From IMG/VR virus record IMGVR_UViG_3300045918_000131, positions 30,249 to 94,248 of that record: a stretch of DNA of 64,000 nucleotides. One strand, given 5' to 3'. This DNA is from a virus. Both the position numbers and the translations under genes were made by a program. The notes beneath the pieces are model-generated. The model saw only the letters and a program-made list of their open reading frames with translations, was not told the DNA's origin and ran no database searches. Position 1 is the first letter of the stretch; every line of letters starts with the position of its first letter. Positions 1 to 64,000 of the stretch are shown in pieces.

Positions 1-1
1 T

Positions 2-355
2 GCCGATCCAAGTAGGACTGTTACTGCTGATATAGTACCTCAAGCACTAATAGATACCGGAGCAATTAATCCAGAATCTGGTCTCGACGAAATGGATAAT
101 TTAGATACACTTGAAGATCCAATACAAAATCTAAATGTTACTTATGTGTCTACTCCAACAATGGCAGAACCCGTAGTAACACCTGTAGTAACACCGCCTA
201 TTGCGTCAACTCCAGTAGATACTATAGCTCAACAACCCAAGAAACACGAACGTCTAGCACGAGGTGCTTTAGCAGGTGCTGTGGCTAAGAGTACAACCGT
301 AACACAAAAAGCAGTATTACCGCCCAATAAAGCTGGCGGAATTAAACGATTCTAA
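2..355 (+). CDS. Hypothetical phage protein, 5'-truncated by the window edge
   Basis: Frame is open from nt 2 to TAA at 353-355; Pro/Thr/Val-rich; directly upstream of GroES. Confidence 0.6.
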   Translation, partial: ADPSRTVTADIVPQALIDTGAINPESGLDEMDNLDTLEDPIQNLNVTYVSTPTMAEPVVTPVVTPPIASTPVDTIAQQPKKHERLARGALAGAVAKSTTVTQKAVLPPNKAGGIKRF

Positions 356-369
356 AAGGAGTAATAAAA

Positions 370-759
370 GTGGAGAGTTTTATACAACCAGTACTACTGA
401 AAAAACTAACACCTATCAGAGATAAAGTTATTGTATCTGAAATGAGGTTCAAAGAACGTTATACCAAGAGTGGTATTTTTATTCCTTCAGACGACATGCA
501 GATTCACGGCGTACACCCTAGGTGGGGTAAGGTTTATGCAGTTGGCCCCGAACAAACCGACGTTAAAGTTGGACAGTGGGTATTAGTATCTCATGGAAGA
601 TGGACAAGAGGTGTTGAAGTTACAGATGCCAACGGAGAGCATACAATACGTATGGTTGATAATAACGATATTCTTCTAGTATCAGACGAAGAAATGGTTG
701 ACGAAAATATGGGTATTCCGTTGACACAGGAACAACAAAATGGGGCACCTAGATATTAA
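370..759 (+). CDS. groES: Phage co-chaperonin GroES (Cpn10)
   Basis: LTPIRDKVIV, TKSGIFIP, GKVYAVGP and DVKVGQWV motifs; RBS AAGGAG. Confidence 0.9.
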   Translation: MESFIQPVLLKKLTPIRDKVIVSEMRFKERYTKSGIFIPSDDMQIHGVHPRWGKVYAVGPEQTDVKVGQWVLVSHGRWTRGVEVTDANGEHTIRMVDNNDILLVSDEEMVDENMGIPLTQEQQNGAPRY

Positions 760-826
760 CCAAAATAATTGATATAGAGGTCTATAGACAACTATAATTA
801 ACTATAATTATTAAGAAAGGTAACAA

Positions 827-1753
827 ATGGCACTACATAATATATGGACAGAGAAGTATCGTCCAAGCACGTTAGATGGTTATGTATTTAAAGATGCGGC
901 TCAAAAACAACAAATTGAATCGTGGATAAAAGATCAGGAGATCCCAAATCTCCTGTTCTCCGGTCAGGCCGGGATTGGTAAGACAACACTTGCTAAAATT
1001 CTCATTAAAGCATTAAACATTGACGAATATGATATTAAAGAGATTAATGCCTCTCGAGAAAATAGTGTTGATCATATGCGCGATGTAATTATTGGGTTTG
1101 TAGGTACAATGCCGTTTGGTAAATTTAAAGTAATATTACTTGATGAATCTGATTACCTAAGTCCAAATGCACAGGCAATATTGCGCGGAGTTATGGAAAC
1201 ATATCACGAGACAGCACGTTTTATTCTAACCTGTAATTATCCTAATAAGATTATACCAGCATTACATAGTAGATGTCAAGGATTTCACTTTGAAAAAATA
1301 GATCATACAGAATTCACAGCACGCATTGCAACCGTATTAGTTACTGAAAATATCGAATTTGATATAGATACGTTAGATGATTTTGTACGAACAACATATC
1401 CAGATCTTCGTAAATGTTTAAATACTTGTCAGATGCATAGTTCAAGTGGCAAACTTATTGCTGTAACAAGTTCGGATGGATCGACGGATTATAAATTAGC
1501 AATGGTCGATTTGTTTAAAAAGGGCAAGATACGAGAAGCACGTCAACTTATTTGTGCTCAAGCAAGACCAGATGAGATGGAAGATTTATTTAGGTTTTGT
1601 TATGATAACCTAGATTTATGGAGTAAAACACCCGAAGGACAAGACGAAGCAATACTAATTATTAGGCAAGGGTTAGTGAATCATGCGCTATGCGCTGATT
1701 CAGAAGTGAATCTTAGTGCCACTATTACAGAATTAGCCGCAATTACTATTTAA
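827..1753 (+). CDS. Sliding-clamp loader large subunit (T4 gp44/RFC-like AAA+)
   Basis: WTEKYRP, Walker A GQAGIGKTT, Walker B ILLDESD, SRC motif, PDLRK. Confidence 0.93.
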   Translation: MALHNIWTEKYRPSTLDGYVFKDAAQKQQIESWIKDQEIPNLLFSGQAGIGKTTLAKILIKALNIDEYDIKEINASRENSVDHMRDVIIGFVGTMPFGKFKVILLDESDYLSPNAQAILRGVMETYHETARFILTCNYPNKIIPALHSRCQGFHFEKIDHTEFTARIATVLVTENIEFDIDTLDDFVRTTYPDLRKCLNTCQMHSSSGKLIAVTSSDGSTDYKLAMVDLFKKGKIREARQLICAQARPDEMEDLFRFCYDNLDLWSKTPEGQDEAILIIRQGLVNHALCADSEVNLSATITELAAITI

Positions 1754-1769
1754 TTAAAGGAGTAACACA

Positions 1770-2186
1770 ATGTCAAAAGATGTATATATTACCGCAAAAT
1801 ATTATGCTAAACCACGTAACCCTAGACAAACATATAAGGTGGGTTATATGAAAGATGATGCAAATATCCAACATGACGAAACCATAGATGTTACACTTGG
1901 GTTAAAGAATAAGGATTTGGAGTCTGCACGTATTATCCTCAATGTATCAAAACAAGTTATTACTAAAAATAGCTTTGGTGGAGATAAAACATTCCATGAT
2001 TTGTTTTCTTACTTTTACCTAAATAATCGAGAAGAAATCGGAGACGCATTGGCAAGAGCTGGTATTACTATTACACAGCCTGAAATGCCCGTAGTAGAGG
2101 TTGATTCTAATATTATTGACGCAGAAGTAGTTTCTGTTACTGAAACTAATCCAGAAGTATCTATTACAGCAGATCCCGTTGTATAA
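1770..2186 (+). CDS. Hypothetical phage protein
   Basis: 138-aa ORF with AAGGAG RBS, in operon. Confidence 0.7.
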   Translation: MSKDVYITAKYYAKPRNPRQTYKVGYMKDDANIQHDETIDVTLGLKNKDLESARIILNVSKQVITKNSFGGDKTFHDLFSYFYLNNREEIGDALARAGITITQPEMPVVEVDSNIIDAEVVSVTETNPEVSITADPVV

Positions 2187-2210
2187 TACGTCAGAAGAGT
2201 AAATACATAT

Positions 2211-2462
2211 ATGACGAATATGTATAAAAAAATGTATGCTAAAAAACCGAAGAAGGTGCCAGATCCGCTGGCACCGCCTAGGCCTACCTTACTTGGTCAA
2301 GTTAAAGATTTAAGGTTAACTAAGGAAGAAAGTGCTGTAACAAAAAACATAGTGCAACAGCAACAACACGAGATTGATTATTTAAAAGAAAAGGTTGGAC
2401 GTTTAACGCAACGTTTAGAACAACTTACGATATTCGTAAAGAGTATGACGAAGCAACAATGA
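2211..2462 (+). CDS. Small coiled-coil protein
   Basis: 83-aa ORF preceded by a TAAATA motif; heptad pattern in the C-terminal half. Confidence 0.65.
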   Translation: MTNMYKKMYAKKPKKVPDPLAPPRPTLLGQVKDLRLTKEESAVTKNIVQQQQHEIDYLKEKVGRLTQRLEQLTIFVKSMTKQQ

Positions 2463-2478
2463 CAAGTCACACAGATTG

Positions 2479-2655
2479 TTAAAGTAACCACTGAAGTGTG
2501 ATAAATCCAGCGATACATGCAGACATAATATATATTTGATAGCTATGTATAGTTTGACCATATGCAATTCTACCTATATTGCCAAATAGGTGCGAAAAAC
2601 CAAAAACCATAAGAATATATTTTGCAATTAGCAATGTACTGTGAGTATCTAGCAT
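2479..2655 (-). CDS. Small membrane protein (58 aa, below track cutoff)
   Basis: Manual translation MLDTHSTLLIAKYILMVFGFSHLFG...SACIAGFITLQWLL; two hydrophobic stretches. Confidence 0.5.
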   Translation of the reverse strand: MLDTHSTLLIAKYILMVFGFSHLFGNIGRIAYGQTIHSYQIYIMSACIAGFITLQWLL

Positions 2656-2780
2656 ATCTAAGTTGTCTTTCTATTCTGATTGAAGTATGTTAAACCATAG
2701 TTACCAACTATTTTACCATCTAATTTAACTATTACCCACTTAACTTCAACAGGATAATTTCGTTTTATGATATCCATAAT

Positions 2781-2960
2781 CTATGGCCTAAATGACATTT
2801 GATGAGAAGCTAAGTGATTGGTGCCTGAATATTCTTCGTCGACGTAAACTGGCTTCCATTGACTGTATAGATTAGTCGACTTAGTATTCAGGTTAACAAA
2901 GTCACCTTTCTCAGTTAACCAGCCGATGTGTTTCATCGATTTCTTATCTTTGATTTCCAT
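2781..2960 (-). CDS. Small hypothetical protein (59 aa)
   Basis: Manual translation MEIKDKKSMKHIGWLTEKGDF...; follows the early-promoter gene. Confidence 0.45.
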   Translation of the reverse strand: MEIKDKKSMKHIGWLTEKGDFVNLNTKSTNLYSQWKPVYVDEEYSGTNHLASHQMSFRP

Positions 2961-2979
2961 TATTCGCCTAATATAATTT

Positions 2980-3168
2980 TTAATGACCGCGTGCAGTAAC
3001 TAACTTAGGAGCCGGTGAGGGTTTGCACATAGTAATCTTAACACCGTCGGAATTAACAAACGTGTTCTCTGTCTGTGTTGCAACTTTTGAGGTCACTTTG
3101 GGCAACCCGGTCTTAGTTGAAATTGTAACACCATTCTTTGTACGTTTCACACATTTCATTTGGGCCAT
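2980..3168 (-). CDS. Small basic early protein
   Basis: Start re-assigned to MAQMK after an AAGGAG RBS, downstream of the promoter cassette. Confidence 0.6.
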   Translation of the reverse strand: MAQMKCVKRTKNGVTISTKTGLPKVTSKVATQTENTFVNSDGVKITMCKPSPAPKLVTARGH

Positions 3169-3193
3169 TTTGTTACTCCTTTGTTGTGTTGCG

Positions 3194-3251
3194 TTATTTA
3201 ATAAAGCTATTATACAGTAATTAGCCAAAAGGTCAAGATCTTTATTCAAAG
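3194..3251 (-). promoter_or_regulatory. Repeated sigma70-type early promoter cassette (copy 1)
   Basis: TTGACC-16 nt-TATAAT-AGCTTTATTAAATAA on the minus strand; near-identical copies at 3822, 4486, 59461 and 60054. Confidence 0.85.
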
Positions 3252-3259
3252 AGTTATAG

Positions 3260-3622
3260 TTAGAATCCCATATTATTCAAGCGTTTAGCAAAAGACTTTG
3301 AATTTTTGGGTTTACGTGGTGTTCCAGTGCCTGTCTCGTCGTGAGTACAAAAACAATAAAGATATAGGATTGTTGGATTGGCTCCACTTATACGATAAAC
3401 AATGCGCAAATCGCTACGTATTTTGGCATGTCTGCACTTAGTATCTTTTAACGGGCCGTGAACATAACTACTATCGTGTCCTTTAGAATAAGCTCCTAAC
3501 GGGTTAGAAACCTTTTCTTTAACAAAATGTTCTAGTTCTTCTTTTGTTACTTGATATTTTGTAATACTATCAACAAGTGCATTACTTTTTTGTATTAGTA
3601 CATTAACCACGGTGAAATACAT
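3260..3622 (-). CDS. RelE/YafQ-like mRNA interferase
   Basis: C-terminal pattern L..CRHAKIRSDLRIVYRI...LYLYCFCTHDE resembles the YafQ/RelE fold. Confidence 0.55.
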   Translation of the reverse strand: MYFTVVNVLIQKSNALVDSITKYQVTKEELEHFVKEKVSNPLGAYSKGHDSSYVHGPLKDTKCRHAKIRSDLRIVYRISGANPTILYLYCFCTHDETGTGTPRKPKNSKSFAKRLNNMGF

Positions 3623-3809
3623 CTTCCAGACTTGCCATTAATTGTTCTGTTGTTAATGCTTCTCCAAACTGCATATTATTCAAATAGTTAGCGGCGACGG
3701 TAGCATCAGCAGTTGTTACACCGGTTTGTTGTGCAACGTGTTCGCATAAACCAATTACTGCATTGTTATTATCTTCAACAATTTTAATACCTTTTGTAAT
3801 TGCACTCAT
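3603..3809 (-). CDS. Small acidic protein upstream of the RelE-like gene (possible antitoxin)
   Basis: 68 aa, GGGAG RBS, overlaps the downstream toxin-like gene, driven by the promoter at 3822-3893. Confidence 0.45.
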   Translation of the reverse strand: MSAITKGIKIVEDNNNAVIGLCEHVAQQTGVTTADATVAANYLNNMQFGEALTTEQLMASLEDVFHRG

Positions 3810-3821
3810 TTATAACTCCCG

Positions 3822-3893
3822 TTGCTTATTTAATAAAGCTATTATACAGTATTTAGCCAAAAGGTCAAGATCTTTATTCAAAGTGTTAATCTA
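3822..3893 (-). repeat. Left arm of a 72-bp perfect inverted repeat containing an early promoter
   Basis: Exact reverse complement of 4486-4557. Confidence 0.9.
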
Positions 3894-3957
3894 AATTAAA
3901 CAAGAAGTTACAATTTTAACCAAAATAGTAAATATATAATAATTAAGGAGTTATATT

Positions 3958-4488
3958 ATGTCTAAAAACATAGAAGAGATTATAAAAGCTGCTGAAATGG
4001 TCGAAGCAGTAGAGATTATAGAAAAAGGTACAGTACCTATAAAAACTATTAAGCAAGTTGCCGCTGTTATTGGTGCATGTGGTGTTATTATTGGCGCTAT
4101 ACTGACAGTGGATAATAGGTACGCTAAGCCTGCAGATATCGAACATGCCACACTAACATTACAAGAATCTATAGACGAGTTACATAAAGATTTACTTGAA
4201 AATGAACAATTACGTCTAGAACTTGGCAATGATGTAAAGTCAACTAAGATATTACTAGATAAAAATAAGCAAGAATTAATAGATGTAAAACAACGTTTGA
4301 TGGGGCAACGCTTAGAGTTATCGCACCGTACAATGTCAGTTGAAAGTGCGGCTATTAGGGAAGTACGATCAGAAACACCTCCAGAAATATCACCTATATT
4401 TGTGATGCCAGCGGCATCTCCTGTAGAGCCACACGAAGTACAATTAGTCCCTGAGAAAGAGACAGTAGAAACTACGGTTGGCAAATAG
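3958..4488 (+). CDS. Single-pass membrane protein with coiled coil
   Basis: AAGGAG RBS; hydrophobic AAVIGACGVIIGAILTV segment; heptads; TAAATA motif upstream. Confidence 0.7.
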   Translation: MSKNIEEIIKAAEMVEAVEIIEKGTVPIKTIKQVAAVIGACGVIIGAILTVDNRYAKPADIEHATLTLQESIDELHKDLLENEQLRLELGNDVKSTKILLDKNKQELIDVKQRLMGQRLELSHRTMSVESAAIREVRSETPPEISPIFVMPAASPVEPHEVQLVPEKETVETTVGK

Positions 4489-4557
4489 ATTAACACTTTG
4501 AATAAAGATCTTGACCTTTTGGCTAAATACTGTATAATAGCTTTATTAAATAAGCAA
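4486..4557 (+). repeat. Right arm of the 72-bp inverted repeat / early promoter
   Basis: TTGACC at 4511-4516, TATAAT at 4533-4538. Confidence 0.9.
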
Positions 4558-4567
4558 TGAGGTTACT

Positions 4568-4761
4568 ATGGTTAGAAGTCAATTAGAGCAAGAATACAAA
4601 GAGCTTCGCGAGTTCACAGATAATATGACTCTAGGACAACTTTACTCTAATGAAGGTCAAGAAAATTAGAGCGAGAATATGAAGTATTACAAATTCTAGC
4701 AACATTTGAGGGTATTGATACTTTTGAATACTGTTCGCGTTTCAACAAAGGAGAAATGTAA
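4568..4761 (+). pseudogene. Frameshifted small early gene
   Basis: MVRSQLEQEY... stops near 4670; an alternative frame continues KLEREYEVLQILATF...EM* up to the next gene. Confidence 0.4.
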
Positions 4762-4947
4762 ATGTGCTTATGTTATATAGTAGGTGGGCCTTGGGTTGCT
4801 GAAGACCCCGATTGTCCACAACATGGTATTCAAGCACAACGCCAAGAAAGTCGTAGAGATCAGTTACGTCATCGAATTACTCAAGCAACTACTGTTGAAG
4901 AGTTACGTGAACTGTTATTACACGTTCTTGACAGTTTGGAGAATTAG
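4762..4947 (+). CDS. Small Cys/His protein
   Basis: CLC...DPDCPQH motif; AAGGAG RBS. Confidence 0.6.
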   Translation: MCLCYIVGGPWVAEDPDCPQHGIQAQRQESRRDQLRHRITQATTVEELRELLLHVLDSLEN

Positions 4948-4948
4948 T

Positions 4949-5107
4949 ATGAATATCATAGGACGTATATTATTTGTATTGCTTACTTGGCCTGCAGTAG
5001 CGTTTATTGATGTTCCAAATATAGGATGGAGCCTATTTCTAATAGAGATGTTAGATTTCGTTAGATATGGCGACAAAGAGCTTCCGGAAGAATTTCTGGA
5101 TAAATAA
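4949..5107 (+). CDS. Small membrane protein
   Basis: MNIIGRILFVLLTWPAVAF...; start re-assigned from track ORF 4784. Confidence 0.5.
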   Translation: MNIIGRILFVLLTWPAVAFIDVPNIGWSLFLIEMLDFVRYGDKELPEEFLDK

Positions 5108-5129
5108 CTATATTAAATGGGTTAAAATT

Positions 5130-5516
5130 ATGCTAAAGGTATTAGTAATCGATGACGACAACGCAATATGCTTAATGGTTAGAACTGCATTTTCAGACGA
5201 AGATAACTATACTGTCATCGAAGCAAACACGGCTGCACAGGGTCTATTAGACATAATTAAATATGTACCAGATGTCATTATACTTGATGTTCATTTACAC
5301 GATTGTATTACAGGCATAGACATTCTTAATGCAATAGAGCAGAACAAGACACTAAATCACATACATATATTCACAGTTACCTCGTCCGAATATGAATTAG
5401 TGTCAAAATCTATTACTTTGGGTGCAGATGATTACTTTATCAAGCCATTTAATATCAAAGATCTAGTGTCTGCTGTAAAACGCAAATTTAATCCTAAGTT
5501 ATTAGATCGAGCATAA
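5130..5516 (+). CDS. Stand-alone response-regulator receiver (CheY-like)
   Basis: VLVIDDD, PDVIILD phosphoacceptor, TVTS and GADDYFIKPF; no output domain. Confidence 0.88.
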   Translation: MLKVLVIDDDNAICLMVRTAFSDEDNYTVIEANTAAQGLLDIIKYVPDVIILDVHLHDCITGIDILNAIEQNKTLNHIHIFTVTSSEYELVSKSITLGADDYFIKPFNIKDLVSAVKRKFNPKLLDRA

Positions 5517-5523
5517 ATACTCG

Positions 5524-6639
5524 ATGAACGAAAAAGAACTTCAACCACAATTTCTAATAGTATTAGGTGGTGCTGGTAGTGGTAAGAACCACTTCATAGA
5601 GCACACTTATCCTTACCAAGCATATAAGTTAATTGATGTAGATCAAATTAAAAAAGATGTAGCTTTATCTACGGCCATATCGTCAATTAAACCTATGTTG
5701 GAAAAAGCTTTTAAACAAGGTAAAAATATTGCTCATCCTACTACAGGATCAAATCTTAAAGGATTACAAAATAAGATTCTGCTAGCTAAACAATTTAACT
5801 ATACTATTACAGTAGTATTAATTGATACTGAGCCTCACAATGCTATAAACCAAGTTAGAAACCGTGTTAGATCTGGCGGCCATAATGTAGAAATAGCTAA
5901 TATTATATCTAGTAATAAAAAAGCTCAAGAGAACTTTAATTTAGTTAAAGATACTGTAGACTATACTAAGATTATTAAAAACACGATTAACGAAGCCGCT
6001 CCGGTTGAGGCTCCTAAAGGTCAAATAATTTATCAAATTAATACGCCATTGAACTTCACACACAACGAGTTACTAAGTATTTTAGAACTAATTAAATCAG
6101 AAACACAAGTTTCGTCGGCCGGATTAATGGACAGGATTCATCGTGCTAAGTTAATAGCTGTTGCTAGAGATGCTAATATGGCAGGTAAAATAGTTGCCGT
6201 ATCTATTATAAAGGTTCCAGACGCCAATTATAAAAGTAAACTGTTTAAGAATGCACAAGTGCCAGAATTAGATAAACAGTATCCCTTTGAAATGGGTTAT
6301 AAAGTAGTATTACCTGAATACAGGAATAACAACTTAGGTGCCATTTTATCGCAGAAATTACTACAATTAGTGTCTAAAAATGAGATATTTGCTACTATTC
6401 GTGAATCAAACACAATAGCACTAGTCTCAATATTTAAGCTAGGGTTTACTCCTATAGGTAAACCTTTTATGGGGGCAAGCGGAAATAGAATTTTGTTGTT
6501 AGTTGTTAAAAATTCAACAACTGCTAAGAAAACAACAGTCAACAACAGTACCCTTAATGAAGGTACTCTACTTTACGTGGATAATAAGTTACAAGAAAGG
6601 TACCTTACATCATTAAGAGATATGTTAGATGCTACTTAG
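5524..6639 (+). CDS. P-loop kinase (AAA_33/zeta-like) fused to a GNAT acetyltransferase
   Basis: GGAGSGKNH Walker A, RVRSGGHNV; C-terminal VLPEYRNNNLG...N..A....KLGF GNAT motifs. Confidence 0.7.
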   Translation: MNEKELQPQFLIVLGGAGSGKNHFIEHTYPYQAYKLIDVDQIKKDVALSTAISSIKPMLEKAFKQGKNIAHPTTGSNLKGLQNKILLAKQFNYTITVVLIDTEPHNAINQVRNRVRSGGHNVEIANIISSNKKAQENFNLVKDTVDYTKIIKNTINEAAPVEAPKGQIIYQINTPLNFTHNELLSILELIKSETQVSSAGLMDRIHRAKLIAVARDANMAGKIVAVSIIKVPDANYKSKLFKNAQVPELDKQYPFEMGYKVVLPEYRNNNLGAILSQKLLQLVSKNEIFATIRESNTIALVSIFKLGFTPIGKPFMGASGNRILLLVVKNSTTAKKTTVNNSTLNEGTLLYVDNKLQERYLTSLRDMLDAT

Positions 6640-6670
6640 TGAACTACCGCAACAGTAAGACTACTTAGTT

Positions 6671-7306
6671 TTAACTGTTAATAATAGTTAAGTAGTAGTT
6701 AATTGCTCGCTGTTTGAATTGTTTTACTATAATATGATCACTACCAAACGCGGCTACATACATTTTATATAGACTTGATTTTCTACAATAATTATATGTT
6801 AATTCTAACGGATTATATTTTAAATGTATCTCTGTAGCTAACGAATATGAATAAGCGTCAATCTCATCCAAACTACCCAAATATTCTTGGTCTAACTTCT
6901 TAGACTGATCTGTTGACATACTCACAAAAACACTATTACACACGTCAAATTTACGTTTTCTATATTGACGTTGATGTACTTTTTCGTGCTCAACACATTC
7001 TATTAATTCAACACATAATCTAGGCCAATCGATAACGGATATTGCAATTTTAATTTGGGATGGATTGAAATTAACATATATAGTTATTGATGAAAAATTT
7101 GATTGATCTTCTCCCGGGTCATAACATCCGCCGATAATAACTTGGTTATCATCTACGTGTATATCTCGATTTGTTTTGATCTTAATATCAGTTGTCCCAA
7201 CAAATCTTCGTAAGATTTTAGTAATTTCTACTGGTGTAAGTTCTCGCTCTTTAATTTTATTGCCATATGCAAGCATACGGTTATATAAATGCAATACTTC
7301 ACTCAT
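6671..7306 (-). CDS. Putative zincin metallopeptidase-like protein
   Basis: HEKVH (HExxH) followed by YL...EIDAY. Confidence 0.6.
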   Translation of the reverse strand: MSEVLHLYNRMLAYGNKIKERELTPVEITKILRRFVGTTDIKIKTNRDIHVDDNQVIIGGCYDPGEDQSNFSSITIYVNFNPSQIKIAISVIDWPRLCVELIECVEHEKVHQRQYRKRKFDVCNSVFVSMSTDQSKKLDQEYLGSLDEIDAYSYSLATEIHLKYNPLELTYNYCRKSSLYKMYVAAFGSDHIIVKQFKQRAINYYLTIINS

Positions 7307-7982
7307 ATATCGGACTTGTATGTTTCTTACGATAAAAGAGATGATTATCTATTTGAGTAACAAATTGCAAGCTTTTAGACCAATCAGGGTTTACATAGTC
7401 TGCATGATATGACACTGCACCTTCTGTTATGTCAATCATATCTTTTCTAGTAAGTAATTCTTTTGCAGCCAATAAACTTTGTGACCAGTAAAAACTAGAT
7501 TTATCTATAGCTTTATGTGGTAATACAGTCCATGAAAATTGAGCTACAGTAGTATGTATACTTTGACTACCTTCGTAAATTACTTTACATACCGTATCAG
7601 GAAAACCAGAAGCTTTAGTACGGTTTAACACTACTTGCCCTACAGCTATTTTACCTGCGTAACTTTGTGTTGCGGCTTCATAATAAATGTTTTCGGCCAT
7701 GCACTGCAGGTCATTTTTTAGTATATCTGGTTTAACTAATGGATCGGTTGGGAATACTATATTAATTGTCGCAGATCTAATATCTTGATATGTTGGCAGG
7801 AATGGCACTGTGAATACACGACTAAATGGTTGAAATGCGATATTTGCTATAATAAAACTACTCATCGCTAACCATATGAGCATAATCGTTGAAAACTTGC
7901 TTAGGAAAAGTTTACTTTCCGTCATTGGGTCTCTCCTTTTTGCGTTACAGAACTTTCGGTCTGTTATATATTTATTCTTCAA
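7299..7982 (-). CDS. Cell-wall hydrolase SleB (Hydrolase_2) with N-terminal TM helix
   Basis: CMAENIYYEA, AVGQVVLNR, QFSW, YHADYVNPDW, IDNHLFY; true start may be 7925. Confidence 0.9.
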   Translation of the reverse strand: MKNKYITDRKFCNAKRRDPMTESKLFLSKFSTIMLIWLAMSSFIIANIAFQPFSRVFTVPFLPTYQDIRSATINIVFPTDPLVKPDILKNDLQCMAENIYYEAATQSYAGKIAVGQVVLNRTKASGFPDTVCKVIYEGSQSIHTTVAQFSWTVLPHKAIDKSSFYWSQSLLAAKELLTRKDMIDITEGAVSYHADYVNPDWSKSLQFVTQIDNHLFYRKKHTSPIYE

Positions 7983-8042
7983 CCTCTAGTAGTAATAATA
8001 ACATACAATTATGCCTATTTCAAGGCTTTTTCTACATCAAAA

Positions 8043-9056
8043 CTAAGCTAATATTTGAGAAAAGTTACTTGCAGTTAATATAGATCCAGTAATACCTCCG
8101 TGAGAATAAGGTTCTCCGCCAGTTAAAGTCCACATTATTCTTGCCTCGCCTTTAGGGCCAGAACCATTATAAGAGATATGTACCCATGCTGAGTTATGTT
8201 TTTCAAATATACATTGAGAAAATCCTAAAGTAGATTGATTTTTTACTATCCATTTGAACATTTCTACTGTTTCTGCATATGATCCTAAAGATATATCAGC
8301 CGCACAACCTATTCCGTGATCTGTCATACCTAAACCACTCTCAACTGTCCTAAACCCGCTGTTAAAGCTAAATTTAAATTGATCATATATAGGATCTAAA
8401 ATATTCTGGCATAACGCTAGCCAATTACATGCTATTTGGCTAGCAGTTAATCCACGTTGATCTTTAATCATACCGCTCGATGCACTATTAGCTAATTTAA
8501 AATATTTACTAACAGGAGTAGACATATCGGACATTGTTATTATCTTAGGAAACTTATTACAATCTATATATGCGTGATTAATTTGATTAGGGGATTGAGG
8601 AGGTGCCGAATCAACACTCTCTGACTTAGATAACCCAGTATCAAAAGAGTCCTCATCTCTACGTGCTGCAGATTGACCGTTATCAGTATTATCATATACC
8701 CTTGCTCCACATATTAAAGTAACGCCTGGCTCAACTACCATCATCATTGAAAATGAGCCACTACCTGCCATTACATTTGGGCTTCCTGCAGCAGATATAT
8801 CTGCTCCTCCGCAACCTCCTACAATCGGGTCTCCAATCCTAAATGCTTTTAAACCGTTAATAATAACTGTAGGAGAACCATCGCCTGCATTACCGTCATG
8901 TGATGATCTTCCACATGTATGTGTTGGATAGTGATCTGTAGTACGCATGGCTGGGCTACCGTTAACTATAACGTTGCTTGATCCAGAATCTGATGGTCTT
9001 GGGCTAAAGCAGTGTCCGGAACTTGCATCTACGCCTTTTCTTGTTAAACCTGGCAT
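8043..9056 (-). CDS. PAAR (gp5.4-like) spike-tip protein fused to a peptidase M15-like domain
   Basis: N-terminal GSSNVIVNG.PA.R..D.Y..H.C...H repeats; C-terminal SGFR...H..GCAADI...WVHIS. Confidence 0.8.
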   Translation of the reverse strand: MPGLTRKGVDASSGHCFSPRPSDSGSSNVIVNGSPAMRTTDHYPTHTCGRSSHDGNAGDGSPTVIINGLKAFRIGDPIVGGCGGADISAAGSPNVMAGSGSFSMMMVVEPGVTLICGARVYDNTDNGQSAARRDEDSFDTGLSKSESVDSAPPQSPNQINHAYIDCNKFPKIITMSDMSTPVSKYFKLANSASSGMIKDQRGLTASQIACNWLALCQNILDPIYDQFKFSFNSGFRTVESGLGMTDHGIGCAADISLGSYAETVEMFKWIVKNQSTLGFSQCIFEKHNSAWVHISYNGSGPKGEARIMWTLTGGEPYSHGGITGSILTASNFSQILA

Positions 9057-9057
9057 A

Positions 9058-9528
9058 TTAGAATTTGCTCCGTGTTGATATTATGGATCGTAATGCGTTA
9101 TTTGCCGTAACGAAGTCGTTCCTAACTATTATTTCATACTGTGCCGATGAATGGTCTGACAGCGTAATGTTAACATAGACATTAATAAAAGCTTCCGTTG
9201 GTGCAATATATTGATGTAATGTTGCAAATCCTGTTGGTAACGCCGCAAATGATGTAACTACGTGCTCATTTAAATTATTATCTAAGTATGATATATTACG
9301 TTTAAATGCGGCTAGAAATTTACCACTTACTGTAAACGTTAATCCAGAAAACGATAAAGAAATTCCTGGATCTAATGGAGTAACATTTGCAGAAGTGATA
9401 ACAGGTATAATTACATTCCCTATGTCAGTTACTGATCCTGTATCGGAAATAGGAGGAACATAACTTACAACTAACGAAAATTGTGTTCCTTCATTTACTT
9501 GATAATTTGCAGGACTGAACGTTCCCAT
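9058..9528 (-). CDS. Probable virion/baseplate protein
   Basis: Beta-rich 156-aa ORF directly upstream of the PAAR gene. Confidence 0.5.
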   Translation of the reverse strand: MGTFSPANYQVNEGTQFSLVVSYVPPISDTGSVTDIGNVIIPVITSANVTPLDPGISLSFSGLTFTVSGKFLAAFKRNISYLDNNLNEHVVTSFAALPTGFATLHQYIAPTEAFINVYVNITLSDHSSAQYEIIVRNDFVTANNALRSIISTRSKF

Positions 9529-9532
9529 AATA

Positions 9533-9847
9533 TTAGATTATAATACTACCTTTTGTTACGGGTTGAATACCTGTAGTCTTTTCTATATAGTGCGACTTTA
9601 ATTCATCTAATGTTGGACCTGTCATCATAATATGATTTTTTGATATTGGAACCTCCTTGCCTGCTTCAACAGTAAATAATGCAGGCACTAGACGTACACC
9701 TGATTGTGTAGGAACAACAGCCGCTGGATTAGTAACAATATATGCATCTTCTGTCTCACTAATTAACTTAGCAACTAATTCGTCTCCATTTGCTAATTTA
9801 ATTGTGAAGATATCATTTGATTCAAATTTACTTTTGGTTTTTAACAT
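9533..9847 (-). CDS. Conserved T4-like phage protein (Sm-like fold probable)
   Basis: IKLANGDELVAKL...Y...TTGI pattern. Confidence 0.55.
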   Translation of the reverse strand: MLKTKSKFESNDIFTIKLANGDELVAKLISETEDAYIVTNPAAVVPTQSGVRLVPALFTVEAGKEVPISKNHIMMTGPTLDELKSHYIEKTTGIQPVTKGSIII

Positions 9848-10027
9848 TTTTTTCCTTTAGAGTTTGATTAAGCTGAGTGATTACATTTTGTTGAAGAGTT
9901 ATTCTTTTATCTTCAATATTTAGATTCAGTTTACCTATTGTTTCTAAATTTACTTCTTTTTTCTTTTTAGAATAATACATGGGGTCCATTTTACTATCTC
10001 CTAAAAGGGTAATTTAATACTGATTCA

Positions 10028-10216
10028 CTATTTAAAATACTTATGTCGATAAGTGGTATCTTGTTTATTTTCTAATCGTTTTAAAATAGCGGTTCTTTGT
10101 TCATCTGTATAACTAGCCCATTCCTTTATCTCGATTATTAATCTACCACAACCTATACATATATCTTGTTCGGATAATGTACATAATCTAATACATGGAT
10201 TATTAATTTTACTCAT
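10028..10216 (-). CDS. DUF1289-like Cys-rich protein
   Basis: NPCIRLCTL...CIGCGR..EI..W; start re-assigned to MSKIN. Confidence 0.75.
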   Translation of the reverse strand: MSKINNPCIRLCTLSEQDICIGCGRLIIEIKEWASYTDEQRTAILKRLENKQDTTYRHKYFK

Positions 10217-10217
10217 T

Positions 10218-10412
10218 CTAATAGGCGCCTGTATTTTTAAACCACTTTCCCTTGAGCTCAAAAGAGGTATTAGAAGCATCAAAAATTCTATGTTCTATAC
10301 CAGTTAGACATTTATCGCATTTAATAGAAATATGACTCTCTTCTACTTTTCGAATATGTGTATTTTTTGAATTGCAAATATTGCATTGGTAAGTATATAG
10401 AGGAATGATCAT
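10218..10412 (-). CDS. FmdB-family zinc-ribbon protein
   Basis: PLYTYQCNIC...CDKC...FELKGKWF. Confidence 0.75.
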   Translation of the reverse strand: MIIPLYTYQCNICNSKNTHIRKVEESHISIKCDKCLTGIEHRIFDASNTSFELKGKWFKNTGAY

Positions 10413-11455
10413 TCTCCTTTAAATATGATAAGATTGTTTTTTAATCTATCGTTGTTTGGATTCAACTTTATTGCTTCTTTTACTAATGTAATTGCATCAT
10501 TCTTTAAACCCATATTCCATGCTGCTATAGAAGCATAATCATACGGGACTTCGTTCCAAGAGTCAACTTCTGTTATATAATGAATCTCTTTTTCTGTGAT
10601 AGCTAATGCTTGCATCATAGCATAATATGTACCTACCCAGTTTTGTAAGTTATAATATACTTTACCTAATTTAATCCAAGGTTCGCGGTCTATTTGATGT
10701 TCCGAACATGCTTTTAAAGCCCATACTAATGCAGTGTTGTTATCATTTTTCTTACAATAACATCTAGCAATAAATCTCATTGATGCACAACGCTCAGCAG
10801 TCCACTTAGCTGTTGGTAGAGACAAATGACGTTGGAGCTCTATAATTGCTTTGTCCCAATGCCCATAATACATATATTCCCTACCAAGATAATGCGAGTT
10901 ACGGTCATTATTTTGATCTTCTTGACACGATAACTCAAGCAACGGTAAATATGAACTACGCGATTTAGTATTGTCTGGATAATGGTGTACTGTAAAGTTA
11001 TTACAATAAGTTTGTACCTCTAATCCCTCATATACTAATACTTCGTGAACTGGATTAACCCATTTATACCCCTTACGTAAGTGAATCTTATCGTACCAAA
11101 ATTCTGTACCAGGACCCCATATATACTTATATCTTAACCTAGTAGTTGTATTAAGCCAACTTTTCTCTATTTCTCCCCTCCATCCAGGAGTTATAACTTC
11201 ATCTAAATCAATACATAAACAAACATCAACATCTTCAGGTACATTGTCTAATGAAATATTTCGTGCAATATCAAACCTCCATGGATTAATATTGGTTTCG
11301 TGTACTATTGCACCGTGTTCTTTAAGCAACGAAATAGTATTATCTGTAGAACCTGTATCGGTAACGACTACTACATCGGCTTCTTTTAAATTTTCCATAA
11401 ACCTAGTTACGAATTGTTCTTCATTTTTACATATTGCGTATACTGCTATTTTCAC
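10409..11455 (-). CDS. GT2 glycosyltransferase with TPR repeats
   Basis: ICKNEE, DTGSTDNT, FDIARN, IDLDE (DxD), VHE; C-terminal TPRs. Confidence 0.88.
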   Translation of the reverse strand: MKIAVYAICKNEEQFVTRFMENLKEADVVVVTDTGSTDNTISLLKEHGAIVHETNINPWRFDIARNISLDNVPEDVDVCLCIDLDEVITPGWRGEIEKSWLNTTTRLRYKYIWGPGTEFWYDKIHLRKGYKWVNPVHEVLVYEGLEVQTYCNNFTVHHYPDNTKSRSSYLPLLELSCQEDQNNDRNSHYLGREYMYYGHWDKAIIELQRHLSLPTAKWTAERCASMRFIARCYCKKNDNNTALVWALKACSEHQIDREPWIKLGKVYYNLQNWVGTYYAMMQALAITEKEIHYITEVDSWNEVPYDYASIAAWNMGLKNDAITLVKEAIKLNPNNDRLKNNLIIFKGE

Positions 11456-11543
11456 TTATGTGATCCTTTGTTCTATCAATCTGATAATGTTTGTAAATAC
11501 TGTTCAAACATTGTGTATACAACTTTTCTCTTTAAATCCATTA

Positions 11544-12641
11544 TCAAAAATCAGAATCAAAATCAATATTAGTATCGTCGCGTACTATTGTTCCGACTTT
11601 ATATGCATTGTTATCTTGTTCTTGTGGTGCTGCTTGTGTATTACCGATATTAATCCAATCTTCCATATGAGGCATAGGATTATGCTTAGGGAATTTATAA
11701 TCTCCATCCAAATTTAAAAATTTATGTACTGGCGCTGCATTAAACATAACCCAAGATTTAATAATATTAGCATTAGCTCCTACTAATTCACGTCCCTCAC
11801 TGAATAAGTAATCAGCCCATGCTAATTCAGCATTTACTACTTCGTCGAACAATTTCTGTATTCTTGGTTTTAACCGGTTATATGTTGACTGACCCCTTTC
11901 AGTTTGTAGTTCTATACGTAATACTTCTTTATCAAGCTCTACGTGTATCTCTAACTCGTCTTGTGCGATTTTTTGTACTGCTTTACCCACTGGTTGGAAC
12001 CAATTAATGCTACAGATAGTAAATGTAATAGCAAAACTTGCCATAAACTGTACACGTTCGAGTAATAATAACGCAACTATACCCATAAATAATGAGTCAT
12101 ATGCTTCGTCGGATTTGATCAACCCTAATGCATACTTATGTGATGCTTGATATAAGTCGTCAAATACTTCTTTAATATTAGTTAATCGTATTAAACTTTC
12201 TTTGACTGCTAATATTTCTTTAAGTACATGCTCTGGATTATCAAAGCTCATACGCACAATTTCGGAATATGTTGATGCATGAAGTACTTCGTTATCCGAT
12301 ACACGTTGCCAAGCTGCCCACAGAGAACTATCTGTAATAAAAGGAGCTAATACAGGGGCAATACTACGAGATGCAACACTATCGGCTTCCCATTGCCATG
12401 CTAACGTTCTTATCATCATCTCGTACACCGGCTTGGGGCAATTTTTAAAATCTAGATTACATTGCGAATAATCAAACTCGTCTTCTGACCAGTCTAAAGA
12501 TTTCATCTCTTTATATAATTGCCAGATTCTAGGATAATGTTTATTTACTGTATCGAACAAGCCAGGGTCTTCTCCAAAGAATAACGGGGATTGTATACGA
12601 TACTGTTCTGGTGTTTTTTCTGTATTAAATGTTTTTGTCAT
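11544..12641 (-). CDS. nrdB: Ribonucleotide reductase class Ia beta subunit
   Basis: W...E, EVLHASTY, LERVQFMASF and DELEIH di-iron motifs; start re-assigned to MTKTF. Confidence 0.93.
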   Translation of the reverse strand: MTKTFNTEKTPEQYRIQSPLFFGEDPGLFDTVNKHYPRIWQLYKEMKSLDWSEDEFDYSQCNLDFKNCPKPVYEMMIRTLAWQWEADSVASRSIAPVLAPFITDSSLWAAWQRVSDNEVLHASTYSEIVRMSFDNPEHVLKEILAVKESLIRLTNIKEVFDDLYQASHKYALGLIKSDEAYDSLFMGIVALLLLERVQFMASFAITFTICSINWFQPVGKAVQKIAQDELEIHVELDKEVLRIELQTERGQSTYNRLKPRIQKLFDEVVNAELAWADYLFSEGRELVGANANIIKSWVMFNAAPVHKFLNLDGDYKFPKHNPMPHMEDWINIGNTQAAPQEQDNNAYKVGTIVRDDTNIDFDSDF

Positions 12642-12661
12642 AATTAACTTTCTATATAAGG

Positions 12662-13789
12662 TTACAGTGAGCAAGCGCCGCTTGAACAGCCTCGGTCATC
12701 TGAGTTATTGTTCTCTATTAGTCCATTTTGACTAATAGTTGCATCTTCGTCTGCTGATAAGTCTACTCCATTACTAGTAAGACTATTTACATAATACCTC
12801 GATTTCATTCCATATTTAACCATTGTTAAATAATCTTGTATCATGTCTGTACTAGATACTTTTTGATCTCCTTGTATCTTTACAAATAAGTCAGCACTAA
12901 TTGCTTGATCGCACCATTTCTGAAAAATAGAATATACTTTAATCATATCATTAGTGCTAATATCCCATGCTAATTGATACTTATTTTTTAACTTAGTACC
13001 GTCCGGCGCGGACCAATGGTTTACTCCGGTATCATTGGTTTTCATTAAATTAAATTCTCTAATAGGATAGGACCCATTGGTAGTTCCGCTTGAAATGGTC
13101 GATGACTCCCCCGGAGCATTTGCCACTATCACTGAATTACGTATGCCGCCATTGGCAATTATCTCTTTACGTAACATATCCCAATCACGCTTACATTCGA
13201 CTGTAACTAATTCATCTACACGTTGTTCATAAGTATCCAATGGTAACCATCCTTCAGGCCATCTAGTTTTATGCATCCAGGGCGCATTGCCAAGTTCTTT
13301 ACCTAAGCGAAGACTTGCATTTAATACATGCCAGTAATGCGTTTCTGCTAATTCGTGTATAAAATTTCGTCCTTCAATAGTATTATATTTTTTATCTTTC
13401 TTTGCCATTAAATGTGCTAAACCTAATATACCAACACCAGCACTTAATCTTGACTTTGCTGTATGCTCTAAGTTAGGAAACACATAATCAGACTTATGTA
13501 TACATTTATCTATCATTTTTAATGCATAATATGCTACTTCTGCATATTGCTCATCTGACTCAATATTACCTACAACTATTCCCGCAAGACTACATAACCC
13601 GATTTCGCCGTCTCCTTCTTCATAATATTGTTTATATAATTCGGCAACGCTAGAATACCCTTTGGAAATTAGGGCTATCTCCTGACAGTTATGCACTAAT
13701 ACATCATTAGCGAAAAACGATTCTGTTTCTGGCACAGTAATATCATATACTGGCGTTGGATCTACTTTAATCTTTCTAATCTTAATCAT
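12662..13789 (-). CDS. nrdA: RNR alpha subunit, C-terminal half, with N-terminal IntC
   Basis: IntC ...VYDITV...FFANDVLVHN followed by CQEI, CSLAG, APGESS, DQAIS, SRYY and C-terminal GCSSGAC. Confidence 0.93.
   Translation of the reverse strand: MIKIRKIKVDPTPVYDITVPETESFFANDVLVHNCQEIALISKGYSSVAELYKQYYEEGDGEIGLCSLAGIVVGNIESDEQYAEVAYYALKMIDKCIHKSDYVFPNLEHTAKSRLSAGVGILGLAHLMAKKDKKYNTIEGRNFIHELAETHYWHVLNASLRLGKELGNAPWMHKTRWPEGWLPLDTYEQRVDELVTVECKRDWDMLRKEIIANGGIRNSVIVANAPGESSTISSGTTNGSYPIREFNLMKTNDTGVNHWSAPDGTKLKNKYQLAWDISTNDMIKVYSIFQKWCDQAISADLFVKIQGDQKVSSTDMIQDYLTMVKYGMKSRYYVNSLTSNGVDLSADEDATISQNGLIENNNSDDRGCSSGACSL
13688..13789 (-). mobile_element. Split intein C-fragment (34 aa)
   Basis: Block F VYDITV, block G HN, +1 Cys. 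Confidence 0.92.
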
Positions 13790-13893
13790 ATGGTTCTTCC
13801 TGGGTAATACCCGTCTGGTGATTGTTGTGATGCTTTAACTTTAATATTTTTTCGTTTGTAAACCATTTATGTGAGTAGCGCAATTTCTTTACA
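13790..13893 (-). pseudogene. Possible remnant of a free-standing homing endonuclease
   Basis: With one frameshift encodes HKWFTNE..NIKVKASQQSPDGYYPGRT, resembling C-terminal W-x-x-N/D..P-x-G-x-x-x-G-R motifs of phage endonucleases. Confidence 0.45.
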
Positions 13894-15492
13894 TTAAGTT
13901 TCGAGTAATTCGTCACGTTCGGTTAAATCTTTTGCGGGTACAAATCCTCGATTTTTAGTATAAATCATATGGTCGGCGGTGCATCTTATTATCTTACCGT
14001 TAGGACTTTCAATCTCATATAAATCTGTCGAAACCCCTGTTTGCGCTGCGGCTGATACTTTACTCCATACTACCTCTTCGCCGTTAAATGATTTAACATA
14101 AACTTCCGTATAATATCCTAACTCATACTTGGCAATAAAGTCGTCTAATCTGACTATTTCGGCAAAATTTCCGGCGTTGTTAGACGCAATTTCAATGTTA
14201 GTATTGCCAGTCAAACAGAGATTCGACGAATAAATCTTTTCTTTAAAAGGAGTATGTTTATTCATCGTATCAAACTGATGTAAGTAATGTACTCCGGTTT
14301 CGTAACTTTGTGTTAATGCACCTAATAATAATTCACGAGCATTAACTTTAACCTTTACTTTATCTGAATTTGCGTAAAGTGTATATAATTCTTCAAATTT
14401 ATTAGGGTCTTTATTATATTGTGCTTCGTATAACTCCGGCACATCCCCGTACGAAAATAAGTAAATATCTTCATTCTTAGCTACTTTACGTGCAAAAAAT
14501 TTATTACTACCAAAACTATAATGACATCCTCCTATTTTTTTATTAAGCGGAGTCATCGGGTGTCTCAATTTTTGTATCACTTCGACTTCGGGGTCAAATG
14601 CAGTGTAATGTACTGTGCTCGCGCCCCCACGCCCATTTTGTAAATTAGCTTGTATTGCACCTACCATTGCTCTATAGTATGGCAACTTACCTTGATGTTG
14701 AATAATTCCGTTACGAATCGAGTCACCTAGAGATCTAGTCTTAATATGAGTTCCTATACCAGCACTCATACATGTCATCATATATGCAATATGATCTCCG
14801 GCCGCCAAACTGGCAGCTGAATCCTGTGTAGTATAAACACAACATGAAGCATAACCGTTTAACTGTGTACCTAAATTAACAAAATTTGGTGTTGGACAGT
14901 TAATCCTATTGAAACTAAAATGATCATACCATGCTTTTACATGTACTAAACGTTCTGCTGATGGCTCATCTTCTGCTAACGCCATAGCCATACGCATGTA
15001 TACAAATTGAGGAGATTCATACTCTTTACCTGTTACTTTGTTGCGTAATGCATACTTATAACGAATTTGATTTAATTGATAATGAGGATATTTTAAATCT
15101 CGTTTGTGGTCTATAATTTTTTCTATTGCTGTATATTCGTCAGTTGAATAATGCATGTCTACCATTAAACCAGCAGTCTGTAATTCTTCATGTAAACTTT
15201 GTACTGATGGTCTACCATATGGATAAATTACACGTTCAAGTAAGTAAGTATATAACCTACCTGCCATTCTATTATACTCCCAGGTTTTTCTACTTAAACA
15301 AGTACTAATTAAGGTCTCTTGTAATTGTTGACTAGTACAAGTTTCAGGACATTGTACTACTGCATCTATTACTATGATAGACCAATCTACCTGTGATCCT
15401 AATGTTTTTGCAGCCCATGTTCCCCAACCATTTACTTTTGATGGAGAAAAATCTTCAACTCTCCCGTCGCGTTTTACGATCTTTTTTATCAT
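13894..15492 (-). CDS. nrdA: RNR alpha subunit, N-terminal half, with C-terminal IntN
   Basis: ATP-cone VKRDG, ESPQ, PTP, ASCC, AGIG, RGGA, SSNL then intein. Confidence 0.93.
   Translation of the reverse strand: MIKKIVKRDGRVEDFSPSKVNGWGTWAAKTLGSQVDWSIIVIDAVVQCPETCTSQQLQETLISTCLSRKTWEYNRMAGRLYTYLLERVIYPYGRPSVQSLHEELQTAGLMVDMHYSTDEYTAIEKIIDHKRDLKYPHYQLNQIRYKYALRNKVTGKEYESPQFVYMRMAMALAEDEPSAERLVHVKAWYDHFSFNRINCPTPNFVNLGTQLNGYASCCVYTTQDSAASLAAGDHIAYMMTCMSAGIGTHIKTRSLGDSIRNGIIQHQGKLPYYRAMVGAIQANLQNGRGGASTVHYTAFDPEVEVIQKLRHPMTPLNKKIGGCHYSFGSNKFFARKVAKNEDIYLFSYGDVPELYEAQYNKDPNKFEELYTLYANSDKVKVKVNARELLLGALTQSYETGVHYLHQFDTMNKHTPFKEKIYSSNLCLTGNTNIEIASNNAGNFAEIVRLDDFIAKYELGYYTEVYVKSFNGEEVVWSKVSAAAQTGVSTDLYEIESPNGKIIRCTADHMIYTKNRGFVPAKDLTERDELLET
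13897..14217 (-). mobile_element. Split intein N-fragment (107 aa)
   Basis: Block A CLTGNT after SSNL; block B CTADH; ends AKDLTERDELLET-stop. Confidence 0.92.
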
Positions 15493-15534
15493 TATTACCT
15501 TCTATTGTGTTGTGTGTTAATATTTACCGAGTCT

Positions 15535-15560
15535 AAAAAGGACACAGAAATTCTGTGTCC
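15535..15560 (-). terminator. Rho-independent terminator
   Basis: GGACACAGA-ATT-TCTGTGTCC hairpin followed by a T-tract on the minus strand, after gene 15589. Confidence 0.75.
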
Positions 15561-15588
15561 AAAATTAAATTTTAATATTTAAGTTAAA

Positions 15589-17217
15589 TTACATTAAGGA
15601 CCTGCTAGTGGTGCTGAGTTGAACTACAACATTACTATCTGTATTAATAGATGTATACTGTAATACTATCTGTCCGTTACTTACAGTTGGATATAAAGTA
15701 ACACCAACACCAGTATTTGATTCAATATATTCATCATCGTAAACAATTGATGATCCATTAGTTGATATCTTCAATGCACCAGAACGACGTTCTAACCCAG
15801 CTGTAATAGAATATTCAACTATTGTAGGACTAAGGTTATAACCTACAATTAAGTTGTCGTCTTGATTAGTAACATTATTAGATAAAATAACAGTGTTTCC
15901 ACCAATGCTAAGTTGCCTACCTAACATTACTTGTCCATTAGGTAACGTAGCAAAGCTTCCGCCAGTGTCATTTAATACAATACCCGGTGTAGCACCTTGA
16001 TATGATACATCAAACATATCTCCAATACTATAACAATTTTTTCCTGCTAAAGACACAGCAGGGCCATTTCCTCCTACATTCTTAAACGTATTAAATGAAC
16101 TAACAATGTTGGTAACATCTAAACTTGGAGAATTTATTGCTATGTTTGTTATGTTATCAAAGGTAACACCTGTTACTTTAACACCTGTAATATTAGTGTT
16201 GGGTAATGTTATTCCTGCACTTAGGCAAATACCTTGATATAACGTATCTTGTGTTCCGCCAATAATATTAACATTTGATAGATTTTTATCGCAGAATACA
16301 GAATATGTATTATACCCAAAGTCGCAATTTAAAAAAGTTATATTACTTGATAAAGTTTGACTTCCGGCTACTGTGCCGCCTGTCCCAATCTTAACACATG
16401 CTGAGATATTATTCGATGAAGGTGCTACAGGAATTGCACCTGTTGTATAAGATCCTTTCATTGCCACTCTATTAAAATATACATCGGTTACCGAATCAAG
16501 ATATACTAGCTCGTTAGAAACCTTATTTTGTATAGTTAAATCTTCTATCTCAAAATATCCAGGGGCTGTTACTGAAGAACTCGATGTCGCAATAGTTCCA
16601 GTAATACCAGTTATACCGTTTGAGTCGCAAGAACTTAATGCATAAGGTTGTGTTGGATCTGTTTGAATTATAAACGTTGAATTTTTACCATCGCCCTTAA
16701 GTTTTACATAAGGCAATAGACGAATAAAGTCACCAGATAAATTATACACTCCTGCAGGCAAGTGAATAGTTCTACGTACCATTGGTTGGTTTGTTAAGTT
16801 AATTCCCTGTCTATTAAACAAGTGTTGAATTGCATGATTTAGTGCTGTAACTTCATTTGCAACTCCGTCGCCGATACCGCCAACATCTCTAAAATTAACA
16901 AAATCATCTAATTTATCTTGTAATAATCTAGGGACAGAAATCGGAGAAGTAAGTGTATATAATGCTTCCCCAGCACCCCAAACTAAAGAGGTTTCAGCAC
17001 CACTGAATTGATACATTCCGGCAATTTTAAAAATATCACTGTATTGTGTTAATATTTCGGTATTACCGAGTACGGGTGTACCTTCGGTTAGTGTACCGTT
17101 ACCGATGAATAGTTGTCTAGTATCATTTGCCCAACCTAACTCGGCACTTGAGAGTTGAGGTAAGTCTTCTTGGAGACCACGTCTTACTTGAATGCGACTA
17201 ATTTGAAGTACTGCCAT
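15589..17217 (-). CDS. Tail fibre/baseplate structural protein with a beta-helix (pectate-lyase-like) region
   Basis: RIQVRRG..LPQL..AELGW N-terminal domain; LQDKLDD..N.RD.GG.GDG..; HLPAGVY; late motif upstream. Confidence 0.7.
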   Translation of the reverse strand: MAVLQISRIQVRRGLQEDLPQLSSAELGWANDTRQLFIGNGTLTEGTPVLGNTEILTQYSDIFKIAGMYQFSGAETSLVWGAGEALYTLTSPISVPRLLQDKLDDFVNFRDVGGIGDGVANEVTALNHAIQHLFNRQGINLTNQPMVRRTIHLPAGVYNLSGDFIRLLPYVKLKGDGKNSTFIIQTDPTQPYALSSCDSNGITGITGTIATSSSSVTAPGYFEIEDLTIQNKVSNELVYLDSVTDVYFNRVAMKGSYTTGAIPVAPSSNNISACVKIGTGGTVAGSQTLSSNITFLNCDFGYNTYSVFCDKNLSNVNIIGGTQDTLYQGICLSAGITLPNTNITGVKVTGVTFDNITNIAINSPSLDVTNIVSSFNTFKNVGGNGPAVSLAGKNCYSIGDMFDVSYQGATPGIVLNDTGGSFATLPNGQVMLGRQLSIGGNTVILSNNVTNQDDNLIVGYNLSPTIVEYSITAGLERRSGALKISTNGSSIVYDDEYIESNTGVGVTLYPTVSNGQIVLQYTSINTDSNVVVQLSTTSRSLM

Positions 17218-17284
17218 ATATTATAATCCTTACATGTATCTTATATTTATGCTTTATCCATCTGGATTGATCTTTTATTTGACA

Positions 17285-17986
17285 TCAAACTAACATTTCA
17301 TAATATTTTTCAACACGGCGCCACATAATGTCTACGTACTTTGACCATTCTGCACCTTCTATTACCCATTGTTGGTATTCGCAAGCTCGACTACACATTA
17401 AAATAACACCGGTTTGTATATTAGTACCATATAACTTATTATGTGCTTCGCCGTACATAACTATTTGGATTTTATAATCCTCTACATATTCGTCTTTTTT
17501 GGGTTTATTTGTTTGTTTAAAGTCAAATATAGCTTCTTTACCTTTCCAACTTCCTGCTCCGTCGGTTGACCCAGCATATATTTCCGGATAATATAACGAT
17601 ATTTCATTACCCCAAATCTCATCAAAGTGAGCTAATCCTTCTTTAATAACTGTTTGCGCCATCGGGTGTGCTATTTGTTGTACTTGATTTGTACCAGGAG
17701 GTTTAACTATACCTTGACAGTAATTCTCAAGTATTTTATGCATGGCCGTTCCAACCCCCGCGGCTTCTGTTGTAATCTGTTGTGCTTTAGAATGACCAAC
17801 CCAATCGCGCCATTTCTGCAGTGCAGCTTTAGACTCTTCAGATTTGGTTCTATCGAGTATAGACGTTACACTTGGAAGATTTCCGGTTCCGGTTTGATAA
17901 TGTCTTTTACCGTCAATATTAATCCTTGATAATGGTTGGTAATCGAATTTATCTATTAAGTTAGGTGAATTATTAATTGTTATCAT
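17285..17986 (-). CDS. PD-(D/E)XK (Cas4/RecB-like) exonuclease
   Basis: LPSVTSIL, GTAMH..LE, YAGSTD, DFKQTNK, Q...Y. Confidence 0.85.
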   Translation of the reverse strand: MITINNSPNLIDKFDYQPLSRINIDGKRHYQTGTGNLPSVTSILDRTKSEESKAALQKWRDWVGHSKAQQITTEAAGVGTAMHKILENYCQGIVKPPGTNQVQQIAHPMAQTVIKEGLAHFDEIWGNEISLYYPEIYAGSTDGAGSWKGKEAIFDFKQTNKPKKDEYVEDYKIQIVMYGEAHNKLYGTNIQTGVILMCSRACEYQQWVIEGAEWSKYVDIMWRRVEKYYEMLV

Positions 17987-18064
17987 GTTATTATTATATC
18001 ATAATGACAGATAATAAAGCAACATTAATATTAACCTTATTGACAAACTGTAATCCAGTCTATA

Positions 18065-18484
18065 TTAATGCTGTCTTTTCTTCAATGCTCTTTTACCCAT
18101 ATTGTTTACAGTCTCTTCTGGGCTCAGGGGTGGGAATTGATTAGTAGCTTGATCTGTAGTTTTACTCTCAACATCACTACTGCCTGCTTTTCCGGGGTCT
18201 GAAGATAATGTCACTTCATCCTCATTATAATTAGCAATCAATTCTTTGACTACCTCATTATTTTCATAAGCTGTACATAGAGTAGAGTAATCAAATGTAT
18301 TATCGCCTGCATTTTGCACCATTTGAATTAAACTTTTAGTATGAATTTTGGGTGTCAACTCTTTTTCTTCGCTTCTCTTTTTAAGAAACATCAACACAGG
18401 TAACAGATTTACACTTAAAGAATTCTCATCTGATAACTGTTCAGAAGCACTAACGTCTTCACTGATAATATCTTTTATTTTCAT
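18065..18484 (-). CDS. Leader-bearing virion-associated protein
   Basis: Begins MKIKDIISE; C-terminus (TV..M.K.AL..R) similar to that of 18481. Confidence 0.7.
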   Translation of the reverse strand: MKIKDIISEDVSASEQLSDENSLSVNLLPVLMFLKKRSEEKELTPKIHTKSLIQMVQNAGDNTFDYSTLCTAYENNEVVKELIANYNEDEVTLSSDPGKAGSSDVESKTTDQATNQFPPLSPEETVNNMGKRALKKRQH

Positions 18485-18954
18485 TTTCGGTTATTTAATG
18501 CGTGTTTAGCCATACCACCAACAGTTCTGACTGTATTTTCTTCGGCTTTTTGTTGTTGTTTTTCAGGGTCTTCGTTCTTTGCTGTTAATAACCCATCAGT
18601 CTTAAACTTAACTTTCTTTAAATCTATAGTATCGATATAATGTTGAATTTTAGGCGAAGCATTATTTATCTTAACTAGGTCAATATGTGTGAACGGAATC
18701 TTTAACTTTGATACTACAGAGTTAATAATAACAGGGGTTTCAATTTCGGTAATGGTTTGTGCAATAAGTTTTCTAACGATATTAACGATAGCTTGTTCAA
18801 CCCTAGGATCTACTTTAGTAGCTGTAGCAACTTCGAGGTCTTCATCTTCAAATTCGTTCGTTTCTGGTTCAAGATCTAAAGTATTGGAATCCGGCATTGC
18901 AAGATCAAATTCTCTTCTATGCATGTCTTCACTGATAATATCTTTTATTTTCAT
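18481..18954 (-). CDS. Leader-bearing virion-associated protein, paralog of 18065
   Basis: Start at MKIKDIISE; first 30 nt identical to those of 18065. Confidence 0.7.
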   Translation of the reverse strand: MKIKDIISEDMHRREFDLAMPDSNTLDLEPETNEFEDEDLEVATATKVDPRVEQAIVNIVRKLIAQTITEIETPVIINSVVSKLKIPFTHIDLVKINNASPKIQHYIDTIDLKKVKFKTDGLLTAKNEDPEKQQQKAEENTVRTVGGMAKHALNNRK

Positions 18955-19005
18955 ACTTATTTCCCTCAACTTATTAATTGGTATTTCTATTATTGATGCT
19001 ATAAC

Positions 19006-19716
19006 TTAACGTCTTTCGCGTCCTACTGGAGCACCCATGGATGGATCTTCTGATGTTGCCATATCCGCCGATGGTTCTTCTGCGGTTGCTACATCTCCGT
19101 CGGTTGCTATATCCGCAGTTTGTGCATCTCCTGGCATACCCATTGGAGCAGTCTCTCCTTCGCCCGACAGTGTGCGTGTTGAATTATCTAGTTGATCACG
19201 TGCTTGACTTAATTGTTGCAATAGTGTGCCTAATAACTGTCCCACTGAGATCTTGAATGTGTCGCCCTCAACAGCGCCGATTTGATCTCTGATAGAGTCG
19301 ATTAACGCTGGTAATTGCTCATTTTGCATTTTACCTACTTTTTCTATCATATCCTGAACTGAATCTACCATATCTTTAGCGGCTAACATTACTTCTGCTT
19401 GTCCTAGTTCGCCCTCATATATCTTACGTCTTTGCTCTTGTAATTTACGCGATTCTTGTAATTTGTAAGCGTCAACCCAACGAGATAAACCTTCGTATAC
19501 TATTAACATCTCAAGATACTGTGGATCTTGTTCAGCTGTATGTACAGCACTTGATTTGCGTATTGAATTAACTGTTTCCATAATTTTACCACGCATCGTT
19601 TCTGCTTTGCGTAAAGTAATATTATTGTAATTGATTGAGAACCCAAATCTAGACTCGATAACTTTGTTAAGTTGCTTTGCTGTAGGGGTTTTTGGGATAA
19701 ATTGATCTAGTTTCAT
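19006..19716 (-). CDS. Helical coiled-coil head-associated (scaffold/core-like) protein
   Basis: Coiled coils, acidic tail, LQE/IYE sites, TAAATA upstream. Confidence 0.55.
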   Translation of the reverse strand: MKLDQFIPKTPTAKQLNKVIESRFGFSINYNNITLRKAETMRGKIMETVNSIRKSSAVHTAEQDPQYLEMLIVYEGLSRWVDAYKLQESRKLQEQRRKIYEGELGQAEVMLAAKDMVDSVQDMIEKVGKMQNEQLPALIDSIRDQIGAVEGDTFKISVGQLLGTLLQQLSQARDQLDNSTRTLSGEGETAPMGMPGDAQTADIATDGDVATAEEPSADMATSEDPSMGAPVGRERR

Positions 19717-19783
19717 GTTCTTCTTTCCTTAAATATGCATATATGTTATTTAGTCAAAGTTAAAAAAATTGTAAATTTCTTAG

Positions 19784-20287
19784 TCACTTGATGATAACAT
19801 ACTTTTTAACAATTTCTAAATAACTTAATAGTTCTCGCCTATATAGTTTCAAACTATCACTACATGTAGAATAACGACTACTATATAGACTTATTTTAAA
19901 CTCGTCGTTGTTTATATGTGCATTGTCTAACCTTGCCCTATATAACAACTTGTCTAAATCTAATTTACTAACTATTCTATCTAATTTAAGTAATGTTTCT
20001 GCTTCGATTATTTTATTTAGATGTAATAACGCACAATAAAATATTGCACTACGTTTTTCTGTAAAGTCATTATTATTAACATACCAACAGTGATCTGATA
20101 TCTTTTCTATTAGATAGGTTGCAACTAAAAAATTACCGTTACTTAAAGCAATACATATTGGATATTGACTATTCTTCTGTAGGTCAGATATTTCTTGCCG
20201 AGTCCAAGATTTTACTCTAGTGAACCCATATGATTCTATTCTATCCATCGTTTTAGATGGTTTACCTAATTTTTTTCGTGTATTCAA
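19784..20287 (-). CDS. Hypothetical phage protein
   Basis: 167-aa ORF in operon. Confidence 0.6.
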   Translation of the reverse strand: MNTRKKLGKPSKTMDRIESYGFTRVKSWTRQEISDLQKNSQYPICIALSNGNFLVATYLIEKISDHCWYVNNNDFTEKRSAIFYCALLHLNKIIEAETLLKLDRIVSKLDLDKLLYRARLDNAHINNDEFKISLYSSRYSTCSDSLKLYRRELLSYLEIVKKYVIIK

Positions 20288-20474
20288 TTTTACCCTGCGA
20301 ATTCTTTTTTCTTTTTAACACGGATTTACTTACTAGTTGATTTGCTATAATCTGTTCTCGTTCGTCAAATTTTGATTTCAGTATTACCTGTGTATCATCG
20401 AACTTTTTCAGTAGCTCTGATTCCTCATTATTGATCATTATGTTAATTTTAGTTAATAATTCTACTATTTTCAT
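20262..20474 (-). CDS. Small conserved-looking phage protein
   Basis: MKIVELL...NEE...EREQIIANQLV.K.VL.R. Confidence 0.65.
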   Translation of the reverse strand: MKIVELLTKINIMINNEESELLKKFDDTQVILKSKFDEREQIIANQLVSKSVLKRKKNSQGKIEYTKKIR

Positions 20475-20483
20475 TTTTTGTTC

Positions 20484-20915
20484 CTAAATTCTTATAGATT
20501 CAAAGTATGTATTTGTATCTGGGCCTGATACACAAAATGCATGAGTAGGTATAATTACAGACTCGTCTAATCCTAATATTACAGGAACGTTAGTAAAATC
20601 CTCTTCCAATGCTCCAAATAAGCTATTTGAATTAGAATATACCGCAGCTTGTTCAACCCCAAATTTAAAAGTCCATACAGCTTGACTACCTGTAAAATTA
20701 CTGCCAAATCTAGAGTTAGTAATATTTAATTGTAACACTTCAGGTACACTCATTGTTAATAACTGTGTTCGTAATCCTAAACATTGTAATACTGCTTCAA
20801 AATTTCGTTGTTGATTACGCTGTTTTGAATTGCCAGCTACTACATTTGTTTGTGTGATATCTACTAAAGTCCATCCTACAGCTAAGTGCAATAAAATACT
20901 ATCGTCATTATTCAT
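20484..20915 (-). CDS. Hypothetical phage protein
   Basis: TLVDITQT...RNQQRNF...GLRTQ...W.F.F.VE. Confidence 0.65.
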   Translation of the reverse strand: MNNDDSILLHLAVGWTLVDITQTNVVAGNSKQRNQQRNFEAVLQCLGLRTQLLTMSVPEVLQLNITNSRFGSNFTGSQAVWTFKFGVEQAAVYSNSNSLFGALEEDFTNVPVILGLDESVIIPTHAFCVSGPDTNTYFESIRI

Positions 20916-20964
20916 ATTATGAAAATCCTATTAATAGTATTTATTGTCAAAAATTTTAGTCAAA

Positions 20965-20996
20965 ATAAAACCCTAATTTTTCAACTAGGGTTTTAT
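20965..20996 (-). terminator. Rho-independent terminator-like hairpin
   Basis: ATAAAACCCTA...TAGGGTTTTAT inverted repeat downstream of 21020. Confidence 0.65.
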
Positions 20997-21019
20997 AGAT
21001 CTTCTACGTTATGGTGATA

Positions 21020-21358
21020 TTAAGCAAACATCATTCCGCCAGTACTTGTTACTACAGCACCAGTTAAACCAGCAGCAACTACGGCAGCAGTAGCAGCAGC
21101 ATCACTTGCAAAACCATGTGATTCCATCAATACGCTTAATTGATCAGCATCTGCTTGATAAGCAATAACTGTACCACCAATGCATAATGCACGGATTGCT
21201 GTTTCTACTTGACCGTCAACACCTGTGCCAGCACCAATGCCAGTTAATACTACTTTGAAAGCTGTTGGGTGCTTTCCAATACCAGTAGATACAATCTTGC
21301 CTGAATCTACGTTTACTACACCCCTTGAATCGCCATGAACGCGTGATAAAATAGCCAT
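21020..21358 (-). CDS. Small Ala/Gly-rich virion protein (possible capsid decoration)
   Basis: Own TATAAATA late promoter (~21400), AGGAG RBS and terminator. Confidence 0.6.
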   Translation of the reverse strand: MAILSRVHGDSRGVVNVDSGKIVSTGIGKHPTAFKVVLTGIGAGTGVDGQVETAIRALCIGGTVIAYQADADQLSVLMESHGFASDAAATAAVVAAGLTGAVVTSTGGMMFA

Positions 21359-21454
21359 TTTTTTCTCCTAATTAAATTGTAGTTAAAAACTACATACACT
21401 TATTTATACCGATTGGCATTTAATTAAGTACTATGTTAATTATTACCAAAATTA

Positions 21455-22129
21455 TTAGCCAATAACCCAAGGGTCAACGATAACGGGAGTATTATTTCTT
21501 AGCATGTAATTACCTTGATGTAAGTCAAAATTCCAACCGTAATCGTATCCTATTCTGTCTATATCAAACACTGTTTGAACTAGTAACTCTAAATGTTTTC
21601 CTGCTATCTTTTTGAGTTGTTTGTAGTATATTACATTATCAAAAGAACTATCAAACATATATTCGTAATAACCTTCATGGATGTTCGATCTAGAGTAGTA
21701 TGCACTATTCTCCGTAATATATTCTGACAGTGATAATAAGGCTTCGCCATACTGTCCGGCTTCTGTTAAACGTTCCATACGTATCTGTAGGTACATACGT
21801 TCGTCAAATATAAACTTCTCAAAACCATCAAACCTTGGCAAAAAAGGATTGTTACTATTTTTACAGTAGTTAGCCCAAAATACAAACATCTCTTGATCGC
21901 TGCTTAATTGTGAACTACTTTCACCAAACGTGTTGGTTTCTTTTGTTCCAAATATTTTAAGTACCTTACCTGTTCCAGGCTCTAAAAAAGCTGTTTGATC
22001 GGCTCCAGCAAAACCAAGTTGTTTATATCCTTTTTGACGTAGTACTTTGTATATATCAGAATGTGTGGAAGACTATTCTTCTAGATTTTCTTCCTCAATT
22101 ATTGATACCTTTAGATCTTGTATTCTCAT
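21455..22129 (-). pseudogene. Protein-kinase-like gene with an in-frame TAG at codon 19
   Basis: MRIQDLKVSIIEEENLEE*SSTH...GYKQLGFAGAD...VLKIFG...DLHQGNYM...IVDPW; the paralog 28945 has Trp at the TAG (22073-22075). Confidence 0.8.
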
Positions 22130-24339
22130 TTAACTACTCCTTTTGCAACAAACATTGTAAAATCTTCTATAGATAACGGTTTACTAAAAAGATATCCTTG
22201 ATAATACTTACAACCGTAATCAAACAATGTTTGTCTTTGTTCTTCGGTCTCGACACCTTCGGCAATAACTTCTAACCCCAAGCCCTGTGCCATTGCTATA
22301 ATAGTTTTAACTATAGCTTTATCGTTGTTACTGAATTGTAAATCTCTAACAAAAGATTTATCTATTTTGAGCTGATTTAATGGTAATATTTTTAAATATT
22401 GTAAGGAAGAAAATCCGGTTCCAAAGTCATCTAATGAAAAGTGTATACCTAGTTTCCTTAATTGATTAATGACAGATATTGATGTATCTACATTTTCTAA
22501 TAATATACTCTCTGTAGGTTCTAATTTAAGCAATGTTGTGTCGAATTGATATTTATGTATTAATTTATGTACATTAGATACAAAATTAGGATCTAAGAAT
22601 TGTTTTGCACTTACGTTAACAGATATAGTTAATTTTTGCGTAGTAACGTCATCTTTCCATAGCGTTAGTTGCTTACAGGCAGCTTCTAATACCCAATATC
22701 CTATGGGAATAATTAACCCTGTATCTTCTGCTACGGGAATAAAAACTATCGGAGATATTTCTAATTCTTGTTTATTAGAATTCCATCTAAGTAATGCTTC
22801 TGCACCAATTATATTATAATTTTCGTCGACTTGCGCCTGGTAGTGTAATGTAAACTCATTATTGTCAATAGCTGTTCTAAGTTTACTTTCTATATAAACC
22901 CTAGATGTAATATATGCTTGCATTTTTGGATCAAAAAATCGAATTGTGTTTTTACCTGCCTTTTTAGCTTGGTACATGGCAATATCTGCCTGTCTTAATA
23001 TATCATCTACTTCACTAGTTTCTTGATTAAACAATGTGGCACCTATACTTGCAGTTATATTATAACTGCAATTTGGTAATATAATTTCGTCAATTAAAGA
23101 CGTTAAAATTTTATTACTATATAGTTCTACTTGTGCGGCTGCTACTTGTAAGTTAACATCTAAATCGTGTAACATAACTACAAACTCGTCGCCGCCAAAA
23201 CGGGCGACAGTATGTCCTACACGTAAACATTTCTCAATACGCCATGCTACTTGTTGTAACATAGTGTCCCCAATAACATATCCAAGCGACTCGTTCAAAT
23301 ATTTAAAGTTATCTAAATCTATGAATAATACTGCTCCGTACTTATTATTTAACGACGTGTTAGATAAGGCTACCTGTAATCTATCTAATAACAATCTTTT
23401 ATTAGGTAAACGTGTAAGCGTATCATAAAAGGCTAATAATTGTATTTCATCAGCAGCATCTTTATTGATTTTAATATCGGTTACTGTAGCGATGTAATTA
23501 GTTATAGTACCAAAAGAATTTTTAACAGCGGAAATATGTAAATGTTCTGGATATAACTCTCCGTTCTTACGTTTATTCCATATTTCCCCGCTCCAAAATC
23601 CTAGTTTATTAATTTCTGCCCATAGTCTAGTGTAAAATTCTTTCGTGTGTCTACCAGAACTAAAGATTCTAGGGTTCTTACCTAATAGCTCGTGTTCTGA
23701 AAATCCTGTGATATTACAAAAAGATTGATTTACACGTAATATATTAGCTTGAGCATCTGTTACTATCATACCAACTTGCGAATTAAAAATCACAGCGGAT
23801 ATCTTCTCTTCTAAGAATCTTTTATTACGATCCGTAATATCATCTAACATCATGCATAAAGTTGTACCATTTAACGTAGTCTTTAAACGACAGTTAACTT
23901 TACCATGCCTGATTGATTCGTTTAAAATAAAGTCTATATCAATTGAATGTTTTTGTGTATTATTTTTATCTATCATTATACTATCAAAGAAGTGTATCCA
24001 TAGATCTTTATCTGCTATATGTTGTTTAAAACAACACCCAATGGCTGTATTCTTAGTAATTCCCAAAAGTTCGCACCCTGCATTATTGATATCTTGAATT
24101 TCACCACTGATCGACAATGAAAGGTAAGCTATAGGAGCAGTTTCAAACATAGTAACATAATCATCATGCGATTGAATTAATTTTACATGAGATAGCTTTA
24201 ATTCTTCTAGTTGATTTTTTAACTCAAATTGACATTTTTCGCTTTCACGTAAAAGACGCTTGTAATTAACGGTTACTGGGTTAGTATCGTTATCTAAGGG
24301 GTCACATTTGTTTGTATTTGTGTTGTGGATTTTATTCAT
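22126..24339 (-). CDS. PAS-PAS-GGDEF-EAL c-di-GMP signalling protein
   Basis: PAS (VNQSF..ITGFS..E..GKNP, WSGEIWN), DLDNFK, FGGDEF, AEALLRW, DDFGTGFSS, KIDKSFV, AEGVE, QGYLF. Confidence 0.95.
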   Translation of the reverse strand: MNKIHNTNTNKCDPLDNDTNPVTVNYKRLLRESEKCQFELKNQLEELKLSHVKLIQSHDDYVTMFETAPIAYLSLSISGEIQDINNAGCELLGITKNTAIGCCFKQHIADKDLWIHFFDSIMIDKNNTQKHSIDIDFILNESIRHGKVNCRLKTTLNGTTLCMMLDDITDRNKRFLEEKISAVIFNSQVGMIVTDAQANILRVNQSFCNITGFSEHELLGKNPRIFSSGRHTKEFYTRLWAEINKLGFWSGEIWNKRKNGELYPEHLHISAVKNSFGTITNYIATVTDIKINKDAADEIQLLAFYDTLTRLPNKRLLLDRLQVALSNTSLNNKYGAVLFIDLDNFKYLNESLGYVIGDTMLQQVAWRIEKCLRVGHTVARFGGDEFVVMLHDLDVNLQVAAAQVELYSNKILTSLIDEIILPNCSYNITASIGATLFNQETSEVDDILRQADIAMYQAKKAGKNTIRFFDPKMQAYITSRVYIESKLRTAIDNNEFTLHYQAQVDENYNIIGAEALLRWNSNKQELEISPIVFIPVAEDTGLIIPIGYWVLEAACKQLTLWKDDVTTQKLTISVNVSAKQFLDPNFVSNVHKLIHKYQFDTTLLKLEPTESILLENVDTSISVINQLRKLGIHFSLDDFGTGFSSLQYLKILPLNQLKIDKSFVRDLQFSNNDKAIVKTIIAMAQGLGLEVIAEGVETEEQRQTLFDYGCKYYQGYLFSKPLSIEDFTMFVAKGVVK

Positions 24340-24410
24340 TCTATCTAATCACTCAATATATTAGTTATTTATCCATTGCGATCAGGATAAGATTACTATA
24401 TTTGTTAATA

Positions 24411-25277
24411 TTAATAGTTTGTGGACACAGAATCAAGTGTTTTGAGTTTAATGACATCATCGCCGTCGGTTGTGTCTGATGTCATCAGGTTCAACGTATT
24501 ACGTTTGGAATTCTCAGCTAAGTATTCTAATTCAGGTACACGAGTATGAGTATTATGCGATCCCAATACTACAACGACACGCTTACCAACAGACGTTATT
24601 AGCATTGAAGCAATACAACCACCAGAAGCTCGGATATAACCCGTTTTACTTACAATGAATTTACCAGTACCTACATTGTGATTAGTGTTATTAAATACTA
24701 ACGTTCTAGCATGTATTGACGTCCGATGTCTATGTTTAACATAAATTGCTCTACTAATAGTAATAGAAAAAGAAGAAGTAATAGCAGCTTGTTGAACTTC
24801 TGGATAACTCTGAGCAGCTATTATCGCTAATACTAAGTCGTTAGCTGTTGATACATTCATTATACTCAATCCTGAAGGTTCAACCAATCTAGAATGTATC
24901 ATACCTAAATTCTGTACTTTTGTATTTAACGCCCTAATACATGCTTGTCTACCTCCAGGATAATAATTACATAACATATCAGCTGCTGGATTATTTGAGC
25001 TAACTAACGCCATTTGTATTAATTGACGTCTAGTATAATTTTTAGATACTTTATCGTCTAGATCCTGTTTAGCATCTAATACAATCATAACTGTAATTAA
25101 TTTGCTAATACTTGCTATTGAACGAACTTGATCTGAATTTTCTGATTGAATAACTTTTCCAGAATCATCTGTTACTACCCAGGATTTGGCAGTAATAGGT
25201 ATAGCATAAGCTTGAGCTACTATTGACGACGACAACAACAATAATATAGCACTTGCGGTAAGAATTCTAAACATCAC
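24411..25277 (-). CDS. Serine-type D-Ala-D-Ala peptidase (S11, PBP7-like) with signal peptide
   Basis: SISK (SxxK), SSN (SxN) and KTG motifs; N-terminal signal. Confidence 0.88.
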   Translation of the reverse strand: MMFRILTASAILLLLSSSIVAQAYAIPITAKSWVVTDDSGKVIQSENSDQVRSIASISKLITVMIVLDAKQDLDDKVSKNYTRRQLIQMALVSSNNPAADMLCNYYPGGRQACIRALNTKVQNLGMIHSRLVEPSGLSIMNVSTANDLVLAIIAAQSYPEVQQAAITSSFSITISRAIYVKHRHRTSIHARTLVFNNTNHNVGTGKFIVSKTGYIRASGGCIASMLITSVGKRVVVVLGSHNTHTRVPELEYLAENSKRNTLNLMTSDTTDGDDVIKLKTLDSVSTNY

Positions 25278-25470
25278 GTTACTTTCTATTTGGGTTATAC
25301 CATAAACCTGTATATGGCATTATTAAACTATTTTCTGGAATCATTGATGAGTATCTATCATTTTTCCAATATCCACATATACCGTGTTCTAAATGTGTCA
25401 TCTTCTGTTGGGAACTCTGGATACACAGTTATATCAGATGACATTGGATTAATTACACGCTCTGTCTCGG

Positions 25471-26409
25471 TTACTGTTCTTCTTTCAATGGAGACCACAA
25501 CATAGATTTACTACCTTTTTTGATAGCATTGAACCCGTTCTTCCGGTAGAATCTGGTCAACGCCGCCTGGCTCACTCTACCTTTATCCCAAGGAAATAAG
25601 GTTAACACAATACTATCATTATGTGCTAATTGCTTTAATATAGTTAATGCTTTTTCACCAACCCCTTGTCTTTGCGGATCAGCCATAATCCATTTAATCT
25701 CAACTGCATCTTTCTTCGTCATACTTGGCTCTAATTCAAATACTGCAAACTGCGATGCTTGTTTTTCATCTTCTGGCCTGATATATTTACCAGTTTCATC
25801 CCATGCCATTACACGTTGGTTATCAGCATATGGCCATTCTTGAAACTGTGCATAGATCTTTTTAATCCACTCTTTAGCTTTATTATTGCCACCAATTTTA
25901 ATACGTATTGGCTCATCAGGTGTATTATCTACATATGGTTCATATTCTTCATCTAATTCCTCATAATCATATTCGCCATTAATTAAATATCCCTTACCAC
26001 CACAACGAAGACATGTTTCTTCATACTCTATGCCAGATCCATAACACATCGGGCATTGTTCTTCATCGGCATCTTCGTCTAATTTGTGACAATATCCCGC
26101 ACCATCTTCATCTAACTCTGTATATTCATCTCGGGCACGGCTTACGTCATTCATCTTACGCATTAACGCTAACCCAAGTTCCTCACTTCCATTTGTGTAT
26201 TCCATAACTGCTTTTGATAAGCGTCTAAACGACATAGTAGCTCTACGTTTTAATTCACCAGTTGTTGGGCATTGACCATTAGCATCCATTGGGGAATTTC
26301 TGGGACGTAGTGCATCGTTTGCAGCACGTTCTTTTTCGTGTAATACCCAGATGTATTCAGGCACAAAACTTGGTGCTATTGTTTCGTTTATTATTTCAGA
26401 TATCTTCAT
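25471..26409 (-). CDS. Leader-bearing multi-module protein: DnaJ-type Zn finger plus C-terminal GNAT
   Basis: MKISEIINE; CPMCYGSG..CLRCGGKG; RQGVG...LTRFYRKNGF; LDE sites between modules. Confidence 0.7.
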   Translation of the reverse strand: MKISEIINETIAPSFVPEYIWVLHEKERAANDALRPRNSPMDANGQCPTTGELKRRATMSFRRLSKAVMEYTNGSEELGLALMRKMNDVSRARDEYTELDEDGAGYCHKLDEDADEEQCPMCYGSGIEYEETCLRCGGKGYLINGEYDYEELDEEYEPYVDNTPDEPIRIKIGGNNKAKEWIKKIYAQFQEWPYADNQRVMAWDETGKYIRPEDEKQASQFAVFELEPSMTKKDAVEIKWIMADPQRQGVGEKALTILKQLAHNDSIVLTLFPWDKGRVSQAALTRFYRKNGFNAIKKGSKSMLWSPLKEEQ

Positions 26410-26411
26410 TC

Positions 26412-27017
26412 TCAATACCCTTCTTTCTTAGCTATTTCTTTCCACTTAGTGGTTAAAGCGGCGGCAATATCTACTGGCATTGCCCATCCATTACGTCTCA
26501 TTATACTTATTAGTTTAACTGCTTGCTCTCTATCACTACTACCTGGCTTACGTGCATTCGCAAAGTCGTTCTTTAAATCATAATCATTGACATTATCGTC
26601 CCATGCACTTACCATGTTTCTACGCAGTCTATCTGCACGGTCTGTTGAATTAGTTTTACTACTCTTATATACTAATTCTAACCATGGTTCAAGGTAACTA
26701 CGTCCAGAGTATGTTTTACCTGTACGTTCTATTCCAGATAAGGTTTCTCTTGGACCTGTAATTGGTACTACTTTGCGGGTATCTTGTAATTGCCAAGCTT
26801 TCTTATCTTCATAAAAGTATGTTTTAATACCATGTGTTTTAGCTACTATTAATAGTTTTCTAACTGCTGCAGGTATTCCTTCACCCCAATTTTTACGTTC
26901 TTTTGCTGTCTCCATAGGCGTAGCATATACATGAATTGCAGTAATACCATTACCTACTGGCATTGATGGTTTTTTACTGAAGATTCTATCCTCAAATATA
27001 AACTCATTTTCTCTCAT
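26412..27017 (-). CDS. Leader-bearing hypothetical protein
   Basis: Begins MRENEFIFE. Confidence 0.7.
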   Translation of the reverse strand: MRENEFIFEDRIFSKKPSMPVGNGITAIHVYATPMETAKERKNWGEGIPAAVRKLLIVAKTHGIKTYFYEDKKAWQLQDTRKVVPITGPRETLSGIERTGKTYSGRSYLEPWLELVYKSSKTNSTDRADRLRRNMVSAWDDNVNDYDLKNDFANARKPGSSDREQAVKLISIMRRNGWAMPVDIAAALTTKWKEIAKKEGY

Positions 27018-27529
27018 TAATTTGTCCTAGTAACTATAGATCCATCTGTTTGGATAATTTGAAATTCAATACTCCAATCCTGTTTTGATAACTTTAGCAA
27101 TATTAACGCTAATGCAGCTTGTGATCCTTCTATACTGTCGTAAAATAAAGTGTCACCGAAAGAAAATCCAACATTTAAGTTATTTGGAAATCCTGTCTTC
27201 TTTCCAGTGATAGTAGATAAAGAATAATCATCATCGGAGTTAATGGGTAGATCTTCTAGTTTTAACAATATATCGCTAGTTGTAATTACTACTAGTTTAG
27301 CTGCATTAACAAATACTAAACCTATTGGGGAATAAAATCTTCCAAGGCTTGGTACTACAGTATTATTTTTCTGTAATACAACAAAGTCTTTAGCATTGTT
27401 GGCATATTCTTTGTCGTTCTCAAATAAACACGATAATTGAACCTGTGCTAAAGTTAATACCCCACGACGGATTAAATCTTCATGAATTAGATCTATATGC
27501 CTAATAGTAACAAATTCATGTGCTCTCAT
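27017..27529 (-). CDS. Leader-bearing protein, family with 31360 and 38949
   Basis: MRAHEF; C-terminal FP...T.F....L.LK.S..W pattern. Confidence 0.65.
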   Translation of the reverse strand: MRAHEFVTIRHIDLIHEDLIRRGVLTLAQVQLSCLFENDKEYANNAKDFVVLQKNNTVVPSLGRFYSPIGLVFVNAAKLVVITTSDILLKLEDLPINSDDDYSLSTITGKKTGFPNNLNVGFSFGDTLFYDSIEGSQAALALILLKLSKQDWSIEFQIIQTDGSIVTRTN

Positions 27530-27532
27530 ACC

Positions 27533-28375
27533 TTAATCCCAATCACTTTCGAACGGACTTACGCCGTTTTGATTAATTTTAACTTTTCCTACTAAGGTAA
27601 GGACGGCTGGATTAAAAAACGCAGAACTTTCGACATCCCACCCATAAGTGAATTCATTACCGCGTCCATAATCATAATGATGCACACAGTCGAAATGCAT
27701 TGCTACTTGGTCCCATGGAAAATCTGAAGTCATAGACCTATACGATTCTTCTCGATCATAAAATTTAGTTGCGCCTCTGCCTAACCTATTAAATATGTCG
27801 TAAATTTCTTCTGCGTGCTGATCATTGTCCATTTCTAATACAGTTACATTATGTGATACTTTATATAAGTACCCGGTTTCATTCATCCACGATGATTGAT
27901 TTTGTGATACCCATCTGACCCAGTCTGATGTATAAGTGCCGTTGTCTAAACGTTTTGCTGTACTGGTCCATAATGCAGCATTATACGGTTTATTATTTCC
28001 TGGGGGTACATTATTTCGTGCGGCAATAACTGGCGAACCTTCGGATATATCTTTCTCTAACCCATTAGTTAGATCGTGATCTGGCGATTTATCAGCCCAA
28101 TCTTGATACGATTGCGCAATTTCGTGGTTATATTCGTCGCCGTCTTTTTCGTAACGGTACCGGCTACTAATATTATCTAAATGTTTATCATATCTAGATT
28201 TTGCACCAGGATGTGGTCTAGGCATGAACAACTGATAAGAATTGGCTGGCATTTTACCGTGCCCGTGTTCTTTCCAAAATTGTAATTCTTCATACGCCAA
28301 ATCAACATCCGTCTTAACTATGGCTTGTTCTTTCTTCTTTCTAGAATATTCTGTTATAAATTCGTATGCTCTCAT
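27533..28375 (-). CDS. Leader-bearing protein, possibly ART-like C-terminal domain
   Basis: MRAYEFITE; internal ISE site; LWTSTA...SDW...GWDVES. Confidence 0.6.
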   Translation of the reverse strand: MRAYEFITEYSRKKKEQAIVKTDVDLAYEELQFWKEHGHGKMPANSYQLFMPRPHPGAKSRYDKHLDNISSRYRYEKDGDEYNHEIAQSYQDWADKSPDHDLTNGLEKDISEGSPVIAARNNVPPGNNKPYNAALWTSTAKRLDNGTYTSDWVRWVSQNQSSWMNETGYLYKVSHNVTVLEMDNDQHAEEIYDIFNRLGRGATKFYDREESYRSMTSDFPWDQVAMHFDCVHHYDYGRGNEFTYGWDVESSAFFNPAVLTLVGKVKINQNGVSPFESDWD

Positions 28376-28379
28376 ATAA

Positions 28380-28943
28380 TTATTCCTCAAATACTAATAT
28401 ATATTTATGTACGTTGTTATCTAAAAAATCAGGATTACTGCTACTTATTGCAAATAACTTTTGATTCTCTAGACTAGTTATAGGACCTTTAGTATGAACA
28501 ACGTTACCGTTACCGTCTTCGATATGACATTTAGAGTAAACCGAAGCTAAACGCATTAACATTTTATGTGCTCCATCTTTAGTATTTGTATTGTCGGATT
28601 CTAGAGATTTTCCGGATTTAAGTAACAGCAATAATACATCGGTCATTTGGAAACTTGCGCCGGGCAATTTTCGTATAATTGATAATGCTAACCTAGAATG
28701 TTGCGTTGGCATTTTATGCTCTATATGCCCGACGGTTTCTTTTGTATTTAGATCAGTTATAAACGTATACCCTGTGATATATGTATACTTACTTAGATAC
28801 AATACAACTCTGTAACTACCTATATTACCTAATTCTTTAGGCTTCATAAAGTCATCGTGGTCAATATCGCTTTCGGTCATTCTTGCAAGAATGACGTTAT
28901 TGTTTGACATCTCATACTCGTTAATGAACTCATGCGCTCTCAT
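28380..28943 (-). CDS. Leader-bearing protein, possible degenerate GNAT
   Basis: MRAHEFINE; LESDNTNT.DGAHKML.RL. Confidence 0.6.
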   Translation of the reverse strand: MRAHEFINEYEMSNNNVILARMTESDIDHDDFMKPKELGNIGSYRVVLYLSKYTYITGYTFITDLNTKETVGHIEHKMPTQHSRLALSIIRKLPGASFQMTDVLLLLLKSGKSLESDNTNTKDGAHKMLMRLASVYSKCHIEDGNGNVVHTKGPITSLENQKLFAISSSNPDFLDNNVHKYILVFEE

Positions 28944-28944
28944 A

Positions 28945-29595
28945 TTATTTTCCTGAATGCCTAGGTACTACCCAAGGATCTAATATTACAGGAACATTAC
29001 CTCTCATCATAAAATTTTTCTCATGTAAATCAAGATGCCATTTCATCTTTGTTGAAATTTTTAATAATGAATTGATAGTTGTAGCTAATTTTAATAATCT
29101 ATCATTTCCTAATGCTTCGTGTAGTGTGTTATAATCCTTGGGGTATCGTACATTAAAATAATGAACAATTTTAGGAACATCAAACCCCATCGGTTGTCCT
29201 TCTTTAAATTCATCTGCTAATGTCCATGCCGCCCATCCTAATTTGGTTGCTTGTGTTAACCGTTCCATTCTAATTTGTAAATAAGTACTTTGATCAAATA
29301 CAAAACGTTCATATCCAGAGAACTTAGGTAAAAATTCATTGTCTACGTTTTTCATACAGAATTTGGCCCATATTATGAACATTTGTTGATCTCTACTTAA
29401 TTGTTTACCTTCAGAACCCTTTGTATATGATTTAGTACCAAATATCTTTAACACGTCTTTTGAATTAGGCTCAGAATATGCACTTGCGTCAACACCTTTG
29501 CCTATTCCCTTATATCCTTGTTTTGTTAGTTCAACATCGATACTTGGATTAAAATCGCTCCATTCGTCTAAATTAAACATTTCGTTTAATAACAT
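28945..29595 (-). CDS. Leader-bearing protein-kinase-like enzyme
   Basis: Gly loop IGKGVDA, VLKIF lysine, MERL hinge, DLHEKNFM catalytic loop, ILDPW. Confidence 0.8.
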   Translation of the reverse strand: MLLNEMFNLDEWSDFNPSIDVELTKQGYKGIGKGVDASAYSEPNSKDVLKIFGTKSYTKGSEGKQLSRDQQMFIIWAKFCMKNVDNEFLPKFSGYERFVFDQSTYLQIRMERLTQATKLGWAAWTLADEFKEGQPMGFDVPKIVHYFNVRYPKDYNTLHEALGNDRLLKLATTINSLLKISTKMKWHLDLHEKNFMMRGNVPVILDPWVVPRHSGK

Positions 29596-29608
29596 AATAA
29601 CTCACTTT

Positions 29609-30016
29609 TTAATATTTACTAATTTCGCCAGCAAATGCCATACACGATATCAACATTATGAATGCAAATATTATCAATAATATATATTTACTTTCTGATA
29701 CATCTAATACTTCTTCAACATTAATATCTACTTGTATATTGCGTTGAATTGCATTACTAATGAATGGTGGTTCTGATATCAAATGAGTATATTCTGAATA
29801 TAATAAGTCATGTTGTTCGATTAAATCTAAAATTATTTTAGCATGTGCTAATGGAAATCCTTGTCTATCTAAACGATTATTAAATCTAGATTCGCTGTTC
29901 TGTAATATACCTAACATGTACTTTCTACAATCAGAAGACCCCCAAGTCTGATGGATAGTAGCTGAAACATGTGGGTAACGTTTATCAAACTCTACAGGTA
30001 TTATTATATTGACCAT
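29609..30016 (-). CDS. Membrane-anchored protein, paralog of 31840
   Basis: YPHV...WGS..C..Y...RQGFP...HD domain plus C-terminal TM helix; no leader. Confidence 0.65.
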   Translation of the reverse strand: MVNIIIPVEFDKRYPHVSATIHQTWGSSDCRKYMLGILQNSESRFNNRLDRQGFPLAHAKIILDLIEQHDLLYSEYTHLISEPPFISNAIQRNIQVDINVEEVLDVSESKYILLIIFAFIMLISCMAFAGEISKY

Positions 30017-31363
30017 TTATTTCTTAGGATGTAACTGTTTATATTCTAACGTCGTTAGTACAGACCCGTCTTTATTAATGATTATCTCTTCGCTTACCCA
30101 TCTTGCTAGCCTTTTAATTATGCTATCTTCTCTTCTAGCTTCTTGAGCTACAACGTAAGATATTACTTTATTAATATTACGTATAGTTGGTGTTTCTTCT
30201 TGATCGCTAGCATAGTCAGAACACATGCTCTTTAGATATCTTGCTTTAATATCAACGGCGCTAATTAGATCTTTGTACATAACTTCGGCATCTGTGTTAT
30301 ATGTGAAGTACGACTTACCGTCTTCAGCATAACGTTCCCAATCTGTATCTCCATTTGCACTTATATAACCTTCTGAACGTACCCATTCAGAATAACTGTC
30401 GTCGTATGATTCCCATTCAATAACAATGTCATTGATGTAAAAGTCTAGTGCTTTTTCTGCTACTTTATCTAATATTGATTGTAAAAACTCATCATCTGCA
30501 AAAGCTATATAATCTTTAATAGCTGGTTCTCTTTCTGCGAACCAAGGTACTAAGTTACCGAATCTAGTTGATAATAAAGTAACTTCGTTCACTGGGTCGT
30601 CTCGTTCGTCCATAAATTGTCCAGATTCAAAGTGTAGTTGATACTTTTCTTCGTCGTCGTTGGGTTGTTTGGGAATTAAAATATACATTAATCCTTCTCT
30701 GTTATAATGATCAAACATGTTATTACCACTCATTGTGGCTGTACACCAATCAGGAGCACGTTCTTTTGACCTAACTAATTTACTACCATCCCACACTAAG
30801 CGAGCCGCAGTTCTACTTCCTGCAGTATCTTCTGGTACTACAATGACTACTTCTGTGGTTCTTAGAACCACAGAAAATTTACCAGGATCAGCTAATGCAT
30901 CTATTTCTATTAGTGCATCGACATAATTACTATCTGTTGCTATATTTCCAAGTTGACCCATATTAAATCTATTAATGTCTCGATCCGAAACCGGTAATAT
31001 ATTCTTCATCTTCATATTATGGAAAGTAGTTAACCATTCTTTACCACGTGTGGTAATATCTTCAAATTTGACTTGTATGTTGTCTAGAGGAGTTGTATAT
31101 ACTTTAACTAACCATTGAACATATTGTTTATTTTTTGTAGGGTCTACATTCTCTAATGACATTAGAACATCAGCAATTATTCGTTGTTTAGTACCATCTG
31201 TAATTGGCACTGCGTTAGAATTAACCAATTCCCCACGTGCGGTACCTAACCCGGCAGGTAAGAATCTAGATTTATCAAAACGTAACGAGTTCAACAATTT
31301 TTCGCCAAAATTATGTGCTGTTTTAGTCTGGTTATATTCTAATATAAATTCTTTAGCTCTCAT
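30017..31363 (-). CDS. Leader-bearing protein with a PcfJ-like WCT domain
   Basis: MRAKEFILE; DPTKNKQYVQWL; WCTA...MF..YN..G.MYIL; KYQLHFESGQFMDERD. Confidence 0.65.
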   Translation of the reverse strand: MRAKEFILEYNQTKTAHNFGEKLLNSLRFDKSRFLPAGLGTARGELVNSNAVPITDGTKQRIIADVLMSLENVDPTKNKQYVQWLVKVYTTPLDNIQVKFEDITTRGKEWLTTFHNMKMKNILPVSDRDINRFNMGQLGNIATDSNYVDALIEIDALADPGKFSVVLRTTEVVIVVPEDTAGSRTAARLVWDGSKLVRSKERAPDWCTATMSGNNMFDHYNREGLMYILIPKQPNDDEEKYQLHFESGQFMDERDDPVNEVTLLSTRFGNLVPWFAEREPAIKDYIAFADDEFLQSILDKVAEKALDFYINDIVIEWESYDDSYSEWVRSEGYISANGDTDWERYAEDGKSYFTYNTDAEVMYKDLISAVDIKARYLKSMCSDYASDQEETPTIRNINKVISYVVAQEARREDSIIKRLARWVSEEIIINKDGSVLTTLEYKQLHPKK

Positions 31364-31821
31364 TTAACTTCCTTCATAAGTCTCCAATCAGAGAATCTTA
31401 AATTAAGTAATACTAAGAAATTATTCTTTTCCTGTTCAGTATTAAATAATATAGTTCGCTGAGTATTGTCGGTTACTGGTCCTACTAATTCTGGAAATCT
31501 CCGCAACTGACCAGACACTGTATTTTTAACTATTATTTGTCCATTGGAGTCAACCGATATAAGAATATGATCATCTTTAATGTCTGCTATTGATAAAAAC
31601 TTATGTCCTGTGATTCCGGACCACCCTAAAGTAACATAGAAATATGCATTGCTGATAATAGGATCAAGTTGATAATTAACAATAAAAGTCTGAATTTCAT
31701 CACCTTCAACTGTACTTTCAATTATGAGACTGTTTTCTAATAGATATTGATTAAAACCTCGGTTAAATATTAAATTAAATTCGTTAGTAAAGTCTTCGAT
31801 GATAAATTCGTTAGCTCTCAT
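31360..31821 (-). CDS. Leader-bearing protein, family with 27017 and 38949
   Basis: MRANEFIIE; FP...TILF...L.LRFSDW. Confidence 0.65.
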   Translation of the reverse strand: MRANEFIIEDFTNEFNLIFNRGFNQYLLENSLIIESTVEGDEIQTFIVNYQLDPIISNAYFYVTLGWSGITGHKFLSIADIKDDHILISVDSNGQIIVKNTVSGQLRRFPELVGPVTDNTQRTILFNTEQEKNNFLVLLNLRFSDWRLMKEVK

Positions 31822-31839
31822 GCTTAAATCCTAATAATA

Positions 31840-32226
31840 TTAACTATTTATCCAGTGTAAGCTAATTACTTTAACAATTACTATGGATATAAGTACGGTT
31901 ATAATAGCTGCAATCCAAAATAGTAAATTGTCGTGTTGAACTATTGTACGTTTTGGTCTAATACTTAAAAAATAAGGTTCTTCTGGAAGTATACATGTAG
32001 GGAATAAATCGTCGTGTTGATCTATGAGTTGCATGATGAATTTAGCATCCTTCATCGGAAATCCGCTTCTTGCATTTCTAAAGTCAACATCTCTACCTTT
32101 ATCTTGTAACAAGTCTAATAGGTATTGTCTTCCTTCTATTGAACCCCATAATAATTGAAGTTTTGTACCTATGTGTGGGTATTTTTCAAAAAACTCAGTT
32201 TCTTCTAATGTTGTAATATTATACAT
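31840..32226 (-). CDS. Membrane-anchored protein, paralog of 29609
   Basis: YPHI...LWGS...YL..LL...RSGFP...HD plus C-terminal TM helix. Confidence 0.65.
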   Translation of the reverse strand: MYNITTLEETEFFEKYPHIGTKLQLLWGSIEGRQYLLDLLQDKGRDVDFRNARSGFPMKDAKFIMQLIDQHDDLFPTCILPEEPYFLSIRPKRTIVQHDNLLFWIAAIITVLISIVIVKVISLHWINS

Positions 32227-32227
32227 G

Positions 32228-35200
32228 TTAAATCGTTAATACCCAATAACTTCCATCTTTAAATTTAGTATTCTTAATTTCTGTAAATCCTACTTTTCTC
32301 AACATACTTTTACTACCTATATTATTAGCTTCTACGTATGCTTTAATACTAACGAAGTTATGCTCTTTAACTTGTGCTATAATATAAGTTAATAACTCGG
32401 TCCCAAACCCTTCGGATACAGGAGATACATCTATACGATTCAAATACGCCTCTCCTGTATTTTTATTAAAATCGACCATTGCTCCGCCTCGCAATATATT
32501 ACCTCCGCGAGCTTTATGTACCCAATTCTGATGTTTTTCTTGTAAAGTAGCTTCAAAATATGCTCGTATTACCCAATCTCCAGACATTGTAATATCTAAC
32601 CTATCTGTTTTGTTATCTTCGATGATAAATTCGTCACATGCATCAATCTCATTTAATTTGTGTTCGGCCAATGATAGTTCATTGTCCTCCCTATGCTTTT
32701 TAAATTCTGCAATTTTATCAAATATACCAGAATTTCGTAATACCTTAAACGTCACATTTTCCACAGAAAATTCTCCATTTTCATCTAATCCTGATTGGCG
32801 CATCTTCTTTATCTTCGCACGCAATACATCTAAATCAGTCTCGGCAGATTCTGGGTTCTCTTTAATAATAGTGTCAATCTGATTAACAATATCCTCTACT
32901 TTGCTTAATACTGACGCATCATCAACTGTTATTTTATCGTCAAATTTAGGCCTTTTAATCCACTTATCAGTTACTAACGAGTATATTCCAGTTGCCACTA
33001 ATTGACTATCTTTTTTTGCTACATCCTCAGCGTATAACTCTACAGTGTAACCCTTAATGGTAATGTCATGATTACTATTCCATAACGACTTCTTAGCTAT
33101 TAAAAAAGGCTCAAGTAATGTACAATCAGATTCAAGTCTTGATTCAACAATTACATGTAAATCAACATCGCTTTTATCGGTGTAATTAAATGCACAATTA
33201 GATCCTGTAATAATATAATCAACTATTTTTAATTGTTTAATATCTACAAACTCCGAAAATGCATTAGCAATATCGCCTAGTTTTTCTTTAACATCTGCTT
33301 TTAATTCATACCCATCCCATAATTTTGGGTTTAGTTCTTTATGTAGGGATATATTAGGAAGAAGCGATTCTGTTAACTCATCAGGTACACGTTTTAATAT
33401 AAATTGTACTGCTGGTTCGCCAACAGATGATGTAACCTCGGCTGACCGATCAAACACGAAGCCAGGGAAATATTTGACTGCATCTTTTGCAAATCTTGCA
33501 TATAATTTAATTCGGCTCGGATCCTTAGATTTGCCAGTAAAATTCATTGTTCTAAACGGAATCAATTTTCCTGTATATAAATCAGGAATATTCATAACTC
33601 GTAATACTAAATCACGCACTGTAGCAAATACACGGAAAGCGTCGCCGGTATTTTTAACGTCCGAGCTTACTGCTGTAATTTTACCATTTGTATCTCTTGC
33701 AGTAACTAAACCAAATGAAATATTGGCAGTTTTATTACCCAATTGATCTTCTGATTCGACCTTAATAGTAACAGTATAGTCATTACCCGACTCTGTTTTA
33801 AATGTAAATATTTTCTTGCCGATGGGATTAATCTGATTTTTATTATTTAACATTGTGGCAGTATATGGATTATTAGCTAATTCGTTTAACGGCTCAGATA
33901 AATTATCTAACACTTTCCTAGCAATAGGCAATACCGTATTAATATTTGGTATAGTAGTACCATCATAACCAATACTTAGTACCTCTTGCACTGTCATTTG
34001 TACTTCCCTAGCATCGCCTTCGTTTGGTAATTCTGCCAATATGTCACCAATTGTAGATTCATTACCAGTTGCATCTATTATTGTGCCATCTGGTGCTTTA
34101 ACATAAGCATGTATTAACACATTGCATTCTAGATTATAGTCTTCCTCTACTAGTGCATATATTGGATATCCGGTTAATTTATTTAACGCTACTGCAAATA
34201 TAGGACAATCGCCTTCAAAATATTTATGATTTTGGTGACCAAAATCATAAATCGATTCATTAAGGTCATTGACCCCGATATATGCCTTTATTTGTATGTC
34301 TCCACGTACCTTAGCCGCATTAGCTCTATGATAACCATCAATGATCCAATTATTGTTACCATCTATTACAATTGGTGGATATTCTGTAGTGTTTTTAGCA
34401 TAAGCGTGAACTTTTTCTTGTTTAACACAAGAGTGTTGTAATGATAAATTATTTATATCAATAGTGTTTAACACAAAATAGTCAAACGAGTTAATCCACT
34501 CTAAAGTATTAATCGTATCTTTATCGTTGTCTACCAGACCTAAATTATCGGGGCCGGTATGTAGTTTTTGAATTAATTGTTCAATGAAAGTAGGAGATAC
34601 GCTATTGCTATTCTCAATTAATAAGTTATTAGTAACCGAAAATGAAATAGGATCTTCGGTAATATATCTATTTTTACTTAAATCAGAGCTAACATTCTTA
34701 AATTGTAATACACCGGCAGGATCATATATTATACCCCTACTATCAATGCACCAATAATGAGGAATTAAATGCCAAGATTCTGAATACTTTGATTGTTCTA
34801 TCCAATGTTTTCTATCTTTAGAATCGTTGAAATTTAAACCACTTGATCTAAATTCGGTCTTCATATCAGGAGTAAAATCAGATTTATCATGTACCACTGA
34901 ATCTACTCTAAATTCTCCACGTACACGCTTTAAATTAACTCCTTGTTTAGCGGCATAGCTAATAAAATCTAAGCAACAAGGACCGCAATTATCTCTAATA
35001 GAATAAAATTTAATTTCTTTATCAGTGAGTGACGATAAGAAGTTATCTACTAGTGATATATTGGTTGTTAGATCTTCGGTATTGGTTAAATCTTCAACAA
35101 TGTGACTCTGCTTACGTTCTGTTTGAATTTCAGATCTTAATGATTCAACTTTAGAACGTAGTTGTCTTAGATTTAACCCGGTTTGCTTTTCTTGTTTAAA

Positions 35201-35863
35201 CAGTGTAATCATCTGTTTAACTTTTATAGGATCTGCACCAGATTTAATAAATTTAAGTTCTGCGTCTCGATAATCTTCGTTGATATCTAATTTATCCTTT
35301 AATTTAAAACTTTGTTTAAACCATAAATAGATATCAACAGTAGAACAATGTTTATCAAACAATTGCCTTAATAATTGTATAAATTGCACACGATCTTTAT
35401 GTTGTAGATTATCCCAATTACCTGCATCTCGACGTAATTGACGCAATAAAGGTTTACTATAGATTTTTAAATAATCCTCAAGTTGCCAAAAAAATCTCAC
35501 GTCATCAGAATGACTATTATTTGAACTAAAACCGCGTAGATAACGATTAATTTGAAATAATGGAATATTTACATCACTTTCAACTTTAATATCGTGTTTA
35601 AACACGTCTTGATTATTTAATACAGCTAGTAGGTTAGCAAGATCAGTTCCTGCATAATGCATCGCATCATACGTATTGTATTGCATAGTTTGATCTGCAT
35701 ATTTTTTAGCCCAAGAGTTATTTTGCCATCTAATAATTTCAAGCATCATGAATATGAGATATATAATCTCAGCTATCTCAGATGCTGGTCTATTTTTTAG
35801 ATCTGTAGGTCCGAAAAATAGCCGTGCTTCTACTAACTCTTTAATAAAGGGTAACTTTTTCAT
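32228..35863 (-). CDS. 1211-aa polyvalent protein (two papain-like, ParB-like, nucleotidyltransferase and GNAT modules)
   Basis: DNCG..HYW..YDP; PPIVI..IIDGYHRA; GDC..FA..HAYV..IDATG; TGSN..NYT..SDVDLH; GFGTELL..N..S...RKVGF. Confidence 0.8.
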   Translation of the reverse strand: MKKLPFIKELVEARLFFGPTDLKNRPASEIAEIIYLIFMMLEIIRWQNNSWAKKYADQTMQYNTYDAMHYAGTDLANLLAVLNNQDVFKHDIKVESDVNIPLFQINRYLRGFSSNNSHSDDVRFFWQLEDYLKIYSKPLLRQLRRDAGNWDNLQHKDRVQFIQLLRQLFDKHCSTVDIYLWFKQSFKLKDKLDINEDYRDAELKFIKSGADPIKVKQMITLFKQEKQTGLNLRQLRSKVESLRSEIQTERKQSHIVEDLTNTEDLTTNISLVDNFLSSLTDKEIKFYSIRDNCGPCCLDFISYAAKQGVNLKRVRGEFRVDSVVHDKSDFTPDMKTEFRSSGLNFNDSKDRKHWIEQSKYSESWHLIPHYWCIDSRGIIYDPAGVLQFKNVSSDLSKNRYITEDPISFSVTNNLLIENSNSVSPTFIEQLIQKLHTGPDNLGLVDNDKDTINTLEWINSFDYFVLNTIDINNLSLQHSCVKQEKVHAYAKNTTEYPPIVIDGNNNWIIDGYHRANAAKVRGDIQIKAYIGVNDLNESIYDFGHQNHKYFEGDCPIFAVALNKLTGYPIYALVEEDYNLECNVLIHAYVKAPDGTIIDATGNESTIGDILAELPNEGDAREVQMTVQEVLSIGYDGTTIPNINTVLPIARKVLDNLSEPLNELANNPYTATMLNNKNQINPIGKKIFTFKTESGNDYTVTIKVESEDQLGNKTANISFGLVTARDTNGKITAVSSDVKNTGDAFRVFATVRDLVLRVMNIPDLYTGKLIPFRTMNFTGKSKDPSRIKLYARFAKDAVKYFPGFVFDRSAEVTSSVGEPAVQFILKRVPDELTESLLPNISLHKELNPKLWDGYELKADVKEKLGDIANAFSEFVDIKQLKIVDYIITGSNCAFNYTDKSDVDLHVIVESRLESDCTLLEPFLIAKKSLWNSNHDITIKGYTVELYAEDVAKKDSQLVATGIYSLVTDKWIKRPKFDDKITVDDASVLSKVEDIVNQIDTIIKENPESAETDLDVLRAKIKKMRQSGLDENGEFSVENVTFKVLRNSGIFDKIAEFKKHREDNELSLAEHKLNEIDACDEFIIEDNKTDRLDITMSGDWVIRAYFEATLQEKHQNWVHKARGGNILRGGAMVDFNKNTGEAYLNRIDVSPVSEGFGTELLTYIIAQVKEHNFVSIKAYVEANNIGSKSMLRKVGFTEIKNTKFKDGSYWVLTI

Positions 35864-35995
35864 TGATCGATCCGCGTAATGTATTATTTATGCAGATCTT
35901 GAAGACTATCAATTAACTAGGATCTATTCTGTCCGGTTCTATAGTATTAGGTTCTATTGGTTTGGACTTATTATAATATCTTTGATGTCGTTTAA

Positions 35996-36202
35996 CTAAC
36001 TCCTCTTCTCGTTCCGGCGAGAACCTAGTTCCAGGGTCAAAAGATGGACCATCTTTTTAACCCAGTTTAATAATAATTTAGCTTCAAAACCGGCTTTCAT
36101 ATTATTGGCATCCGGTGATTGTGCGAATTTCATTAACGAGATCGGCGTCATGTTTAACTCGGTTATGACTTGTTTATTGAAAATAAATTCATGTGCCCTC
36201 AT
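35996..36202 (-). pseudogene. Truncated leader-bearing gene
   Basis: MRAHEFIF..VITE.NMTP.SL.KFA..AGFEA, then loses coding character. Confidence 0.45.
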
Positions 36203-36521
36203 TTTGTTCAAACCTTTCTAATCTAATAGCTTCCATGGCAGCTAATCCGTCATCAAACATTTTAACTTGTAAATTTGGAGACCCTTTCCACATTAACTTT
36301 GAAAATTCCCAAAGACTTTTAACTAACTCAGGATACTCAAATACTTGTTCTGAACTCCCCATCTCTGATGCATATAGATATATGTGAAAATCGTTATAGT
36401 TTCGAGATTTGGCTTCGCAAATAAATATATCTAATTTTTCTGCACTATTTCTATCTAATTCTTTTATTCGTAGTAACAATACCCATATTTTATTGTCGTC
36501 CTCATGCTTAAACTCTTCCAT
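36189..36521 (-). CDS. Triplicated ~105-aa protein, copy 1
   Basis: IKELDRNS..KLD...RNY..F.IY.YA...FEY.EL...W.GSP.LQ..MFD shared with 37660 and 39446. Confidence 0.75.
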   Translation of the reverse strand: MEEFKHEDDNKIWVLLLRIKELDRNSAEKLDIFICEAKSRNYNDFHIYLYASEMGSSEQVFEYPELVKSLWEFSKLMWKGSPNLQVKMFDDGLAAMEAIRLERFEQNEGT

Positions 36522-36828
36522 GTTTTTCCTTAATTAACTGCGTATATAATTCGTCGCAATTATTTAACAACTGGTTATATTCAGAAATTAGTTCATGTCT
36601 ATCTTTATCACCATCCGACATAGACTTATACCAATTATCAGTTGAACCATACATACGAGTTACTTTAGTAATATCCATAATTAATAGATGCAAGTCCTCA
36701 AGTTGATCTATGCTAGTAATCTGTTTAAATCTATTAATTAAGTTATCAATATGTAATTACGGATGTTTCAGCGTAATTATTAATAGTAAAGTTTCTCTAT
36801 CCTCAAATATAAATTCGGATGCTCTCAT
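36508..36828 (-). pseudogene. Paralog of 37982 with an in-frame TAA at codon 24
   Basis: MRASEFIFEDRETLLLIITLKHP*LHIDNL; the paralog has GAA at the equivalent codon (stop at 36757-36759). Confidence 0.8.
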
Positions 36829-36830
36829 AA

Positions 36831-37673
36831 TTAAACCTTTGTATATGGCATATTTTTATTAATCCAACGTGTAATGTCATCAGGCCATACCATACCTGCT
36901 TTTTTAGCTTCTGCTTCGCGCTCGGCTTTTTCTCTATAAATTATAGCTCCCGGCTTAGCTAATTCAGGGTCGCGTTTACGTGCTCTATAAATATTGATCA
37001 TTGCATCTTTAACTTGTTGTGCTTGTATTGTTTTACCTTGCCAAATTAATGGAATTTGAGTAGCAATAGCACCGTCTAATATAAACGAACGTTGCTCCAT
37101 ATCAAACGCATGTGTGAAATGTTGTGCCAAATTATAACATGCTTTATTAATATTGCCAATAAATTTATCATTATTTGCGCCGTAATCTTTACTATCGGCA
37201 CATATAACAATACCTGTTACATATGATAAGAAGTTAGGAATCTCATCTACCATCAATCGTTCTTCGGATTCAAACCTACTTGACATACCTGTAGTACCAT
37301 TGGCTAAATCTTTAACATTTTGATCATTAATACGCATACTACTATTACCAGTCTTTTTATAATCAGATATATGTTTATCTATACCCGGATAATCTTTACG
37401 TATTTGATCTAAACTTTTGCTTGGTGTATTTACAGCAGGGGCCAATTTACGTCCAAATTCGTGTACTAATTTTTCTTGATCAACCCTAAATCCAATTGGA
37501 CGAGCTACTATATTAGCTGGTATAAAAGTACGTGTAATATCTCTAGTAAATGAGATACCTGGTCTCCTAGCTTTAAGCGTATTTGTCCTAAGTATTTCAA
37601 CAAAGTGTTTATACAATGTGAAGTGATATATTGGCGCTGATTTTGATTCGGTTATAAACTCATTTGCTCTCAT
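36831..37673 (-). CDS. Leader-bearing putative ADP-ribosyltransferase-fold protein
   Basis: MRANEFITE; IYHFT...ISFTRD...ESEER (H-S-E-like pattern). Confidence 0.55.
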   Translation of the reverse strand: MRANEFITESKSAPIYHFTLYKHFVEILRTNTLKARRPGISFTRDITRTFIPANIVARPIGFRVDQEKLVHEFGRKLAPAVNTPSKSLDQIRKDYPGIDKHISDYKKTGNSSMRINDQNVKDLANGTTGMSSRFESEERLMVDEIPNFLSYVTGIVICADSKDYGANNDKFIGNINKACYNLAQHFTHAFDMEQRSFILDGAIATQIPLIWQGKTIQAQQVKDAMINIYRARKRDPELAKPGAIIYREKAEREAEAKKAGMVWPDDITRWINKNMPYTKV

Positions 37674-37989
37674 TTTTATTAGTAAACCTTTCTTTTCGAT
37701 ACCACTCCATCTCTGTCATTCTTTCATCAAACATTGCTATTTGTAGATCTAGTGAGCCTTCCCACATTAACTCTGAATATTCCCATATACATCTAACTAA
37801 CTCGAAATATTCAAAGACACGCTCGGCTCCTCCTATCTCAACGGCGTAAAAGTATATAGAGAACTCGTCATAATTGCGAGTTTTAGCTTCCCGTAAGTAT
37901 AAATCTAACTTATCTACACTATTGCGTTCTAGATCTTTAATTTTCAAAAGAATATACCATAAGTCATTTTCTTTATCATAATCAGCCAT
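37660..37989 (-). CDS. Triplicated ~105-aa protein, copy 2
   Basis: High similarity to 36189 and 39446. Confidence 0.75.
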   Translation of the reverse strand: MADYDKENDLWYILLKIKDLERNSVDKLDLYLREAKTRNYDEFSIYFYAVEIGGAERVFEYFELVRCIWEYSELMWEGSLDLQIAMFDERMTEMEWYRKERFTNKNESK

Positions 37990-38296
37990 TTTTATCCTTG
38001 ATCAGCTGTTTATACAATTTGGTACATTCAACTAATAGTTGTCTATATTCTTGAAGTAAAGCAAATTGATCAGGATCTGTAGTCAACATCGTTTTATACC
38101 AATTATCAGTTGAACCATACATACGAGTTACTTTAGTAATATCCATAATTAGTCCATGTAACTCTTCTAATTGATTAGAACTTGTTATTTCTTTAAACCT
38201 ATTAGTTAAGTTATCAATATGTAATTCCGGATGTTTCAGCGTAATTATTAATAGTAAAGTTTCTCTATCCTCAAATATGAACTCGTATGCTCTCAT
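37982..38296 (-). CDS. Leader-bearing helical protein, partner of 37660
   Basis: MRAYEFIFE; long nucleotide identity with 36508-36828. Confidence 0.75.
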   Translation of the reverse strand: MRAYEFIFEDRETLLLIITLKHPELHIDNLTNRFKEITSSNQLEELHGLIMDITKVTRMYGSTDNWYKTMLTTDPDQFALLQEYRQLLVECTKLYKQLIKDKNG

Positions 38297-38952
38297 TTGT
38301 ATACATTACCGATGTAATTAACCCAATCCTCGCTAACTATGTATACTTGATTACAATTAACCATTATTTCGTTATTAGAAGCTATTGCTTGCTTTAACCC
38401 AGTATTTTGAACGTACTTATTATTATTCATTAACAAATTTAACTTGCCTTGTGTTAAGTCGCTAGTATCTACATCAGACTCTAGGTAAGAGAATAAATCT
38501 TCAATTTCACTAGACCAACAATAATTAAAATTACCAACCGGAATCATAATGACGGTAGATCCGTTGTCATGATTCCCCCAACCAGTAGCATATTGATTTG
38601 CAGTGAAACGCGATCCTGTACAAAATATTGATTGACTTCGGTAAGCAATACCTGTTTTCCTCACAAACCAATCATTTAACATTTCATGTATATAATGCCT
38701 AGTGTCACGAGGCATACGAGTCAAATCTACATTAATTAATTTAATAGGTTCTTCTTCCTCGTCCCAGTTAAAATCGGCCGCACCACGCCACAATGGGTTA
38801 ATAACTAGAGCTTGTTGTAATCCTCCTATCATATCCAAATACGGAGCACAATCTCGACGTAAGATAGTAACTACCTTTTCTGCAAGTTCTTGTTCTTGTC
38901 GTGCCGGATTAGTGTCAATTTCAACAGCTTCTAATAATTCTTTAATTCTCAT
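38293..38952 (-). CDS. Leader-bearing ART-like protein, family copy 1
   Basis: MRIKELLE; LWRG..R.PRDT..FCTGS..YCWS..EIMV. Confidence 0.6.
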   Translation of the reverse strand: MRIKELLEAVEIDTNPARQEQELAEKVVTILRRDCAPYLDMIGGLQQALVINPLWRGAADFNWDEEEEPIKLINVDLTRMPRDTRHYIHEMLNDWFVRKTGIAYRSQSIFCTGSRFTANQYATGWGNHDNGSTVIMIPVGNFNYCWSSEIEDLFSYLESDVDTSDLTQGKLNLLMNNNKYVQNTGLKQAIASNNEIMVNCNQVYIVSEDWVNYIGNVYK

Positions 38953-39446
38953 ATATCCTCATTTCCTAAACAGTGTTCTTTAAAATTCCAATATCCAGAA
39001 AACTTTAATCTCACTAACAACATAAATGCTTCGAGTTGGTCTACTTCTGTGAAAACTGTGGTTATTTTTAAATAGGGGCCATATTTAGTTTCTATTGAAC
39101 TATCGTCAAATCTAGGAATGCAGTATATGTTTTTTCCTTCCTTAAAGATAAAATCGTCTAATCGAAATCCTAAATAAGTTACTGGCTTATCTAAGTATCG
39201 AGCAAATATTGTTAATTCTGCCGCACTCGCAAAGAATTCAATTGCATAATATTTATGTCCTATATCTAACTCATTAGGATCTATAACCTGTACAGTCATA
39301 AAATTCCTAAATTCGTTAAGTTGTATGTTATTTTTATCTTCGTCTAGAAGTTGTTTATCTTTACATATTGATGCTAAATCTTTAAGGGTTTGAAGATGAC
39401 CATAGTATACATTTGGTTTTGGATCTCTGAATTCGTAAAATCTCAT
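38949..39446 (-). CDS. Leader-bearing protein, family with 27017 and 31360
   Basis: MRFYEF; C-terminal LLVRLKFSGYW. Confidence 0.6.
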   Translation of the reverse strand: MRFYEFRDPKPNVYYGHLQTLKDLASICKDKQLLDEDKNNIQLNEFRNFMTVQVIDPNELDIGHKYYAIEFFASAAELTIFARYLDKPVTYLGFRLDDFIFKEGKNIYCIPRFDDSSIETKYGPYLKITTVFTEVDQLEAFMLLVRLKFSGYWNFKEHCLGNEDI

Positions 39447-39757
39447 TATACAAACCTTTCTTTACGGTACCAATCCATTCCAGTTATCATCTCATCAAAC
39501 ATCTTTAACTGCAACTCGGGAGAACCAACCCATAATAGCTTAGTATATTCCCAATAACAGTTAATTAATTCCGGATATTCAAATATCCGTTCAGCAAATC
39601 CAATATTAAAAGCATAAAAATAAATAGAGAAATTATCATAGTTACGATTTTTGGCTTTCCAAATATACAAGTCTAATTTATCTACGCTATTACGATCCAA
39701 TTCTTTAATTTTTCCGAGAATTAGCCATAAATTGTTTTCTTCATTAAGTTCGATCAT
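39446..39757 (-). CDS. Triplicated ~105-aa protein, copy 3
   Basis: High similarity to 36189 and 37660. Confidence 0.75.
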   Translation of the reverse strand: MIELNEENNLWLILGKIKELDRNSVDKLDLYIWKAKNRNYDNFSIYFYAFNIGFAERIFEYPELINCYWEYTKLLWVGSPELQLKMFDEMITGMDWYRKERFV

Positions 39758-39806
39758 GTTTTACCTTAACCAGGCGTTTATATAGCTCGAGCGAATTAAT
39801 CAACAT
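39744..39806 (-). pseudogene. 3' remnant of the 37982-type partner gene
   Basis: MLINSLELYKRLVKVKHDRT aligns with the C-termini LLNNCDELYTQLIKEKHGRV and LLVECTKLYKQLIKDKNG. Confidence 0.6.
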
Positions 39807-40948
39807 TAGTGATTAGCAAAATTTGCAGCACTAAAATGTGCCCGATCAACTGACTTAATATACCCAGCTGGATCTGATATTACGTATCCTTCTCCACCTC
39901 TCTCGCCGTTAACGTGGGCATACACAGGTCCGTTATGAGAATCTAATTGATGTATAATATCTAATTTTAATGCTGTTACTGCATCGAATACATTAAATAT
40001 AGCAATTAAGCCGTCCTTATTAGTAGTACAATAATCAATAACCTTTTGTACCATTACCTTACTAAGTTTAGGATTACTTTGTACCCATGGCATAAACTTA
40101 CTGGCTAGATCAGACAAATCTCGTGTGCGTGTTTGTTGATTAACAAATGTATATAGCATATCAGGTAACCCAGACATCTTCATCTCGCGTAATATGCTTT
40201 GATCTAAGAAACTGTCAATCGTCTTAGCATTCTTTTTTACGTAACTAATAGTGTCTTTAATACGAACTGTACTTAATTGTAAATTACCTTCTACTTTAAT
40301 CTCTGGACCTAATATACATAAACGTCCATTAACGTTAAGCCCGGCTGTATTTTTTAATGGTATTGGGTCTTTATCTTCAGTTGTTGAATAATATCCATGA
40401 ACTGCAATACCCGCTTCTCCTTGACCTACTCTACGTCCAAGATCAGATTGTTTATCTATTTCATATGTAGTTGTACCATCACCAAATATAAACCTTTTAG
40501 CATTTTGTTTTAACTCTCCTGGCCACCACATCATATCGCATTTAATAAACCCTCGATAGGAAGTAGGTACAGCAGATTCAATTATAGGCCAAAGTTTAGG
40601 TATATTCCCCCAAAATCCAGCGTTACCACCTTTTGACATTTTTTGTTTAACAAAAGATTTAGCTGACTTATATAATCCGTCATAACCTTTTGCTCCCCAT
40701 CCAGACATATCTGTTAGTATGAACTCACCATGGTCGTTACGACCAAACACCAGTGAGATTCTTCCGTCCCATTTGATAGACAGTACTTCATCTCGTTGCT
40801 TTGGTAAGTTTTTAAAATTGTTTATTACGCGCAATGCACCTGTAGACCCTTCAAAAAATACAATATCTTCGGCATGGTTCATACCTACTTCATTTAATTT
40901 GATTTTAGGTTTTAAGTATGACTCATTTATTAACTCATGTATTTTCAT
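39806..40948 (-). CDS. Leader-bearing ligase-like nucleotidyltransferase-fold protein (DUF6267-like)
   Basis: MKIHELINE; HAED, KWDG (motif-I-like), GEGYV, K.VDR..FS.ANF. Confidence 0.65.
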   Translation of the reverse strand: MKIHELINESYLKPKIKLNEVGMNHAEDIVFFEGSTGALRVINNFKNLPKQRDEVLSIKWDGRISLVFGRNDHGEFILTDMSGWGAKGYDGLYKSAKSFVKQKMSKGGNAGFWGNIPKLWPIIESAVPTSYRGFIKCDMMWWPGELKQNAKRFIFGDGTTTYEIDKQSDLGRRVGQGEAGIAVHGYYSTTEDKDPIPLKNTAGLNVNGRLCILGPEIKVEGNLQLSTVRIKDTISYVKKNAKTIDSFLDQSILREMKMSGLPDMLYTFVNQQTRTRDLSDLASKFMPWVQSNPKLSKVMVQKVIDYCTTNKDGLIAIFNVFDAVTALKLDIIHQLDSHNGPVYAHVNGERGGEGYVISDPAGYIKSVDRAHFSAANFANH

Positions 40949-40961
40949 TTTAATTACCTTA

Positions 40962-41579
40962 TTAAAAGCTACCATATTTATTTTTTGCAATGTTCTGTAG
41001 AGCTTGCACTAACTCTGTAGATACAATAGGGTCAATTAATACTATTGCACCGTTTTTATCTTGCATAAAGTTACGAATTAAAAAGTCTACACTGTATTGT
41101 TTTACCTTATAGTTTTGCAAGAATTCTACTAGTTGTGCAAATAACCCATCTAGATGCTTATCTAAATATTTGTTGAATCTATCAACCCTGCTACGATCAG
41201 TTTTATATCCAATAACGTCAAAATATTGAGTAATAGCCTTCTTGATTACCCGTTTATTATCAGTTGACAGTTGTGATAGTTTTGGCATTTGTATAACATA
41301 TACTGTCATATCGCTTAAAGCTCTACTTTTTTGATGATATGCATCAAAACTATCTATACATTCTCCTATACCTAATCCACAACTATGTACTAACCAGTCT
41401 CTTTTCATGTCATCGCAGGTTAGTACTAGTACGTTGCTGTCACACTTATCTAATACAACAGAAGTAGCACCTTGTCCTATGACAGGGTACTGCTTATATT
41501 TGTCGGGAATAGAACTTTTTCATAGTGCTGTTCCTATTCTATTCCCCTCGTTTACTTTAACAAACTCATATATTCTCAT
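40962..41579 (-). pseudogene. Kinase-like gene with an in-frame TGA at codon 20
   Basis: MRIYEFVKVNEGNRIGTAL*KSSIPDKYKQYPVIGQGATSVV...DFLIRNFM...LIDP; TGA at 41520-41522. Confidence 0.75.
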
Positions 41580-42241
41580 TATTTTCTCATCATAGTATCT
41601 AACGCATCTAGTATAGAGTTAAGTTTATTCCTATTTCTGGTTTTAAGCAAGTAATATCCGGCTGTTGCATGTACCATAACTTCATTTCCGCTGTCGATAC
41701 CTGCTATTAAGTCGCTAGTTTGATAATTACTAATTGTTATTTGATTCTGTATATACGGCTTCGCACTGATTCTTCTAACTTTTAATTCCTTTAAATATTC
41801 AGCATCAAGTAAGTCAAAAGTTAGATCTTTAACCCGTGGAGACCAGCAGAATTTAAAATTTCCCACTGCAAATAATGCACATGTTGCGCCGTAATCATTA
41901 GCTATTTGCGTATTACCTGACCCAAAGGTTGCGTTAGAGCGGAATCTAATTCCTGTCATTTCTAAAAATATGTCGTCCACTATATTGTGAACGTTAATAT
42001 CAGTATCTCGTGGTTTACGATTAACAGGGCAGCCTTGATGTGAAAAAAACGGTATATTATCTTTGAAATTGACACCGCGATATAACATATTAAACGTATA
42101 TCCTCCTAATTCTCGTAACCAAGGTTGACAATCTTCAAATATAATAGTTGCGATATCGTGTGCAGATTGTTCTGACGTATTTTCTTGATTATCAGACTGG
42201 GGGTCTATTTCAACTGCTTCTAATAATTCTGTAATTCTCAT
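41579..42241 (-). CDS. Leader-bearing ART-like protein, family copy 2
   Basis: MRITELLEAVEID; LYRG..RKPRDT..FRS..FCWSP..NEVMV. Confidence 0.6.
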   Translation of the reverse strand: MRITELLEAVEIDPQSDNQENTSEQSAHDIATIIFEDCQPWLRELGGYTFNMLYRGVNFKDNIPFFSHQGCPVNRKPRDTDINVHNIVDDIFLEMTGIRFRSNATFGSGNTQIANDYGATCALFAVGNFKFCWSPRVKDLTFDLLDAEYLKELKVRRISAKPYIQNQITISNYQTSDLIAGIDSGNEVMVHATAGYYLLKTRNRNKLNSILDALDTMMRK

Positions 42242-42936
42242 ATTATCATCCTTAACTTACGGCGTATATTTTGTACAGCTACACACCATGCGTTATCTAC
42301 TATTAACGCAGATTTTGCAACAATCATTATCTCGTGTCGAGAATAAATAGCGTTAGTTAAATCTTTATCTAATAGAAATTCGCTATCTTCTAAGAACTGT
42401 ATAATGTTATCATCTTTTAGATAATGTATAGCTTGTTTACGGTCTCCTATCGTCGGTCCTCCTACAAGGTATGCATATTCGCTTAATGCTTCATACATAT
42501 CTTGAATTTTAGGAGACCAACAGAAATGAAACTCGCCTTCTGGTATTACTCTAACTAACTTCCCATAGGTAGAAGCATTTGGGCTACTACCTGTTACAAA
42601 CAACGAAGAGCTTCTAAAACGATATCCTGTATATTTGTTAAACCAATCGTCGATTAAATGGTGTGCTCTATCTGGAGTATCTAAAGGAGTACGATTAGAG
42701 TTAATAGAAATTGATTTTACTGGTTTATCCATACCCATATCAGACGTAAATTCATTATGATATACTCCACGCCATAACGGATCTTCAAATAGCGCATCAT
42801 CGATGCCTCCTGCAGCAATAATATACGGTAAACAGTTAGTAGTTATGTGAGCTTCTATCTTCTCGTACTGATTTAGTATTCTCTGCTCTTCATACCCTAA
42901 CGACGGGCTTTCGTTAATTATTTCGTGAATCCTCAT
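42238..42936 (-). CDS. Leader-bearing ART-like protein, family copy 3
   Basis: MRIHEIINE; LWRG..RTPLDT..FRS..FVTGS..FCWSP..HEIMI. Confidence 0.6.
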   Translation of the reverse strand: MRIHEIINESPSLGYEEQRILNQYEKIEAHITTNCLPYIIAAGGIDDALFEDPLWRGVYHNEFTSDMGMDKPVKSISINSNRTPLDTPDRAHHLIDDWFNKYTGYRFRSSSLFVTGSSPNASTYGKLVRVIPEGEFHFCWSPKIQDMYEALSEYAYLVGGPTIGDRKQAIHYLKDDNIIQFLEDSEFLLDKDLTNAIYSRHEIMIVAKSALIVDNAWCVAVQNIRRKLRMII

Positions 42937-42989
42937 GGTACTCCTACGCTATATTATAGTATTTATCCTAATTCAGAGCAGAAGAGTAA

Positions 42990-43784
42990 CTATTTTGAGG
43001 AAACAATGTTGGATAACGTTCTAAACCAAGATGTCGACCCTGGAATATAAGACTCGGGCAATGTTATTATACCTTTCGCAGAATCTTCGCGAGCTTGTGC
43101 TAACTTAGCATCGCGCATTGGATCATTAGATAATGCCTTCATAATAGTTTTTATGCTATTCAAATCGTCAGATGTAGATGTTGGGCTTAATAATATTTTT
43201 GCTACTTCATCTCTAGTGCGAGCAACAATCTCGTTAGTGTCACGCTTCATTAACTTTGCTCCAAATGCATCAAATTTTAGATTTAATGCTTTACCTATGC
43301 TATTCATTAATATAAATATTGACTGTCCTTTAAACTCAGTTTCTTTATTATACATATCTCGTAACCCATGCTGATGCCATGGCGCAACAATAGATGCATC
43401 TTGTATACACATCACGTCAACTTGAGCTACCCTTTCTTGACCGGACGCATGTGTTTTATACTGGATACCTATACTAACATTACGTCCATTTAACACAGCA
43501 TGTATTCCTTTATCTGTAAAATATTTACCTAATAACTGTTTAGCTGTTTTAATAGGATCTTTAGCTGATCCAGTGTTAAATAGTTCAACTACGTCGGATG
43601 CTTCGACCATAAGATCTATATCGCCAGATTGTAATTTATAACCAGCAGATCCAATATCTGTCTGTAAACCCGTAATCAGTGGTTTAGGTAAAGCTTTTTT
43701 AGCTAATGCAACCACTTGAGCAACATCTTCTTTATTTACTGACGATGATTCCTCAATGGCATTACCTCCCTCAAATAGTTTCAT
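42990..43784 (-). CDS. Pol-beta-superfamily nucleotidyltransferase-like virion protein
   Basis: MKLFEGGN; GSAG..SGDIDL; QVDVM. Confidence 0.65.
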   Translation of the reverse strand: MKLFEGGNAIEESSSVNKEDVAQVVALAKKALPKPLITGLQTDIGSAGYKLQSGDIDLMVEASDVVELFNTGSAKDPIKTAKQLLGKYFTDKGIHAVLNGRNVSIGIQYKTHASGQERVAQVDVMCIQDASIVAPWHQHGLRDMYNKETEFKGQSIFILMNSIGKALNLKFDAFGAKLMKRDTNEIVARTRDEVAKILLSPTSTSDDLNSIKTIMKALSNDPMRDAKLAQAREDSAKGIITLPESYIPGSTSWFRTLSNIVSSK

Positions 43785-44872
43785 TATTTTGTCCTTTTTA
43801 TTCTATTTAGAGCCATCTTCTTTGTCTCTGTAATAGATTCAAGCTTTGTGATAGAATTATATAATTTAACTGTTTTGTATGCTTGATCTTCAGTTAACTT
43901 AGTCTCACTGAATAATATGTCCTCAAATGCTTCAGCGACAGATGCTTTTCTACCGTATTGTTTAGCAGTCTGTTTAAGTTTATCTCTCATTGTAGGTTTA
44001 GGAGTTGGGGGCGCAGTTGGTTCTGGAATACTACTAGTGGGTGTGGCCGCTGGATTTGGTTGAATAGATTTTGCGTATATCTGATCTAACAATTTAGGAT
44101 ATCCTTCTTTAGCTGGTTGACCTTTTTTATCTACCCATCCTGTATTATTCTTAGTATAATTGATGCCGTCATATTTTACTTGTGGTGTAATTGTGGCTGC
44201 TGTTGACGATGTATTATCCGGTACTACTGCCTGTATCTTCTTTTCAATTTTATTAATTATTGGTTTAATAGCTTGAACTTGCGGAGCTGTAGGAGGTGTA
44301 TTAATAAAATCATTCCATTCTTTATCGGCCTCTTTGGGGTCGGAAAATACATTAACTTTTGGCTCAACGGTGTTTGTTTTTTCTACAGGTACTGATGAGG
44401 GGTGTGTATTTGTTTTGGATTGTTGTTCTGTGTCTACTTCAGCTGAAGATTGTTGTGTATTTGCTGCAATCTCAGCACTTTGGTTATTTGCGTTCTGATT
44501 GTTGACAATAGATTGAGCTGTTTTATTCAACCCCATACCCGCATTGAAGTTTGCTGCTAAATTAGATGATTGTTTTTGATTAGCAACGGGCTGAGATGTA
44601 TTTGCTGCTGTAGTTTGGTTGTCCTGTGCGGTCTGAGGTGTTTGCTGCGTATTTGCTTTTTGTTTTTCTAAGTCGGCAGCGGATTGGTTGAACTTCCTAA
44701 CACGATCTAAATTGGCTTTACCGTTAGCAACTGCTGTAGGGACATTGCCTGCACCTTGTCTAGAATTAGTAGATGCTTCGTCTACTTCTTTAGTGTTGGG
44801 TTGACCACTATATAGCTTATTTGTGTTGATATCCTCAGTAATCACTATTTTAATCTGTTTCGGAGTTACCAT
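43784..44872 (-). CDS. Low-complexity Q/N/T/P-rich protein
   Basis: 362-aa ORF in the late operon; ITE/VAE/LTE sites. Confidence 0.65.
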   Translation of the reverse strand: MVTPKQIKIVITEDINTNKLYSGQPNTKEVDEASTNSRQGAGNVPTAVANGKANLDRVRKFNQSAADLEKQKANTQQTPQTAQDNQTTAANTSQPVANQKQSSNLAANFNAGMGLNKTAQSIVNNQNANNQSAEIAANTQQSSAEVDTEQQSKTNTHPSSVPVEKTNTVEPKVNVFSDPKEADKEWNDFINTPPTAPQVQAIKPIINKIEKKIQAVVPDNTSSTAATITPQVKYDGINYTKNNTGWVDKKGQPAKEGYPKLLDQIYAKSIQPNPAATPTSSIPEPTAPPTPKPTMRDKLKQTAKQYGRKASVAEAFEDILFSETKLTEDQAYKTVKLYNSITKLESITETKKMALNRIKRTK

Positions 44873-45125
44873 TTTCGTCGATGTCCTTTTTAATATTCCT
44901 TATCCCGCGTGCAAATTTCGAAGGATCTTGACCTTTAATACTATTTATTAAACGACGCTCTAAATCCTCCGCAATTAAAGGGGCATAATTATCACGTAAT
45001 GTATTAATAAGATTTACGGCACTTTGTATTATATGTTGAGCTCTACTTTCGAGCATTTTTTCTCGATCTCTATGAACTATTAATGAATCTAATTCCTCCA
45101 ATACTGATTTAGTTCTTCTTTGCAA
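44850..45125 (-). CDS. Conserved small phage protein
   Basis: MQRRTKSVLEELD...LERRLINSIKGQDP.KF.RG; ATAAATA upstream. Confidence 0.65.
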   Translation of the reverse strand: MQRRTKSVLEELDSLIVHRDREKMLESRAQHIIQSAVNLINTLRDNYAPLIAEDLERRLINSIKGQDPSKFARGIRNIKKDIDENGNSETD

Positions 45126-45177
45126 GATGAGTTACTCCAATTTATGTGGGCTTAAAGTTATTTATTGAAATTTTAAA

Positions 45178-46587
45178 TTATTTCTTTACCGTTCTAAGTC
45201 CTGCTAACATAGCTTTTACCTTAATTGCCTCAACTTCTCCTATTGGTGCAATACAACTAGGTGCATCTGATACTATAGACTTGGATTTTAACTTACCCAA
45301 TATACTCTCGGATAACGTTGGATTAGCATGATGTTCAGTTTCTTCTCCTGTACCAGAGTCTGTTATTCTTAAACTATCAATATTATAATCTAATTCTACT
45401 TTCATCCCTACACCTGAACTACTACGTGTCTTAAGTAATTGTAGTTGAAACTTACCTCGTTCTTTCATTGCTCTACTTGTAAATATACCAAATACATTAT
45501 CGGCCGTATTTATCTTGGAAATTCCACCGCTTATGTTCGTATGGTCAAATTCTACCTCGTCAACTCCTCCGCGATTAAATTGACTAGCTGTTACAAATAA
45601 AACATTTAGCTCTTTTGCTAGATTACGTAACTCTTCAGATACGAATTTATCCTTGACAAATAAGTTAGTAGGATCAATCTTAACTCCTGCAGGAGATAAT
45701 AAGTCTAAATAGTCGACGATTAAGAAATCTATCTTAACACCGGTTTGAATTTGATATTCTCGGATAAAGGATCTAATATCATTTACATTACTTTGTGCTG
45801 GTATATATTTAATTTGAAAATTGCCAGATTTCTTTCGTGTCATACCAACTTTTAACTCAACGTCATCTAAATTCTTAAATATATCTTTTGTACCCATATT
45901 TGTTACCATGGCGTCTGCTCTCATTGAACATAGCTCTTCGCTAAGTTCTAAAGAAAGATACATGCCATTAAGTCCAGTAGTAAACCAATTTACACATAAA
46001 TTCATTAAAAATAAAGATTTACCTCCACCCGAGTTAGCACAAAAAATATTTAATTCTCCGCGATTAAAACCGCCGTATAAAGTCTTATCTAAACAAGGCC
46101 ACCCAGTACTACATTGTCCTCTACCTTCTCTAATAGCATTTAAACGTGCCCTGGGATCATGAAAATAATCAGTACCAATATCTTTAACTAAACCTATTTG
46201 CACAGCATCTTTAATAATTTTCTCAACAGGCGCATAGTCGCCTTTTTCTAATAGATCTGCTGCTTTTAATATAGCACGTTCTAACTCTTTTTGTTTGCTA
46301 AAACCTTCGAATTCAGCTAAGAACCAATCGCGATGGCCTTCCTCTAATCCAACAGTCTTTTTAAGTGTAGTACCGAAGGAAGCATTTGTTTGTTCTATTG
46401 TTGGTAAACTTTTGTATATTTCTGCATGTACTTTAAGGAATTCAGCTGGACCGCGTAACGATCTATCAAAGTTCTCTACGTTAAATATATTTTGAACTCT
46501 TACATATGATTCGTGATAATCCAACATTATTTCAAGAAACAATTTTTGTAATTCTGCTGTATATTCTACTGTTTTATTTTCTGCCAT
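45178..46587 (-). CDS. Replicative DnaB-like helicase (T4 gp41-like)
   Basis: STGW..LD, ANSGGGKS, SLELSEE, VDYLDL, TASQFNR, KTR. Confidence 0.92.
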   Translation of the reverse strand: MAENKTVEYTAELQKLFLEIMLDYHESYVRVQNIFNVENFDRSLRGPAEFLKVHAEIYKSLPTIEQTNASFGTTLKKTVGLEEGHRDWFLAEFEGFSKQKELERAILKAADLLEKGDYAPVEKIIKDAVQIGLVKDIGTDYFHDPRARLNAIREGRGQCSTGWPCLDKTLYGGFNRGELNIFCANSGGGKSLFLMNLCVNWFTTGLNGMYLSLELSEELCSMRADAMVTNMGTKDIFKNLDDVELKVGMTRKKSGNFQIKYIPAQSNVNDIRSFIREYQIQTGVKIDFLIVDYLDLLSPAGVKIDPTNLFVKDKFVSEELRNLAKELNVLFVTASQFNRGGVDEVEFDHTNISGGISKINTADNVFGIFTSRAMKERGKFQLQLLKTRSSSGVGMKVELDYNIDSLRITDSGTGEETEHHANPTLSESILGKLKSKSIVSDAPSCIAPIGEVEAIKVKAMLAGLRTVKK

Positions 46588-47659
46588 ATCTATTCCTCAA
46601 TAATTGTATTTTTAACGTGTTTCTTTCTACACTATCCAAAATAGTTTTTAACACAAAAAGTTTTCCATATTTTTGTATTGCCTGATTAGCATCTTGACAT
46701 GTCTCCGCCCATACAGGGAAAGCTACTGACCATCCATTTTGTATTGCAACATCTATTAAATTTTGTCCTGTTTTATTAAAATCAGGAACTACTATTATTT
46801 CTCTGTCTAAATTCTCGATAATATCTATTTGTTGTTTAGTTACGTCAGCTTTTAATACAGCTACGCCGTCTAAACCTATTGCATCAAACACGCCTTCTAG
46901 AACTAATACAAACTTCCAATCTTTTTCTTGTTTATCTATATTAAACACATAACCAGAGTCAATTCTTTGATAGTATTTTGGAGTAATATCATCTATCATT
47001 GCCCTAGCCGAATATCCCACTATCTCATTTTTCCACGTAAAAGGAATAATAACTCGCTTATTCATCTTATTAGCTTTATTCGGAGTCCAATAGAAGTCAT
47101 ACTTTTGCATATTACTTCTTCTTTTATCTATATAATCCACTGCCGCTACAAATTCGTCTGGATACGGTTTAAAATACGAAGGTGTTGGTAGATTATTTGC
47201 TATACCTGTATTAGCAAGTTCATAGAATGTAACTAAACCCATAAAACTTACTGCTTCTTCCGGTAAAGGTTCTTTTTTAAAGTTGACCTTTAATTCTTCT
47301 TTTTTAACTTCTGGCTTAACTAATCCTAATAGCTCATGACGTTTTTGCTCGCGTAAAGCTTCAATTGATAGACGAGATATAGTTTGGTCGTCTACATTTA
47401 ACCATTTAAGAAATTTTCTAAATTTATATGATAATTGATATCCGGGTGTATATGATACCTTGTAAGAACAGTTGAAACAGGAGTATGATACGCCAGAATC
47501 TGCCGTAACTATTAATCCCCCGCGGCCGCGTTTATCAGCAGATTCCCCGTTATGTACACAGCATATTGCATTACCGGCATACCAGCCGTGAGAATTTCGT
47601 TTAGTTTTGCGCCCGCTCTGCCACGACGATAAAACGGTATCAGCTATAATTGTACTCAT
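46574..47659 (-). CDS. DNA primase (T4 gp61-like)
   Basis: Zn finger CC.H...YSCFNC; RVIIPF..IVGYSAR; TOPRIM EGVFDA, PD..G, D.N. Confidence 0.88.
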   Translation of the reverse strand: MSTIIADTVLSSWQSGRKTKRNSHGWYAGNAICCVHNGESADKRGRGGLIVTADSGVSYSCFNCSYKVSYTPGYQLSYKFRKFLKWLNVDDQTISRLSIEALREQKRHELLGLVKPEVKKEELKVNFKKEPLPEEAVSFMGLVTFYELANTGIANNLPTPSYFKPYPDEFVAAVDYIDKRRSNMQKYDFYWTPNKANKMNKRVIIPFTWKNEIVGYSARAMIDDITPKYYQRIDSGYVFNIDKQEKDWKFVLVLEGVFDAIGLDGVAVLKADVTKQQIDIIENLDREIIVVPDFNKTGQNLIDVAIQNGWSVAFPVWAETCQDANQAIQKYGKLFVLKTILDSVERNTLKIQLLRNRYGRK

Positions 47660-47724
47660 ATTAATAATATAACAGAAGTACAACTACATACGCAACTGTT
47701 TTGATATATAGACTAGGTAATTTT

Positions 47725-48560
47725 TTAACCGCGATAAAGAATCTTTGTAACCGACGTCGAGCTTATTGTTACGTTTTCAGGAATAATATATACGCGACAG
47801 GCTGTATATACACCGTTAAAGTCGCAATAATCGGTAGAGAATTGGTTTATGTAATGTAATGTACTTCCGTTTGAGGATATATTTGCCGAACCCGTAACGA
47901 CTACGTTTGCCCACGATAAAGAAGAACTACCGCCAGTGTCTCCGTTGGGCGGTAAAGAATCAATGGTACCTTGAACAATCAGATTTCCAGAAAAGTTATT
48001 AAAGAAGAACTGTATGGTATGGTGTGCTGATTGTGAGATTGAATTCTGATCGCTTGTTACCCAACTTGAATATACAGTAGAGTTACTATTAGTAGGTATA
48101 GTTACGTTAATAGATTCTCTAAATTCTGGATAAGGTCCTGATAAAAGCTCTATCTCTCCACAAGCTCCAAAGTTACTGTCAACATAAAATACTTGTTCAG
48201 AACCATATTGATCCGTTGCGGTTAAACTATAACTATAAAAGCCATTACGTAGATTTAATAAATCGCGTTCGTTGATCATAACAGTAATAATTCCACCCTG
48301 TGCGTTAATCACTTTTGACTGCTTACGACATAATAATGAAGATTCTGTTTTAGATACAAGATTAAAATTAATTGTCCATCCGGTTACGTTAACAGATTTA
48401 CTATCTGCATTTTTTATTTGAAACTGGATTAAATTATCAACCCCTGCATATATTTTTATTGATCTTTGGAACACTTGACATCTCCTGTTCGTGATCATTG
48501 GGTCAGGATCACACTGCACTGTTATTACGTTAGGATAAAAGTAGTTAAATATCTGTTGCA
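47725..48560 (-). CDS. Probable virion (baseplate/neck) beta-rich protein
   Basis: IKIYAGVDN.IQF..KN.D.K; ATAAATA motif immediately before the ATG at 48560. Confidence 0.55.
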
Positions 48561-48639
48561 TACGTTTATTTATCCTTTTCACTATTAGGATACTTATTGC
48601 GATTAATATTTTATGCGAGTTTTTGATGAATAAATACAC

Positions 48640-49044
48640 ATGCACTCTTTATGCGAAACTACTAATACTATGACCGAACAAGAAGCTAAAGAAATACTAA
48701 ATCGTTGTCCATTTATGTCATTACTTACTTATGGGGGGAACGAATACCTCGGAATCATACAAAATATAGACGATGCTATAACTACAATATATGACTTCAG
48801 CAAATTAAAATCAGACGATCAAAAAATCGAGTTTCTAAGCTTAGGTGAAGAATGGTGGAATACATCTAACAGAATGGTACCCATTAACGTTTTTCTTAAA
48901 CATGACTGGGAAATATTCCGTCCTACATTACGTACATTAAACTCTAAAGAAGTAGATATTAAATACGGTCCATATTTAAGTTTAAAGGAAATGGCATTAA
49001 AGAAATCAAAGAGGCGAAGTATTACGCTTATTCGCAGAATGTGA
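48640..49044 (+). CDS. Conserved phage protein
   Basis: PFMS...EY.GIIQN.D...WW..SNR..PIN.FLK; ATAAATA upstream. Confidence 0.7.
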   Translation: MHSLCETTNTMTEQEAKEILNRCPFMSLLTYGGNEYLGIIQNIDDAITTIYDFSKLKSDDQKIEFLSLGEEWWNTSNRMVPINVFLKHDWEIFRPTLRTLNSKEVDIKYGPYLSLKEMALKKSKRRSITLIRRM

Positions 49045-49788
49045 ATATTTTAGAAGCAACATAATGTAAGTATTATTGTCAATATCAAGACCTGCGATAC
49101 TATTACTATATCCATCACGTATATACCTTATTCCCCAGACATCAGCTAAATACTTTTCGTAATGATGCTCGTGTTCAGGCGAATCTATATAAAGTAGTGT
49201 CAAAATTTTACCCCAAAATGCAGCATTACCAGTCGTTTGTGCTGTAAGTAGGTCTTTGCTACCATCATCTTTTTTAAAATCTACTATCATTGATACTTTA
49301 ACAATGCTATTAAGTAATCATGTTCTGATATTTCAATCGAAGTTATTAGTGTGCCAGAATAACTTAGGTCAGAATATACTTTACATCTCAACATTTCTTC
49401 AAGACGATTAATATAGTCTAATGTTGTTAAACTTGACATCTGTTGTCGTAACTTGTGCATGATATTACCGATTATGTTAGCTTCTTCAGACCCATAATCG
49501 TCTGTCATATTAAATTTAAAATATATTTTCTTTGTCATGTTTGTCGTATTTTAGGAGGAATAGTATGAAGTCTTTCTCATCAAATAATATGGATTCGATA
49601 TATTGTACAGAATGCTCGGAATTAACGTTAACTGTGCAAGGTATTGTTTCTGTAAGCCAAGTTATATAATCTGTATATCTCATATTGTCGACACTGCATT
49701 GAATCCTATCTAAGATAGTAGCATAAGTAGATGCATTTGCATCTATATAGCGTCTAGAATATAAGTCTACTTCAAAACTAACTACCAT
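49006..49788 (-). CDS. Three small paralog-like ORFs (49006-49290, 49287-49538, 49516-49788)
   Basis: Overlapping stops/starts; shared C-terminal I...D..Y/F...LLKY motif. Confidence 0.55.
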
Positions 49789-49789
49789 A

Positions 49790-50395
49790 TTACGTACTTT
49801 CCTGTTCTACAAGTAGATTCATATGGACAACTACTAAATGACTGTACGCTACACTGTGCGAACGTTTAAATGAAAACCCGTCGTCTGTCTTATCCCATAT
49901 TGTTTCTGACACTTCTTTCCATGGCTTACCCATTAGATGTTTTTTTCCGGGGCGTATTGCAGCAATAAACATTGCTAGACGAGGAATCGAATTTATAGGT
50001 TCAGGTAAAGTAATTATAGTTGTCCAGTAATCCGAGATATGTATAAGTTTCTCGCAAAACTCTTTTTTGAGCAACCTATCCCATGGTGGTTCTGTTGTCA
50101 TTAACTTAACTAAATGTTCCTCTGATTTAACATCTTTATATACAGATACATTAAGTAAATCTACTTTGAAATAATTTCTATCTTCTGCTATTTTATAATC
50201 TATAGAAGCATGTCCATTTTCGTCGTGCGGTATATCAGTAAAGTATACTCCCGAAGCATGAACATTAATCTTGTTGTCATTAGTAATTCGACTTGCTTTA
50301 ATATGCTTTAGATGAGCTAGTGCCTGCAGCCTATCTGCCATGTCAATATCAATATCTCCAGTTTTTAAGTTAGTTGTCATGTTCATCTTATACAT
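49790..50395 (-). CDS. Miniature DnaE (Pol III alpha)-like protein
   Basis: DIDID, HASGVY, FKVDLL, AAIRPG and FSFKRSHSVAY motifs within ~200 aa. Confidence 0.75.
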   Translation of the reverse strand: MYKMNMTTNLKTGDIDIDMADRLQALAHLKHIKASRITNDNKINVHASGVYFTDIPHDENGHASIDYKIAEDRNYFKVDLLNVSVYKDVKSEEHLVKLMTTEPPWDRLLKKEFCEKLIHISDYWTTIITLPEPINSIPRLAMFIAAIRPGKKHLMGKPWKEVSETIWDKTDDGFSFKRSHSVAYSHLVVVHMNLLVEQEST

Positions 50396-50589
50396 GTTAG
50401 TGAGAATATTATAGCATCTTCAGGAGAACTAAACCATATCCCTGTCATTCCTATACCATATTGATGTTTGCTATCATAAGAACGACACCAGTCTAATATA
50501 TTAAGATTTAGCGGACTACTTACATACGATATTTGTGTCCAAGAGGCTATATCGTCCATACTAAGTATATCTTTCTGAATCATATACAT
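50383..50589 (-). CDS. Small hypothetical protein
   Basis: 68-aa ORF coupled to its neighbours. Confidence 0.5.
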   Translation of the reverse strand: MYMIQKDILSMDDIASWTQISYVSSPLNLNILDWCRSYDSKHQYGIGMTGIWFSSPEDAIIFSLTCIR

Positions 50590-51302
50590 GCCTGTTCTAG
50601 AATATCTTTAATCCAAAGTGTATCTGACACGAAATCTTTAAATTTCTTATCCCAGAAAGCTGGATCTATCCATTTAAAAACTAACATAATTTGTTCTGAA
50701 TTTAACTCGGATAAAAATTGAACACCACTAGGACAGTTATATATAATCCACGGACTAATACGGCCATTAGTGATCATCTGACATATTTTATTAGGAGAAC
50801 CTTCTCGAAAAATGTCATTAAATCTTTTACCGGGATTATCATCTGCCCAACGTTGCATCTCAGCAAAAGATCGTTCTAATGCATCATTTGGATGTTCTTT
50901 ACGTAGATACTCATATAAATACTCGTCATAATAAACATCTTTTGTCCAAGCATCGAGTTTTCTATTATTGTCAAGTAACTGTTTTGTAAATAATGGAATA
51001 TTAATCGCACGAAGTTGAACTAAATATTGTCCGTACTTAACAAAGGCCGAGTAGAAATCAGAATTTGAAAAATCTTCATAGGTTTTATTCTTTGCACTAC
51101 CCTGTAACGCAGTATAAAATTGTAAATATGCTTGAAAACCAAGTCGTACTCCTGTATCGTTTTCTTGTTTTGCGCGGCGCATCTTTTCGCATAAATGTAC
51201 ACTTAAAGTTGTTAATTTGCGGAAAGATTTACCACAATACTTACATATAACCGGATCATATTTAGAAATTATAGGCCGTATGGTGTGTTCAATATTCTCC
51301 AT
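50580..51302 (-). CDS. Zn-finger (CxxC..HxC) conserved phage protein
   Basis: CKYCGKSF...VHLCE; GRISPW. Confidence 0.7.
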   Translation of the reverse strand: MENIEHTIRPIISKYDPVICKYCGKSFRKLTTLSVHLCEKMRRAKQENDTGVRLGFQAYLQFYTALQGSAKNKTYEDFSNSDFYSAFVKYGQYLVQLRAINIPLFTKQLLDNNRKLDAWTKDVYYDEYLYEYLRKEHPNDALERSFAEMQRWADDNPGKRFNDIFREGSPNKICQMITNGRISPWIIYNCPSGVQFLSELNSEQIMLVFKWIDPAFWDKKFKDFVSDTLWIKDILEQACI

Positions 51303-51511
51303 TTGCGTTGTTCTTCCGTTTCTGTTAGTCTTACTGTTGAAATATATGATATTTCTTCTACTGTCGATTTAAGTGCATGATACATAGTAGCTTGATCTAA
51401 TAAGTCCTTCATACCAGGATCAGTTTCTGCTAACTCGAACATTTTCTCAAACAACTAAAACTTATCATGTCGTGGGTTCGGTTCTGAGAAACCCTAATAA
51501 AATAACGCCAT
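51269..51511 (-). pseudogene. Small gene with two in-frame TAG codons
   Basis: MALFY*GFSEPNPRHDKF*LFEKMFELAETDPGMKDLLDQA; TAGs at 51494-51496 and 51455-51457. Confidence 0.45.
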
Positions 51512-51515
51512 TGTT

Positions 51516-51734
51516 TTACAATCCAAATGTTGAATCACATACTGCACAACCTGCAATATCGCAAGAATGTGTTCTTCCAGGATCTCGTTTAAATTCCATA
51601 TTTGGGGAAATATCGTTATCGAAAATTTGCGACATTGTGTTCCATAAAGATTTTTGTTTATCGTCGTCTAATAAACCATAATCATGCCTATAAGTATAGC
51701 ACATGGACGTAATTACTTCATTTCTTGTTTTCAT
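51516..51734 (-). CDS. Small hypothetical protein
   Basis: MCYTYRHDYGL...QIFDNDISP. Confidence 0.55.
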   Translation of the reverse strand: MKTRNEVITSMCYTYRHDYGLLDDDKQKSLWNTMSQIFDNDISPNMEFKRDPGRTHSCDIAGCAVCDSTFGL

Positions 51735-52210
51735 GCAATATCCTTTTTAATCTGCTCGGGTGTCATACCCATATCTTTCGCTAAAGCTTTAATATCAGCT
51801 GTTGAATTTAACTCTGCCAACAATTCTATATCTTCAGTTTTCATACTAGGATAAAGACTAGATAGGAATTTTGTTATCTTGTTATTAGCAGACTTTTTCT
51901 TTGGTGCCGCTAACCAAGTATGATTCATTTTGCCCATTCCCGGACTTATTGTAGTTACTGCTAGCCAGTTAAGTTTATCATGCTGTTTCTTTATATCAAA
52001 GTAATGTTTGTTTAACCGTTGATTAGTTGCCTGTAGATAATACGCTTGCAACATTGCATCGCCAGTTACTGTGGCACCGTATCGAATCATAAGAAACGTA
52101 CTAAATTTCTTTTTTTCATCATCAGATAACGAATCGTAAAACTCGCGATCTTTGTTATCTAGCGCCAACATTTCTGACGCTATGCTCAATTTTCCATTAT
52201 CAAATGCCAT
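51731..52210 (-). CDS. Probable clamp-loader small subunit (gp62-like)
   Basis: FYDSLSD.EKKKFS.F...N...NK.YF..L.WL...H.W; replication-gene context. Confidence 0.55.
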   Translation of the reverse strand: MAFDNGKLSIASEMLALDNKDREFYDSLSDDEKKKFSTFLMIRYGATVTGDAMLQAYYLQATNQRLNKHYFDIKKQHDKLNWLAVTTISPGMGKMNHTWLAAPKKKSANNKITKFLSSLYPSMKTEDIELLAELNSTADIKALAKDMGMTPEQIKKDIA

Positions 52211-52384
52211 TTACTTCACCTTTAATAGTTGATAATACATTATAGCTTTATCTAGTAGATCACGCAAGCCTTCATTTGTCTTTGCTGTTCTTCTAATATT
52301 ACCCCACAACTCTGCTTCTTTGATTTCTTCATGCATATTGCCGGTACGCTCTTTTGTCAATTTTGACTTATTTATCTCACCCAT
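52211..52384 (-). CDS. Small protein (57 aa), family with 52377 and 51269
   Basis: Manual translation ...TNEGLRDLLDKAIMYYQLLK. Confidence 0.55.
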   Translation of the reverse strand: MGEINKSKLTKERTGNMHEEIKEAELWGNIRRTAKTNEGLRDLLDKAIMYYQLLKVK

Positions 52385-52625
52385 GATCTTTGCGTAATAA
52401 GTTATACAGTAATACAGTATGATCTATTAGTTCTTGCATTCCGGGATGTTCTAGACCCAAAAGTTGCATATCTACCCACATTCCCTTTGGGTACATGACT
52501 GGTTGACCACGTTGCATATATAGCGTTTCTTCTCCGTTATCATCGATTCTCCAAATTTCTGTCTCGTCGGAACTATATGTAGAATTGTCTATTTTTATTT
52601 TAAATTCAGGTAACATGTTGATCAC
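52377..52625 (-). CDS. Small protein
   Basis: HPGMQELID..VLLYNLL C-terminus. Confidence 0.55.
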   Translation of the reverse strand: MINMLPEFKIKIDNSTYSSDETEIWRIDDNGEETLYMQRGQPVMYPKGMWVDMQLLGLEHPGMQELIDHTVLLYNLLRKDHG

Positions 52626-52932
52626 CTATTGCGACGTTGTATTTCCCAGTAGTAGTTGACAATGATGCATGGTAGCCAACAGCAACATTATAATTTGGCG
52701 TTTTAATTTCTTCTGTTTGATACTCTGTTTTTAATACATCAAATAGTGTGCCATATTCATATCGAAGACGCGGAGAACCTATCAATATACGTCTTCGATA
52801 TACCTTCGTCAACCAGTATGTTTGACTATTTATCTTCACAGGTCTCCAAGCAAACCATTCACACCATTGATTTCTTGGACTATCATCAAAAGCTGCTTCG
52901 TTAATTACCATTATTGTCTTTTCTAAAAACAT
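52606..52932 (-). CDS. Small protein (WFAWRPV type) with an adhesin-repeat-like tail
   Basis: WFAWRPV..WL..VYRR; NVAVGY....TTG.YNVAIG. Confidence 0.55.
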   Translation of the reverse strand: MFLEKTIMVINEAAFDDSPRNQWCEWFAWRPVKINSQTYWLTKVYRRRILIGSPRLRYEYGTLFDVLKTEYQTEEIKTPNYNVAVGYHASLSTTTGKYNVAIGDQHVT

Positions 52933-53426
52933 TTGCTGTAATCAACAAGCTCCGAAGCACGAGAAATATCTTTTACGAAGAATGCACACATAGGTTTATC
53001 TACATTTTCGGTTAAGGGAACAGCTAACATTTGTCCTGGCTTCATTTTAGGGAAATACCATTTAACATCTTGGTATATGTCCACAACCTCAACCGGTTCA
53101 AATTTAGGACTATAACTTGATATCGGATTAAAAGTAAATACATTAAATCCACGGTCATTTATACTAGTCAATGGTACTACTTCTAGATCACCGAGATCAG
53201 GTTCGCCAATTAATATCTGCCAATCTACTGGCATACGAATAACATTTTCGCCAATCTTTAATACTAACGCTGGACTATTAAAACTTTCTAAGAAAATCAA
53301 CGGAATAAAGAAATAATCTGGATCTTTAGGGTTACTATTATCAAACACGCAGAAGCGAAGATCTGCAACCTCATCTGGTATCTGACTCATATCATGTGCA
53401 ACGTTGTCTAATGTTAAAATTCTCAT
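52923..53426 (-). CDS. Conserved phage protein downstream of the UvsW-like gene
   Basis: MRILTLDN..DYFFIPLIFLESFNSPA..KWYFPKMK. Confidence 0.7.
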   Translation of the reverse strand: MRILTLDNVAHDMSQIPDEVADLRFCVFDNSNPKDPDYFFIPLIFLESFNSPALVLKIGENVIRMPVDWQILIGEPDLGDLEVVPLTSINDRGFNVFTFNPISSYSPKFEPVEVVDIYQDVKWYFPKMKPGQMLAVPLTENVDKPMCAFFVKDISRASELVDYSKCF

Positions 53427-53470
53427 GTAATTCCTTTTAATTTGTCTAGATTTAAATCTAGCCTTCTATC

Positions 53471-53674
53471 TTAAAAATCCTTAGTAAACCTAGGCATTTG
53501 ACCTTCATTCCCATCATAAACAAAACAAGATAAACAAGGAAGTAAATCTTCCATATGTATAGTTGGATGACGCTCTATTACTTTACAATTATTGTCAATA
53601 AGCATGAAGTATAATTTCTCCTCTCCTGCTTTAAATTGATCTTTAAAAATAAACTGTAGATCTTCTAGTAACAT
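53471..53674 (-). CDS. Small hypothetical protein
   Basis: 67 aa with AAGGA RBS. Confidence 0.5.
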   Translation of the reverse strand: MLLEDLQFIFKDQFKAGEEKLYFMLIDNNCKVIERHPTIHMEDLLPCLSCFVYDGNEGQMPRFTKDF

Positions 53675-53695
53675 CTGTATTTCCTTTAAGTGAAA

Positions 53696-55156
53696 TTATT
53701 TTTGCCAATCAACTTTTTCTATAGAAAAAGGATAATTAGCTTCCGTATAAAATTTCTTTCGTTCAGTTAAATGACGCTTACTAAATTTACAAGTAGAAGT
53801 AATATCATATATTTCAACAAAGTCTTTATCTTCTGTTTTACGTAACCCTCTACCAATAGACTGTATTACACGCACAAACGACTTGCCTGCTTCTATAAAC
53901 ACGAGATTAAAAATTCTAGGAATATTAATCCCAGTTGAAGCAATTCCATAAGTACACACAAGCGTTATGTTATTATTCGTAGCTATACTATCGTAGTTTT
54001 CTTTTCTTACGTCTGACTTAGTAGATCCACTAAGAAAAATGGCACCTGGAATAGCTGATGCTAACTCTTTACCTGGATCTACACGTCCAATTAACACTAA
54101 TGTATTTCCAGTTTTACTTATTTCGGTAATAACTGACGCAATATAAGCTAACCTATTTTTAGAGTCAAGTAAGTATTTTAGCTCATCTTGATATGCCTTA
54201 TAATCTCCATAATCAATAAGTTGTTTTACATGAACGTGACAGTTAGATAATACGCCAAGCTCTTGTAAATCACTTGCTTTTACTGTACTTACTACTTCTC
54301 CGAGAGATACTTTTAACGATAATCTATCTACCATTTCTTTTGGAATTGTCCCAGTGACACCCCACCTAATTGGTATTTTAGACATAACACCAGTTAACAT
54401 TTCTAACAAAATTGATGCCTTAGCGATATGACACTCGTCTGCTATTACACATATAACACCTTCTAAGAAGTCAGTTATAGATATTAGAGCTTCTCCTTCT
54501 TTAGATTTCTTAATTAATGAATTTAAACTTTGCCATGTACAAATTGTATGTGTTTTAGTGAAATCTTTTTTAGCACCATGGAATACGCCCACATCTAATC
54601 CCATGTTAATATAATCAGCCTCGGTTTGTTTAACTAAGTCAGTGCTAGGTACAATTATTATAGACCTACCATAAGTTTCAACTTTATGACTCAATACCCC
54701 AGTAATGATTGTTTTTCCGGAAGATGTACTTAGACACCCAAGAGATTGCACATTAAGTAAGAAATCATTTATTGCAGCAACTTGATAATCACGTAACATG
54801 ATAGGCTGTCCTTCTCTATCATGCCCCTTAGGCCATACCTTATGTGCATAACTAGATTCGGTTACTGCCTCAAACTCAAATGTAGTATTATAATCTCGCA
54901 GATCGTGTAGTTCGATATCGTATCCGTCATACTCAATAATAGGTAGAATCTCAGCTAATAGATTCACATACGTTTGCCCAGAAAGTGTGAAAAAATTCTT
55001 TTTTCCGTCCCATCTTCCTAAACGTACTGCTGGTATGAACCTAGCACCTGGAATATCATAAGAAAATTTTGTAACTAACTTTCTTCTGGTTGGTAAATCT
55101 AATCCGGTTATTTGACAAGTACACTCGTCCTTAATTACTATTTTACATGATGCCAT
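53696..55156 (-). CDS. uvsW: SF2 DNA helicase (UvsW-like)
   Basis: LRDYQ, TSSGKT, DECH, TGT, STGINIP, QSIGRGLR. Confidence 0.88.
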   Translation of the reverse strand: MASCKIVIKDECTCQITGLDLPTRRKLVTKFSYDIPGARFIPAVRLGRWDGKKNFFTLSGQTYVNLLAEILPIIEYDGYDIELHDLRDYNTTFEFEAVTESSYAHKVWPKGHDREGQPIMLRDYQVAAINDFLLNVQSLGCLSTSSGKTIITGVLSHKVETYGRSIIIVPSTDLVKQTEADYINMGLDVGVFHGAKKDFTKTHTICTWQSLNSLIKKSKEGEALISITDFLEGVICVIADECHIAKASILLEMLTGVMSKIPIRWGVTGTIPKEMVDRLSLKVSLGEVVSTVKASDLQELGVLSNCHVHVKQLIDYGDYKAYQDELKYLLDSKNRLAYIASVITEISKTGNTLVLIGRVDPGKELASAIPGAIFLSGSTKSDVRKENYDSIATNNNITLVCTYGIASTGINIPRIFNLVFIEAGKSFVRVIQSIGRGLRKTEDKDFVEIYDITSTCKFSKRHLTERKKFYTEANYPFSIEKVDWQK

Positions 55157-55399
55157 TTACTCTCCTGTGCCAGAATTTGTTACTTAATAACGGTATATAC
55201 GGGCAATATATTATTTGATTAACTTCTTCGTGTTCTTGTAGCTTCTTACTCTTTAGAATATCTCAAACCAGTTTTCGAGTGGAATTACAGGAGAATAACC
55301 TGTTAATGCCAATCTTACATTTCTTTCTATAGGTAGTATGCATGTAACTTATATTATAAGTTCAGTTTCACACATAAGTCAACTCATTAGGTTAAGATA

Positions 55400-56536
55400 C
55401 TATTTTCTAGGTAAGGGTGGACACCAAAAGATAATCTTTTCTGCTTGATTAAGCCATTGTTTTTTAGCTTTGCCGTGCATAAGATTAGCAAAAGACACAA
55501 GTAATGGTAATCTGACAGAGTAAGGAGAAATAACTCTATTAGTATATACTAATTTTATATTAGGATCTAAAGTAAAATCATCAATGGAATCTTTTAAAGA
55601 AACAACTCTAATTTCTTCGGGAGCAAAAAATGCGGAGAATTGATCTATTGGACCAGGCGTTGAGACAAAATTCGGGTTGTAAATAACCATAGGTAAACGG
55701 TTTACTTCCTTAGCCCATGCAATAACTTCTTTAAATGTAGTATCTCCTGGATTAAAGTCAATCGATTTATTTAAACACAGTTTAATAAACGTATCTCCAT
55801 GTTGTTCGGTGAGAATTTGAACTATTTCTTCATTTACCGTATAACTTAATACTCCAGAATTATCTACTAAAGAATACAAATCGTCAAATCCTAAATGTTC
55901 GGTGATATACTCAAACATTGAATCTGGTATATTCTCAATCTCGCATTTACCTTGTTCATTTATTTTCAATTCGATACTATAAGGTGTTTGTTCAACTTCA
56001 AGTAACTGTTTAAATAATTCAGTTACTTGACTAGATACTGTTATACTATTGGAAGTAGCATAAGTAACAACCCAATTTAGATTATACTCTGTTATAGCAA
56101 ATTCCCAAGCCTTTGACTCCTTATTCCAAAGTACCGAGCCTTGAGAAGATTTTGCAAATTCTTTTATGTCTAAAATTATCTTATCATTAAATGGAAACTT
56201 AAAATTTAATTTATTATTTTCTATACTTAATAACTTATCTCGATTTACTGTACGTAGACTGTGTCTATAGTTTTGATGGTTAGGTTGTTCTATACCATGT
56301 TTCGATAATTGACGCTCATATTTTGCTATTAGTCTCTCGGCTAATACAGCTTGTCTATCAGACATAGCAATACCGGTAATAGTCTGTTCTGATACGCTTG
56401 TAATAAAGTTAATATCATATGATGCTAATGATATCAATGATATCATAGGTTCTGGCCAATATCTAGTATTTTTACCAGTAGCGTCACGCATACCTGCCAT
56501 AAATTCTATATAAGTTTCAATTTCCTGGAATATCAT
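55400..56536 (-). CDS. Hypothetical protein upstream of the helicase
   Basis: 378 aa; SDRQ..L...IAKY.RQL; F.FPFN...W....KAW. Confidence 0.7.
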   Translation of the reverse strand: MIFQEIETYIEFMAGMRDATGKNTRYWPEPMISLISLASYDINFITSVSEQTITGIAMSDRQAVLAERLIAKYERQLSKHGIEQPNHQNYRHSLRTVNRDKLLSIENNKLNFKFPFNDKIILDIKEFAKSSQGSVLWNKESKAWEFAITEYNLNWVVTYATSNSITVSSQVTELFKQLLEVEQTPYSIELKINEQGKCEIENIPDSMFEYITEHLGFDDLYSLVDNSGVLSYTVNEEIVQILTEQHGDTFIKLCLNKSIDFNPGDTTFKEVIAWAKEVNRLPMVIYNPNFVSTPGPIDQFSAFFAPEEIRVVSLKDSIDDFTLDPNIKLVYTNRVISPYSVRLPLLVSFANLMHGKAKKQWLNQAEKIIFWCPPLPRK

Positions 56537-56552
56537 TATTATACCTTTTAAC

Positions 56553-56913
56553 TCACACTTTAAAAGATCGTTGACTCTTATTAAGAGTTTCTGTGCTCTT
56601 AATACTAGATTGCAATGTCAGTAATGCTTCTATTGCTATCTTATGGCAATCTAAAAATGCAGCTAACCCTTCTTGTTCGTTATGGATTTTCTCGTAACTT
56701 GCAATTTTCTTTATCGCTGTTAAAAGTATTTGCTGGTAATGTAAGTTTGCTTTCATTGGGATATGTATATTCTTCTATATGTGAGAGGTAATGTTGTTTC
56801 ATTTTTTCGTTTCTTACTTCTTGATTTAACTCTGCAACTCGTCGCCTATCAAGTTCAAGTTCAAGTTTTGGATTAAACTTACCATGTTGTGGATATTTCA
56901 TTCTGTCTTCCAA
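56553..56913 (-). CDS. Two small overlapping hypothetical ORFs (56553-56756, 56680-56913)
   Basis: Track ORFs only. Confidence 0.4.
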
Positions 56914-56959
56914 GTAAAATAATAGTTTAACGAATTATACTAACTTTGTCAACAGTTCA

Positions 56960-57418
56960 TTACCAATCTTTATACGGTGTTTTGGATAGACGCGAATTAA
57001 AATACTTCTTATCATCGGATACTTCTGTACCAACCCAATCTGGTTTGTTGATTACCTCACTTTCGCTCAATAATTCAACTTCTACAACCACGAGTCCTTT
57101 ATTATCTCCATCGAATATATCAAGTTCCCATGTTAAGTTTTCGTGTAGAATCTTATACCGTGTCTTTTCTATAATAGATCCTTGACATAGATTAAGCATT
57201 GCCTTTGCTTCGGAGATAGGAATTTCATACTCGTACTCTATACGAGAAATACCAGTTGATTCCCCTTTTATCGTTAAATACCCTTGATTTCCTACTACTC
57301 GTACTCGTACAGTGCAATTCTTATCAAGTGACAAATATCCTTGTATAATTGTTCTACCGAAACCCAAAAATTTAGGAAATCGTTTCACCAAAAACTTACG
57401 CTCTATTTCAATAGACAT
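56960..57418 (-). CDS. CYTH-domain triphosphatase/adenylate-cyclase-like protein
   Basis: EIERKFLV, QGYL, RVR, LTIKG, R.EYEY.I, KTRY, WELD.F, EVEL. Confidence 0.9.
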   Translation of the reverse strand: MSIEIERKFLVKRFPKFLGFGRTIIQGYLSLDKNCTVRVRVVGNQGYLTIKGESTGISRIEYEYEIPISEAKAMLNLCQGSIIEKTRYKILHENLTWELDIFDGDNKGLVVVEVELLSESEVINKPDWVGTEVSDDKKYFNSRLSKTPYKDW

Positions 57419-57434
57419 AGTGTTCCTTATGTAA

Positions 57435-57812
57435 TTACGGTATATAATTCATATATTTTGTGTCAAAAGCAACAACCCCGCATTCAGCAGCAAAAGCAAC
57501 TATTTCAGCTTCAGTTGGAGAATCTTTAAAATTAGCTTCTAGCACATAGATTAACTTGTTAGCAAAATCCTGATTATTACGCCAGAATGCCTTTGCTGAT
57601 GCCTTTGCTGTATCAACTTTCTGCTTCCCACCTTTGAACTTGTAAGACGCGGCTTTATGAGCAGATTGTGCTGTCTTATAACCATATCCTTGAGCATTGT
57701 CTATGACTTCTCCATTCACGTCGCAAATATCAAACCGTGTCTGCGTATCAAAAATCCCAAACTCTTCGTCAATTATAACACGTACTGTTCTTGCTTTGAC
57801 TTGATATTCCAT
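57435..57812 (-). CDS. Hypothetical protein
   Basis: VIDNAQGYGYKTAQSAHKA. Confidence 0.6.
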   Translation of the reverse strand: MEYQVKARTVRVIIDEEFGIFDTQTRFDICDVNGEVIDNAQGYGYKTAQSAHKAASYKFKGGKQKVDTAKASAKAFWRNNQDFANKLIYVLEANFKDSPTEAEIVAFAAECGVVAFDTKYMNYIP

Positions 57813-57814
57813 AA

Positions 57815-58099
57815 TTAATTGACATCCAAATTTAGTTTCATCAGGTAAATCAAAATATCCGGGCCGTCAAGTAATACTGATTCGCTAGGATAACGTAGCG
57901 AACCATTGGGTATCATTTTACCTTTCCAATTTTCCACTTTGGCAGGTTGTTTATATTCTGCAACTCGAATCTTCTTTTCTCCCATTGACGTAATACGTCC
58001 AATTAGAAGTTCTGTTTTCCTAATAGGTATGGCAATAGGGTCACCTATCTTTAATGGACGTCCGATTGCATCTACGTGATTATATTCTTTCGCCATCAA
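57815..58099 (-). CDS. Small SH3-like hypothetical protein
   Basis: DAIGRPLKIGD pattern. Confidence 0.55.
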   Translation of the reverse strand: MMAKEYNHVDAIGRPLKIGDPIAIPIRKTELLIGRITSMGEKKIRVAEYKQPAKVENWKGKMIPNGSLRYPSESVLLDGPDILIYLMKLNLDVN

Positions 58100-58386
58100 A
58101 ATTATCCTCCTGTAAATATTGTTGAAAAACTTTTAACAAACAGCGTTCCATTTTACGCTTTCGCTCCTCATTTAATGAGTACTCGTATGGCTTCATACCG
58201 TCTGGGTACTTTAATCTGGCATATTCGCTATTACGAATATCTGCCTAATGTTCAGAGGCTTTTGCGGCAGTTTTGCAAATTTTACTTCTCGATACGCCAA
58301 CACACTTTGGCATAATCTTTAATACTGGAACTACTTTAACAATACCAGAACGATTCTTAGACATAATCAGTTGACTTTCCTATTTG

Positions 58387-59436
58387 TTATACATTTCTCA
58401 TAACCAAAGCATCTGAATACTCTTTCCATTTGTGCGGAAAGCTCTTATACAAGTCTGCTACTTTAATTGCAGTTCTCAATGATGTTTCGCGAAGTTTAGG
58501 TTGATTGGCAAATAAGAAATCAATGATTTCATCTTGCTGACTTTGATCAAAGTTATAATCTGTAAATAACTCTCCGGAATTTGCAATTTGACGAATACGC
58601 AATAGTTTTTCACGTGTAGTGTCAAGTGTCAAATCTAAATAGTGGCAACGCGATTCAAGTGCAGTTAAATGATCTTTTAATGTTTTGGAACGAATATTCT
58701 CAAACTTGATGTTAGTAATAAAGATAATACTGCCTTTAAAATTAAAAGTTTCTGGAATACCGTCGCGCCGCAATGCGCTAGATTCACTGTTCCAACAAAT
58801 CTTTCGTGTCTTACTCGTATCCAATGCTGCCTTCAACAAGTTTAACGACAAGTCATCATAAAAAAGACCATCGGCGTCATCAAAAACCAGAACATTATCC
58901 TTATCACTGAATTGGTACAGTTTTTGATACAGGCCGATAGGTGTCATTGCACCTTTAATTACTTCAGAACGTATGCGGCGTCCGGCGATTTTATCAAATA
59001 ACGAAGCACGTTCTAACTCTTTCTCAACGCCGTATGATTTGCCTATTCCGGCCGCGCCCGTTACGATCATTGCACGTATTGACCCTTCACATGTTGCTCG
59101 TGTCATTTCATGTAATATGTCAAAACGATTTCCAATACGTTCCATAATTTGTTCATCGGTTTCTGTTGCAACTTTACTTGTCTCTGTTGTATCGTCGCTA
59201 GGAATAACACCTTGTGCTATAAAAGCCTCAACATCCGAAAATTCATAATCTGTGATATTATTTAACTTTACGCGGATGCTCGTCTTCTCGTCACCAAACA
59301 TATGAGCACCATTAACAGTAATGAACGCATCCTTGTCGCCATATTTAGAATACTGTTTTATTAAAGGGAATACTATATTTTTAATAGATTGCCCACGATA
59401 AACGCCGTTCTTAATATTAACATAAGTAGAACTCAT
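58387..59436 (-). CDS. P-loop AAA-like ATPase
   Basis: GAAGIGKS, VLVFDDAD, LLKAALD, IFITN, ALESRC. Confidence 0.85.
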   Translation of the reverse strand: MSSTYVNIKNGVYRGQSIKNIVFPLIKQYSKYGDKDAFITVNGAHMFGDEKTSIRVKLNNITDYEFSDVEAFIAQGVIPSDDTTETSKVATETDEQIMERIGNRFDILHEMTRATCEGSIRAMIVTGAAGIGKSYGVEKELERASLFDKIAGRRIRSEVIKGAMTPIGLYQKLYQFSDKDNVLVFDDADGLFYDDLSLNLLKAALDTSKTRKICWNSESSALRRDGIPETFNFKGSIIFITNIKFENIRSKTLKDHLTALESRCHYLDLTLDTTREKLLRIRQIANSGELFTDYNFDQSQQDEIIDFLFANQPKLRETSLRTAIKVADLYKSFPHKWKEYSDALVMRNV

Positions 59437-59460
59437 TTGTTACTCTCCCGTGTTATCTAA

Positions 59461-59502
59461 TTTAATAAAGCTATTATACACTATATAACCAAAAAGTCAA
59501 GA
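59461..59502 (-). promoter_or_regulatory. Early promoter cassette (copy 4)
   Basis: TTGACT-16 nt-TATAAT-AGCTTTATTAAA. Confidence 0.8.
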
Positions 59503-59532
59503 GCTATTTACCTAGATTTCAACCTCGTTTGC

Positions 59533-60039
59533 TCAAGATTGATCAAAACACTTATAGTGCGAATAATGTTTTACGGCAAATTCAATCCCTTGCGATTCTG
59601 CGTCTTTAAGAAAACACCGTTTAATATCTGCAATTTGGAACGCTTTAAATGCAGAAATAAAATCATCTACATTATCAAGGAACGTAATCTCATATTCCGA
59701 ACCGTAATTTCGTTCCATTTGTTGTTCTGTTTTTGACAATACATACTTCTTAATATTATCTTCATGTTTCCAAACAAAGCAAATACGTGGCTCGCCGTTT
59801 ACTACCGGAAAACAGATATCTCCATCATCTACAAGAGCATGATAAATTTGATGTAATAAGCTAGCAAAATTCTCTGCAGACCCCATGTATCCCCCATTGT
59901 CTGGAAAAATAGCATATGGGTTAGCATCAGTTTCGAGCAAAAAGTTTGTTATTGTTGTCATACTTTCGTCAGACCTGAAATGTTCAATTGAAGCTAACGA
60001 TTCGTTGAATATATTATGAAACTGCGTAATTCTTGTCAT
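59533..60039 (-). CDS. Hypothetical early protein
   Basis: GAGGTG RBS, directly under promoter copy 5. Confidence 0.65.
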   Translation of the reverse strand: MTRITQFHNIFNESLASIEHFRSDESMTTITNFLLETDANPYAIFPDNGGYMGSAENFASLLHQIYHALVDDGDICFPVVNGEPRICFVWKHEDNIKKYVLSKTEQQMERNYGSEYEITFLDNVDDFISAFKAFQIADIKRCFLKDAESQGIEFAVKHYSHYKCFDQS

Positions 60040-60053
60040 CTTCTACACCTCTC

Positions 60054-60106
60054 TTATTTAATAAAGCTATTATACGTAGTAATAACCAAAAGGTCAAGAT
60101 CTTTAT
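60054..60106 (-). promoter_or_regulatory. Early promoter cassette (copy 5)
   Basis: TTGACC-17 nt-TATAAT-AGCTTTATTAAATAAG. Confidence 0.8.
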
Positions 60107-60253
60107 CCAAACGAATCAGAGCAAAGTTATAGTAGTTGTTACATAAACCTAAACGAAGAGCGTTCGTAGAACGTCATTATAACCATTAGATGTATAATCA
60201 ATAACTTACAATTTTAATTAACTACTTGATAATATTAGAGACTTGAATATATG

Positions 60254-60484
60254 TTAGTTTGAAGGATTATCTGCAGGCAATACTTCCCCCGGAAGTCGGT
60301 CAACATAATAATCTTTATCCTCGACTGCCACAATAGAGACCTGCTTCATTGTTTGCGGAAATTTCGCATGATCGCAATCACACTTGATTAATGTACATGC
60401 TGTTTCTTCTCCATTGGCTTTTCTATCTAACTTTGAGAGAAGCGAAAGCAAATTTCTACGACTTAGATATACTTTATTCATCAT
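60254..60484 (-). CDS. Small hypothetical protein
   Basis: LSRRNLLSLLSKLDR...AVED.DYY.DR.PG. Confidence 0.6.
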   Translation of the reverse strand: MMNKVYLSRRNLLSLLSKLDRKANGEETACTLIKCDCDHAKFPQTMKQVSIVAVEDKDYYVDRLPGEVLPADNPSN

Positions 60485-60601
60485 TAACAGTTCCTGTTAG
60501 TCATTGTCCGGCCCAATACAAAGCCCACTACTATGCTAAAAGATGAAAAAGTAAACATTGTATATAATAAGACCAAATCATTCATCATTTTTTCCATCCT
60601 T

Positions 60602-60772
60602 TAAGAAAAATATGGAATATCCACATACTGACATTTAGGACAACACATAACTGCAATGCGACCTACATAGATTTCAATATCACAATTAGAAGCGTAGTTA
60701 TCTTTACCTCCAATAGTGAATTCTTCCATCTCATCGCATAAGTTTCCTTCGTCTGCGTTTGGACATTTCACT
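60602..60772 (-). CDS. Small zinc-ribbon protein (56 aa, GTG start; coordinates approximate)
   Basis: Manual translation MKCPNADEGNLC...IAVMCCPKCQYVDIPYFS. Confidence 0.5.
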
Positions 60773-60933
60773 GTTTTTCATCCTTTCTTAATTCTTTTAC
60801 CATGCTAAATGCGTGTCGAATACAATCATCTACTGTAAGATTTTGCTTTGTTTGGTCTAGGCTAGACACACTGTCTTTCATTTTCATATGCGGTAGCCAC
60901 TCAGTCGCAAACTCAATTAAAGCCGCGATGTTT

Positions 60934-61236
60934 TCATCTCGACCCTTTCAGTGCTTCTTCGCACATTCTACGAATGGTAGATTTACTTTCATAGTCACAG
61001 TCAGACATAAAGTATATGCGTTCCAAGTGTTCTCGCAATCGGGCATTCTCTGCTTTTAATTCATCACTTTCCTGCATCAAGACTAAATTCTCAGAATCCA
61101 GTTTATTCATTTTAAAGGCGTACATTTCTTGCAGCGTATGGGCGAAGGCTCTTATCTCCTCTACAAATGTCTGAGTACTGTTTGTTTCGCACCGAATATC
61201 TATCCAAACTTTGTCTATCTCTTGGTCGTTCATCAT
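60934..61236 (-). CDS. Coiled-coil hypothetical protein
   Basis: ELKAENARLRE heptads. Confidence 0.55.
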   Translation of the reverse strand: MMNDQEIDKVWIDIRCETNSTQTFVEEIRAFAHTLQEMYAFKMNKLDSENLVLMQESDELKAENARLREHLERIYFMSDCDYESKSTIRRMCEEALKGSR

Positions 61237-61376
61237 TCACCCTTTCATTCGCCGTATTCATATCCACTCATAATCATTTCTCCTTTAGTTAAATTATTTC
61301 GCTGCTAAACGGATTTGCTTCCGAAGCGTCTAGTGTTTTCTGATCGATCATTTATACGCGCCCGCTCAACTCTACG

Positions 61377-61619
61377 TTAGACCACATTGGTTGCCATGCA
61401 CGCAAGCTCTTTCAGTTCTTCGTTGATTGTTTCCCTGTACAGAGGCCTCCGCGAGGCTATGCAGCATGTGTCCCTAAATTGCAAGTCAGCTATATGAATA
61501 ATCACCGATGCAACAAATCGCATCAATTCTGCGTTGTTAAACTGATAGCATTCCTCCCCATCTGCATCCTTGAAATATCCACATTCTTTTTTCGCGTTTT
61601 TGATTATGTGATCTTGCAT
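61377..61619 (-). CDS. Cassette ORF A, hypothetical
   Basis: Stop codon lies inside GTTAGAC; CGGAG RBS. Confidence 0.7.
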   Translation of the reverse strand: MQDHIIKNAKKECGYFKDADGEECYQFNNAELMRFVASVIIHIADLQFRDTCCIASRRPLYRETINEELKELACMATNVV

Positions 61620-61644
61620 GATCTTTACTCCGTAGTTAAGATTG

Positions 61645-61767
61645 GTCTAACCCGCCGTTCGAGTCGGACAGCCCGACATTTGCTTCTTTAACGCTTTCTG
61701 GTTTTTCCATGTTCATCGCTCCGTTTATAGTTCAGTGTTCGGGCTGCCGCTCAACTCGACGTTAGGC
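61645..61767 (+). repeat. attC site (complete)
   Basis: R'' GTCTAAC-5-L'' GTTCGAGT ... L' GCTCAAC-5-R' GTTAGGC; stem with two unpaired bases. Confidence 0.9.
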
Positions 61768-61769
61768 AA

Positions 61770-62024
61770 CTATGCCGTAGTTCCATAAAAATCAGCGAGC
61801 AATTTTGCTGTTTCATGGTTCCATACTGAGGCTATGTGTTTAACGTGGTCTCCGCCATGTCTGCCAATATGCAAAATGATGGTATGATCATTTGTGTAAT
61901 TTTTAACGAGCATGATGCAATCCTCAATTCCTTCTGGGTTGCGTACTTGTCCATACAGCATAGCTGGGTTGTCTTGATCTGGTATTTCATTGAAAGTTTT
62001 CGGGTAAAAGTTTACTATTTCCAT
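61770..62024 (-). CDS. Cassette ORF B, hypothetical
   Basis: Start re-assigned to MEIVNF after a CGGAG RBS. Confidence 0.65.
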   Translation of the reverse strand: MEIVNFYPKTFNEIPDQDNPAMLYGQVRNPEGIEDCIMLVKNYTNDHTIILHIGRHGGDHVKHIASVWNHETAKLLADFYGTTA

Positions 62025-62048
62025 GATGATTCTCCGTTGTAAAAAGTT

Positions 62049-62116
62049 GCCCAACCTAACAGTGAATAGGGACGGGCGAGAAGCCGCCCGCCCCTTACCT
62101 CTAAGATACGTTCGAC
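62049..62116 (+). repeat. attC site (hybrid/degenerate right end)
   Basis: GCCCAAC...GGGACGGGCG/CGCCCGCCCC stem...GTTCGAC. Confidence 0.65.
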
Positions 62117-62391
62117 ACCTCAATTAGCACATCACCATGACATGCTTTGGGCGAGCAGAAGCAAATCAAATCTTTCCCGGCAAGTTCACGTTTGGCTTCT
62201 TCTATCAAGAGCGGCTGCGAAAGTAACCATTCCTTGTATTTCGCAATCACAAGTTCACGAGTACCATACTCGCTCATAGTAAATGGATTGCCCCACTTGC
62301 TTGGCCTGCCAATGTAAACTGCGCCTTTCGGCATCCCATCTCGATATTTATTTAGTACCTTTGGCATCAGGCATTTCTCAAAAGTGCTCAT
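62101..62391 (-). CDS. DUF4326-family protein (cassette ORF C)
   Basis: VYIGRPSKWGNPF...L.GKDL.CFC.PKACHGDVL. Confidence 0.85.
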   Translation of the reverse strand: MSTFEKCLMPKVLNKYRDGMPKGAVYIGRPSKWGNPFTMSEYGTRELVIAKYKEWLLSQPLLIEEAKRELAGKDLICFCSPKACHGDVLIEVSNVS

Positions 62392-62444
62392 AAGTTCTCC
62401 TGTTTAATTAAAGTTCGTTCAGCTCCTCAACTCTACGTTAGCCG

Positions 62445-62639
62445 TCACAGTGGCATCCCTGTTTCGTCGTCCACCAAATACCCAGAGCATTTTCTGTCGT
62501 GGTATCGTGGGTTTGTTGTTCCGCACTGATGGCAAGGTGGACGTTCTGTTGGCTGGTTCCACCCGCACGGGCAATCGTGATTCTCTCCGTCGCCGCCCTC
62601 TAAATAGTTTCCGCATTCTGGGCAATATAGTTTTTTCAT
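62445..62639 (-). CDS. Cassette ORF D, Cys-rich zinc-ribbon protein
   Basis: CPECG, CPCG and CHQCG motifs; start MKKLY. Confidence 0.6.
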   Translation of the reverse strand: MKKLYCPECGNYLEGGDGENHDCPCGWNQPTERPPCHQCGTTNPRYHDRKCSGYLVDDETGMPL

Positions 62640-62662
62640 GTCTCGATCCGTAGTTAAAAGTC

Positions 62663-62720
62663 TGCTACCCGTCATTGCACGCGGACTGCCTACGGCAGCC
62701 GAGTTAACTCTACGTTAGGC
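62663..62720 (+). repeat. attC site (R'' with one base missing)
   Basis: TGCTA(A)C...CGGACTGCC-TAC-GGCAGCCG...TCTAC-GTTAGGC. Confidence 0.7.
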
Positions 62721-62915
62721 TTCAACATAGTTATATGACTCAGCATCAATTACACCTGCCGCATTCAATACTTTGTATTCCACCTTATCCATTTGCATTG
62801 TGTAAGGACGTGAAGATATCCCCCATGCTATTGCACACTTCGCTATATCAGCAAATGTAATTCCTCCACCATTTTCGTTTGATTCCCACCTAGCCTTAAA
62901 TTCTTGCTTATTCAT
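62715..62915 (-). CDS. Cassette ORF E, hypothetical
   Basis: Stop codon inside GTTAGGC. Confidence 0.6.
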   Translation of the reverse strand: MNKQEFKARWESNENGGGITFADIAKCAIAWGISSRPYTMQMDKVEYKVLNAAGVIDAESYNYVEA

Positions 62916-62972
62916 AATTCACCCTTTCTTAAACAAAATACGGAATATCTACATATTGGCATTTAGGGCAGC

Positions 62973-63047
62973 ACATAACCCCCATAGCGATTTAGACGAC
63001 AGGTGCGATAAACGACAAACACACCTGACCTCTAAGATACGTTCGAC
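62973..63047 (+). repeat. attC-like site (degenerate)
   Basis: ACATAAC...TTAGACGACAGGTG/CACCTGACCTCTAA stem...GTTCGAC. Confidence 0.55.
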
Positions 63048-63051
63048 CACA

Positions 63052-63228
63052 TCACAATTTGAAGTTTTTCGCCTTGTCGCGCTCTATGTTTTCGAGCAAT
63101 AGCCCACGTGCAACACGACGTGCAATATCCATTGATGTGCATGTCGCGATTTCTTTTCCGCGAGACTTGACCACGTATTTAATGCCTCCGGTTGTTTTGC
63201 AAAGGTATGTTGCCGCTTGATACTGCAT
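63052..63228 (-). CDS. Cassette ORF F (58 aa, not in track)
   Basis: Manual translation MQYQAATYLCKTTGGIKYVV...KNFKL with a CGGAG RBS; fits between GTTCGAC and GTCGAAC. Confidence 0.6.
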   Translation of the reverse strand: MQYQAATYLCKTTGGIKYVVKSRGKEIATCTSMDIARRVARGLLLENIERDKAKNFKL

Positions 63229-63251
63229 TTCAATCTCCGATTAAAGTAGGG

Positions 63252-63315
63252 GTCGAACCAATCATTCAAGAGGGACGCTGTAAAAGCGCAGCGCCCCTTA
63301 ATTCAGACGTTAGGC
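63252..63315 (+). repeat. attC site (complete, 64 bp)
   Basis: GTCGAAC-CAATC-ATTCAAGA...CCTTAAT-TCAGAC-GTTAGGC, the classical short attC layout. Confidence 0.9.
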
Positions 63316-63549
63316 ATCAGCCAAGTTGTAGTCACAAGGATCATCATAGTTATTTTTCGGTGCAATATTAATTTCTACGACGAGCTGGCGCACATTGCCC
63401 CAGCAAACACCCTCGACTCCTTCTGCCCATCCTTTGGCTGCATTATCCCGATATAGGTCAATCGCATTTTGTGCGCGTGTTTTCGCTTCGTCTTCCGTTG
63501 CGTGTAATTGGAAGCCATCATCTGGGTCGTAACTAAAAAATTTCATCAT
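63310..63549 (-). CDS. Cassette ORF G, hypothetical
   Basis: Stop codon inside GTTAGGC; GGAGG RBS. Confidence 0.65.
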   Translation of the reverse strand: MMKFFSYDPDDGFQLHATEDEAKTRAQNAIDLYRDNAAKGWAEGVEGVCWGNVRQLVVEINIAPKNNYDDPCDYNLADA

Positions 63550-63910
63550 TCACCTCCTTCGGTTGTGTAGCAGCTAAAATAGATAATGCATTATTGGTAT
63601 GGTCGTTTATGTCACTCACCATCTCTGGTGAGAACTTATCACCCCAAACTGTATTCAGTACGACTAATATTTCTGAATTTTTTACCAAAGCCTCACGTAA
63701 CATCGCCACTTGTTCCTGTGACTCTGCAAGCTGGGTGCGGAGGGATTCGACCAGTCCGCATTCTTCTGGTGTATAAGCTGACGGAGCTTCCAACCTCTCA
63801 ATCATGATAGCCTGCTCGTAAACTATTCCTCCGAGTCGACGGACTTCTGCCGACATGTTCTCGTGTAGTTCCTTGACGTACTTATTAGACGGTTGTCTTA
63901 TCGGCTGCAT
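63533..63910 (-). CDS. Coiled-coil hypothetical protein
   Basis: GAGGAG RBS; overlaps the next gene. Confidence 0.55.
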   Translation of the reverse strand: MQPIRQPSNKYVKELHENMSAEVRRLGGIVYEQAIMIERLEAPSAYTPEECGLVESLRTQLAESQEQVAMLREALVKNSEILVVLNTVWGDKFSPEMVSDINDHTNNALSILAATQPKEVNDEIF

Positions 63911-64000
63911 ATAATTCTCCTCGTAACCCTATCCTGCATCATTATATCTTACCTGACTATTAACACTACTTCACTTGTTTCCAGCAAGCCTTTGCATATA

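Follow-up and report, generated by a model that had tools for sequence, protein, structure and literature searches.

An integrase-less cluster of integron attC sites carrying reverse-oriented small genes in a giant-phage fragment

The 64,000-nucleotide stretch of viral DNA analysed here (the window) carries at 61.3-63.3 kb a CALIN, a cluster of integron attC sites without an integrase, the term being applied to at least two close attC sites with no intI nearby; seven matches to an attC model lie within 2 kb, and no integrase accompanies them. The array is set in a hypervariable accessory region of raised GC content, where a giant-phage fragment from freshwater wetland and pond samples ends, and the backbone is that of a large phage carrying its own replication genes. 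Its cargo consists of small phage-type genes, all opposite to the attC polarity and co-oriented with the phage genes. Phage cassette arrays have already been published, and the present array adds another example, unusual in its orientation. An earlier note on this DNA had read the region as a cassette array through which the phage trades genes with host integrons; the attC sites, their polarity, the integrase-less phage array, the antisense genes and the sound junction with the phage are all borne out, whereas the exchange with host integrons was not found.

Sites were scored with R1, a proxy attC covariance model built solely from 95 bacterial attC sites and run with filters off. As positive controls, R1 finds bacterial arrays beside intI in the canonical direction as well as both experimentally validated attC sites of phage TJE1. 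On both strands of the window, the best seven R1 matches are all on the + strand and all within 61338-63315; all further matches in the window score at most 9 bits, and R1 finds no attC site in the other 30 kb of the record. The array is composed of the following features:

61338..61382, + strand: left boundary half-site (L'-spacer-R' only), from R1 (11.9 bits) and sequence
61376-61382, + strand: R' of the left half-site, serving as leading core for cassette 1 and providing the cassette 1 gene with its stop codon
61377..61619, - strand: cassette 1 gene, 80 aa; Shine-Dalgarno GGAG ahead of the ATG
61636..61716, - strand: micro-ORF of 26 codons with its own Shine-Dalgarno, in the variable loop of the long attC
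61645..61767, + strand: complete long attC, 123 nt, canonical R''-5-L''...L'-5-R'; R1 29.5 bits as one piece (separate matches 61725-61767, 23.6 bits, and 61645-61684, 13.3 bits)
61770..62024, - strand: cassette 2 gene, 84 aa
62049..62116, + strand: complete but degenerate attC, R' GTTCGAC, two extra bases on the R''/L'' arm; R1 15.9 bits (62049-62111)
62101..62391, - strand: cassette 3 gene, DUF4326 / phrog_464, 96 aa; Pfam E 6e-25, PHROG E 1e-40
62405..62443, + strand: truncated attC, L'-spacer-R' plus a vestigial left arm; R1 18.2 bits; kept with cassette 3 in phage contig L016
62445..62639, - strand: cassette 4 gene, small zinc-ribbon-like protein; phrog_21467, E 2e-5
62662..62720, + strand: degenerate attC, R''/L'' damaged, L'-spacer-R' intact; R1 18.1 bits
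62715..62915, - strand: cassette 5 gene, 66 aa, its stop within the R' core; 72% identical homologue adjoining an attC in L016
62929..62979, - strand: remnant of the 3'-end of a zinc-ribbon gene, paralogue of 60601-60771; repeat family D2, 84%; L016 has the intact gene, to which the remnant is 92% identical
62973..63047, + strand: hairpin plus a copy of the L'-spacer-R' end of 62049-62116; family D8, 96%; z -3.2; non-scoring, no R1 match
63052..63228, - strand: cassette 6 gene, 58 aa
63252..63315, + strand: complete attC with the best score, boxes close to those of the aadA7 attC; R1 42.3 bits, E 9e-9
63310..63549, - strand: gene, 79 aa, phrog_21696, bounding the array on the right, stop in the R' core

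The two complete attC sites at 61645-61767 and 63252-63315 lie exactly where the earlier note had put them, and the proxy model scores both on the + strand only. In the long site, R'' (61645-61651) is separated by a 5-nt spacer from L'' (61657-61663, GTTCGAG), which has one extra C, and L' (61750-61755, CTCAAC) is separated by 5 nt from R' (61761-61767); in the other, R'' is at 63252-63258 and R' at 63309-63315. The core consensus (R'' RYYYAAC, R' GTTRRRY) is present at 61645/61761, in R'' at 62049 and in R' at 63309, with a single departure in R' at 62110 and in R'' at 63252 (GTCGAAC), and the remaining sites are degenerate. The R''/L'' arm has three extra bases in 61645-61767, two in 62049-62116 and three in 63252-63315, compared with none on the opposite arm. 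These three sites thus show the unpaired spacers of about 5 nt, the L''/L' pair with its extra L'' base and the strand-defining asymmetry of attC, and the site boxes agree with those of the aadA7 and TJE1 sites. About five degenerate or half sites had been claimed in addition; most are scored by R1 (12-18 bits), the exception being 62973-63047. Folding of the sites, named earlier as a check, yields z-scores of -0.3 to -3.2, which are weak evidence alone, and the half-sites do not fold. Our own box-and-arm scanner was rejected as a site finder: it recovered three complete sites, but AT-rich background scored alike, and it was therefore used for arm asymmetry only. An Rfam search of the window gave no match, a result without bearing on attC. 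Judged by their sequence, the elements are true sites of the attC type, the + strand being the top one, and they are predicted to recombine as the folded bottom strand.

A hallmark of cassettes is the complementarity of R'' to the unit's own leading core, which the earlier note had described for four units; it holds for three cassettes and is weak for the pair at 62437. In the three units, 9/10 positions are complementary to the own core versus 7, 7 and 6/10 to the adjacent core, and in an intI-adjacent bacterial control array (L120) the own-core value is 10/10 in four units. Core complementarity by itself carries no information on which strand recombines.

The same attC family is found in bacteria. 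Its strict pattern was matched in 94 bacterial stretches against a chance expectation of about two, one of the matches being 3.8 kb away from intI. Of the tested genomes with the family, 5/5 encode an integron integrase that passes the NCBIfam cut-off, versus 0/14 control genomes. On this sequence evidence, the attC family of the phage sites is the one that borders the cassettes next to intI in Beta- and Gammaproteobacteria. A complete integron would comprise intI with an adjacent attI and Pc. The window had been said to contain no intI, which is correct, and a search widened to the whole 94-kb record (about 27% complete) detected no tyrosine recombinase (PF00589), although the phage may have a recombinase in the part outside the record; the domain is also absent from the 15 other viral records with such sites, three of which are rated complete. 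As no tyrosine recombinase of the phage's own was found, we infer that host IntI would act in trans on the phage sites, reasonably so given the intI genes of bacteria that have this attC family.

The orientation of the cargo is the feature that sets this array apart from bacterial ones. Every ORF with a Shine-Dalgarno sequence or homology is on the - strand, and the six genes between sites are antisense to attC, as had been noted, so that 6/6 ORFs read away from the direction of a canonical cassette, in which the ORF reads towards its own attC. Since ORF length gives noisy orientation calls where loci are GC-rich, site-gene junctions were used for the comparison. In bacteria with the same attC family, 140 junctions are sense versus 4 antisense (97% sense), in the other viral contigs collected 27 are sense versus 41 antisense (about 60% antisense), and in the window 1 is sense versus 7 antisense. 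Genes and sites overlap: inspection of the sequence confirms stop codons at 61377, 62715 and 63310 inside R' cores, and the final codons and stop of the cassette 3 gene are inside the neighbouring attC. The micro-ORF runs out through L''/R'' and ends just ahead of the cassette 1 ribosome-binding site; comparable in-site starts are seen in four other loci (L001, L005, L007, L009). The nearest look-alikes of the cassette 1 product are viral hypothetical proteins; in a protein atlas, cassette 1 gave sub-threshold viral clusters only, and cassette 5 returned no usable match.

Copies in other contigs indicate how the cassettes are distributed. At least three array genes recur by attC, with different neighbours, in viral contigs other than this one. 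L016 has a 98% identical copy of cassette 3 with both flanks different, and in L013 the homologue of gene 63310..63549 makes up a full cassette with an attC site on either side, likewise antisense. Metagenome contigs break at the attC cores, and cassette 3 has a depth of 450x compared with 17x for the phage, which also points to mobility. Among 85 DUF4326 loci, attC linkage is confined to the two closest relatives, both antisense. GenBank phages yielded no megablast match to 56-64 kb. No attC match was found in 80 viral contigs (1.08 Mb) that carry the neighbouring gene 58387-59436 at 49-66% identity; the array is therefore not a conserved part of that gene's neighbourhood.

Overall, we consider it probable that the array is a phage CALIN of bacterial-family attC sites whose cassettes are moved among phages by host IntI. 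During infection, host IntI would fold and recombine the bottom strands, here the coding strand, and would thereby excise cassettes and re-insert them among co-circulating phages. The backward polarity would be tolerated, with expression relying on phage read-through transcription and not on Pc, the promoter of integrons; each array would take its polarity from its founding site, uniformity within the array being the sole requirement.

A possible but distinctly less likely reading is that the sites are integron attC relics that now serve as portable homology, so that homologous or illegitimate recombination by the phage shuffles the modules, in the way proposed for stem-loop elements of T4-type plastic regions, and IntI has no current part. 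A large phage with its own replication genes is a plausible setting for this, none of the 16 viral records has an integrase, and 4/7 sites are degenerate, which also counts against IntI-driven movement. Several shared-module boundaries (63557, 63582, 63739) are outside attC sites, including some in common with L016. Moreover, cassette 3 was not inherited together with the core bases after the G: where the shared block begins on the left, 2/6 of these bases differ between the two phages, so strict G|TT inheritance is not established. Against relics speaks the own-core complementarity of three units, which matches the pattern of an intI-adjacent bacterial array and fits crossover in the core, not crossover anywhere in a 16-nt repeat. 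Three sites have also kept their asymmetric features, the extra bases and the spacers, and one R' core, at 62441, is followed by three different right-hand neighbours. Movement by host IntI remains our preferred reading, and tentatively it could extend to a cassette pool of the phages' own, in which phage genes packaged backwards would travel between unrelated phages via the hijacked host IntI and would be silent, being antisense to Pc, if captured by an integron. On that tentative view, backward polarity might even be selected, since the bottom strand, the one prone to recombination, would be the non-template strand of phage DNA under heavy transcription.

Somewhat less probable still is direct trade with host chromosomal integrons, as the earlier note had it, with the phage as a vector or reservoir of reverse-oriented cassettes. 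The attC family is common to intI-bearing Beta- and Gammaproteobacteria, and a few antisense cassettes do occur in bacterial arrays (4/144 junction calls). However, none of the window's cassette genes was found in the 94 bacterial attC loci or in four intI-adjacent regions, and among 401 Burkholderiales genomes only distant DUF4326 homologues (34-43% identical) were found, in 4/401. The near-identical copies of array cassettes that were found come solely from other viral or unclassified metagenome contigs (L016, L013, L214, L215).

It is improbable that the main role of the hairpins is played in RNA, whether in processing or stability of the mRNA or in translational coupling between the small genes, with their attC ancestry incidental. 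On the transcribed strand every hairpin falls between a stop codon and a Shine-Dalgarno sequence, the micro-ORF of the long site ends just ahead of the next ribosome-binding site, and a conserved leader adjoins R'' in several phages. Yet no U-tract follows the hairpins, their folding z-scores are modest (-1.4 to -2.4), and an RNA role leaves the unpaired conserved spacers, the own-core complementarity and the cassette-wise sharing unexplained. An RNA role of the hairpins could coexist with recombination.

The least probable account is an assembly artefact that joined a cassette region from another genome through repeats: the array is at the contig end, GC climbs from 0.33-0.35 to 0.40-0.50 near 60.7 kb and, past 62.1 kb, metagenome contigs break at attC cores, with some pieces at 4-27 times phage depth, but two zero-mismatch contigs at phage depth, X1 (60147-62097) and X2 from another study (61190-62097), argue against it, as do the co-orientation of array and phage genes, start-region motifs (D6, D7) that array genes share with genes on both sides and the fragment, inside the array, of a paralogue of phage gene 60601-60771. 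Because these independent contigs run at phage depth from the backbone into the first two cassettes, bridging 60.1-62.1 kb, the array start is no chimera. From 62.1 to 64.0 kb the gene order depends on the original assembly, which is one path through repeats. Two joints in the read layout (61373 to 63307 and 61380 to 61647) had fewer than 30 letters on one side and were set aside as matches to the core conserved in relatives.

The usual view of integrons is that of bacterial devices, with cassettes read in one direction from one promoter. What the present array adds is that sites of a bacterial integron family carry phage-type cargo in the reverse direction, that the same cassettes recur in other phage contigs and not in the bacterial genomes sampled, and that the antisense arrangement is common in the viral contigs collected (about 60%) compared with 3% in bacteria. 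If host integrases act on the sites, phages would be using integron machinery to shuffle their own accessory genes. The attC family also offers a clue to the host, pointing to freshwater Beta- or Gammaproteobacteria with chromosomal integrons.

The closest bacterial counterparts are the chromosomal integrons of Rhodocyclaceae, Thiobacillus, Gallionellaceae, Accumulibacter, Methylobacter and others, which have the same L boxes, spacers and cores and the same own-core complementarity. Those arrays lie beside intI with 97% sense genes and a GC content of about 60%, whereas the phage array lacks intI and attI, has antisense genes and a GC content of 45%. The aadA7 attC, the paradigm IntI1 substrate, has nearly the same R''-5 nt-L'' and L'-spacer-R' boxes and the same extra L'' C as 63252-63315; the stem and loop sequences differ, and the adjoining gene reads the opposite way. 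Sedentary chromosomal integrons contain inverted cassettes, mostly toxin-antitoxin modules with their own promoters, scattered singly in sense arrays. Their genes are antisense to their own attC, as in the window; here, by contrast, antisense genes make up the whole array, none of them was seen to form a toxin-antitoxin pair, and expression is presumably by phage read-through. In plastic regions of T4-type phages, promoter-stem-loop modules have been proposed to mediate modular shuffling. These modules and the window sites are alike repeated intergenic hairpins bordering small accessory genes in a large phage, but the window elements are homologous to integron attC, with R/L boxes, and no consistent promoter was found.

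Finally, CALINs have been described in the virulent or uncharacterised phages TJE1, PH101, P12002L and MW202573 (Qi, Rajabal, Ghaly, Tetu and Gillings 2023, Front Microbiol, PMC9892861). That report proposed phage-borne attC clusters as a possible route for moving bacterial cassettes and found the TJE1 sites to be recombined by IntI1 in an attC x attI assay; antisense arrays are not discussed there. Like those phages, the window has integrase-less attC clusters between small genes, and the TJE1 sites share its box layout and are found by R1. The TJE1 genes are sense to attC and those of the window antisense, and the MW202573 array is also antisense, as here. Unlike those phages, the present array is part of a giant-phage fragment, and its cassettes are common to other phage contigs.

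The array at 61338-63315 is a CALIN, a cluster of attC sites lacking an integrase, that is real and resides in a phage; its sites belong to a bacterial attC family, it is reversed, and its cassettes are common to several phages. The IMG/VR virus record comprises 94,248 bases, the window being its final 64 kb, and is rated about 27% complete. Among the genes of its backbone are those for phage replication (two helicases and a primase, plus several PHROG families), and the - strand carries nearly all genes of the window. GC content runs at 0.33-0.36 as far as about 60.7 kb, then at 0.40-0.50 up to the contig end; the array therefore sits in a compositionally distinct contig tail. The high-GC stretch past about 60700 also includes the non-cassette genes 60934-61236 and 63533-63910. 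Two near-consensus sigma-70-type promoters (11/12 matches; 59473-59500 and 60069-60097, -) lie in a repeated 41-nt intergenic element, three similar copies of which occur in the giant-phage contig behind L001, and a T4-late-promoter-like TATAAAT (61350-61356, -) is found just downstream of cassette 1, within the boundary half-site.

A chimeric host-phage join near 60-61 kb, which the earlier note had named as a refutation, is not what public contigs reveal. The stretch is present in three public metagenome runs from three studies (wetland, pond and wetland). In X1, possibly the sample from which the window derives, a 1,951-nt contig spans 60147-62097 with zero mismatches at the backbone depth of 16.8, and in X2, a run from a different study, contigs 61190-61482 and 61484-62097 also have backbone depth; this establishes that the backbone is truly joined to the first two cassettes. 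Past 62.1 kb, public contigs break off at attC cores, the depth of cassette 3 by itself climbs to 450x in X1, and the gene order depends on the original assembly.

Two sites bear all the boxes ascribed to them from the sequence:

61645-61767, + strand: attC site with R'', 5 nt, L'', a long loop, L', 5 nt and R'; one extra C in L''
63252-63315, + strand: attC site with boxes nearly identical to those of the paradigm attC of aadA7 (supplement of Qi et al. 2023, PMC9892861)

When bacterial genomes were scanned, independently of the window, for the L-box and core pattern of this family, 94 stretches were retrieved versus about two expected by chance, mostly in Rhodocyclaceae, Thiobacillus, Gallionellaceae, Dechloromonas, Accumulibacter and Methylobacter. 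A covariance model, the kind of check proposed by the earlier note, was built on an alignment of 95 distinct bacterial sites and bears the attC assignment out: with both strands of the whole window searched and filters off, its seven best matches are all on the + strand and all within 61338-63315, with a top score of 42.3 bits (E 9e-9) and 29.5 bits for 61645-61767 as a single match. A search of the record's other 30 kb with this model returned no attC site. All five bacterial genomes tested encode an integron integrase above the NCBIfam cut-off, compared with none of 14 control genomes, and near their intI genes the model finds arrays directed away from intI. The model also recovers, on the published top strand, both TJE1 sites recombined experimentally by IntI1. 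Many genera of Beta- and Gammaproteobacteria, along with a few other phyla, share one 66-nt attC variant with little or no sequence change (alignment A1, L021-L114), which suggests that they draw on a cassette pool in wide circulation.

In an integrated array, R'' is expected to be complementary to the leading core of its own cassette rather than to the adjoining one. Own-core pairing is 10/10 in four units of L120, an intI-adjacent bacterial control array, and the complementarity previously pointed out in the window is seen in its three complete units, at 9/10 for the own core versus 7/10, 7/10 and 6/10 for the adjoining core. Taken alone, this hallmark cannot identify the strand that is recombined.

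The claim that every ORF is antisense to its attC site likewise holds: - strand ORFs with Shine-Dalgarno sequences fill the units, R' cores contain the stop codons at 61377, 62715 and 63310 as described, and homology supports three out of six genes in the array, together with the right-edge gene (DUF4326, phrog_464, phrog_21467 and phrog_21696; the match to phrog_22349 is weak). By a junction-based call of each site against its adjoining gene, bacterial sites are 140 sense versus 4 antisense, those in other viral contigs 27 versus 41, and those in the window 1 versus 7. In viral contigs, the opposite strand in most cases has a start codon with a ribosome-binding site about 20 nt away from R''. 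On the gene strand, R'' is adjoined by a conserved leader (window 61629-61652, 62033-62056 and 62647-62670; viral contigs L004, L006 and L016) that is about 20 nt long, contains the ribosome-binding site and recurs in several cassettes and phages that are unrelated; leader and attC seem to travel as one. Long sites (window 61636-61716, -; L001 3853-3975; L005, L007 and L009) contain a Shine-Dalgarno sequence and start codon in the variable loop on the gene strand. The resulting 26-codon micro-ORF of the window stops just ahead of the next ribosome-binding site; in the other contigs the frame continues through R'' into the following gene.

Cassette 3 recurs in L016, a 41.8-kb viral contig (GC 0.41), at 98% identity over 333 nt, flanked on one side by a different attC and on the other by different DNA. 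Cassette 5, the zinc-ribbon gene and the gene at 63533 likewise have homologues in L016, and in the viral contig L013 the homologue of gene 63310-63549 forms a full antisense cassette with an attC site at each end. Of the 85 loci that contain DUF4326 relatives, just two carry an attC, placed immediately upstream and in antisense arrangement, and these are the nearest ones (90% and 71% identity); the gene family therefore acquired its attC linkage in one sub-lineage only. Strict inheritance through IntI is countered by the left end of cassette 3, where the six core bases differ at two positions between the window phage and L016, and by some blocks shared with L016 that end away from attC sites. 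An in-array gene fragment (62929-62979) is 92% identical to the intact zinc-ribbon gene of L016 (2052-2127) versus 84% to the window paralogue (60601-60651), so its origin is probably an import of foreign DNA and not a local duplication. No fewer than four paralogous copies of gene 63533-63910, whether partial or full, lie in L016 128-2834.

Exchange with host integrons, the inference of the earlier note, found no support: the window cassette genes are absent from the bacterial attC loci and intI-adjacent regions examined, and 401 Burkholderiales genomes hold only distant homologues of DUF4326. The lack of intI extends beyond the window: PF00589 has no match anywhere in this partial record, nor in 15 further viral records that carry such sites, of which three are rated complete. 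An integrase would presumably act in trans, and the mechanism of cassette movement is inferred.

Phage CALINs as a kind are already known: 17 were described by Qi et al. 2023 (PMC9892861), in whose assays IntI1 recombined five of the six sites tested. Full-text literature searching turned up no publication about antisense arrays in phages; the new angle is the orientation and the phage-to-phage sharing that it suggests. In the published phage CALIN MW202573, the sites are on the strand opposite the annotated genes, as in the window, whereas in TJE1 the genes are sense to attC.
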